From: Klebsormidium nitens
Lineage: Eukaryota > Plantae > Klebsormidiophyceae
DNA length: 58,696 nt
Direction of reading: 5' to 3'
Assembly (NCBI GenBank): GCA_000708835.1
Contig: DF237500.1
Span: 1 to 58,696 of the forward strand
Shown piece by piece: positions 1-58,696 of this stretch. Both the position numbers and the translations under genes were made by a program. Position 1 is the first letter of the stretch, and every line of letters starts with the position of its first letter. The notes beneath the pieces are model-generated. The model did not search any database. It worked only from the letters and a program-made list of their open reading frames with translations, and was not told where the DNA came from.

Positions 1-1075
1 AAACAGTGTCAGCACCTAAGATTGAATTGAATGTTCGTATGACTGATTGAGAAATGCATCGTAGAGTTAAAGTTTTACCAGTGCCAGCACCTCCGGTGAA
101 GAAATCGATTGATGGATCAGACGGTGGAGATTTGAGGCAGCTCATAACATGATCCACGTAAAGTCTTTGGGCTTTCGTAAGTTTCCGCATCTCTTGACGA
201 AATTGAGAATCCGACAGCACGAAATCAGCGCACGGAATTGTTTCACTGATCTGCGAAGCATTAGATGGCTGCAGTTCTGGGTCAATTTGATATTCCGGAG
301 GAGGGGCGGGCTGTAGCGGATTCTCCGTGTCGTCTGCGTCATCATCGTCATCCTCATCACTTATGGCACGCTCTTCTTGCTCGTAGCCCTGTAACAAAGA
401 CTTGAGGTGTGCGGTGTCTGCTGCGGGTAAAGTTTCCGCGGTTTCTTCTACTGCGTTCCAGTCTACGTTAGCGTCGGCAAAGAAGCGCGCAGCATTCTCT
501 TGTATCGACAGTTCTACTTCTTGAAACCTGGCTTCAAATGAAGAACAACCGTGAAGTCCGTGAAGAAGCGCTTCATCTTCGTGCAAAGAGATATCTACTG
601 GGTTATCAAGGGGTAAAGACCAAGGATAAAACAGCAACAACTGTTCACGAAAGTAAGCGTCTGTGTCCTCGCTCTCTTTGAAGTGCACAAAATGAATTAC
701 TTTTGCTTTGGAGCGTTTTCGATATATGCGATCGGACAATGACGGGGTTGACCGAACAGAAGTTTTTTTGACGTCATCTACGACGTCAATTGGTACGTCG
801 TCTGTTGCAGGGGAAAGATCGGTGTCAGGAAGCGCGTCGTCGTATACGTCCTCTTCGGCTTTAGGAAACGTTGACGAGTATTCATACCAAGCGGCGAAGT
901 CAGCCAAGCAAAGGGATTCAGTGCCTTGCAGCGTTACGTTCGAGAGGCGAGCAGCATATCGGTCAACGACGCTTGCGTGAACGCAATTCGTAGAATTTGG
1001 CGGCAAAGATTTCAAATATTGGTCATCCTTCAAAAGAAACGTTCGTTCTGCTGGTCTGGAAGAAGGAATGAAGAT
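1..1075 (-). pseudogene. Helitron RepHel C-terminal linker and start of Pif1-family helicase
   Basis: Hand translation gives an open frame from about 1075 to the window edge (absent from the ORF track because it has no stop in the window): IFIPSSRPAERTFLLK...LCLADFAAWY...YFREQLLLFYPW...LTKAQRLYVDHV...FFTGGAGTGKTLTLRCISQSVIR. Confidence 0.9.
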
Positions 1076-1106
1076 GTGATCGCGAGTACAGTCGAAGCGG
1101 CAGACC

Positions 1107-2822
1107 TTAACAACTGTACACAGCTTGTTGTGCACAAACTTCTTGACCTCGAATGAATGCGGAACCTGCATGCCTCACAGACTGTTGAAGGCCCATGTTC
1201 CCGAGACTAGCTTCCCGATAAGCGGCGCGCAAAAGTTTGCTCATTTTCAAGTCTGTTTTCATCATGTATGAAGTTATATAGTTTGCCGCTGCATAAACGT
1301 CAAGGGCAAACTGGCAATCCATATTTGTATGCAGAATTTGTAACAAGCGCGGATTGTAGGGATTTATCCTCCTCTCTTTTGGTGCTCTTTTCAAAAAGAT
1401 GGTAGGTTTGCAGACACTAGCACGCAAAGCAAGGTCATATCTGTCTCTGGTTACGCGTAGCCGGCAGATGAACTCAAAAGTCGACATTTCTTCGAGTTCA
1501 GCTTCTGAAAGAGCGTCAATTAAAGCTTTAGCTTGCTTATATATTCGGCAGAGACTACGTTTTTCTGATTCAGGGACGTTCTCGGGAAGAGGTCTCAGCA
1601 GTACTGTGGAAAACGTTGGAACGCGGGGAAAATCGAAACGACAGACACGTTTTCCTGCAGAATCAGGATCTTTTAGGCAGTATCGTTTAGAATGGTTATG
1701 TTGTTGACCTTGAATGTCCGAAGCAGATGCATCTTCAGTGGAACAGGTAATACGCTGGTCAATGAATGCACATATCTCGCTATCCGGTGAGATTCCAAAG
1801 CGGGGAGCAGCAGCTATATAGAAAGCTGCATGTGTGTGGGCAGTGCCTCGTTTTTGGAACTCGTCTCTCCAGAAGAAGTCGGTTACTTGACCAAGAAGTT
1901 CAGAGCATTGGGAGAGAGTAGAAAAAATTAGGTCACGTCGGTTACAATAACAACGGGCAGTGGTAACAGGGTCATTTCTTACTAGTATTGCTTTCTGTTC
2001 CCAGGGAAGCGCGAGAGCTGCCACTTTTGTTATGTCTTCGCCAGAAGCTAATCGGTACAGAGTCTGCAATAGGCCACCCCACTTAGTTTCAGCCATCGAA
2101 AAAGTGCAAAATAATTGGAACGGTCCGAGTTGTCGGATCATTCCAAAAGCTTCTCGTTTTCCTTCACGATCGTAGTCTGGGCTACCACGTAGGGTCTTTA
2201 GATCACGATAACCAATGTTCTTTGAGAGTAGCTTTTCTCGTGCAGACGAGTCGCGAACCTCTGCGGCAGTGAGCGGCTGGCGACCTTCAAGTTTGCTTTT
2301 ACGAACGCGCATCTTTCCTAAGCGACTTAGCTGAATCATTTGTAATTTTCGAAGCTTGTAAAAGAGACAGCTGGCATGCGAAGCGAAACGGCGGTCGACA
2401 TTTGTTAGTTCAAAGCGAGTTAGCTGACTGTATGAAAGAGATGATTGTGGTCGCGCGCATCCAGCAAACAGCGACGGGAAACACTTTTCTTCACCGTGAA
2501 TATCTTGGAGCATTCCTACAGGCGTTTGATTTTCAGAAGGAGCAATGTTAATAGCTGTTCTCGATACTGTTGGCTGCGCATACAAGTCATCCAGAAACGT
2601 TTCTTCTTCAGGGAGAGCTTCCGTACCGGGCCCGGCATTCTCATCTTCGCTACTGTCAGAAGCGTTATCAGATGGCAATTCGGAATCATCGGTTCTACAA
2701 GCATTTGCATCGGCTTCACTCTGACGTAACCAATCAGCTCGAATAGATACTTGAGCATCTCTCCAGAGCGTTGGTTCAGAAACGAGATACTGCAAAGCCT
2801 CTCGCAGGCGGTGCGGTCGCAC
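1107..2822 (-). pseudogene. Helitron HUH replication-initiator (Rep / Helitron_like_N) segment
   Basis: Characteristic motifs LRGSPDY, MIRQLGPFQLFCTFSMAETKW, DPVTTAR, WRDEFQKRGTAHTH (HUH), QHNHSKRYC, CRFDFP, INPYNP, NMDCQF, YITSYMMK. Ends at an in-frame TAA in QQAVYSC*GLPL, where Leu is expected. Confidence 0.92.
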
Positions 2823-2864
2823 GTTTTCGGCAGTTTTATAAGAAGCGCGGTATTTTAGTTTGTA

Positions 2865-3449
2865 TTAAATAGACACGGGTATAATATCCTCTCCAGAAAG
2901 TTGTCGAGGTAGAGATAGCTGTATTTTGCTTAGATCTGCTGGAACATTGGTAACCATGCCCTTCAGGGCGCGTTGACCCAATCTGCGGGGATCTCCAGAT
3001 GCCGACGGTGGCAAACCTCGAATCCTAATAAAAGCCAGTCGTAGCGCGATTAGATCATTTTCCATGCTCGTAAGGCCTTGTAAAGGAGTTGGAATTGCGG
3101 TAAGATCCGGCTGCTTGCAGGGTGCCATAGGGGGAGTTCGGCCTTTGGACACGTAGTTGTAGCACGTTGTGCAAATCCATTCAGTATTATCCACAGAGAG
3201 CTGGGAAGCGAACCATTTAGCACTGTTTTGGGGGCCTGCTCGGTCCCGCAAAGCGGACGAAAGTTTATGAACAGAACGTCTGAACCACGTTCTGCGACAG
3301 CACGTACAAACGAATATGGGCCTTTCATTGCTAAGTCGCTCAAACCGAGCGCATGCGTCCGAGAAGTTCGTTCTTTGGGATAGAACGGGCGAAGTAGTGC
3401 TTGCATCTGGAGTAATGCAGTCATTGATGGTAGAAAGTAGGGTGATGAT
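2865..3449 (-). pseudogene. Helitron N-terminal Cys-rich plus DUF6570-like segment
   Basis: Frame reads ...ERPIFVCTCCRRTWFRRSV...WICTTCYNYVSKGRTPPMA...LTSMENDLIALRLAFIRI...LKGMVTNVPADL...LPR...IPVSI*YKLKYRASYKTAENVRP. Same frame as the Rep ORF, separated only by TAA 2865-2867. Confidence 0.8.
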
Positions 3450-4028
3450 CTAATGGCGTTCGTTTTCGGGGATATCGAGGGACTGGTCCGCTGGGAAGTT
3501 CGTTTTCCGCTTAGTTCGGCTGATGCGGACGGCGCAATCGTACGCAGCGGCTGCTTCCTCAGCTTTTGGGAAGTGTCCCAGAATGAAAGTCTTTTTTGAA
3601 AATGTAATACGTGCTTCGTAACACTTCCCAGAAGGAGAAGAAATTGGACGCACGCCAATAAAATGTCGTTGATTCTCACCTTCTGTAAACTCACCTTGAA
3701 TCTGTTGCAGACATTTCATTGCATAAGCTTCTTCTGCATCCAACGGCATCCCCTGCGCAGTGAAGTCCAAGTCACGAATGTTCTGAACACGTGCTCCCAG
3801 CTTCTCCCGCATGAAGATGTACGCCCGTGCAGCTGCAGCCGCCGAAGAGAATTCACCTACCCGACAGCGCCTGCCAGCAACTTGGATGCGAACTGCGTAT
3901 AACTGCGACCGTGAAGACGTGCTAGGAAGCTTACAGATGCCTTTCATTGACTGGACTGCAGCCGTTGGAGCTTGTTTGCTACCTTTTGCTTGCTGAACTG
4001 GCAGCTGTCGACCACGACGGGTTTGCAA
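3450..4028 (-). pseudogene. Tandem AP2/ERF-like DNA-binding domains within the Helitron ORF
   Basis: Domain 2 is a clear AP2 pattern: HFIGVRP...GKCYEARITFSKKTFILGHFPKAEEAAAAYDCAVR...KTNFP. Domain 1 is divergent: KGICK...LYAVRIQVAGRRCRVGEFSSAAAAARAY...LDF. Confidence 0.8.
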
Positions 4029-5243
4029 GTGTAATTAGGCACGTCTTCTTCTGAAGAGTCTTCAGAAAAAGCACCTACACCATCAGATGTCAATGGTGTA
4101 TCTGCTGGAAAGCTTGGGGGAGCATCAGGCGGTGCTGAAGAGCGTGGGGAGGTATGAGGCGGAGAAGCAGTAAACGACGAAAAACCAGGACTTACGTAAG
4201 GAGATTCGTCCAGCTGGCTGGCAGCTTGTTTAGAACTCTCACATGCACGAGCTACAGCAGGCGACTCCGCAGAAACTGGGGATGCTCCAAGCATAGAGCT
4301 GTACTGTTGCGGAATAAATTGCATGTCTTTAGCAAGAACAGCAGATATAAGTCTACAGGTGCCCATCTTCCTGATAGTGTAACCCGCGTCTGGACCATCC
4401 CAGCTGACTATCTTCCCACAGAAAGGCTCGTAAGCTGCCACTGGGCTGATAACCTGCACATATGTGTCTATCTACTCTCCAGGATTCGCTCCCGCCTCCA
4501 TTGCAGAAGGAGTCGCCATGGCCGACGAAGTAATGCTGCAGCTTTGTATCCACCTAAAATGCTGGACAAGAAAGAAGAAAGAAGGATACGAGCGAGGCAT
4601 TACAGCGTTACGTCCGAACTATCGGCGGCACCGCGGGCGCATTCGACGGCGAGGCAGTTTCGACGCAGCCGCGCGAGGGAGTCTGAAACGAAATGGCCAT
4701 AAGGGTGTGCCAATCTGTTTCGGCTTTGCTGTACGTTTTCCGTCGAACGCCAGGCAAGCCCAAAATCCAGCGCAGACTGGGGTCACTCAGGGCCCCGCAC
4801 CGCGGCGTCGTACAGTGTCGCCCGAACCGCGACGTTCCCCAAATACTATAGCTCTCTCTTTACTAAGAGTAAAGAGGCAAGCCAATATAGGGCAACTTTA
4901 CTAAGTTATCATAGTACATACACAGGTTAATTTTTCATTCACAACATGATGTGCATGCATGACGAGTATATACATGATTGATCATCACGTGAGGGGCCCG
5001 CTGCTGTCTAGCTAGCTAGATCGACAGCTCTAGTTATTGCATGACGCGGCCGTGCCTGCAGGCCGTGCGCACGTTTGTGAACGTGCATATCGAGGCGGCC
5101 GCCAGGCCATGATTAGATCGTCTGACCAAACCTAAGTTACTGAACCTGCGTGCGCCGCTAAGATAAACATGTTCTTCGATGAAGTAAGCCTCAACGTCTC
5201 GAAGGCGTACATAAGGGACTACATCATTTCGCAATCGCAACAT

Positions 5244-7726
5244 CTATTCCCTGTATGCAAACGCCTATAAGGTGTCATACATGGACCTCATCTTGTCCCG
5301 TACGCGTCGTTTGAAAGCCACGAACGGAGGCGCGCAGAATGCAACCAAGTTATGCTTGCCTGCTAGCTATGGACTCCGCATGAGTCCTTGACTGACGCAA
5401 CCGACGGTTCACCTTGTGACAGCTGTACTATCATCGTCTCCATTGCCACCTCTCTGGGGCGGAGCCCGGAAACAGCTTTTGAAATACGTGAGGGACTACC
5501 TTATCTTTGCAGGGCCCCTGGAAGTGTATTCCTGCCAACAGAGTGCCGTTATGGTAGGGCCCCAAAACGCCACGGGGCGTCATCCGCCAGTCTAGATACG
5601 AGTCGAAATGCGCCCCGCTTTCGCATATGAAGGACTCGTCTCCTGGCGGCCGTAACCTGCACGCCACACATGGAGCAACAATAAGATTCCTCCTTTTCTA
5701 GAGAACGGACAAAGGGGACTGCAAAAGGGAGTCAGTCAAGTGAGGCCGAACCAGGGTGAGTTCCAACGGCTTGTATATCCCGCTCGACTTCTGGAAGTCA
5801 GCTGGGAAATTCTTCGTTAGCCATCGCCTGCAAGACCGCCTGCCAAGCTCGCCAGAAACTGGGAACAATCGTCAAAGCTCACGACAAAATCGGGAAAAGT
5901 CGTTAGAAAGCGCAGAGAAGAAGCGGCTAAGTCGCGCTTACCGGTTGGGGTTCTCTAGCGCCACCAACGACTTCATCGCGTCCTCGTTGTCCAGGAGCGT
6001 CGTCTTGCTCACGTTTTGCGATTGCAGGAACGCCGAGAGCATGAACATGTCGCTGAACTGCCACACGTAGTTGCTCTGGTTCTTTGGGTCCGCGTCCCGG
6101 GGGTACAGGATGTAGTCGCCGTACTGGTGAATCGTGTCGTCGACCTCCGACTCGGGCCTCTGCAAAACCATGGAAGAGGGACGTGTCAAGCTTCTGGAGT
6201 TTTTGGGTCTCCATTTTCCAAAAAGGGGGGGAAAATAAGAACAGTTTGGATGTATCGGGGGGGTTAGCCACAGTCCCCATACTGGCGTATCTTCTGCCTC
6301 AGTTCTGATCTGGTTTTTCTTGATCGAGGGCGCACACAAGGGGACTTGATTAGGTGCCTAACCAAAAGCATATCCGCTCTGACTAGAGACAGACAGCGCG
6401 GCCCAGAAACCGTCAAAAGCTGCTGGATCCATGGCTCTAGGGAACGTTTGCCAGTTTGTTTTGGCATGATTCTTCCCGCAGCTCATCAGGTGGACTCATC
6501 TCTCAGATATCTACAAGGCCCTTGAAAAGGCTAGTGCATAAAGCAGAAGTGGCCTACGTGGAACTGAGGAAGCGTGAAGAGTTATGATAACTTGAAAGGA
6601 GGTAGTTGTATGCTGTTTCCAAATTCCTCAAGAAATGCCCTTCAGCCAAGACTCGACCTAGTTTGGCAGGGCAAGGGCGTCACAAGAGGCTGGGAAACCG
6701 TCAATCAAAAAGTAGATTGCCTCAGGAAGCTATCAAAGGCGTCAGTACCAGGAGAGGAGGGCGCCAGAAGCCTAGGCAGCCAATCCACGGGCTGTCAAAC
6801 TACCCGCGAGATGGCATGCCTTCTAAGAGCCTGTCCATGAGCGGATTTTAAAACAATATATCAAAGCCCGCATCTTGAGTCTTTGAAACTAACTCTGCTG
6901 GTCAACTTCTGGCTGTATGCTCTTGAACCAAGTGAGAAGTAGCTGGAAGTGCGTCCATTGACATCTACGTGTGCAGAATCTAAACAGAAGCTTCAAAACC
7001 TAGAAGACCAGAAGAGCCAGAGTCCCTCACCTGATAGAACCACAGCATGTACTGGCAGAACTCCTGCAGCGTCTCGAAGCGCCAGAGGCCAAAGTAGGTC
7101 GACCACTGCGTGATGCTCACAAACCCGGAGCGGAACTTGGCGAACGGCGTGTCGTGTACGTCCATGAAGAGTGCGATGTCAGCATCCGAGTACGCCATCC
7201 TGTCTATCCCTTCCAGCAAAGCGACTTCTTTGAGGATAAAGAACCGCTCGAAGCACATCCTCTCATACCAGAGCGGGTTGACCGCTCGATGAATGTAATG
7301 CTTGCGGAAGACTTCGATGTCGGACCCGGGGTGAATGTAGTGCTCGACGTATCGCACCTTCACTCCCAGCTGCTTCAAGCTACTCAAGATCTCTCCTTTT
7401 GGGGGGGTTGCATTGCTTGTGAGCATGTAGAGGGGCGTGTCGGGATTGAACGTCGCGGTGATGTTGAGAAACACCAGGGCGCTCGCTTTCATTTCGGTGA
7501 TATAGAAGAAGATGGGAATTGTGGTATCCCGGCTCCTGCTCCGACCAAGAAAACTGCTGGCTAGGCCCCTCATTGCCCCCATGTCTCTAGGGGCTTGGAA
7601 CCCCATTGTATTCAAATGGCAGGTCTGAAAGGCGAAGCGCAGGGAGACGGAAGCGAGCAGAATAACCGCCAGAAAGGCAGAGTGGCTCCGCATCCGCTTC
7701 CATCCCACGCCTTCCATGACCCCCAT
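5244..7726 (-). CDS. Spliced putative glycosyltransferase-like (nucleotide-diphospho-sugar transferase-like) type II membrane protein
   Basis: Exons 7726-7031, 6159-5942 and 5656-5500 have GT-AG sites and compatible phases. The last exon is uncertain (candidate 5264-5244). N-terminal hydrophobic anchor (AFLAVILLASVSL), CFERFFILKE, DxD motif (YSDAD), QFSDMFML and IHFQGPCK. Confidence 0.7.
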
Positions 7727-9248
7727 TCTGACAGCTGGGACACAGAGTTACTGAACAGAATGATGCAATCACCTTCTCAATGCCGCAGCAGCGTGCTCTC
7801 CAAGTACCTTACAGACGTGGTTGAGTCATCAAGATGGGGCAATTGCTACTTTCGCTCGATCAGCTTCAATTTTTCGCAGCGATGCATTGAGATTGCCTTC
7901 AATCCCGCTGGCGACTCGGTTTTTGCAGAATTCCCCCAATCTTTCCCCCCTCCGAAACTCCCAGATCTTTCCTCATCAGGCCCTCACTTGATCGAGTAGA
8001 AAACCAGGAAGCCAAAAACCCAGGCAATCAAGAACAGAAAGGCGACATCTTTGAGAGACAGCAGGCGCCCCTACCTTCCTGCCAGGTACTTTTCTGCTCA
8101 GATTCAGAACGCGTTGACTGATTGAAGCGAAACCCTAAAACCCTTGCAGGGGGACCCATAACGGTTTAGTCATAACCCAATACTCACGGCTGCTCTGAAA
8201 GAACAACCGGGGGACTTCTGTTTGAGCTAGACACAAAAGCCGGTTGTTGGAGCTCATTCACCGTCACTCACGATACTTCATACCTGTTGTGATCTATAGA
8301 CTACAAGCTGAACAACGGGAAAGAAGACGTTCTGTCGCCAATGTCGGAACACGGACCGGGGCCCATACACAAGTCCCTGGAGGGGCCAAACCCGGCCAAA
8401 CCCGTATTCTTGAAGGGTCAGCGCGTTCCAGTTTCCCAAATTTCGCACCGAACTTCTTGAAGTTGAAGTTGAAAGCTCCACTCAGACCACCGGCTGGCAG
8501 AATGTACATTGTATTACCTATTTGTACGGTAGCTGAGCCTGACGCTGTGGCAAATGCAGCCAAAATGGCGGCAGCTAGGATAAGCTTAGCACTGGTCAAT
8601 TGGTCAGCTACCATCATGCATCATGCATCATGCAGCTTCGTGCCCATGCCATATTGATCCAGCTCCTTTGAGTCCACCATAGCCTCTTGCTTTGGGAGTA
8701 AAGAGAGCGAGAGGCCAGCATTGAAGGAAGTTTCGACAGGACGGGTGGTCTGAAAGGGTGTCATTCAGGTCCTGGTGGGACTCTGACTGTAACCAAGGCT
8801 ATCTGCCGAGTGCAATCGTCTTAGACCTCAGACGATTCTCCTCAAGGAGGGGCTTCTTGAACTCAATGTGAAGGTTAGTGGTGTAACTCATTCTGTCCAT
8901 CTCCACATGCCATAATGTGTACATTGTTTGCTGCAGTGCTTCACTTGAGGTGACAAAGTTAAGAGTCTGTTTGTGTCCAAGTTAGGAGTCTGTTTGTCTA
9001 GCAATTGCTTTCTGATTGCTCAGGAAGGGAGCAGCACTTCGGGGGTTTCCCATTCAGCGACGAGATGCAGGGCACTACTCCACAGCTGGCAATGCTGAAA
9101 ACAGAGGATTGCACGCCAGCCCTGCTCAATCTGCAAACAACTAGACTTCGAGGGGAAGCATCTCTTGAATACTCCTGGCTGGTGCGACAATGTATCTTGT
9201 TACGTCGCTAAAGTTGTACATAGCTTTTTTGCAGATTGGATCACCGGC

Positions 9249-12200
9249 ATGGCTGAGGACAGATCAAGGAAGCGAGACGTTGATTCACCATCAAATTACA
9301 CCAGGACTGAGAGCAGCAAGCATGCTCGGGTAGAAGATGATCTTGAAACAGCGTCTAGCAGGCAGAGTGCTCAGCAAAATAGCCCCTGTAATCTATCTAA
9401 CGTGCCTACGGAACCGGAAGAAGTCCAGTTCTTTGTGAAATCACTGAGTGGGGAGACTCTAGTGGTGAGAGAGCCAGTCACGAGAAGCTTGGAGGACCTA
9501 AAGCAATCCATTTTGCAGAGGTGGACTCATGGAAGGTCCAGCCAGATGTGCGAGGCGGCTGTTTTCTTCACTTGTGAAGGGAAGCACTTATCCAAGGAGT
9601 GGCAGACCCTAGGAGGGGTGCCAGTCAGAGCAGGCAGCACGCTCGTAATGCGGGTGCGCCTCCGCAGCACCAGGTAAGTAGCACAGGCAAAGAGTAACAA
9701 CCTAGAGTATGAGGTGATGTTGGTTATCTCCCCACATTGCACTGGTGATTTGCCATGTTGAGCCTGCTGTGTTGCTTCCAAACTTGAGTCAAAAATCGAC
9801 CTCTGCGTAAGTAGCGGGCCACCAACATGCGTGATTAACCCTCTGCAGCCCTCTCTTGCGGGGAATGAAGCTGGCCAGCAGAAAACAATGCACTTACAAG
9901 CTGCGAGAAGTCGATAACAAAATCTTGTATCAGCCACTTGTCAAGGACATACAGTACTCCTCAAGGAACCTCGTGCGTCATTGTACTTGCAGGAAGCTAT
10001 GGTAACAAGCCCCAGTCAAAGTTGTCAGCATTTCAAGTCATACACTTCCTAGTTGTCTTGAACACAGGTTTTCTTGATACCGACTCTCCTCTTCCTTCAT
10101 TCCAGTTGCAGAACAGTGGCTGAGCACAGTGCCAAGCTGCAAGAGCTCGCCAAGAAGATGGTCCAGGGCCAGCGCACAGATGCAATGGTGGGGACATTCC
10201 TAATGACTCTGAACCTCCATCTCCTGACCCCGGGCCAGAAGGATCATGATGCAGAGCATCGGGTTGCCACGTTTGTGGGGACAGGAGGACTGGAGGCCAT
10301 CACGTCACTACTCGGCAGCAACAGCTCGTGAGTTCACTTCACTTCACAGGCAAATCATGGTCTCAGCTCTACGGGCTGCTTTTTACAGAGCCACATGTGT
10401 ATACATCTGAGCTGAGCTCGGCACTCTGAGTTGTCGTCAAGCTTTCACTTCTGGCTCTCAACTCATTTATGCTGTCTTGTCGCTGTTGCAATGAGTAACC
10501 TGGCAGCCATCTGATACTGTTTGAAATGTTGAAGGGTTTATAAAGCTTCTTTTAGTTGTACTGCTCGCAGTTGATGGTAGAGGTTGGAAATGTAGTACTC
10601 AGATTGCATGCCTAGCTCAAGAGGACAGTCTTCGTCTGCCAGATGGCAGAACAGTCTACAACAAGCCACACCAATCTCACTTAAAGCGAACCACCGTTGC
10701 TTGCCCAAGTAACGTCGGCCCTAACACCGTGATGTCTTTACTTCTTACTGTCAAGACACCAAAACACGCACTGTTGTCTTTGCAGGTTCGTCGCTCTCTA
10801 CACCGTCCAACTGCTCTGCAAGCACCTGGCAGACGCCTCCCTTATCGCCGTCCTGACTGGGTGGCACCTCCTTGACGCGCTTCTGGACCGCTGTTCTGAC
10901 GCCGCCAGATCGGATAGCGTTTTGAGCAACTACCTGCGGGACCTTTTCAACCGCCTGTGTGGCCCAAGCGCGATCCAGAAAACTTTCTTGCAGCTAACTT
11001 CCGACCAGAATTGTGGGGGCGTGCGCTTTGCTGCAGTCTTTGCAAAATTGGCAGCGAGGTTGGGGGTGCTAATCCAGCGAGATGCGGCTTGTCTGGGTCA
11101 GGGGTCGCCGCTGCCGGCGCCAGAGTTTCCTAGCTTAAAAGAAGTCTCGGGTGTTCTAGATCGTCTTCAGCGTTCAGGTTATCTTGACGAGCAGTACGAA
11201 AAGTGCCGTGAGGAGCTCTGTGTACAACTCAGCCCGGCCGTTGAAGCGCTGCTCGGTGATGCGATCGAGGCGACCGGCCATCGAGAATATGCAAGGCAGA
11301 TTGTGGCTGCGGCTCTAGATCCTACAAAGCAACGTGCCATTCCATTGAGCCGCTCCTTGACGCTCCGAGGGCTGCCACCGACGTTCTTCGAGCACCTGGT
11401 TGGCTGCCTGCGCGCGCTCACGAAAGCCGCAAGCGGAAGGCCTGATCTAGAGGCGAAAGTGCGGGATTTGCTCTCCGAAAACTCAAACCCTCTGGAAGAT
11501 TTGCTAACGCTTCAAGTGCCGGGCACATTCACCGCTTCCGAGCATCTGCGGTGTGTTTTTGAGCTGCCCTACCGGGATCTGTGGCCGCTGCACCTCAAGG
11601 AGAGTTGCTTGAGGGACTATCTTCCGTTCCCGCTTCCGGTGTCCGGGCATCGGGTCGACGTGAGGCGGGGGTCTCAGACGCTGGCGGACGCGTTTAGCGG
11701 GATCGAGGAAGGCTTCGACGCACGCACGCTGAGCATGGGCATCGTTGCGAGTTTCCAGAACGAGGCGGGGCTAGGTCCGGGCGTAATCCGCGAGTTCTTC
11801 ACAGTGGTAAGTTGCCCCGTCAAAGAGTTGAGTTCATCCGTTGCCTGATCGACTTCCTTAGGAGCGACGAGGGAGACCGTGGCACCTGTGGCGGAGCCTC
11901 TGCGCCTATCCTCTACACATTTCTATCAGATCGAGTCGGAACACGTTGTGCAGATTAACTAGAGCAGAGGATTGAACTGATGACTTGGACTCGCCTTTCT
12001 ATCCTGAGTTGATAGTCAGTCCACAAGTGCATTCTGTTCAGAAGGCGTCAATTCTTTATTCCGTCAACAGAACGAGACTTGACTATAAGACAATTGCCGA
12101 ACGAGGGGCAGTGACTTGCAATCCCCATTCACTGAAGTAGTAACCTTCAGAGTTCCTCAACAGCAGCGCTTTCGATTTTGTCAACGCCTCGACTCTGTTG

Positions 12201-14497
12201 CTTCCGCTCAAGTCTCGAGGCTGACGCTGACTTGAGCGCAAGGGTCTGATTGCTCTTACGATCCCTTTCACCAACGTCGTCCGGGTAAAACTCGCGGAAC
12301 GAAAGTCTCACGGTAAGGTACAAGCTATGGTCTTCTCGCAGTCATACTTCTGCTCATGCGTGACTTGCTTCTGACACAGGTCAGCCGAGAGCTCTTCAAT
12401 CCAGAATTCGCCCTGTTTCGCACCGCCCCCGCCGACCGCAACCGCCTGTTCCCCAACCTCAACTCCGATGTGAATCCCGGGCATCTCTCCTACTTCCGCT
12501 TCTGTGGCCGGTTCATCGCTCTGGCCATCGCCCACGAGATGCCGTTGGGAATCACGCTCTGCTCGGCGCTCGCGCATGGGCTTCTGAGGCGCCCGGGAGA
12601 GTCCCCCGGGGGGCAGAGTGTGGGGCACTTCGCGGCCCGGGACATCGACCCCGAGCTGTTTGAGTCGTGCGAGCGGCTGCTGCAGCTGCCGGAGAGCGAG
12701 GTGAGCTTTGAGTCTTTGAATATCGTCATATCAAAGGGCCGCAACTTCGCATCAGCATCATATCTGGTCCCATATCGGGTTGCGTTGCAGGTTGCAACGA
12801 GCTTTCTGGACGAAGGGCAACACGTGGTTGCTGCAGTGAGCGGGTCCTCAATGGGCTCGTTTTTGGGTTTGATAAGGCTTTGGGCTAGAGACTGAGCTGG
12901 ACGCTCTGCCAAACCAACCTGTGCTGACCCGTGAAACCACCGCAGCTTATTGCACTGGGTGATTCTGGTAGGTCAGGTTGCGAACTCCGGGATTCAGGAT
13001 GCAGGGATATGGCTTCGTTCGCACTCCAATCTGTAGGATTGTGCAAAGTCGAAGCAAGTGTATAAACCCACAGATGCTGTCACGCCAATGCCGGATCAGG
13101 GCGTGGAATCTCGTGAATTGCCGCCGGTTGTAGTTGTGCTGATTCTTCGTTGACTGCCGGCATGATTAACACTCTGTAAGCTACGAGAAGGCGCACGAAA
13201 GCCTGTTGAAACAATGGTCCTATACTTAATGGACGGCCCGCCCAAAGCGGAAGACATCTGATTTTAGCCTTCCTCTTTTCCAGGTTGCGCAGCTCGGCCT
13301 GACTTTTGTGTACACGACTGAGCGCTTGGGGGGCCATACCGAGCAGGAGCTGTGCCGGGGGGGCCACGACAGAGAGGTGACCGCCAAAAATCGGGCGGAG
13401 TTTGTCAACCTGAAGGTCCGGAAGCAGCTGTTGGAACCTGTGCGCCCGCAGATTGCTGCTCTGAGGGAGGGCTTACAAAGTCTGCTGTGTCATGGCGGCA
13501 AAGAATGGCGGGAAGCGTTTGGCATCTTGACGGAGGAGGTGAGCAACCTTTAAGTTGGTTCTTAACATTTAATCTCTGAAGTGATCACTAACTGTAGAGG
13601 CAGGCGAGTTCCGAATGGAACGAAAAGGACGACGCGGAGCGTTTTGTAGATGCAGATTTACGTACTTTGCTGCATGACTTCGCTTCGCAGCCACGACGGT
13701 TTTTGGTCTTTGGTTTGTGGTCTTTGGTTTGTGCAGGGTTGTGGGTCGGACTCAAATGAATCTGGAGACGAGAGTTATTGAAAAGGCATGAAGTCGAGGT
13801 ACCATTGTTGAGCAAAGCATGGCAAGCCTAACCCGTTTATATCATCTTTTACCTGAAGATTTTCTCATTTTAGACGACCGACGTGTGAAGAAAGTCTGAA
13901 AGTTGCTAAGACCTCGATGCATGTCATGCCGTCAATTTGATCCTTATCGTTTGCACTTGCATATGCTCATATGCGGCGCTTGTCTCTAACTTTAAAAGAC
14001 CTCGAGCACAGATTGGGTCGGTAATGGGCTCCACAAGATTCTCAGTCAAGAGAGGCCTCAAACTCAAAAGGTTTCCGACAAACTGTTGCATTCCTCAGAT
14101 TGTTTATTGCGTGCAGGAATTCAACTCCTTGCTACACGGCTCTACTGCGGACATCTCCATCGAATATTGGATGGAGCACACCACCTACCATGGGTACACT
14201 GACGAGCATCCTGTCATCCAGAACTTCTGGCTGGCTGTCCAAAGCCTGAACCCCGATCAACAACGCAACTTACTGTTCTTTGCTACCGCCGTGCGGTATC
14301 TTCCTTCCATAGGCTTTGCCGGCCTGTCCGAGCGCTTTCACATCCACCACACGGATGCCGCACCAGAGAGCCTTCCCAGAGCGCACACATGCTATTTTCA
14401 ACTAGTGCTTCCCGCTTACGGTTCTTACGAGCTGATGAAGCAACGGTTGATGACAATAGTGCAGCAGCACGTTGTGGAAGGGTTTGGAGAAGTGTGA
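9249..14497 (+). CDS. HECT E3 ubiquitin-protein ligase with N-terminal ubiquitin-like domain (UPL5-like architecture)
   Basis: Exons 9249-9673, 10112-10327, 10786-11806, 12380-12700, 13284-13538 and 14117-14497 splice in frame. UBL: VQFFVKSLSGETL...GSTLVMRVRLR. HECT: FQNEAGLGPGVIREFF, LFNPEFALF, YFRFCGRFIALA, FWLAVQSL, LPRAHTCYFQL (catalytic Cys). Confidence 0.9.
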
Positions 14498-14996
14498 CGA
14501 AGCCAAACATCAGTGTCATTTTAGGGGGGTCGTTGAGATGGACATATACACTGAGATCTGGGCTCGCTCCTTCGGTGAGAAGCGCTCGCTGAAGGCAGTT
14601 GCAATCATGATAGATTTGAGCATCTATTGCAAAATGCAATTTTTCCAAAGCCTATTGCTAAGATACTTTTTTAGAAAACCTACAGTAAGCTGGGCCCGAC
14701 GTATGACGAGCTCGGATTGTTTGGACATGAAAGAGTACACATGCAGTTTCCAAAACCCTTCGCGATTGCCACCCAATTGCCATAAATTGTTTTGGACCAT
14801 TCGTGTATCTGTATCTGGTTATGATGGAAAGCTGCCTGGCAGCTGGACTCCTTCGCCATGCATTCGATTGTCAAAGGACTTATATTATGGCATGTCGTTT
14901 GATCTTTCCTCTGCAATGCACAATGATCAGCGCAGCCAAATGAGTCGAGGGAACGACAATATGAGACGGTGAGCATAATCTTAAATTTCTGGATCA

Positions 14997-15032
14997 TAGA
15001 TCTGACCGTCGATCGACCGACGGTCAGATCTA
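14997..15032. repeat. Perfect 15-bp-stem inverted repeat (hairpin)
   Basis: TAGATCTGACCGTCG (14997-15011), loop ATCGAC, CGACGGTCAGATCTA (15018-15032). Confidence 0.9.
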
Positions 15033-15381
15033 GAGATGTAAGGCAGACCTGAAGTAGTACTAAACTAGCTATTTACGGTAGGTAATATATCAAAAATGCG
15101 GGGTACTATATGCATGCACCATCACATGTGATGCGTTAAAGAACTTAGCCCAATGATGCAATGAATTGCACACTTTCGCTCCACTCAAGTCGGACTTCGA
15201 CTGTTTCCACGGATGTTTGCGGCCACGAGTTTGCTTCATGCAAGACTGGTCCGCTAAGCGCGTAGCTCAAGCTGAGTTGGTGCTGACTCGACGACTCGTG
15301 ACTCGTGAGTCGTGACTCATAGAGATACGGTATCCTGACTGTCTGCTCAGTGCTTCGGGCTCATTCGAATTTCGGCGGCTA

Positions 15382-15705
15382 CCCGTACGACCAAGGTATG
15401 ATTCCGAATAAATAAATAATTATTTGCATTCGGAAAGTTGGAAACTCCGGATAAGCAGTCGGATTCTGCTTTTTCGGAAACCAAAAATAATTGCTAAAAC
15501 TCATTCGGACAGTGACTTCCAAGGCCGTATAAGCATACGGTACGTACCTTTTACCGTTAACCGCCTGGAGAATATGGGTACCTAGGTACCTCCTGGCAAA
15601 TCGGATTTGGGTTCGGAAAGTGGAAAATAACACATCATTTGGGCTCGCATTCGTCAAAATAATTGCCTTTTTTGAGCATTCGGAATCATACCTTGGTCGT
15701 ACGGG
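15382..15705. mobile_element. MITE with 28-bp perfect TIRs and TA target-site duplication (Tc1/mariner-superfamily-like)
   Basis: TA|CCCGTACGACCAAGGTATGATTCCGAAT ... ATTCGGAATCATACCTTGGTCGTACGGG|TA. 324 bp, no coding capacity evident, not seen in duplication copy 2. Confidence 0.85.
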
Positions 15706-16499
15706 TATTACACCCTGGGCAAGTCCCTGGGCAGTACCCTCTACCTAGTATCGATACTATCTACCGGTAGGTGGAATTGAACTGGGCTCCGAATTGGCAG
15801 GATTTATGTCGACAGCGCAATCATTGACACGGCTTCATAGAATCTCAGTTCCACCGCACAACCGTCGATGGCTTTGAAAACAAGCAGCTGGACGGTTCAA
15901 CGTCTGCCAATTGGTGGCCCAGCTAACGTCAGCAGCTTGCTGACTTTTGACTCTTGAGCGCCTCTGGGGCGACACGTCCCATCCCCTCCACCAAATTGCA
16001 CTAAGCAATGTCCAGAAACACCAGCCGGTGCTTTTTCCAGACGCTCAAACACTTGGAAGAAAGGAGGGAAGACGCCACCGCAGGAACTTCTGTAGTGTCT
16101 GCTTCTTTTAGAGGCGGTGGCCAGTTGAGCCAGCCAACAGATTTGCCCAGGTTTTGCCGCATGCAGCCAAGCACAGGAGGATCCGGAAGAAGCGCACTCT
16201 GACACAGTCTATGTCGTGAAAGGTGGTTGACACTTCCTGAAAGTAGGAAGATTCGTTTGGATTCAGGGGTTTGCAATTGCCTGAAAGTGCATAGCAGTTG
16301 AACAATTGTTTTGCGCAACTAAGCAAACTGGCGTGCCGCTTCAGCCGGCGCCACCGAAAAGACCGTCGCAATTATTTCCTTTGCACGTGAATTTACAGCT
16401 TCTATCGACAAGAGAAAGCAACCTGCTTTTCCAAAGACAACAATCTCCATTGAGACTAAACCGGCCAACATCTAGCTCATCGATCCAGTAGCCGCCAAC

Positions 16500-19400
16500 A
16501 TGACGACCTCAGTGTCCGGGTTTCTGACCAATCTGATCACGAACATCGTGATTTTCGTGTTGCTCTTGGTCGTTTTTCTCATTCTCTCAAGGAAGGCAAG
16601 CCTGGCTGTCATCTACTACAGCAGGCGCATACTCAGCGGGGTTGGCCCACCTGAACCTAAATCCAGAGGAACCTTCCAATGGCTGACTGATGCATTTCGT
16701 ATGAGCGACACAGAGCTTGCAGAAAGAGCAGGCCTGGACGCACTAGCTTATATCACGCTCTTCAAAACAGGTGAGTGTGGGCCAGATTATGTGGTTTCTA
16801 TTGATGAATGCAAAATGAGTTACTATGGCTTGTGTTTGGATGGACTGACTGTGGAGGTGATACATGAACAATACCTCAAAGCTCATCTATTTTCTGTTGG
16901 CTCTTTTGTGACCAGTCCAGTTTAGCAGCTCCTCTTGCTGACTGGCCCTGAGGAAAAGTTGACACGAGTGAATCCTTATTCAGCCCTTGCTGTCCGACCT
17001 CCTTTCGTGCTTCTGGAGCTGATGAATGTTACAGGGAGTTATCTTCAGAGTCAGTGCTGCTCGCTTCCTGTGCCTGTCTGCGCTGCCTGAGCTGCCAGCG
17101 ATGGTCCTCTTATGATCCCTGTTCTCTGCAGTAATCATTGAGGTGCAGGATGTAGCTCACAATCGTTTTGCTTGCAGGTCTGAAGATTTTTGGAGCATCC
17201 CTCTTGTATTGCATCATCATTGAGCTGCCAGTCAATGGTAAGATTACATTTTCCAGGCACTGCCCCTTCGTCAGGCTTTGCTCACGCAGGCTGCTGAACC
17301 GACTGCAAACTGTGTTTCCCTGGTCGTTTCCCGACCGTTATTTTCTTCTCTCTTGCAACGTTGAGGGTTTGCACAAGATGAGTGATACAGTACACTTGCT
17401 AGGAGAGACTGAAGGCTAGTGCACAAACTCAGAAGTTTAGCTGAAAATTGGTCACCATGTCCTACGACTAGTGACCTGTCATGTGTCTTTAATTGGCATT
17501 AGCAGCCTGCACCTGACTATGTTTGTTTGAAGCTTGGGGTGTTCATTTGTCGCTGAACGCTTTCCTGTGGGGAACAGCTCAGAGTCTTCATGAGGTGCAC
17601 TCTGGCTCTGTGGAACAATCTGCCTGATAGATCTCTCTTGCATTTTTGCTCCAAGTCTTCATTGCATTCTGGTTTGCTTCTTACAGTCACCGGAAATTAT
17701 TACACTGACTACAACAAGCAGCCCGGCGTCTTGGGGGACCCAAATAGGGAGCTGCAGTTCACAAACTTTGACAAGATGAGCATGGGAAACGTAAAAAAGG
17801 TATCAGCAGCTATCTCTTCTCTCATGGATATGAACATCTGTGCATTCTTGCTGAGAGGTACAAGACCATGCAGTTGAATCTCTCTGAGTGGCTAGTTGGT
17901 CAAGTTCTTCAGCATTGTGAGATGCACAGTTGAATCCCAGACCACACAAATGAGAATGTCACCGGGTCTTTAAAGCACCAATTGGCGGCCAGCTATGGAT
18001 TCTCCTCCCAGTCCATATGTGCAATATCAGAAGTCGGGTGTAAGTACGCTGCATTGCATCTCAAGCCACACAGATGCTGGACTTTGACACCACCTGACAG
18101 CTTCAGAACTCTCAAACGAGGATCACTCTGCAGGGCTCCTCGCGCCTCTGGACGCACGTGATCGCCGCCTACTGGGTGGCTTTCGTCTGTTACTACATTC
18201 TGTACACCAGCTACAAGAACATGTCCCACATGCGGGCCCAGTTCCTGAGCTCTTTCGGTGCCAGGGCGACCGTGCGGCAATATGCGGTGCTAGTGACGGA
18301 CATCCCTGCGAGTGAAAAAGCGGATCGCCACTCCCAGGTCGATAGCTTCTTCCATAAGCTGCACCCAGGGACGTTTGAGCGGGCGCAGGTCATTACGAAG
18401 CTGACCAAGGTGAGAGGTCGTTCTCTCCATGGTTTGGTCTACTTGGTTATAAGTAGTCTGGTGAAGGGTGCGAGGACCATGCTCTTAGATGAATCTGCTT
18501 GGTTTGCTGTGCTTGGCAGATTGTGCGAACGATATAAGCGGCAGAGATTGCAGAAGGTTAGTTTGGCAGATTTGTTGTGGTTTACGGGAGTGTTTGCGCA
18601 GCGGAAACTCCTGTTCTGAAGGAGCTTTCGACCCCCTGGAATGTGCTGTTGCACATGCGAGAGCGAGGCAGTGTGAGAGAGCTGTCACAGGGGGCGGGAT
18701 CGTTTGTTGGTCAATCGTGAAATTCACTAGGATCTTTCGGAAGAGTTCAGAAGTCGCTCTCTGGATCTCATGTAAAAAAAGCTGTTGCTGTGAGAGCTAT
18801 CTGAGATGTCTTGCACAACTTACCAGAAATAGATCAACAAAACATTGAGCCGTTCGACCATCATATACTGACGAGGAGAAAAGCCGATTCGCTCATGGCC
18901 TGAAAGCCACCTTTCATGGCGGCTTACTTGTAACGAACATCAAGCAGATATCTTGCCCGACCTTTTCTGACCATCCTTCCAGGTTGACAAGAAGTACAAG
19001 GAGAAGGAGAAGGTGCGCCGGAAGTTGGCCCACGCAGAAGCCGCATACGCAGAGGCGCAGAAAAAGAACACAGAGAAGGCCAAGAGGCCGCAGCACAAGA
19101 CCGGGTTCCTTGGCCTCGTTGGAGAGAAGGTAAGGCCAGAGAGTGCAGGAAGTTTCTGTAAATGCCAATTTGCAGCCTGTCCGCTCTGCTTGTGACGTCA
19201 GTTCCTATCGTGGGTGCCCCTCGAGTGTGTGTGCTTCACGGCTGGACACGGTCCTGGTCTTTCTTAGGTACTATGTTTGGCTCCGGTCTCTGCCTGTGGC
19301 GCCAGGAGTATTCAAGCGTACGGGCTACGCAGAACCAGTACCGAAGCGTTGAAAAAGACCTCTCAGCCGGTCCGGCACGCCCATCGTTCTTTTGTTAAGT

Positions 19401-22400
19401 AAACCCGTCTTTTAGAAAGCAAAGATCACTAAAGCTTATGAATGGTCACTTCTCTCCCCTGCAACTCAAGAAGTTACGGCCAACCGGAATTTTACGTAGG
19501 CCGGGCACTTGTTCCCCCGCAGGTCGACACGATTGATTGGTGTCAGAAGCGGCTGGCGGAACTCGGCCCGGAGCTGGCGGAAGAGCGGCGAAAGACGGTC
19601 GCCGAGAGGACCATTGACGCGGCGCTCGTCTTCTTCAATTCGCGCGCAATTGCGACGATGTCAGCGCAGGTACGGATTCAGCTTTTCTGCTTGTGAATGA
19701 TGCTCCGCTGTGTAAGCTCCGCCTGCATGTGCGGACTGTGACGTTCCTTTCTCTACGTGGCGCTATAGCCTCACAGCTTTTTCAGCGTCTGATATTCGCA
19801 TCGTAAGCAGTACTCGTATGCTAAGTTTGCCGTTGGAAGCTCCAAAGATTGCTGAGCATCGTCTACGACGATGTTTCGGATGGATCACACGCACCGGGCA
19901 GCAACAGAATATATCCGGTCCTTTTCTTTCGCTTTTCAATGGAGCGAGTCCTCGCTTGACATGTGTATTCGCGTGCTCGAGCTACCAGTTTGTCCACCTT
20001 TTCCTGCTCTCGACGCTCTCGATGTTCTCGACGCTCAGTTTGCTTTCTCAGGACGTCCACATTCACTTAGTGACGTCACCCTGACGTCACCCACTCCTCC
20101 TCCTCCGCAGTCAGCGCACGCCCGCAAGGCCGAGTCGTGGCAGACGCAGTTCGCGCCGGAGCCGCGTGACGTCATCTGGGCCAATCTGGGCGTCAGCTGG
20201 TGGGAGAAGTTCGCGCGGCAGAGCCTGGTCTACGGCGCCACGTTCCTCATCATCTTCTTCTACCTGATCCCCATCACCATCGTCTCCGGCTTCAGCACGC
20301 TGGACAACCTGAAGAAGTTCGCGTCCTTCCTCAACCCAGTCTTTGACATGTGAGTAAAACTCGGTCCTCTCTCGAACCTCTTTCATTTGTCAAGGAACGG
20401 CCTTTTATCTTTCCTCACCCTGTCATCGACAAGACACTGAGGTCTTGTTTTCTTCAGAACCTGAAGACGATATTCGAATAATTTGTGACGTTCAAGCTTA
20501 AGTGTACGGACCACTGCAAGTGTCCTTGTTAAGATGGATGCGTATGAGCACTTACAAGCGCCATTTTGAGCACATATGCGGTGCTTTTCAAACGCTTACA
20601 CTGCTGTGCAGCCGCTCCTTTGGTGACGTCAGACCCGCAGGCTCTCTAGCTCTTCTGTCCAACACACGAACGGTGGGCCCTTGATTCGCCTCACCTGCTC
20701 TAACACCCTACCTGAATCTGACGTCATGCTTTGGGCATCACAGCGGCCCGGTGAAGGCCATCCTGCAGGCGTTCCTGCCGCAGTTGGCCCTGCTCGTCTT
20801 CTTGGCAATCCTGCCGAAGCTGCTCCTCTTCCTCACCAAGCGCGAGGGCGTGACGTCACTGTCGCACGCCGACCGCGGGTGCGCCGGCAAGGTGCGCGGT
20901 GCCAGTAATACTGGAAAATTTTTGACCTTCTTGTGCGCACTTGGAAAGTTTGTCGAAGTGATCGGAGCCACTTGCACTGGGGTAGGGATCCGGGAGAAGG
21001 GTTCGGTTAGCAGAGGGGTTAGCGTGGTGTGGTTTTGGAGCGTGCATTCTCCGGCTGGGCTTTTGACTAGGTGCCCAATTGTGTGCAGATTGCTTTTAGT
21101 TCAATGATGAATTGGAAGTATCTCGTGTGCTTTTATGGCGCCAGCTAGACAAAAGGGCAGACTTGGCCGGAACGAAAGCAAACCGTTTCCGCAGCTATCC
21201 CTTCACGTGTCCAATTCTTGGGCCTTTGATTGCGGGCAGCGTCTTATACCCTCTCTGCTCGACACTGCAAATGCTTAGGCTGAGGTCGTCAATCTTTTTA
21301 ACAGCAGGGATCAATTCCATGGCGTTTCTTTCGATCATGGGTCACTTCTGCAACACATGTAACCCTTTCTGCGCAGTACTACTACTTCATGGTGTTCAAC
21401 GTCTTCCTGGGAGTCACGGTCGCGGGCTCCGCTTTTGGGCAGCTCAAGCAGGTGCGAACACCATCTTTCGTTGTTGAAGTTTTGAGCAGCCTAGCCGTTG
21501 AGATGTGGTTGGTGGTTTCTCACTGCTATGCTGCCGTTCTGCGTATGCGGATCAGTCCTAACTCCAATTTGGATTTTCGGCGGATGCTCGGTAAGGCTGC
21601 AGCCAAAGAAGTCTGGTTGTCGTTCTTTTCTTCAGAAGTGTCGACCTTATGATTGCTGGCTGCATTCGAGCTAAAGTCCACCCCCTTCGCATAAGTCTGA
21701 CTCATTGGATGCTCAGGCTCACCTCATCAGGCTCACCTCAGAATGCCTAACAATTCTGCGAAGGTTACTTCCCTAAATGTTCAAGAGCCCGATTGTAAAC
21801 GTAACTTCCTTTAGAACTCCGATCCTGACTAAGCCTCACAGTCCCCGGGAAATTTATCACTTACTGGTCCAAATTTAGAGATTGAGAGGTTAAGCGTTTG
21901 CTCAATCCACCCCCCAAATTCTCTTCCGCAGATGACCGAGAACCCAACCGGGATCGTGGACCTCCTGGGGTCATCCATTCCCCAGCAGGCTACCTTCTTC
22001 ATAACTTACATCGCGCTCAGCGGGTTTGTGGGCTACGGCCTGGCGCTCTCCCAGCTGATTCGGGTGGTTATCTACCTGGTTAAGCTCAAGTTCCTGGTTA
22101 AGACCGAGGAAGAAAAGCGGGACTCGTGGGCGCCCGGGAGCTTCAGCTACGGGTCAACCGTGCCCAAGGACCTGCTCATCGTGCTGCTCGGATTGTGAGT
22201 CCCGGGCACAATTGCCTTGGAAGATGAGTTTGCGTCGACAAGGCTGCTTAGAGTTGGGATTATCTTCGGCGCTAATTACGGGTTTGTGGGTTTGTGGGCT
22301 AGTAAGTATGTGCAAGTTATCAACCTCTGTAACCTAAAGGAAACATCTGTAACCTAAAGGAAACAAAAGCCTCATTGGTCCAATCGAAGGGGCGAGCGCT

Positions 22401-24831
22401 ATCTTGGACACGGAACGCCCTTTCAACTGGATCCGAAACAACGCGCTTTGTTGATGCTTTTGGGCACATTTGCTTCCGTTCTAGCGTCATAGGCCTTTGA
22501 GTGTGTATTGAACAGCTTTCAGCGATAATGTCATCGTAGGTATAAATAAATGTATCGTAGAACAAACATCCCACCCCTGCCCGTCACGCGTAAAATTATC
22601 AAAGGTCGCCGGCTCTTCTTCTCCTATTGCAAAGCACCGCCCAAACGAGCACGGAATGCTGGCCCGAGCTCTTCCATCCCGAACGCGAGACGCGCGCGCT
22701 TGTAATTTGTACAGCTTTACAGCCCTGGGACCCTTTTACACGAAGCAAGCCGTCTTCACTTTCAGATCGTGGGCTGGGTCTTCTTGTTTCTTCTTACCTA
22801 TATATTGTTTCTGATCGTTATGTACGCTTGTGCAGGTGCTACGCGGTCATCGCTCCGATCATCATCCCCTTCTGCATCGTCTACTTGGGTCTCGGGTACA
22901 TCATCAACAAGAACCTGGTGAGTAACGGGTCAGTTGACATGAAGTGGATGGAAGAACCCGCTCGCCGGGATTATTGTCACTTGTGATTTAAATTCCTATG
23001 TCGACGTTGGGATCGTATTCCAGAACCCATCCAAATGCTTTATTTCGACCTGCACAGAAGTCTGGCTCCTCGACGTGTCAGCCGCTTAATCTCTCGACTC
23101 CTGAAACCAAGTATCCGCTCCAAAGCCATCTATTACGGTTTCTTAACCCCTTGATTACGCTTCTCCACGTCAGCGTCTTAACCCGCAGCCGTTAAAAAGC
23201 AATGTTTCCGAGTACGAGAGCTAAGCATGGCATAGACCGCGCTAAGTCAGTTGTCCGCTCACTTTCCAAGTTCTTGCGACGCAATCCGGCAGCCCTCCCT
23301 TGAATTGACAAAGTTTCGCGTTCCAGAAACCACTTCTCAACCCCCATGACTACCGTGCAGAAGCTGAGGACTAAGATCTTTGAGGACGGGAATCGACGCC
23401 GCTGCTCAAGGACTCGAAGCCGGGTTTCCACAACCCGCTCGAATCTCGATTCCTGACGGGTTCGTTTCAGGGGTTCCAAGGGATTAGACACGAGTACCAA
23501 CCCAGTTTTTAAACCGCAGGCGCTGGAGGTGGAGGTCTCCGATTAACGAGAGTGGCGGCCGCACTTAACTCACAGCCGATTATCCTCTCAGAAGCAATTT
23601 CTTAAGGACTCTGCATCTTACATCTTCGCAACAGAGTCTGGACCCACGTGTCAACCTCCAGGTGTTGGAAGTTATAATCGCCGAGTACGAAAGCTAAGGG
23701 ACGGCTCAGACTGCGCAAAATCCCATAACCCGCTCTTCATATATTATAAAGCTTGTGAAAAGATAGCCGCAGCCCGAAGGGCAGCCCTCTCGGAACCTAT
23801 CTCTCTTTAACCCACCCATTAACCCGCAGGCGCTGGAAGTGAAGGTCCCCGAGTACGAGTCCGGCGGCCGCATGTATCCCCACATCCACAAGCGCTTCGT
23901 GGCGTCCCTGTTCATTGCGCAACTGACGCTGCTGGGCTTCATGGGCATCATGAAGTTCACAGCCACGCCGGTTATGATCCCGTTACCGATCCTAACCGTG
24001 GTGTTCCACCTGTTCACTAAGAAGTGCCTCGAGCCGCGGTTCACGTCGACGGCAATCGAAGTCGCGATCCAGGTAAGCGGCAGCAGCTTGTGCACCGAGT
24101 TTGCAGACGAGTCTGGCTCATGGAAAACGTAGTGACCCTCCTGAGACTTTCCACGTTAATATAAGGTTTCTGAGGTATCTGGCTGTGGAGATCTGAACTT
24201 TTCTTCGGACGAGTACCTTAACAAGAGACTACGTGCCGGTCATCGAGAGGCCGAATCAGTTAGGTCGCCGGGTCATCTTTGGTCAAGCCTTGGATTCAAT
24301 GAAAGCGGAGTCAAGTGAAGGGCGTGAAGCTCTGCAGAACATCGCGATCCGGCTGAGAGGTCGCTTGTTTCCCACATCTTTTTCGTTCTGCACTTTACGA
24401 TTTACACCCCTGAGGTTCTGTTTCCTTGTCCATTCATTGGAGAATTTCGGCAAACCTGCCATTGACTGATGACAAAAATCTTACCACCCTCGTTCACAGC
24501 CAAAAGGGATATGCAGCTCGTATATACGCTATAGTGCGGTACTCCTTCTGTACGTTGCCCGGTTGTTTCGGCTCCGTTTGTGGTGGTCGCTGGCATTGCT
24601 TACCATTCAAAGGGTCTGGTAGTCCTGGCCACACTTTGTTCACACCAGGATGCTTTCTGTGAGCAGGAGGTGAGTGAGGAGCCCAGTATTCAGGAGGTCA
24701 TGGCCGCTTACACGCCGGAGTGCATGGCGGGTGAAAACGAGGACGTCGAGTCTTCCTTCTCTCCAGCGAAGGCGTCATCCAGGGAGCATGAGACGGCGTT
24801 GCTGAACGGTGGCAACAGAAAGGTTGTCTAG
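16500..24831 (+). CDS. ERD4: CSC1/OSCA-family mechanosensitive Ca2+-permeable channel, ERD4/OSCA3-like (copy 1, intact)
   Basis: 13 exons: 16500-16770, 17178-17237, 17687-17799, 18134-18409, 18983-19129, 19523-19669, 20111-20349, 20744-20891, 21377-21451, 21932-22194, 22836-22917, 23830-24072, 24667-24831. Motifs AGLDALAY, FDKMSMGNV, RLWTHV, QYAVLVTDIP, RPQHKTGFLGLVGEKVDTIDW, APEPRDVIWANL, QQATFFITYIAL, PEYESGGRMYPHIH. Confidence 0.92.
23511..23700 (+). repeat. Two degenerate intronic copies of the OSCA1 exon-12 acceptor plus exon 5' end
   Basis: 23511-23575 AAACCGCAGGCGCTGGAGGTGGAGGTCTCCGATTAACGAGAGTGGCGGCCGC and 23651-23700 TCAACCTCCAGGTGTTGGAAGTTATAATCGCCGAGTACGAA, versus the real junction AACCCGCAG|GCGCTGGAAGTGAAGGTCCCCGAGTACGAGTCCGGCGGCCGC at 23821-23870. 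Confidence 0.85.
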
Positions 24832-25775
24832 GTGCATCAAGCATACGCGTTGAGTACTGAAACGGATTCGTGCACGAGGGGTAGATCTTTTTTCATGATC
24901 GGTAGCGCACGCTGTACAAGTTGGTTCTGACGTTGTCAAGAAAAGTGTGTAAGAGCTATTCTAGCTTCTGATTGATTACGTCAGATTAAGTTTGCACTGG
25001 TAAAAATGGTACTTTATACCGGTACTAATGCTCGCAACTTATTGTAGTTAATCGTTTAGACGACGAGCTGACTTGGACCATGTTGGTCTTACATTTAGGC
25101 ACATCGCTTAAGTCGAGGTTAGATTTGTGAAAACTGTTTAGAACATTCTTGCGCTTCTCTACTTCACTCCGCAGATTACTGTTTCCTATCCTTTTCGTTG
25201 TCGTCCTACTTACAATCGTCTCTTGATCTCTTCCGACACTGGATCGATCTGCCCCGCGCTTGCATGATTTGTATGAGTTGTGCCAGACCTGCATTTGCGG
25301 TCAGTGCTGAATCTGCCGCGAGTAATATTACAAAAGCACATGCTCGAGCCCTGCATCAATCCGCGAAGTTGGTTTACCTGTGACAATGTGTGCAACGGCA
25401 AACGTACGTCGATGAATGATCTATCTGAGCAAAGTCATGCAATCTTTATCATCCACATATGCGCATCATTCGCCAACCGCACCTTTTCGTTCAACGCACT
25501 TAGGCGCGATTTCCTCGCAGAATGCTCAATTCAATACACTGCAGCATGAACGCCAATTGAACCAAACATGGTAAGGCGTGCTGCTCATGCTTTGACTAGG
25601 CTCTTGGGCTCCGACGATACTTGTAAGAAAGATAAGGCCGACTCGGACTTCTACTGAGTGACACGGCAAGTATTTTGCATTTTCAATCATTGCTACCAAC
25701 GGGTGCGGCGGCGGGACTGCAAAATGGAAGATTTAAGCAGTTAGGGGGTTATTAGGATTCGGGCCTGTTTCCTGT

Positions 25776-26031
25776 CAACGCAACTTACCGTCTTCTTTAA
25801 TTCGCTACCACCGTGCTTTATCTTCCTTCCACGGGGCGCAGCTTTGCGGGCCTGTCCGAGCGCTTTCACATCCACCACACGGAGGCCGCACCAGAGAGCC
25901 TTCCCAGAGCGCACACCTGCTACTTTCAACTTATAGTGCTTCCCGCTTACGATTCTTACGAGCTAATCAAGAAGCAACGGTTGATGACAATAGTGCAGCA
26001 ACACATCGTGGAAGGGTTCGGAGAAGTGTGA
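25776..26031 (+). pseudogene. Duplicated 3' fragment of the HECT ligase last exon
   Basis: Matches about 14260-14497 (FAGLSERFHIHHTEAAPESLPRAHTCYFQL...VEGFGEV*) and is followed by a copy of the 3' UTR. In-frame TAA at 25798-25800 and no upstream exons. Confidence 0.9.
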
Positions 26032-29000
26032 CGAAGCCTTTAAGGTCAGTGTCATTTAAGGGTGCGTCATTGAGATAAACAATAAACTAAGGTCTGGTTA
26101 CGCTCCTTTGGTGAGAAGCGCTCGCTGAAGGTAGCTGCGATTGTATAACATGATGTTAGAACTGAGCATCTGTTGCGCATGAACTCATCTAAGACGTCAT
26201 GCTACAGTAGCTTGTGGTAAACGTCTCGACCATAGTATGCGGGGCCGATGTATGATGCCATGATGAGCTTAGATCGATCGAGCCTGAAGAGAGAACATAG
26301 CCTGTTCAAGGCGGTTTTGCTAAAAGCCTACGATCGCCATGAAGAATATGTCAGTATTGGTGAACTTCTATTTGGTTAAGCTGCCTAGCACCCTGACTCC
26401 TTCATCAACCGTCATTTTGAAATGGCCTTAATTGTTGATTCGACCGCTTTTCTGCAGTAGTTCTCGACCAATCTACCGGTATCAGGCGAATGAATCTCCC
26501 TGTCAGTCAGAATGAGCTAATTATTCATGACGTCTTACCAAATATTTTTGATAGGAAGAAGTGATCTTTTTGCAGCAGACTTGAAAAGTTGTGCATGGCA
26601 ATGCAGAAAAGTTTCATGCATTTGATTTGGTAAAATGCAGGGTATGCACTAGTACGGTGTGTCAAGCATGCCTTAAGAAGAAGCCTTGGCTGAATTCAGA
26701 AACTCTCGCTGCTCCCAGGCCTCCTTCAGGCTCCGACGCACATACATATATGAAGCAGCTTAGTGCTCGAAATATCACGGATGAGGTTGCTTCGGAACGA
26801 GACGATCCTGAACAAGCCATGATGAGCAGTCATCAGACCATTTCCGACCCAAATGCTCTGCCAATCTTCACAAGTGGCAGTGCTGACTCCTGAGCTTCCT
26901 CTCCGGGACTACCGGGTTTAAATGTCGACAGCTCAATCATTGATATGGCTTCATAGGCAGTAAAGTATACACCGAGCAGCCGTTGATACTTTGAAGAATA
27001 GCACCTGGACGGTTGAAACAATTTGCCAATTGGTGTACGTCATTGTCGTCGCAGCTCGCTAACTTTTGAGCACCCCTGGCGCGACACGTCCCGTCCCCTC
27101 CACCATTTGCAGGGACCGAGTGATGACCCAGCATGACAGCCTGGTGCTTTTTTCAGGCTGCCAAGAATGCAGACCTCCTGAAGAAAGAAAGGAGGAAGAC
27201 GCAGGCAGGATGTCCTGAGGCTGTAGACGTCCTAGTCCCCCGGCGCTAGGCCTGTGGACAAGTGAACGGCAAGTTGCACGCTTAATTTGCCGCATGCAAC
27301 CAAGCACGGAGGAATCCTGCGCCTGAGGCGCACTCAGACGTACCTTCTGTCATGAGAGGACTTCCGTAGCGTTGCACTGCCTGAGATCAGGAGAAGAGGG
27401 ACGTTGCAATCAGCCTGGTCTGTGACCTGCCTGTGTAGTCGACAAAAGTGTCCAACCATTGGACGATTGTTTTGTATGACTAAGCGAACCGGCGTGCTTC
27501 ATTAGCCACCACTCATAACTGGCGCGATTACTTCGCTTGCATTGTGGAAGCCACTTCTTTGCTACCCGGTTGTTGACCAATCTCTATTGAAGGCGCAATC
27601 TCTATTGAAGGCTTACTCAGGCCACCAACCAGCATGTCAAAGTAGCTACTGCCAACATGACGACCTCACTGTCCGGGTTTCTGACCAATCTGATCACGAG
27701 TATTGTGATCTTCACATTGCTCGTGGTCGTGTTTCTCGTTCTTTCAAAGAAGGCAAGCCTGGCTGTTATCTATTACAGCAGGCGCATTCTGCATGGATCT
27801 GGCCCTCCAGATTCCAAAATATAAGCAATCTTCCAATGGTTGAGTGATGCATTTTGTATGAGCGACACGGAGATTGCAGAGAGAGCAGGCTTGGATGCAC
27901 TTGCTTATGTTACGCTCTTCAAAACAGGTAAGTGTAGCCAGTCCTTGGACTTGTCCTTCTTACTAGTGCAATCGAGCTGAGTGTCTTTTAGATAGGGGAA
28001 GCTGGAAAGTGGTACTTGGACTCTTCTGTTGCCCCTATGTTGCTACAAAGGAAGGTGGTCTTGGACTCTCCCATTGCCCAAAGAAGATGCTAAGGTACAA
28101 AAGCATGGGGAGCAAACGGAAATCCAAAGCCCTCTAAAAGTGTGTGGGACCTCGACACATCCATTCGGGCAGGCCCTCTTGTCAGAAGCCAGCCGGAAGG
28201 GTGACATATTGTGGATGTGCGCAAGTATAGACGTCGCTGTTTGACCTCACTTTGTGCTTCAAAAGCTGTTGACCATTTCAGGGCCTGTGCCTTCTGAATC
28301 AAACGATCATCTTCTAAATCTCTGTTTGTTGAGGTCACAACCAATCCGTGTGCAGCTCTGAAGATCTTTGGCGCGTCCTTTTTGTACTGCGTCATCATTG
28401 AGCTGCCAGTCAACGGTAAGAACACTGAGGCACTGCCCCATCTTGAGACTCTGTCTAGGCCCAAGCTGCATTCCAATTGTCGCTCTCTGATCGCTTCCCT
28501 CTTTCTTGCTTTGGTACGGTCTTCTACGAGATACTTGATAACGCTGAATGCTAGGAGAGATTGAAGGCTTGTGCTCAATGTCGACATTCAGGTTAAGATT
28601 CAGATAACTTGGTCCATTCTGCATTGCCTCTTATGGTGCTGTCATCATTAGCGCTGCTTGGCTCACATGGTGCGGTCTGTCCGTGAAACTATCCGCTTGC
28701 TCATGTCTTGACGGTCCCCTGCAAGTCTCTTCTCAATCTGCAATCTGCTTCTTCCAGTCACGGCAAACTACTACGCTGAGTTCAACCAGCAGCCCAGCGT
28801 CGCGGGAGACCCGGACAGGCAGCTCCAGTTCTCAAACTTTGACAAGATGAGCATGGGGAACGTTGACAAGGTAACTCTCGCTGACTCTTTCAGTCATACG
28901 TTTCACGAATCCATTTTGGCTGTGACGACTTTCAGCGTGCGCTCTAAGTGGCCAATCAATAGCGGTTCCAGAGATTCTCGAATGCTCCCTTCGCTCTAAT

Positions 29001-32000
29001 AGCAGTGAACCAGAGCGCTGTCAGGTCTGGGGTCTAAAAGGGCCGCTAGATACAAATCTTCTTTCCAAGATCATTACGTGCACTGCCAGGAGTCAGACAT
29101 AATTCCCCACACGTCGCACTCCAAAGCACAGAGGCCCTGCATGGACCGCTAAAACTCAGATTTTGATCTCAATCCTCTGCAGGGCTCCCCGCGCCTCTGG
29201 ACGCACGTGATCGCCGCGTACTGGGTGGCGTTCTCCTGTTACTTCATCCTTTACACAATTTACAAGAACATGTCCCATTTGCGGGCCCAATTCCTGAGCT
29301 CCTTTGGTGCCAGGGCGACCGTGCGCCAATACGCGGTGCTAGTGACAGACATTCCTGCGAGTGAAACGGATCGCCACTCCCAGGTCGATAGCTTCTTTCA
29401 CAGGCTGCACCCGAGGACGTATGAGCGGGCGCAGGTCATCACGAAACTGTCCGAGGTAAGGAGAAGTATTTCAGCTTTTGTAAGGGCCGCATGCTTGACG
29501 TATGTTGTTTAGGCCACTAGAGGCTACAGCGAGGACATGCTGCTTCTGCACTTTCTGCGGGGTCTGGCAAAGTCCAAAATATGTCATGATGCTTTTGAAA
29601 TGGCAAAATGTCCAAATCAGCAGGTCTTGACTTTGTTGGCAGGGTTGGCAGCCATTTAGTTAGCCGCATTATTCCCAGGAAGCGTTTGGCTGGTTGCAAT
29701 GTGCTCGAAGTAGGTGACGGCGGCCATTTTCGAAAGATGTTTGGGGTAGTACGCTTCTGTGTTTGTGTGCTGCGCAAACGCTTCGGTGATCGTGCGTTCC
29801 TAATGGATCGACACAGTTAGGGAGCTCTTCGGAACGAGCGATTCGGACGATTTGAAAAGTGCATTCTACAGAAGCTGCTGATTCATGGCCTGACCCAAGT
29901 GGGTCAATTGTGAAACGACGGTTGCCTTATATCGGCCCATTTTGAGCCCGGTGGTCTTGAATTCGTCAATCCTCATATCCTGCCATTCGTGGCAGACGGG
30001 AATCGAAGGCGGAAAGCATAGTAATGAATGCCCTGGACCCGTGTTCCGTCGCTAACTGACAGCGACTCCGACGGAGAAGGAACGTCACAAGCCTGTCATT
30101 CGTTCCAGGTTGACAAGAAGTACAAGGAAAAAGAGAAGGTGCGCCGCAAGCTGGCCCACGCCGAGGCCGTGTACGCAGAGGCGCAGAAGAAGGACTCGGA
30201 GAAAGCCAAGCGGCCGCAGCACAAGACCGGCTTCCTCGGCCTCGTTGGGGAGAAGGTGACGTCAGAGCGCTCAGCGGTTCTGCATGGATGGCGGTCTGTA
30301 ACTCTGCTGCTCAAAGTTTTCAATTCGTTGCAATCCCGGCATGGGCTTGCCGGCTAAGCACGCCAGGTTCCGGTGTCCCGCCTGTCGGTTTTGGTGCGGG
30401 GCGAAACGACAAAGAGTCTGGTCTAGAAACGGACGCGGGTCCAGCAAACAAGCGCCTGGCTTGGATTCCATAGTCGAAGTTCGTTCTTTGCTCATCGTAG
30501 ATTGTCGTTGGTCCGGCTCCCTGGTCGAAGTTCGTTCAAGTTTTATGATAGATCAATTTTGGTTCCGACGCCCAGGCGTTTCTTGAGAGTCTTTTGCAGC
30601 ACTAGTCAGGCGCCATGCTCATACGTCACGTCAGCTGATTCTGTTCCGTCCGCAGGTTGACACGATTGACTGGTGCCAGAAGCGGCTGGCGGAACTAGGC
30701 CCGGAGCTGGCGGAAGAGCGGCGGAAGACCGTCAACGAGCGGACCATTGACGCGGCGCTCGTCTTCTTCAACTCGCGCGCGGTTGCCACCATGGCGGCGC
30801 AGGTAAGGGTTTGGATCGTATTGAAGAAAATCAATGACAAGCTGAGATAAAATCAAGGTAACCGCATCAGGACGGGTAGGGTTAGTTTGGAGGTTAGGTG
30901 GGGAAGGTTCGGAGGAGAATCTTCTTGGGTCAGGACTTTGAGTGCTAGTCGGAGCTTACTGTAATCTTTCTTGATACCCATTGGGTTCGACCCATCAGAC
31001 TCTGTCCGGGTTTGCTGTGCATGATTGGGGCCGGCTTTCGATTCCCGCCTGTTGTGCGGACTGGCACCATTCTGCATCTCTTTTCCTCAGATTGGTGTAT
31101 TCTATGTCAACAAATTGACAGATTCCCTGGCAGGTTCAAAATTCCAACCTTTAGTTGTGTGGGGTTTCGAGTTCAGCTTTGAGGGCTGCTGATCCTGCTT
31201 TTGATAGAGGGATCGAAGCGGTTGCGCGGACAAGAGTATAGACACTTCAGCTGTGCCGGAATGTTCGTTTCTACCGTATCCGGCCTATTCCACTGTAGAC
31301 TCTCTTCACAGTGCCTCATACACCTCCTGCAATTGAAGCTTCAACTCCGCACAGCCAAGCTGGTTCCTCCTTGTCACAACATTTCGCTCTTGCTTCCGCA
31401 AGCAAGCGTGCAACGCTATCAGGCATCCAAGCGACTCCGCCCGTCGCGAAACCCCGCACAACTCTCGTTCCTGACGTCACACCCCCCATCTCCTCCGCAG
31501 TCCGCCCACGCCCGCAAGGCCGAGTCGTGGCAGACGCAGTTCGCGCCGGAGCCGCGTGACGTCATCTGGGCCAACCTGGGCGTCAGCTGGTGGGAGCGGT
31601 TCGCGCGGCAGAGCATTGTTTACGGCATCACGTTTCTCATCATCTTCTTCTACATGATTCCCATCACGATCGTCTCCGGCTTCAGCACGCTCGACAACCT
31701 GCGCCAGTTCGCGCCCTTCCTCGACCCCGTGTTTGACATGTGAGTCAGCTTTACTCTGTTTTCTGTTTCCTTGTTGATATATTGTTCGTATTCTCTCTGT
31801 TTTGTTTCCAGTATTGACATCACAGCTGGTTGTTGAATTCTTGACCTCCCGCGAAGTGCAAGCACTTCCCAAAGCCTTATCGAACATGCGGGCAAACGTT
31901 TGGGTTCCTGACAAGTCCGGAAGATGGCTGGGAGTGACATCATTTCTGATGGCCTCCCTCAAAATTGCACCCTTCTATCATCTCGTTCTGACTTGATGCG

Positions 32001-34697
32001 GCCGATTGCAACCAAATCCGCGGTTCGGGAATTTTGCGGGCGTTCTTTTGGTCGTCTCATTTGCTGATGCTTACCTCAACCATTCACTTTCCCCTGGTTC
32101 CAAATGACAATTGCAGGCTACAGCGTCCACGTGGGACCTGTGGCTGGACACCACCAGAGTCTGACGTCATTCTCGGACGTGACGTCATTGCAGCGGCGCG
32201 GTGAGGGCCATCTTGCAGGGGTTCCTGCCGCAGCTGGCCCTGCTCATCTTTCTCGCGATCCTGCCCAAGCTGCTCTTCTTCCTCACCAAGCGCGAGGACC
32301 TGACGTCACTGTCGCACGCCGACCGCGGGACCGCCGGCAAGGTGCGCGGCGCCACTTTGCGCATCTATATTCTGACACTCGAGTATGATGTTCCGACATC
32401 AGAAAGAGTGGAAGGATATAGCGCTAAAATGGTTGTGTCAACAAAAAAGAAAAAGAAAGAAAAAAAACTTCATCCACTTACTGCTTGACATCCCTAAAGG
32501 CTGAAAGCCGTCAAATCGTACCGCTCTTGTGCGCCCAGTTGTTGTTTCGTTTGATTGTTACTGGAACACGTGTCAGACAGGAAAAGCAGGGTCAGCCGCG
32601 GGGTTAGCGTGGACGGCATGCGACGCGTGTTATAGGTTACGGCTGAGCTTTCTACGTAGTTGCCAGGGGGTGCGTGCGCACTGCTCTTGATGCCAGTTGG
32701 AAAGAGAAGTATATATCTTGAGTGCCTCCTTTTGCCCAGACAGAGAAGGGCGGATGTAACCATGGACGGAAGACGACTCCGCTTGGGGTCTTCCGCCGTT
32801 CCGCTGCTTATCCCAAATTCGCTCCTTGGGCTTATACCGCCCGGAAGCCGCCTGTCTCGCGGATCTCATCGGTAATTGAGAACGCGCGTTTCTCGAACCA
32901 GCTGACGAGCATGGCATTAACCCATCTATATTACGAGTCTCTCTTATAGCGTGTCGTTTAATTGTGGATCATTCTTGCGACACCTGTTTTCCTCCTTTTG
33001 CAGTTCTACTACTTCATGGTGTTCAACGTGTTTCTGGGAGTCACCGTCGCTGGCTCTGCATTTGGGCAGCTCAAACAGGTGCGTTCACGATCCAGGATTC
33101 TCAAGACACTTGATAATTACCAGTAAAAACTGAAGTTCCGTCGAGGCAACTTCAGATTTCATACGCCAGACGCACCTGCTTCGCACTCCTCCTCACTCGG
33201 AACGCCCACACTAAACATTACCTTCCCAGTGCGGTTGACTTCATCATCGTCTTAGCTCACTCTCGAGACCAATGCAACCATCTGCCGTCTGTGCGTTCGT
33301 GCAGAAAGTCCGATTTGCGACAGAGTGGCGGTGTATCTTGGAGCTGTGCTTTTGCTGTCCTTCGCGTATGCAGAGCAATCCATCTTCCGGGATTTGACGC
33401 CGGCGGAGGCTTACCGCGCCTGCAGCCAGAAAACTCGGGATCGCCTCAAACGAAAAGCGTCAAGGCAAATTTTGAGCTGAAGCCCTCCGAAGCCGATGGG
33501 TTTGAGCAACCGGGATTCACACCGCCCCCGAACCTGAAGAACTTCTCCCCAAGGAGACAAAAATCTGGACGGTTATGCGTAGCTCTTTTGTGACAGTTGC
33601 CGACCTCCATAATGCCTGGGAAATCAAACCACCTACCGATTCAAGCCCTGATAGTCAGAGGCTAACCATTTTCCTAAACCACCCTCCAAAACCTTCCCTG
33701 CAGATGACCACAAACCCGACCGGCATCGTGGACCTCCTCGGGTCCTCCATTCCGCAGCAAGCGACCTTCTTCATCACCTACATCGCCCTCCGCGGGTTTA
33801 TCGGCTACGGCCTGGCGCTCTCCCAGCTGATCCGGGTGGTTATCTACCTGGTTAAGCTCAAGTTCACGGTTAAGACCGAGGAGGACAAGCGGGAGGCGTG
33901 GGCGCCCGGGAGCTTCTTCTACGGAAAGAACGTGCCCAAAGACCTGCTCATCGTGCTCCTCGGCCTGTGAGTCCCGGGCACTTCTCCTTCCAGCTTTTTA
34001 GGAGACCACTTTTGTCTCGGCGAGCCTGATTCGAGTTGGCTCTCATCATGATGGAGTCCGCTTTGGGGGTCGGTGGTTTGGGAAGTCGACGGAGGAGGGG
34101 ACCGAAAAGTGTTGTCATGTATGCTTGAGTAAGGGGCGCTAGTTTTCTGGAGATGCGCTCTTGATCGGACGTGAGACGACATTCTCATTTTACTATCACG
34201 CTTCTGTCCTGGCTTCGGATTCTGCAACCGGAGGAGACGTCCAAACAAGGTTAGCGCTGGGCCATTGGGTTTTGTTAACAACAAGTCTGCATGCCGAAGT
34301 TCGCCCATGCAACACGAGCGTGAAGCCACGTCACGCTTGAGACGGAAGCTGGTGTGTTTTTCTCGTTGCGTGACAACCGCTCGTGTTGGGCGAACATTCG
34401 CCACGCAGATTCTGATGAAATTAAAACCAACGGCCAAATCCACCGCTAACCCCTTTTCAACGTCTCCCGCCCCTCTCCTCCGGTCGTAGAACCCGAGTCC
34501 GTACGTTGACTTGAGCTCTTTCATTTGCGGCCGCGACACACGCGCCGATCAATTCTGACCGCCCGACCGAACTCGTTTTGTTCGGGGCAAGCCGTCTTAT
34601 TTCTCTTTTGCCTGCATGCACTTTTCTTTTTTCTTTCTTCTTCTTCCTTCTCTCACTCCTGCGTTCGCTTGTGCAGGTGCTACGCGGTCATTTCGCC

Positions 34698-35015
34698 GAT
34701 CATCATCCCCTTCTGCATCGTCTACTTTGGTCTCGGGTACATCATCAACAAGAACCAGGTGAGTTCTGGGTCATCGGAAAATTCACGCGATCTGACGATT
34801 TGCCCGGCCATTCATGGCTAGGATTGCCCTCGTCCTTCTTCCTGAAGCCCAGAATGATCATCATCCCCTTCTGCATCGTCTACTTTGGTCTCAGGTACAT
34901 CATCAACAAGAACCAGGTGAGTACTGGTTCATCATAACAAGTCTTCCGTTCTACGCGGTCTGATGATCTGTCAGGCCGTCCTCGGATAGGACAGATGTCG
35001 TCCTTCTTTCTGGAA
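34698..35015 (+). repeat. Tandem duplication (about 158-bp unit) of the OSCA2 exon-11 3' part, donor and intron start
   Basis: GATCATCATCCCCTTCTGCATCGTCTACTTTGGTCTC(G/A)GGTACATCATCAACAAGAACCAGGTGAGT starts at both 34698 and 34856, with weaker similarity continuing downstream. Confidence 0.9.
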
Positions 35016-35339
35016 CCCTGAATCGATTCGGGTTAACGGTCCGAAACCCGGCCGGATCTTCGACCTGCAAATGTTCTTGGCCCCTGCGCTCAGCAGTTCT
35101 TTCAACTGCGGCCAACCCGACCATATCACCGTCCCTACTATGCAGGATCTCGTCCGAAACTCTTGTTCAAACTTCGAATGATCTTGGATCGATTTTCATT
35201 GCAAATTCACTCTTTTCTTTCCTGGGGATTGTCTCAACTCACATGCTCCCAGCACGTTTCCCGTGCAAAGTTGCAAAGTTCCTGCTCAGTTTACAGACAC
35301 CCCTTCAGGCCCCTCTTTAACCCCGTTCGGAACCCACTT

Positions 35340-36015
35340 TCAAAACCCCACCTCAACCTGCAGGCGCAGCGCCGAATTGGACTTTTTGGTTACCAGGGAC
35401 GACGCCGTTGAATTCTGGATTATCCGCTCTAAATTCATTTCCCGACAGCTTCTTAACCAGTTCGTTAAAGATCAACACATTAGATATGTAACCCACATTT
35501 CACCCCGTAGGCGTTGGAAGTAAAGGTTGCCAAGCGGCCGCATGTAACCCCGCATCCAAGTATTGGCTCAAAACCCAACTCTTACCCCAACTTTCAACGG
35601 CTTCGTAACCACTTCATCAAACGCCTCAGCATCAGAGTCTTAACCACTTACAAACCCGTAGGCGCCGGAGGTGATGGTTCCGGAGTACGAGAGCGGCGGG
35701 CGCATGTACCCCCAAATCCAAATACCCGCAGGAAACTGGATTCTTAACGGCTTCGTAATCACTTCGTCAAACATCGCATATTACATTCTTGACCCACATG
35801 TTAACCACTAGGCGCTGGAGGTAATGGGTCTTGAGTACCAGAGCGGCGGGCGTAAGTTACAACATCCAAGCATTTCGCTCGATATCATTCTCTTAACGGC
35901 TTCATGACCACTCTGTTATTAGCATCAGGGGCTTAACCCACATGTCAATCCGCAGGCGCCGGAGGTGATTCCCGAGTATGAATCCGGCGGCCGGCTGCAC
36001 CCCCACATCCAAAAA
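35340..36015 (+). repeat. Array of about 5 degenerate copies (about 150-bp period) of the OSCA2 exon-12 acceptor plus exon 5' end
   Basis: YAG-GCG...GAGTA...GGCGG(C/G)CG...CATCC-like units near 35355 (weak), 35505, 35655, 35805 and 35945, upstream of the real acceptor at 36120. Confidence 0.88.
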
Positions 36016-38249
36016 CCCGCTGGAAACCCAGTTCTTAACGGGCTCGAAACCCAGCTCTTAACGGTTTCGTGACCATTCTGTTATCCATGTCAGAGTCTTA
36101 ACCCATATATCAACCTGCAGGCGCTGAATGTGATAGTCCCCGAGTACGAGTCCGGCGGCCGCATGTACCCCCACATCCACAAGCGCTTCGTGGCGTCGCT
36201 TTTCATCGCGCAGCTGACGTTGCTGGGTTACATGGGGATCATGAAGTTCACATACACGCCGGTTATGATCCCGTTACCCGTGCTAACCGTGGTGTTCCAC
36301 CTGTTCACCAAGAAGTGCCTCGAGACGCGATTCACGGCGACGCCCATCGAGGTCGCAATTCAGGTCAGCTGGTTCTCCGACGTCTTTGGGGGGTTGGGTA
36401 ACGGAGGAGTTGTTGAGATGCTGGGGCATCTGCAGGTTATTGCCGATGCAGGTCAGCGGCGGCAGCTCGGTCCAACTTGTTAGGGGGTTTGAGTTATGGA
36501 ACGGGTTTTCGGGATGCTGGAGGGTTTGCAGATCATTGCCGGTTCTGGCACGACGTTTTTGAGAATCATAGCTCCGGCTTGAATGTTCTGGGTTTTGAGG
36601 TTTTGGGAAGAGAAGCATCAAAGAGCCATTTCCTACGCGCTGTCCAGTCGTAATCCACGCTGAGGGGCGCTGAGGCCCAGTAGAGTAGCAGTCTAGATGG
36701 GCTCCCGCAAAGGCGCCACTGCAGAATTTCTAACACGTCCCGCTGAGCTTGGTCTCACCGCAGTGTCTTCAACCCACGTTTCGTTGGTTGTTTGGTAGCT
36801 CGAACGCATGAGAACACAGGGTCCGAAAATGTTCAGTAGAAGGGCAGCATCTCAATGATGACCTGGCTCTCTTTGCGAAAGCTGGGCGCCAATTCTTCAT
36901 TTGTTTCGACTTGGAAACGCGCTTCGACCTGAAGTGAGCTGTATTTTCGATTTCGCGAAACGTGTCAGATTGACATCAGGACTTCGCCTCTGAGCAGGAA
37001 GTGAGCGAGGAGCCCACTGTAAGCGAGGTCGCTGCCGCATACACGCCGGAGTGCATGGGTGGTATTGAGGACGTCGAGGCTTCGTTCTCAACAGCAGCAC
37101 CGGCTTCATCGAGGGAGTACGAGACGGTGTTGCTAAACGGCGGCAACGGGAAGGTCATTGCATAGGTGCATCAAGCATACGCGTTGGGGTACTGGAATCG
37201 GAGTTGTTAAAGAAGGGTACAGTATCAGACCAGGATCGGTAGCGCACGCTGTCCATCTAGATTATGGTAGTAGTTGTCGAGAAATGTAGGAGATAGCTTC
37301 TGTTGGGTTAGGTAATCAAAGCGAAGCTTCGCACTAGCAATGTAGTGTACTTTATCCTAGTGTGTCTGTAGTAGTGCCCGCAATCGTCCAAGTCGCCTTT
37401 TTGGTACGAGCTGACTTGGATCCATGTTGGTCAATCTGCTCACATACACTGTGGCTGAGATTGATGTCGCAACCTTACACTTGAAACATCTGATTGTCCC
37501 CGCTTCTTTTCTTTACTCGCTGTCTCTCTATAAAAGCGCAATCCCCATAGGGCCAATAGACAAGCCTCGACTATGAGGTTTGTCGGACATGCGGCTTGTC
37601 TCATACATGGGCAGGCGGTGCACCTGCCCGGGTATCCCGGACGGGGTACCATCGCGCGGCGACTGCCGCACTTTATTCTTGCAGACTTACCCATGACCGT
37701 GTGCGCAACAGTGCTCACGTTAGTCACATGAACGTTTTACCCCAAGAGGGCTCCGCGCATTATTTAGTACGTGACTGGGAACGCATCATGCAGCATCTGA
37801 AAGCATCGCTGAAGAAAATAAATTGCGACGCATGCAGAATAATCCAATGCTCCTTGTACATGCAACATGATGAAAGGCTTGACGAGTCCGTCATTCACTG
37901 ATGTCGAGCATCTATGTCAGCAAAACGTCGTGCCGCTCTGCCGGCAACAATCATCCAACAGGAATCAAAGAGAGAGCTGCTGATGGAGTTTGATCGAAGC
38001 TCAGTTTCAGTCAGCGCAGAGTCCACAGATTCCACGGTCAATCAGCGTCTGCTCCACAGACAGAAAAACCTGCGGTCACTCAGCATCCAGGGTTGCCAGC
38101 CGCACATAACGACTTTTTGAGTCGCAAACTCCGCATGCAAACGAATGAACACCACCGGGTATGTTGAGTCATCCGACCGTATCGTCCGCGCTGTGCCTTG
38201 GTGCTGGAATTGCGTACGTGGCCTTGATTTGTCACTAAGCCAAGGATTT

Positions 38250-41200
38250 CTAGAAGGCCTTGACTGTGCCGGGCCCCACACGCGCCATAACCGAGGTCTT
38301 TAGAAACGGTTTAGGCGTCGCCTCCGGCGAGACGCCCTCATGCCACGCTTCGCACACCATCAGCCCCGGGCCGAGCGGCCGCATGTACTCTTTCATCGCG
38401 TCGTTGAACGGGTGCGGCGGCGGGACTGCAAACAAGGGGATTTCGGCAATTAGATGTGGGAAGTTCTGAGGTTTTGAGTTCGATCATGTGCTTAAGGTCT
38501 AAAGTTTGAGGTAAACTTCTAGGCTGGAGTTGAAAGCATCAGTTGCGGCAGTAATCTCCAGTCGCGAAGTGGAAAAGCGGATCCACCCACGAGTCAGGGA
38601 CGAGGTACATCACAAAAAAGCGATGACCAAACTAAAAAGGGGGAAACTAAGCGGAAAGCGAAGCGCGCACCTGGCTTGTGGCAACCTGGGTCACGATCAG
38701 AAGAATATGCTGGTGGAATGAGGCGTATGCAGACGCCAGAACGATGTTCGCGCAAAACTATTCCTTCACCCAGGCGAAGCGAAAGCCAAGGCAAGCAGAC
38801 CCAAAACCCGCAACCCGCAAACCCCAAACCGCAAACCGCAAATAACAGAAAACAGAATCTGCAGACGGGAAATTTGCAAATCCGCACCTGGCTTGGGGTA
38901 CTCCGGCGGAATGTTCCCGTCTAGTTCGGACATGTCTGTGACGTACTCGATGACCATGTCGCACGGACGCTCCGTTGCGACGACCAGGTTCGTCTGCTTC
39001 ACCCGGAAGTAGAGCGGGAACGTCTCGTCGATGAAACGGCGCAGCCAGCCCTTACGATTTGGCACTGCGCAAGGAGCAAAGATTTGTAGGAGTTGGATAG
39101 CTTATGTGAAGCAGTCAGATAGCTTATCTGGGCCGAAGATGGTTATTTTGGGAGCGTGCAAAGCGGGAACGTCTCGTCGATAAAACGGCGCAGCCAGCCC
39201 TTGCGGTTGGGTACTGCGAAAATAGCCAAAAGGGGTCAGAAAACACTTTGAAAGCTCATAGCGACAGGGTTGCAGTGGTGAGGGCTTTTTTGGAAAGCGG
39301 CATTGATTCGTCGATGAAATGGCGCAGCCAGCTCTTACGGTTTGGCTCTGAGCAAAGAGCGCGAACGGGTCAGAAAAGGAACCATTTTGCCAGAAAAAGC
39401 TTCAACGACGATGGATAGCTTATAAGAGGCTACTGAGTACCTTATAGGAGGCGGAAAATAAGAGGGACGCGGTTGGCTCAAAGCGTGAAGGGAGAGCGAG
39501 TTGTTCTAGGGCTCCGCAGCCAGCTATGGCTGTAACCCGTTGCAGGTATTAAGGTATCAATTCAAAAGATGACGCGGACGGAAATGTGTTTGAACAAGCG
39601 GAAGACAGCGCACAGAAGTGTGCGCAAGAGAATCACCCGATTGGGGGTCTGCGCAGTCAGCCAGGCGTAGTGAAGAAAAACTACTTAAAAACGATCGGGG
39701 AACCTCCTTTCAGAAATGTTGAAGTCTTTATCCCGCACTCGTAGTTTTGAGTGCTCGACAGCACAAGCGAACAGAAATTACTCACACAGTACAGTCCTTC
39801 CGTACATGTTCGAGTCGGGGGCGACCCATATCACCTGCAGACGCGGAAGAGGTCGCCCGTTCTTGCATCCCAACACGGCTGGATGGGAAGCACAATTTGA
39901 AGACTGGAACCAGCCACGAAACATCAGCAGAAGAGAAGCTGAATCTACCGATACATGCGTATGACAACACGCGTTTCTTTCCAGACACCTGAGTTTCAAA
40001 CTGTTTCCAGGCAAACTGCAGAGGCCCATACGCGTCAACATTTGCTGACGCCATTGGGACGGCCGAAGAGCGACGCAGCCATCAGCAGCGTTCATCAGCG
40101 GAGCGGTGCATACAATCGCTCGAGTCACAATCGGTGTGTTAAGATCATAAGAACTGGTGCGACTTACCCGATGGAAGTCCCCGAAGAAGGGAGGAGCTGC
40201 AATTGAGAGACAAGGGAAGGATAGTGAATGCAGTAGGATGGACGGGTTCTGAATTCAAGAAAACCTAGGTGCGGCGCACCGAAATGCGTCCCAACAGCGC
40301 AGCAACCCAAACACGAGGAGAGACAAGGCCGATGGTTGTAAGGCGCGGCAAATAACGTTGCAGAGAAGCCCTTCCAGAGACGTTTACTCAGGAAACTTCA
40401 ACGAATTGTATCAGCAAACCCGACGATCAACTCAGAGCGGTTATTGGAACCCGGTCTGTGCGCACCTTCGTGGACCTTACAAACCCGACGCTCGTTTCAC
40501 AACCCTTTCCGCACACATGCCTCGTAAAAACGACCCCAATCCTACACCTACGCATTGCACTCTATTTGTGTCAAGCCCATGCGAACCCGTTTTTGCGCGC
40601 CTCTGCTGACCTTGAGATGGGCTCAGAGAACAAAGGGACGCCGATCGTACACTATAATACTGACTTAACCCTTCATTGCACTCCACCCTCCCTCAACCCG
40701 TTCCCAGCAAACCCCTTAACCTTCCTAGCCATCAACACCGACACGAAGGGGGACGCGTTTAACGCACCTCCGTCGACCTTGCCGATCCAGACTTGCGGCC
40801 GAAAAACCTTGGTGACTCCGCGCACGGGCAGTAACTTCGCCGCGTGCGTATACATTCTCGTCCCGATGTTGCTGTAGCGCTGCTCGCCGAGGCGCCAGAG
40901 CCATTCCATGTGCCTGTGGATCACGGTTAAGGTTAGGGGGTGTATTGAGAACTGGGTTGCAAAGATTTCGAGGTTCTGGAAAAGTGTTGCTAGAGTTTGC
41001 TGCTTCTGGAGTGTATGCACATGCGCGTCCCGAGATTTCTGTAGCGCTGCTCGCCCAAGCCCCAAAGCACAGCCATGTGTGCCTGTGAATTGGGGTCAGG
41101 ATTAGGCTGAGGGTTAGGCTTGAGGTTGAGGATTGGAATGAGAATCAGAATGAGAGCTGGAGTCGAATATGGTGAGAGTTTCGGTTGAGGTGTCAACAGG

Positions 41201-43939
41201 TTCGCAGTATTTGAAGCGGATTAATATGCCGCAAACCGATGTTGCTGGAGCACTGCACAGGCCCGCAGATTTGTCGACTACGCAATCTTGGACCGCACGA
41301 TTGCCAGTAGAGATCAATCGAAAGGTCCAAGCTCATGCAAAAGCAGGTTTCGATCTCGCGCGAACGTTGCAGGTTCACCCAAACAGCTGTATTGCTTCGC
41401 GTCAGCATCCAAATAAAGCGTCGGTGCCCTTGAGAAACGAAGAGATGCTCTTGCAGTCCACTCAACGCTATAGGACCCTCCACCAAGAAGGGGTCTGGCA
41501 AGAAACTATTTGGACTTTTCCGAAATATGAGTTTGGATCAATCAAGTCTAGGGATTGGAGATACTAGCACTTTTTGTTGTTATGCATACCGCCCCTGTAT
41601 TGAACGAGATTCATAGTTGGCATTCTTTATCTGTTGAGCGTCTGCGAGATTTATTAGACAAAGCAGTCAGTGTGAAGGACAGCTCACCTGTGGTCGATCC
41701 AGTCGAGGAACTTGATCCGCTCGTCCGCATTGATCTCCAGGAATTTCGTCCTGCATCGGGTCAAACTTCAGGCGTGAGGCATGAAACCTCCGAAGGTTCA
41801 TTAGGGAGAGCCGACAGCTAAACAGGAGCTACAGTTGCGCTGGAAGTCCCAGAAGGTTCATCAGAGAAGAGACGGCAGTGTAGGAAGGAGCCACAGTTGC
41901 AATAAGCAAACAAGCGTCCTCGATGCATCTGAAAAGGATTGCATTCGTTAAGGGAGATGTAGCGGAGTGTATATAGCCCCATGAGATTGAAACGTGGTCT
42001 GCTGAGTTTATGCAACTCGTCCTCTTGAAAGCCCTTCCAAAGGGTACAGTAGAAAAGGAGGTCCTGCTAGTAAAGTATGACGGTAGCCTCTCCCACAACC
42101 AGGGCAAACAGACGACTTATGCACCAGGACTGATGAAAATGACAAGAACGTCAGAGTCAAATGGCAGGCTTGTTTTTCATCAGAGTAGGACAGTGTATTT
42201 GAACCTAGGCGGAAGCACTCGTGATGTCGCCACTATGAAATGCCAATTGGCCAGCTGCAAAGTCGGCCCCCAATGGAAATTCACTAGGGCCTACAAGATC
42301 TAGACCGCTTGATACTATCGACCAGTACGAGTCCAGATTATGTGACCAACAGTCTGCTCAATCCAGGTAAAACTACCGATCCGTTGTCTTCGACCCCACT
42401 TTGTAGGTTGCTTCGAAGAGACATGTTTGCCATTCAACGGTCAACTTGAAGCCTGGTTTCGGCTTGACAAGCCAACCTGTGTTTAAAGGAGTGCTGGCAA
42501 GAATCGGGAGTCAAATCCGCCAAGAGTCAGGTAATGAAGAGCTCAGTTCCAAAAACTCAACGAGACAAACAGTACTGAAAGAAAGGGCCCGCGAAACGTC
42601 AAAACCGTGAACCTCACCAAAAGTACGTCCCGTAGTTTAGCACGCGCTCGTCCACTAGAGTCCTCAGCGGGAATGGCATCTCCACGCTGAACGCGTGCAT
42701 CAGCGCATACACCTCTTGGAACGGGTTTTCCAGCGGTTCGCCCACCTCGTCAAACGACTCCCGGAACGTGTCCGGGCCCTTATACTCCCCAACCGGAAGC
42801 TGCAGCCGTTCGGTCTCTTCGGCCGGCTCGTAGTCCTTGTACAGCTCCCGTCGCTTCCGCCTCTGTAACAGTTCGAGGTATTCGGCCACGGCCGCCTCTT
42901 TCGATTTCGGCCCTTCCGTTTCTTCCGTCTCCGCTTGCTCCTTCATGACGTCATACACGTCCCAGCTCCCCTGCTTGATCTTCCGCGGTTCCCGCCAGTC
43001 TTCTATGTTCCAAATATCCGCCGTACGGTCCGCTTGTATTTTCCCGTCCTCCCGCGGCAAGTCGAAGATGAGCGGGCCCCCCTCTTTCCCCGGATCCCGG
43101 ATCTTTAAATCTTGTTCGTCGAACCCCCGCGCCTCGAACCGCCACGCCTCCTCCATCTCCTCCGTCCAGTCATCCTCGTCCCCGAACACGCTGTCCACGA
43201 ACTTTTCCCGCCCGCTCGTGGTCGCCGCGCCGTTGCTCGTCTCGCGTTCCTTCTCGACGACCGCGTCCGCCTTCTTGTTCCGGCTGATGCGGAGCGCCTC
43301 CCGCGTGACGTTGAACTCCTTCCTCACCCAATTGACAAACCCCGTGTCATCGACCCTGGCCCCGTTCACACCACCGCCCCTAGCCCCGTTCACACCGCTC
43401 CGCCTGTTCACACCAGGGCCCCCATTCACACCACCGGTTCCACCACCGCCGCCGGCCCCATTTACACCACTGTTCGCATTCGCACCGCTGTCCCTGTTCA
43501 CACCACCACCACTGCTAGAGCTGCTGGCCCCATTCACACTGCCGGGCCCGTTCACATCGCCGCCTGCTGATGCTCCCGGTCCCATTGGACTGCCTGCTTC
43601 TGCAGACACCGTCCGCTTTCCAACGCGACCACTCCTCCCATCGCTTGCACCAACGCTGCTGATGCGAATGTTGCTGCCCTTTCTTAGTGCAAGGGCCCCC
43701 CCCGTCAAGAAGTCGGGTGCCTGGGAGACGAGGAGAGTGCTTCGGCCATGCCATGTGCTTGGACACCTCCTGGCAGCATTGCGTAAGGCGCTATGACTGA
43801 ATTGACCAATGGGATTAAGATGATGGCTAGAAAAACTTTGTGACGGAGCTCCTACCAGCTCGCACCGGCTGTGCAACATGGTGCACTGGTCTTGGATGCT
43901 GAAACGGTTGCTGAAACGGATAGCCGCTAAAGCCGTCAT
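38250..43939 (-). CDS. Uncharacterised multi-exon protein, probably plastid-targeted
   Basis: Long first exon 43939-42618: Ser/Arg-rich, acid-poor N-terminus, Gly/Asn repeats, acidic region, FPLRTLVDERVLNYGTYFW. Further exons supported by phase: 41750-41688, 40913-40721, 39064-38888 and 38425-38250 (…PPPHPFNDAMKEYMRPLGPGLMVCEAWHEG…). Internal exon set incomplete. Confidence 0.7.
39160..39350 (-). repeat. Two degenerate intronic copies of the acceptor plus 5' end of exon 39064-38888
   Basis: Plus-strand CGGGAACGTCTCGTCGATGAAACGGCGCAGCCAGCCCTTACGATTTGGCACTGCG (about 39014-39068) recurs near-perfectly at about 39164-39218 and more degenerately at about 39295-39350. Confidence 0.9.
43370..43560 (-). 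repeat. Coding low-complexity (G)GVN(G/R) repeat
   Basis: About 7 GVNG/GVNR-like units in GGDVNGPGSVNGA…GGVNRDSG…SGVNGAGG…GGVNGGPGVNRRSGVNGARGGGVNGAR. Confidence 0.8.
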
Positions 43940-44868
43940 TTTGAGCAGGCCAAAAAGTGCGCCCAATGATACTGTTCTCAAAAGACATTTAACAGCAAAC
44001 AGTGCATACCTGCCGCCCAATTGTGGGGCAAAGAACGCTCTAGAGATGCTTCCTGATTCAATGTCTAGGTTGCTACCATCAGAGAATGGCGACAGTTAAA
44101 AGCGCATGGGCGGAGTCCATGCAACGCACCAGTACTCCTCGCATACTTTGTCAGAGCTCTGTGCATCCTCACTCTGTGCTCAGCGTTAATTTGGCATCCG
44201 ATCTCTCTGGTAATGGTCAAACCCTAATCTTGATAAGTGCAAGAAACACTACTCGACCATTACCGTTTGCTGCATGGTGTTCCACGCAGGGACAGCATTC
44301 CTCTGACTGAGTCGATCTCGTCTCTTTGAACAGCGTTTCGTAGGTCGCGCTGGTGCACAGCTTGCAAGGGCGTCTCTAAAACTTAAAGTTGTTTCGCGCC
44401 TCATTCTTTCAGGAAAGCACGCTCCAGCTGCTCTTCCAAGGTGTCATGCCGGGACGTCAGGGTCAAGCAGCCAACGTACATTTAGGAAGGCGTCTGACAG
44501 CGTCCAGTTTGCAGGAATTGACCACTTCTTCCGACAGCGATTCACCGGCTGTTGTTGAGCTTTTCCTCCCGCAGAATCGGACTCTGTCACTTGGATTGGA
44601 GGGTTTGCATCGGAGCTCTGTTCCTGGGTCTGAGGAGCACCGTGAGTTGCGCCAGGTCGTTACCGAGCGTACTGTAATAGTTGGAACCACCCAGCACCAC
44701 ATTGGGGACCAGCAGTCACCTTTTGCAACTGCTTCACAACCGCATTCCTCGCCGCATCAATCGTCCTTACTCCCAGCTCAAAAGACTGAAACACCACCTC
44801 TTCCTAACACCCACTCCTGCCATAAGACCACTTCGCAGCCTAGCTTTCGAGCAACACCGTTATCGCCT

Positions 44869-47800
44869 ATGCTCGCCCTCCATCGCTGCCGGCTCTTTGA
44901 CTGGTCTCCTACGCCGGTAGTAGCCCTTACTCCGAGCCCTGATGGAGCATACGTGGCTGCGGCGAGAGAAAGCGGGGACATTGAGATTTGGAGGGCGGCA
45001 GCCGGGGCCCTTGGGTGGCAGTGCGAACTGGTACGCTCCCGATATATGCATTTGCTCAACATCTGAGGTTTTCTAAGTTGTTCTTTTGCAAGTTGCTACA
45101 TCTTTGTGCAGGGCATGGAAGGTGCACTTTGCTAACCTGGCGCTGATGTGGACAAGCCAGATTGCAATAAGTTTTAGATTTTCTCCCTTTCAACCTTGAG
45201 GATCTGTTCAAAAGTTCTCAACTTTGAGTTTCCTGTTTGAGGAAGTCGTGTTGCAGCTTGTGCATTTCAGATGTCAGCACGCATCACCTTTGAGTGTGCT
45301 TACACCACCGCAGTCTATCAGGGAACAAAATGCATTGATTGCTTCGCTCATGTGCAATCCTCTGAGGAGCGTTCAAAAGAAGGTTCCTTAATTCGGTCAA
45401 ATGGTGGTTTGTGCTGCAGACCATTCCAGGGGTGAATGGGGCCAGCATCACTTCGCTAGCGTGGTTGAGGGACAATGGTGGCCATACAAGGGGCCGCCTG
45501 TTCTCGGCGGGACTGCACGGGAGGATCACAGAATGGGACCTCAGCACATTGAAGCAAAAGGTGCGCTTTTGCATGTTGCTTGCGCTTTTCCCTGCGACCG
45601 CAATACTCCGAAGAAGAATGCGGGAGAAAGCAGGTCTTGGAAGAAAAACATTGGCTTCTGGATGCAGTTTTGGAACCAGGTATGTTGTGGTTCATGATCG
45701 ATTGCTTTTTCCAGCTGGCAGATAGATTTGCAGCCACCTACAATGCTGCTTGGATGCCAACCACACTGTAAGCTTGGTGCTGTGTTTCCTGCCACCAATC
45801 CTGGTGGAGTGGGTGGTTGGGCTTTTGGGCAGCTGCAGGTCAAGACTGGCTCCCAAAGTGGACACATGTGGTGTACACCACTGCACCACCCTTTCAATCC
45901 CGGCAGCTTTCTTAATGTCAAATTTAGAGAGCAAAACAGGTCGGAGATTGATATAGAACCTACCATCAACATTGACCATCTTCATCCTGTGCTTGCTTGA
46001 AGGCAGGAGACCTTGAGTGGTGCTTACAATACCTCCGCAAACGGTCAGGAGATTGTTGCAAGAGAAAGCAGCTATTGATCAGTGTCAATGTAAGAGTCCT
46101 TGAAGCAAAAGAGCTTTGCACTGTCAATACATGAATCTATCTGTGACTTCCTGACAGGCAACACTGGACTCATACGGAGGCCCTGTCTGGGCCCTTGCCG
46201 TCGAGCCGGCTGCCGACTCCCCAGCATCCCCCAACCAACCCCCCAAAAACAGGGCCTCCTTGAAGACCAAGCCTTGGGACGCTTCCGACGAGAGCGACAG
46301 TGAAAGTGAGGAGGAGGATGATGACGACCTCAGCGAAGGGGCCCCTGAGAGGCAGCCCCAGAGAGTGGCTGTGGCGTGTGACGATGGGAGCGCCAGGCTG
46401 TTTGCGGTGGATGATGTCAGCGGGGAGTTGCAATATGCGAAGGCAATGCCGCGGGTAGAAGGTGAGGGGGTGCGATTTACGAAGTGGGGGCTTTGTTCGC
46501 ATGTGCGCACGACAGAAAGGAGGCGGCGCTTTGGTGTGCTTTGTGCCTCACAAGTTGTGGGGTGTGCTTTGTGCTTCACAAGTTGTGGGATGTCTTTCAG
46601 AAAAGAAGGTATGTTGGACAGTTTGGGGACAAGGCGAGAAAAATTTAACCTGGGGAGAGGAGAGTTTCTGTTTGAAGACATCGGGCGTAGCTCTTCATCC
46701 TTTGTGCCGCTTCTTGTGTTATTGGCACCGGGAAGACAACGCAGCACATCCGTTTGCTCCGTCGGCTTCTGGTTCCGAGTTGGTTTCAACGGTCTGATAC
46801 CTGTCTTCTGACTTGCTACTTGGTGGTGATTGCAGCTCAAATCACAGGGAAGCATCCAATAAGAGATAGTCTTCGCGCTGCCTATCAAAAGTCAGCACGA
46901 AGACACACGGAGCTAAAGTTAGTCGTCCAAATTGCTGTTCCGACATTTCCCCTTGTTCCCTTCATTGCAGGCAGGATTTTGTCAGTTGCATGGGGGCAGC
47001 GCGCTGGACAGCTTTTTTCAGGGGGGTCTGATGGGTGTATTCGCGCTTGGGATGTGGCCACCTCACGCGAGCTGGTTCGAATAACGGCGGGAATTGGGGG
47101 CCAGAAGAAACAGGATGAGCTGTGTGTGTGGGCCCTTCTATCTCTGAGGTGAGCACGAACAAAGTTCACAAAAGCCAGTGGTCGAACTTTAGCAGAAGTA
47201 GGTTGTGATGAGTTGCATCTGCACTGATTGCATGCATGTGGTGAGATGACGAATGGTTTGAGTTGTAGAGGCGTGATGGATGTCAAGAGGGAAGGAATGT
47301 TGTTCTGGCACATCAAACCTAGCGAATGTGGGCGGAAAGGCGCATTTGAACCGTGTGTCTTAGGTTGCATCCCGCAATCGTGATGTCAGTAGAGTTATCA
47401 GTAGACTGTTGCATTCCTCTCGTGAAATGAGTATCTCTCTGTAACTCCGAGTCTGAAGGTGCTCTTGCAGTTGTTGATTTCGAAAATAGCAAGAGCACGT
47501 GACATAAGCTGACATAAGCTTTGAGTGCTCCGACTTTCTGAAGTTCGGTCGGAAGAAATGGATGGTGGAACAGATCGATGGTTTAGGAAAACACGAAGGG
47601 TCTGGGAAGAGCGACTTTTGATATATAGAAATCAGAAGAGAGAGACTCGCAAACCACAAGTCAATGAACACCAGGTTGAAACTGCCCTGCCAACCACCTC
47701 GCTTCCAAGCTCAAGTTACCAGACCTGGCAATAATTTTGAAAATCCTCTGATTTTTCTTTCAACCAGGGATGGAACCCTGGTCAGCGGAGACAGCAGCGG

Positions 47801-50800
47801 CTCGACTCAGTTCTGGGATGGAGAAGTGGGGACGCTCCTGCAGGCGCAGAAGCGCAACCAGGGGGACGTCTTGGCCCTGGCTTCACCCCCCCAGCAAGAC
47901 GTGGTGTTTGCTGCGGGGATCGACGGGCAGATTACAATGTATCAGAGAGCAAGCGAGGCTGTCGTCACTGGGAAAGTCGAAACCACAGGTACGAGTTACA
48001 CTGAATGCTGGAGTCCAATTGTCAGCTTAAGCAGAAAGAAAGGTAGACTTTGTGTCTACCTGGCATGCTACTTGGCAACAGTTGTCTGAGCTTCCTTCAG
48101 AGTGCTTATCTTTGCCTTTTTGCCTCTGCAAAGTGGAGGTGGTCTTGCAGAGACTTGTGCGCTTGCTAGATTGGGGTCGATAGTAGTGGTGTTTTCCTTG
48201 GACAACAAATCACATCTGCGTAAAAAGAAGACTGCCGCAGCAACTCCCTGCCAAATAAATTTCTTCCACCGATCCCGTCGGTTCGGTCCTCCGATTAGGC
48301 CCCATTCCTTTTTAACAGGTCGGACGCCCGTCGGTGCTTCTGCGGGCGAGCGGTGGGTCCATGTGGGGAGCCGCCGCTCTCATACACACGATGTGCGGGC
48401 ACTCACAATCGCACAGCCCCGGCCTCTGTCAGAAGATGCCGAAGCTTCCGGCACTCAACACAGGTAACGGTCTTCAGTTGCAACTGTAGGACGCTAAAAA
48501 CCGTGCTCTTCGTAGTCTGTCCTCCTCTGGGGTCGGCTCTGGTCAAGACCTCAATATACCAGAAAGACAAGACCTCAATGTTTTGGAAGGTCGAGCAGAG
48601 ACGTTTCTTTGTTATCAGGTGCATTACTTCTTCGATACTGCCTTTCCTGTTTTTGCGACGTTGAAAAGGAGTACTAGGAGACAACGTGAGGTCCTGTCTG
48701 CTTGTTCGAAACAGCCCTTGGTAAAGATTGCAACTCTCCTGATATCTTTCTCAATCTCACCGTTCTTGTCTCCACCTCAGGAAGCGAAAGAAGGGCCGTC
48801 TGACTGGGGGCGACTCCCTCTCCCTCGCGCTCGGCTCTCCGATGCTCGTTTCGGGGGGCAATGACGCTCTGCTCTTCACATACCCCGCCACCTTCTTCAT
48901 GGCGTTCCACCCGTTCTGCTTCTCCCCCCTCCCGCAAGCGCCGCAATTCCATCTCACACCACCACAGGAAAATGCCGGATCCGGGGGATCCCTCTTGCTA
49001 AGTCAGCATGCCACGTGGTTAGACGTCTGGCAGCTCGATGCGGGCGAAAGGGCGGCCTCGGCCAGCGGCGCTCGGCTCGAAAACGGGGACGCTGACGAGG
49101 CGAGAGAGATCGCTGACGTCAGCCATGGGAGCGACGACGTCGGCAAGGAGAAAAGCGAGGGGAATGGCGGAAAGGAGGGTCGGAAAGCGAAGAGGAGGAA
49201 ACTAGAGGGGTGGGCAGAAGCCGCCTGGACTGGTCCAGGGGCTTCGTTTACGGGCGCTAGGGGCGAGGCAACAGTGAAGAACCTAACACGCTTTGGGGGG
49301 GCAGAAGCAGTAGCCGCAGCACCCCTCCAGGAAGGCAAGCCCCCGGCTTTGATAGCCCGAATCAAAAAGAGCGGGGGCGAGCACATATCATGCGCTGCAA
49401 TTGCGCCAGATGGGAGCCACGTGGCGTGCTCGGATTCGTCGAGCGTGCGGCTGTTTGAGCTGGGAAAGGGGGACGGCGCTGGGGTAAAAGTTACGCGGGT
49501 AAAACTGCTGGAAAGCGTTCCGGCCGCGCAGCAGGTGGTGTTTTCGGGAGATTCGAAAAGATTGATCATAGCAGCACGAACGGGCGAGCTTATGGTGAGT
49601 GACTTTGCTACCTTACGACTTGGTTGCATTTTATGTGAGCCCTCGTTGAGCGTTGTGTGTGATCATTCTGCATTTTTTGCAAGTTTGGAAGGAGAATCGC
49701 ATCTCCTTCTCGGTTTGGACAACCAAGGCTGTCGACCTGGATCAAGTTTGTTGCTGTTGCCTCGAGCGGGCTCCTGTTTGGTCACGATGTCGCTGGTCAA
49801 AGGTGCGGGTGCGACTAGCAGCTGTCTTAATCCTTCTTCGAAAATGGTTTAAGTACCTTAAGTCGGTCTTAGGGATCAGGCTTCAAGACCCGGTCTTTTC
49901 CCTGTCGTGGACGGCGTTCCTTTTCAAGCAAAAGATGCACCCAAGAGGTTGTTTCTATTAGCGTCTGATTGCTGATCAGATGCTTCTGCACCCGCAGGTC
50001 TACGACTGGGCGACTGAGACTGTAGAGTCGGTTCGCCTCTCTTCGAAAGCAGACCAGCGGGGGGTGACCGATTCTCATTCTCCAGTCATTCTTATGGCGG
50101 CCTGTCCCGGAGGCAAGTGGCTGGCGGTCGCAGATAGCGCAAGCCAAGTCCGGGTCTACAACCTTCACCGGCTAAAGTGAGTCCGTTCGAGTTTTCTTCG
50201 TGGCTGCCTTCGATTTTTATCTTCGGGTTTTGATGAAGACGCGCGACTTCCGCGCCCGCTGCCTGTTGATCATTAGACGGCTCCCTTATGATTCTTCGAC
50301 GGCTCGCTTTCGATTACGCCTCTACGGGCCTTGGTGGATCAAACAGCGATCGTATTGTGCGCCAAAGAAGATGCTGTCTGCGGGAGACGAACGGCGAAGT
50401 GCTCGTGTTAAGCGAGGCATCTGGGTTGCCTGATTCTCTGTTCGGTGCAACAGCCATATATAATGGGGCAGATTGAAGTTCAGGACGTCTCTGAACCGAA
50501 TATTTGACCTGCTTTACCTTTCTCCTCGCTTCAGACTACTCCAGCTGCTTGTTTGGAAGTGAGAAATCAGAGTTTTTTGGGGTTTCAATTTCAAGTTGCC
50601 CATTTGAAACTTTTTGGGGCTCAGTGTTAGAGTGATCGTAGGATCATGCTCGGGGCAGGTGATGACTCCATTTGGTCTCGTTCGTCTGATTGGCTTGCGC
50701 CTTGATGACAAGTCTACATATCACCACCCATCGTCTGATGCCCCGAGCCAGACTGCCCTTCTATTGTAACATCTTTCTGTTGGTTAACCCCTCGCCATGT

Positions 50801-53154
50801 TTAAAGGTGTTGTCAGCTTTCATTTGCAATAAGCCTTCTGGGGCGTTCGCGTATGTTGGCACGTCAGCCTTCAGACCTTACCAAAACTTCATTGTTCTGG
50901 CGGTTTTGGAACACCTTCTGATGCCTGCTCTGTCTAACGTGAAATGGTCCAGAGATTGTGATGCCATGGTGTCTCGCTACTGCCTCCCAGTCCTTTTTCC
51001 TACGCGGTCTGTCTTTGATAGGCCCTCATGTGTCCCGCACGGTGCAGAATTGTCTCATATCTGCTGCTGTTGACTGCGCTTGCTCTGTTTGTCAAGCTTT
51101 CATCGTTGAGCATCTTAACGACAGGTTTTCCTGTTCTGAAATTAGGAACCTCCTGACGCAACTCCGGTCTGATGATGATCCTCTCAGCTGCGAGAGCTGT
51201 ACGGCTCGTGGGCAAGCAAAACCGATTTCTAAAATCACCAAAAACTTTGATCCTGAAGACCGGAGTACTAGTCTGCACAGTCTGCTCGACACGGCTCTCT
51301 GCGTTACAACAAAAGAGTTTGTGGATCGGTCTCTGTATTTGAGCACCTTACTGCGGTGGGATTATCCCCAAAGCGACTGATGTGCGGTTCGCTGAACTTC
51401 CGTGTACCTGTAAACCTACTTTCTCCTAGCTCTGGCGGGTCACCGAGAGTCGGCTTCTGTCACAACATGACAAGGTCCCCTCAGCCCTTCGGTCGGCTAC
51501 CGATTTTGAGCATCTAGTGCCTTTCCCGCCTTGCCGGAGGCTCACTTTCGTTCTTTCAAAAAGCTCCTCCGCTTCTTTTATGTCACACCGTTCGCTCGTT
51601 TCGTGGACTCTCCTGGACGCTTGCCGTCCGTCGACCGTTTAACGCCAAAATTGCGCAAACGCATACTAGACCCTTGGATACCCTGTCCATCCCTTCGCGA
51701 ATCCCCCTTTAACCCTCTCCACTTTGCCCGAATTCTCTAAGCGTTACGGCTCCTCCCCAACCCCCACTCTCATTTTCCGCTTTCCGACAAGGCTTTGAAA
51801 GTTCCCCCGCACCCTTGTGACTTTTCCGACCACTCTTTACCCCCCCCATTGTGGCAGACCCCACTGGACGCGGCTGCTCTTCGACTTTTCCCGACCCCTT
51901 TGCGTATGTTTGCCCGACCCCTTTCCTAACCTCCTTTCTTACTTTCACGCCCACCCCCTGGTGGTCTTACTTTCAAGCCCACCCCCTTGTGGCCTTACCC
52001 TTGGTGGTATTCCCCAACTACTAGTCTAATACCCCAACCCTATTTGCAGACTCCACTGGACGCTCCCGTCCCTCGACGGCTTTCTCCCGACCGCCCTCTC
52101 CTTCCACCGAGGACTTCCCAACCACCTTTTCGTCGCGACCGCGGGTAACCGGCTACACGCCGTGGACGTGCGGGCCAAGAGCTCGATTGACTGGGCCCGG
52201 CTAGGGGCGCCTTCGCTTCAGCAGCTGCTCGAGTTCCCGGGGGGAATCACCGGGCTGTCTGCCGATCCGGCGGGGGAGTCATTGGGGCTGGTGGCTTACG
52301 GACCGAAGTGAGTGTCGTTTCCAGAGGTGAAGAGGTTTTGTTTGCAAAGAAACGGAAGCAATATGAAGGGACTGAGTCTAGTTTGATGTAATCGAGAATA
52401 AAAGACGATAGAGGAGTGGAGCTCAAGGCAATTGTAGGATAGTTGCCTCGTTTGGAGTCTCTCTGTTGATGCTGGTTAATCTGCTTTCGGGAGGTTGCAC
52501 AGCTACTTTTTTCTGCGTCATGGGCTGTTTGCTGTAAGGGTTGCTGTATTCTTCGAGTTTTCTCTGCGCTTCTGAAGTGGACCCATATTAGTTGGGACGG
52601 TGACACCGACCTGTAAGGATGCATTAGAACTCGAGAAGCAAGTGACAACTTTCGGGGGCAGGGGGCGGGCTTTGAGCATTTTCTGAGAGCACACTCCGTC
52701 GTTCCATGAGCCTTGTTACCGACAACGGCGTATATCTCCACTGAGCGTCCCACGATTTGTTCAATCATTCAAAGACGGCACCGCTTCACAATGCTCGCGT
52801 ACAATTGCTTACGCACGGTTGCTAACTGGTTGCAGGGCCCTTAGCTACATCAACCTCACGCCCACTCCGCCCCCGGAAGAAAACACGGTCCCGGAGGGGC
52901 CACCCACTACCAAAACGAAGAAGAGCAAACGAAAAGAAAAAGGCACCAGCGTGAGCGAAAGGGCAAACGGGATTAGCGGCGATCGAAGTAAGAAAGAAGC
53001 GGGGGCTAGCAAACCTAGGATTGTGCCAATGAGGGATCCGTGTCTGTTTGTGGGCCACCTGGGGCCTAACTCGCTGTTCGTCGCGGAAAAGCCGTGGGCG
53101 GAAGTGGTCAGCGGTTTCCCGCCTCCGCTGTACAGGCACAAGTACGGGACGTAA
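44869..53154 (+). CDS. UTP4: U3 snoRNA-associated protein 4 / cirhin homologue (WD40 repeats; plant PCN-like)
   Basis: N-terminus LHRCRLFDWSPTPVVALTPSPDGAYVAAARESGDIEIW; LFSAGLHGRITEWDL; AVACDDGSARLF; ILSVAW...LFSGGSDGCIRAWD; LVSGDSSGSTQFWD; RRSHTHDVRAL; LVSGGNDALLF; C-terminus LFVAEKPWAEVVSGFPPPLYRHKYGT*. Multi-exon with GT-AG introns. Confidence 0.92.
51600..51900 (+). repeat. Two degenerate intronic copies of the acceptor plus 5' end of the UTP4 exon starting at 52050
   Basis: Real TTTGCAG|ACTCCACTGGACGCTCCCGTCCCTCGAC; copies GTGGCAGACCCCACTGGACGCGGCTGCTCTTCGAC (about 51851) and GTGGACTCTCCTGGACGCTTGCCGTCCGTCGAC (about 51603). Confidence 0.75.
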
Positions 53155-55671
53155 GACGAGGACAAATCAGCAATTTGTCCTTGGATGCGGACCGCCTTTG
53201 GAGTGTCGGTTGATTGGTTTCATCTGGAATTGCGTGCACTTTTCCTCAAGAATCTCAGCCGGAGGTACAAATTCATGCCCTGTCAGGTTTTGTTCTCAGG
53301 CTTGCTTGCAAGCAATCCCTCACTCAGCATTTACGCCGCGCACAATGCTCGGGTGTTTGGCCGTTCAAGCGTCTTTCCGCACGTGAACGCTTAAGGATCA
53401 AGATTGCAGTGCAGGGCACTCGCAATCATGCCTGCTAGAGAATCATTTCTGCCCTTCTACATCGCAACATGTCGCCATAATCTTCAAGGAAAATCTCGCA
53501 TAGCTCGAGAGGCATCCGAACATGTGCTTTTTCAATGCCTCAACCACCTCGAGAAATCGAAATCAACAAACATGCACTCTACATCTAGAGTTGTTTGATT
53601 GCATGTTGATAGCTCTGGTACCATACCACCTAAACTTAGCTAGCTCCGTCTAGCTACACTCAACATTCGGCAAATTGTTGGACACTTATAAATACTAGCA
53701 ATTCAACGAGGTCGTGTCTAACCTAGGGTCGACGGTAGTAGTGTAAAGGATGACAACAACAGAGAATGCACAGTGAGAGCAGTGATGCCGCGACTCTGAG
53801 ATCGAAGCCAATGGCCCGCATGCAGTGCAATCAAGATAGTATACAACGTGTATTTCCAAAAGACCATGAACTTCATGTAATGAGAAGCTCATACGGTCGC
53901 ATGGTTACATATCATGAAACCATTGTGCCTATAGCCTAGGCGCCAGTATGGGTACCCATCAACCAACTAGAAGGAACTCCGAAGGTTGTTGAAGGTCCAG
54001 GCCTATAGAAACAAGGTGATGTGAATATGATAGCCTAGCATGATGATACAATGGCCATGAATATATAGATATTGCGCGCCCCGCATCCATGCATGCAAAG
54101 GACTGTGCAACTAAGCTGCTGCCACATCAATGACACATGGAGCACATGTGCATTTGTTAGCTATTAATCATGATAATTGACCATACCAGCTTCGCATTAC
54201 ATGCATAATGATTAGGTATACATACGGTCTGGAGTCTTATGCAACGGAAATGCTCAATGCACGTGCGACGTTGTTGGATGATGTTTTAGAGGTACTTGGG
54301 CTTTACGCCTTCATGATGTTCTCTTTCAATCAGGAAGGCAGCAATAAGTACCGTAGATGGTCGAATTGAGCTTGCAGATCTTCAATAGATGCGGCTTGGT
54401 ACAATTTCACTCATCTTCAATACCGAACACGCAAAAACAAAACTCAACAAGGTCCAATTTACAGTCCGTACTGATGTCTGATATAGGACGTTTTATGCCG
54501 GCTGCATTTGCAATCCACATATTTGCGCGCTCTACTCGGCCAGATACTTATACGACCATGTCTCATATACACAAAGTTTGCTGCCTGGCTGTGTCTGACC
54601 CTAAGAGTATCTTCTGACTATTCTCTATAACTCCCTTGAATCTCCACTCCCAAAGTCAATCAATCAAATTTGATGTGCTGCTTCCGCTCCTGCATACCAA
54701 GGAAATGGCTGATGTTCATATCTGAAAGAGGGCATGCAAGATCATTAGATGCAGCCTGCTTCCTGAGCGTACAGAATGTGAAATATCAGGCACGCTACTA
54801 TGCGATGAGTGAATACCCCCACCGCAACGATCACTCTCTTACTTCCTGATCCGCAAACTCCAAGATAGACAGAGCCGACTGAAATCTTAGCAACAAATTG
54901 CAAAATGCAAATGCTTCTCTGATCATCGGCAGCCAAGCAATCTGCAAAAGTCGATGAACCTGCTTCACACAGAAGTTTCAACTTAAATATGCGCCTACAT
55001 ATCGACCTTCATTCCATAAAAAGAAAGGCTTCTGCAGCTTGCAGATTCAGGTGCTGGACCCATACTTCTGCATTGCATCTGATTGTATACTGGACAGATG
55101 ACAAGGGCTAAGATCGAACTCTATCTCGATCTATGTGTCCAGCGCTTTGCTGCAACAATACACTTCGGACCTTAATCCGCATTCTGAAAGTAGCAGTGAG
55201 GAAAAGTAGGGGAATGTCCTCCACACATGAGATTGGACAATCAAGGTACTTCTGAATTGACGGGCCTTTGGAGAAAAGGGAGAAGCAACCACATTTCACC
55301 AAGTCTTCTGCTTCCACCATCAGTCTCGCAAATACAGAACTGTAAGCAGCCCTCAGGACCTCATGTAGCCATTCTTCGGTTGTCAATCATTACAAGTTTC
55401 TGTACTGTGATAAGCTATCAAACCACCATTATCGAATACAGTTGGAAAGCCAGTGCGGCTGGCAAGCAAAGCAGCACTGCAAATGTGATTTCCTCAGCTT
55501 TGCATTTACATTCAGTGTTGAGTTTCTCTAAGGCACATGAGTGGAGACCTGTCAAATTGAGGAATTCTGCCAACAGTTAAACGTAGAAAATGCCATCCTT
55601 TCTCTGAAAAAACAACGGAGATTATAAAAAAGACGTGGCTTCGAAAAGCATCGCACAATTGAGTTACTCAC

Positions 55672-56052
55672 CTAAATTCTGCTGCCTGCTTGAGCCAACT
55701 TAACCGCCTCGGCCGTCGCTGTGGAGATCTTCATCACCGCGTCAAATTTCTCATTGAGGTGCCACCAGAAGAAACCCCACCCTATTGGATGCCCCGCTGC
55801 AGCAGCATAGCTGACCACGGTACTGCGCTTAACACCGCGGTTGAGCTCCTTCAGGGACTTTCCAACAGGCATCAGCACCTTCTGGTTCGTCTCGCGAACT
55901 CTTCTGTACTCCTTGGAAGCCTTGCGAAAGGCTTCTTCTCGTCCCACGCCCTCCTCCATCAAAGCATTCATGCGTTCGGCCGTGTTTGGGACCTCCAAGA
56001 CTTCCAGATTGTCAATTTCGGGACCGGACGCCACGTCCCACAATGTTTCCAT
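55672..56052 (-). CDS. Hypothetical protein, 126 aa (possibly first exon of a disrupted gene)
   Basis: ATG-started ORF with protein-like charged helical composition. Its TAG stop is immediately followed by a consensus donor GTGAGT. No family recognised. Confidence 0.35.
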   Translation of the reverse strand: METLWDVASGPEIDNLEVLEVPNTAERMNALMEEGVGREEAFRKASKEYRRVRETNQKVLMPVGKSLKELNRGVKRSTVVSYAAAAGHPIGWGFFWWHLNEKFDAVMKISTATAEAVKLAQAGSRI

Positions 56053-56307
56053 TCTGCGCGATGAAGCAGGTAGAAACTACTGCAATCGGACAAATATGAC
56101 ACGTGCTTCTAGGGAAAACACGACGCTGTATCAAGGAAGGAAAGGCGCAGACCGTCCTACGGGACAAACAAGCTTGTTATGAGATCAGCTTTCGTCTCTC
56201 CAAAATGATACAAGATCATAAGAACGATACGATTCATAGATGGTGAGCTGCAGAAGCCTTGAGAAGGGCCACGTACCGGTACCATGGAATTTGAAACAGC
56301 GAATTCC

Positions 56308-56418
56308 CTTGGTGCTTGCATAAAATTCGCAAGCATACACACACACACATACACACATTCACGCAGAAGAATGATGTGAGACACGAGATTAGGCAAGCGT
56401 GCTCGTGGTACTACAGAA
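56308..56418 (-). repeat. Direct repeat B2
   Basis: Near-identical to 57134-57247 (CTTGGTGCTTGCATAAAATTCGCAAGCA…CACATTCACGCAGAAGAATGATGTGAGACACGAGATTAGGCAAGCGTGCTCGTGGTACTACAGAA), differing only in the CA-repeat tract. Confidence 0.95.
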
Positions 56419-57011
56419 CGCTACGTACACAAGTAGCGGCCCGAGCCCACGGTCACGAATCAAATTAAGGCACAAAGGCCGGGTTCAGAATATGCTAAGC
56501 TAAGCAACAGCTAACGGAAATGGTTAGCTAAAACTCTACGATGTGCCAAGCACAACTGCTGACGCCCGTCAGATCGAATGCATCAAAACGAACAAGGTTT
56601 GACCGTGGGCGAACAACTAAACTACGGGCCGCTACAACTATCGAAGTATGTATGCACTAACGCACGCCTCTGAGATCTACCCTGCAATTTAGTACGCCCT
56701 AATTAAGAATCGGTCTTCTCGCCGCCGCCGGGTGAGCCGTTAAAAACCCTCCGCCGGATCGGGCCGCGGAAGCGGAGCCACGTCATTGGCCGGTAGGGAA
56801 AAGGTACTCGAATTGAGGAACCGGCGGCGAGGAGAAGCGACGCGAGGCGGGGTAGATCTCAGGGGCGCGCGCGGGACGACATACTGCAGAAGGAATGAAG
56901 AAAACAACAGCAGAACGAGAACGGGCGGGCGGGCGGGGTTTTCGAAGCGGACTTCGAAGCGTTTGGTGTAGCACGAGAAAGCAGAATGAAGAAGAAGAGC
57001 AGAAATCTGCT

Positions 57012-57019
57012 CTTTTATA
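57012..57019 (-). promoter_or_regulatory. Candidate TATA box between the B repeats
   Basis: TATAAAAG on the minus strand, preceded by GC-rich sequence and followed by a pyrimidine-rich leader-like stretch. Motif evidence only. Confidence 0.4.
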
Positions 57020-57133
57020 CGTCGCTGCGCGACGTCGCGGCCGCTGCGTGGCGCAAATTGCAAATTTGAAGCGGTTCGCGCCAAGAGAACCGCGATTCTC
57101 ATCGCGCTGCGCGCGCTGAGAATCTACAATTCT

Positions 57134-57247
57134 CTTGGTGCTTGCATAAAATTCGCAAGCACACACACACACTGCACATACACACATTCACGCAGAAGAA
57201 TGATGTGAGACACGAGATTAGGCAAGCGTGCTCGTGGTACTACAGAA
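57134..57247 (-). repeat. Direct repeat B1
   Basis: Begins about 20 bp after the YR stop codon (57267). Near-identical to 56308-56418. Confidence 0.95.
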
Positions 57248-57266
57248 GGTCAGAGGCAGGTGGTAG

Positions 57267-58570
57267 TTAAGCTAACCAAGATTCTAACTCGAAACGCTGG
57301 AGCTCAGACAAAGACACACCAGGCTGCAGACCTAAGGCACGAGTAACAGAAAGACGTGCCTGCAGACGTGTCACCACGTAGCCATCTTTCGCACGCTCGG
57401 AACGCCAGCCACCATGCTCCTTGAAGAGCCGATCAGGAACGTCCACGTTGGCGGCGCGCGTCGCGCCACCCCGGCGACCAGAATGAGTTGCGTACTTGGC
57501 AGGATCGAGGCCGAGCAGAATGGCGGCTTCCTTGAACCACCCGTTCACCGTGGTGTAGCACGGGCGCTACTGCAAACACGCTGGCCAAGGGGAGTGACAG
57601 AGATGTTGCGGATAAGGCCGCCCGGCCCAACGTCAGCGTAACCCCCGAAGGGTATCAGAGACTCGGTTAAGCTAACCACGCAGCGGTCTCCTCCCACCCG
57701 GGAGACTCCAGGACCCAACGGCCCTCTCGAAATTGATCCGTCTTAGACTTCTCCAGAAAACACTCCATGTGAGTGGGCTCGAAGCGAATCTCCTGCCACT
57801 AAACAGTCATCAGATCGGAGAAGCGAAAGAAACCCGTGTAGCACAGGGAGATGGCAGCCAGCTTCATCGCAGAAGAAAGATGATCGGCGCTCGGGGACAG
57901 ATACCAAATGTCGAACAAGCGGAAGACGTGTGACGCCAGCAGAGGTTTCTTCTGATTCTTGCCCTTCGTAAGCGTCCGCCGAGCAATCTGACGAGCCATC
58001 GCGACCATGGGATGCTGAGTGGGGGAAGGGAGACCCGCTAGCGAATGATGGAAGAAAATGGCACCGGAGCACGAAAGAACTGGGCTAGGCGACTTGGCAG
58101 TGCGGAGAAGAAACGTCATGTACAGAGCTACCGTAAGCGGAGAAGCTGGGAGGGGAGACACATTCCGAGCCTTGCAGAAAGACTTAACGGCGCTGCCAAG
58201 GACCAATGTATGTCGATACTGTGCCCGCTGCGCGAGAGTGGACCGCGCGCGCGCGCCGTTCTGACAGAAGGGCGTTGAGGACAGGATCATCAGCTGGCAG
58301 ACCCGCATCCTCGAGAGACCAGCCTGCTTGATCGAAAACGTCTGCACAGGAATGAAACGGAAGAAACAATTCAGATCGAGTAAGAGCTGAAGAGCGAAAG
58401 AACTCACCGGAGAACGGGATATCGAGGGCAAAAACGTCGCAGAGGGGAAAGCCATGCCCGAAGAAAGCGCCCGCGGAACCACGGCCAGGACGGAGCGTCT
58501 CCGGACCCATCGTGTAACGGCACGACTGCGCACCGACTCCCGGCTGCGCGCTGAACTCGCGGCCGCGCAT
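57267..58570 (-). pseudogene. Tyrosine recombinase (phage-integrase-like) of the DIRS-type element, disrupted
   Basis: Reconstructed SRAAGTVSTYIGPW/…FCKARNVSPLPASPLTVALYM…YTGFFRFSDL (R)…V*WQEIRF…EKSKTDQFREG (K)…HSGRRGGAT (HxxR)…HGGWRS…DGYV (Y). TAG at 57799-57801 plus frameshifts near 58190, 57700 and 57560. Confidence 0.92.
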
Positions 58571-58696
58571 CGTCCGTTATTATACGCTATCGACTTATTG
58601 AATCACTACACGCCACGTGTCCAGGTTACTGCTCCACCGAGTGACCGTTCGATAAAGACCCACGTGCACCGCGCGCCTGGGAACCGTCCGATAAGC

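Follow-up and report, generated by a model that had tools for sequence, protein, structure and literature searches.

Helitron-type transposases are known to acquire additional protein modules, among them proteases, endonucleases and modules that bind single-stranded DNA. A very large family of plant regulators is founded on the AP2 DNA-binding domain, the origin of which has been linked to mobile endonucleases. Both the HNH-AP2 homing endonucleases of bacteria and phages and the tyrosine integrases, with their AP2-like arm-binding domains, are mobile-DNA enzymes that use an AP2-type fold for the recognition of DNA. In the main text of two papers on Helitron-type elements (Thomas et al. 2014, PMC4067079; HELIANO, PMC11417382), RPA, OTU/Herpes_teg_N, EN, B3, STPR and SET are named as accessory domains, together with others. 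AP2 is absent from the main text of the HELIANO survey (PMC11417382), which leaves one of its 20 domains unnamed there, and we found no description of a Helitron or Helentron transposase with AP2 domains in the searchable literature. Helentrons, the group most relevant here, are recognizable by signatures around motif 2 of Rep, namely a nearby (F/Y)-x-R and a Ser between G and P (Thomas et al. 2014, PMC4067079), and their termini carry subterminal inverted repeats and a 3′ palindrome, with insertion occurring between T and T. Furthermore, DUF6570 is almost exclusive to HLE2 and to the RepHel ORF, as stated in the text of the HELIANO survey (PMC11417382).

Here, we describe an element from the streptophyte alga Klebsormidium nitens that departs from these systems by an AP2 pair within its transposase. 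The window, that is, the whole stretch of DNA that was analysed, comprises 58,696 nucleotides (contig DF237500.1 of assembly GCA_000708835.1, positions 1 to 58,696). Positions 1-4870 on its minus strand are very probably the 5′ part of a decayed Helentron, whose ancestral protein carried the AP2 pair as a putative DNA-binding head. The features of this copy are collected in Table 1, and all positions of the element given below refer to the minus strand.

Table 1. Features of the decayed AP2-containing RepHel gene and its 5′ region in the window
Feature	Position	Strand	Basis or comparison
Conserved 5′ non-coding region	4599..4870	-	85% identity to L002 1-270
RepHel ATG start	4517..4519	-	MATPSA... 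aligns with starts of P0002, P0003, P0153
Premature TAG, codon 16	4472..4474	-	Relatives have Leu
Conserved 65-aa N-terminal module	4277..4471	-	70-85% aa identity between copies, dN/dS 0.07-0.12
Low-complexity Ser/Pro-rich linker	4041..4276	-	25-42% aa identity, pN ~ pS
Frameshift, N-terminal ORF to AP2 ORF	4030..4037	-	DNA compared with SSDEDxPIS-LQxRR in L002, L003
AP2 domain 1 (divergent), ORF residues 28-80	3789..3947	-	AF2 model, WRI1 alignment
Helical linker between AP2 domains	3684..3740	-	AF2 helix 97-115; aligns with WRI1 inter-domain linker
AP2 domain 2, ORF residues 121-182	3483..3668	-	Best Pfam AP2 stretch; AtERF1 Z 9.1
In-frame TAG after AP2 pair	3450..3452	-	Arg in L001 and L003, Lys in L002
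CxxC...CxxC zinc-finger-like motif and DUF6570 (2880-3146)	2868..3449	-	Pfam DUF6570 33.1 bits; 69-80% aa identity to relatives
In-frame TAA	2865..2867	-	Lys in L001, L002, L003
Rep (HUH) nuclease region, Helitron_like_N 1830-2414	1110..2864	-	Pfam Helitron_like_N 70.8 bits; 83-86% aa identity to L002, L003
In-frame stop	1107..1109	-	Leu in L002, L003
Frameshift	1074..1080	-	Frame switches between SRS and HIFIPSS
Rep-to-helicase linker and start of Pif1-type helicase, Walker A 71-94	2..1075	-	Open frame; weak AAA_19 and PIF1 matches; colinear with L002

An initial annotation of this DNA had placed the AP2-AP2 ORF (3450-4028, 192 aa), the CxxC/DUF6570 stretch and the Rep ORF in one common minus-strand frame, and this is confirmed both by the list of open reading frames and by reading of the DNA. 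Between the segments at 3453-4028, 2868-3449 and 1110-2864, there is nothing but the TAG at 3450-3452 and the TAA at 2865-2867. The ORF at 1107-2822 is open back to 2864. Beyond the TAG, 66 open codons (3449-3252) lead to FVCTCCRRTWF, as had been described. The gene, however, reaches further in both directions than was recognized in the initial annotation. Upstream, it starts with an ATG at 4519, followed by a further TAG at 4474-4472. The N-terminal part is represented by the ORF at 3944-4459, from which a frameshift at approximately 4030-4037 is needed to reach the AP2 frame, and approximately 165 extra residues precede the AP2 pair in the protein. Downstream, a second frameshift at approximately 1074-1080 is followed by a frame of approximately 358 open codons, which extends to the window edge and includes the Walker A motif GGAGTGKT (71-94). 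The window copy therefore is a pseudogene, disabled by four premature stops and two frameshifts. It is cut by the edge of the window, and its 3′ half is absent. No second copy was found within the window, where tblastn with three pieces of the element returned only self-matches.

The family nonetheless is represented by better preserved members. The three nearest matches to the AP2 ORF (P0002, P0003 and P0068) and a RepHel relative (P0153) lie on four contigs, L001 to L004, of a single Logan assembly, SRR23617307. These copies may therefore represent paralogues, from one genome or from a sister genome, and not independent lineages. In the protein libraries, the family occurs in one sequencing run only. 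Word-match searches, a method that misses longer fusions, gave nothing useful with either the AP2 ORF or P0002 as the query. Scanning metagenomes with the AP2 alignment yielded a single AP2 contig, L005, which is unrelated. The copies are old, with a DNA identity of 74% between the window and L002 and synonymous differences between copies that are near saturation.

The relatives preserve the gene to varying degrees. L003 carries an uninterrupted ORF of 1271 aa that comprises the N-terminal module, the linker, both AP2 domains, the CxxC motif, DUF6570 and Rep, after which a frameshift is followed by PIF1 and Exo_endo_phos. In L002, a single frame of 2170 codons begins at the corresponding start and extends, across PIF1 and Exo_endo_phos, as far as the AP endonuclease terminus. 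The sole stop in this frame is a TAG at 1480, inside the linker between the AP2 pair and the zinc finger. L001 is open from the start across the AP2 pair into Rep and then decays. A zf-MYND ORF (L001:3025-3594) lies after its truncated Rep and is probably captured cargo. L004 is a more distant and frameshifted copy, in which the order of the domains is unchanged. The stops at 2865 and 1107 had been regarded as decay at a conserved Lys and a conserved Leu, respectively, and this was borne out by the relatives, which read SIKYKL and GCLGLP at these places. It had also been suggested that the codon at 3450-3452 be inspected in other copies, where it proved to be a sense codon (Table 1). The initial proposal of an ancestral AP2-AP2-DUF6570-Rep-helicase protein, with the stops as products of its decay, thus agrees with the open frames of L003 and L001 and with the one stop in the 2170 codons of L002. 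In full, the ancestral protein would have consisted of the 65-aa module, the low-complexity linker, the two AP2 domains joined by the helical linker, the CxxC/DUF6570 region, the HUH Rep, the Pif1-type helicase and the AP endonuclease, the last of which is seen in the relatives.

The position of the stop in L002 deserves a closer look. Two copies carry a stop within the same linker of approximately 45 codons between AP2 and zinc finger (at 3450 in the window and at 1480 in L002). Tobamovirus-type leaky stops have the context UAG-CAR-YYA, and the stop of L002, the only defect in its 2170 codons, stands in the context TAG-CAA-TCG (L002:1480-1488), which resembles it and may be leaky or mere decay. 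This would suit a gated layout, in which the N-terminal module and the AP2 pair are made separately and the fusion to RepHel arises only from occasional read-through. However, the two stops occupy different codons, L001 and L003 have no stop in the linker, and the window stop, which belongs to a copy with five other lesions, has the context TAG-ATC, which is not among the known leaky contexts. As the sample behind such a layout moreover amounts to four or five copies, we consider it improbable and prefer a transposase that was translated as one continuous protein.

As to the class of the element, it had initially been called a Helitron RepHel. The family, however, is of the Helentron type, with a C-terminal AP endonuclease and DUF6570, and not a canonical Helitron. 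This assignment follows from the relatives, whose frame ends in an AP endonuclease, in that Exo_endo_phos is found in the same ORF or frame as RepHel in L002 and L003. The Pfam matches to DUF6570, which lies within the RepHel ORF, and to Helitron_like_N exceed their respective cut-offs of 24.3 and 28.9 bits. The catalytic motifs of Rep are intact in the window, with the HUH motif FWRDEFQKRGTAHTH and the two-Tyr motif Y-x3-Y-x2-K. The helicase is barely reached there, with the Walker A motif and the weak matches listed in Table 1, and a full PIF1 is present in L002 and L003. The closest RepHel proteins outside the family are animal Helentrons, with approximately 32% identity, which carry a Herpes_teg_N/OTU-type domain.

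The family shares with Helentrons/HLE2 the HUH Rep, the F-W-R by motif 2, the fused Pif1-type helicase, DUF6570, the CxxC zinc-finger-like N-terminal region and, in the relatives, the C-terminal AP endonuclease. It differs from them in that its RepHel ORF includes the 65-aa N-terminal module and an AP2 pair, and, unlike in animal Helentrons, no OTU domain was seen in this family. A further difference concerns motif 2 itself, which reads RG-T-A-H-T-H, with neither the S-P nor the L-P of the two published variants, next to the F-W-R signature, whereas Helentrons have G-S-P-H-x-H.

The identification of the AP2 domains required particular attention. Of the profile searches that had been proposed to verify the domain assignments, those for DUF6570 and Helitron_like_N gave scores above the cut-off, but AP2 did not, since the window reached 28.7 bits, in two stretches, against a cut-off of 33.3. 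No copy attains the gathering score of Pfam AP2 (PF00847), the relatives having 22.9 bits, 12.9 bits or no match, and the AP2 call was therefore tested by other means. A phmmer search with the 192-aa ORF against 1.84 billion representative proteins returned 375 matches at E ≤ 0.001. The scanned matches from outside the family comprised nine multi-AP2 proteins, one protein without a Pfam match and P0028, a bacterial protein with Ig repeats. Some of the multi-AP2 proteins reach 190-250 bits with the AP2 profile of Pfam. Among those scanned, none of the long AP2 matches outside the family has Helitron domains. In an alignment with 24 short phmmer matches, both halves of the ORF align to canonical AP2 repeats. 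An AlphaFold model built on this alignment has a mean pLDDT of 80.7, with approximately 90 in the cores of both domains, and displays two units (residues 31-76 and 126-170), each of three strands and a helix, that are separated by a linker helix (97-115). In domain 1, the strands span residues 31-33, 44-50 and 53-60 and the helix residues 63-76, at a pLDDT of approximately 90.

Structural comparison of this model pointed to AP2 as well. The best nine Foldseek matches all are AP2 structures. In VIA-align, WRI1 gave a Z of 9.7 over residues 28-183, thus covering both domains. AtERF1 matched domain 2 with a Z of 9.1, superposing 59 of 63 residues at an rmsd of 1.8 Å and an identity of 36%. For TEM1, the Z was 9.0. 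The other structures above 3.6, a Toxoplasma mitoribosomal protein (5.5) and AtERF96 (5.1), both are of the AP2 type, and unrelated structures did not exceed 3.6. The hallmark residues GVR, YEARI, LG-F, AAAAYD and TNFP are invariant across the copies. In domain 2, this applies to R127, E138, R140 and A159-D164, and domain 1 retains R47 and the SAA-A-R helix. The Arg of GVR and the E-x-R of strand 2 are residues that contact DNA in the AtERF1 complex. Domain 1 has diverged, but it has a nearly canonical form in the distant copy L004, and the first repeat of both L004 and L001 is recognized by an AP2 HMM. Judged by the confident AlphaFold model, which settles the sub-threshold Pfam call, the segment is a pair of AP2 domains.

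One could still suspect that the resemblance is spurious and that the segment represents another small beta-alpha fold that binds DNA or RNA, given the low Pfam scores and the fact that dsRBDs and the arm-binding domains of integrases reach a Z of approximately 3-3.5. This is very unlikely, because AP2 structures stand five to six Z units above these folds at 31-39% identity, the hallmark residues do not vary among copies, and the phmmer E-values of 1e-21 to 1e-10 were obtained against proteins that themselves are strong Pfam AP2 matches.

Having identified the segment as an AP2 pair, we turn to its place in the protein. Pairwise Nei-Gojobori counts between copies were used to estimate selection. 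In the AP2 segment, pN (0.24-0.38) is below pS (0.52-0.71) in all six pairs, with a dN/dS of approximately 0.2-0.5. Constraint is stronger in the CxxC/DUF6570 region (dN/dS 0.07-0.10) and in Rep (0.03-0.04), and the AP2 pair is the least constrained among the folded parts. Taken with the open fusion in L001 and L003, these counts show the AP2 pair to be integral to the transposase and under purifying selection, not a one-off captured fragment. That part of an AP2 gene of the host was acquired by the window copy and came to lie in frame with Rep by chance is scarcely tenable, for even though Helitron-type elements frequently capture host fragments (PMC11417382) and L001 does carry a zf-MYND ORF, the order of N-terminal module, AP2-AP2, CxxC and Rep is shared by four diverged copies (approximately 74% DNA identity, 41-57% aa identity in AP2), with frames that are open and pN below pS.

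The 65-aa N-terminal module is better conserved than the AP2 pair. It has no match in Pfam at E-values up to 10, an AlphaFold2 prediction from four sequences gave a pLDDT of 38, and atlas scores were below 0.9.

Conservation extends upstream of the gene. All four copies share a conserved GC-rich non-coding block of approximately 85 nt (4600-4685), which precedes the ATG by approximately 100 nt, although synonymous sites are saturated. It can be drawn as a possible stem, but without covariation, and window positions 1-7000 contain no Rfam match. Further upstream, positions 4800-4870 match the initial 70 nt of L002 almost perfectly. They contain a 14-bp palindrome, CTCTTAGTAAAGAG, at 4856-4869, which is preceded by T's in the window and matches L002 2-15, one nucleotide from the start of that contig. 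This palindrome is a candidate for the 5′ subterminal palindrome of the element, and together with the conserved block it provides candidate cis elements. A 3′ partner of the palindrome was not found in L002. Downstream of the RepHel stop of L002, there are two direct repeats of approximately 65 nt each (L002:7027-7160). No AP2 binding motif was found; the conserved 5′ block has a GCC-like hexamer, but not every copy retains it.

With respect to function, the AP2 pair is predicted to act as a sequence-specific head that binds double-stranded DNA. Such a head might direct the transposase either to conserved subterminal sequences of the element itself or to favoured sites in the genome. It would supplement the DNA-binding region of zinc-finger-like type that is already present in Helitron-type transposases.

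Where this head came from is a separate question. The best PDB match, by sequence as well as by structure, is WRI1 (7wq5), a plant double-AP2 factor, with an alignment that spans the linker. Like the WRI1-type factors of the AP2 subfamily, the Helentron segment has two AP2 folds and a helical linker of similar length, and the arrangement R1-linker-R2 is colinear. However, the identity is approximately 21-26%, domain 1 has diverged strongly, and the two domains are not oriented relative to each other as in WRI1 (rmsd 9.5 Å over 117 residues). Nor is the segment a host regulatory gene of the double-AP2 kind, as the module sits at the front of the transposase ORF in every copy. A tree of 216 AP2 domains over 66 columns offers little resolution. 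In it, the R2 domains of the four close copies fall into one clade (SH-aLRT 98) that excludes the R2 of L004, and R1 groups with the repeats of the green-algal Apatococcus protein P0024 (SH-aLRT 88). The tree and the WRI1 match fit a capture within the green lineage, without fixing the donor or the direction of transfer. It is tempting to go further and to propose that the R1-linker-R2 unit of the Helentron and the plant double-AP2 regulators (AP2/ANT/WRI) share a direct ancestor, and that an early streptophyte or green-algal transposon donated the tandem AP2 head or moved it between lineages, with the pair providing recognition of the ends or choice of the target; we regard this as a long shot.

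The comparison with HNH-AP2 homing endonucleases and tyrosine integrases is instructive in this context. Four of the phmmer matches (P0099, P0084, P0108 and P0141) have an HNH-like motif ahead of their AP2 repeats, which is the known arrangement of homing endonucleases, and the arm-binding domains of integrases match the AlphaFold model at a Z of 3.3-3.5. Unlike in these enzymes, the partner of the AP2 fold in the Helentron family is a HUH Rep with a helicase, the host is a eukaryote, and the AP2 domains form a tandem pair with a plant-like linker.

The AP2 pair represents a new kind of built-in, predicted DNA-binding head in a Helentron family. A transcription-factor head with predicted sequence specificity inside a transposase is a different kind of addition from the modules that Helitron-type transposases are otherwise known to acquire, and it offers a testable route to how elements of this type find their ends or their targets. 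Furthermore, tandem AP2 domains borne by a transposase in a streptophyte alga provide a concrete case for traffic between mobile elements and host regulators. The copy in the window itself is a fossil, and its value rests in the family to which it belongs.

Elsewhere in the window, on the plus strand, we observed exons of a host HECT-domain ubiquitin ligase at 12356-12892 and 13937-14494 (47 and 113 bits, respectively), as well as a weak ubiquitin-like match at 9165-9674.
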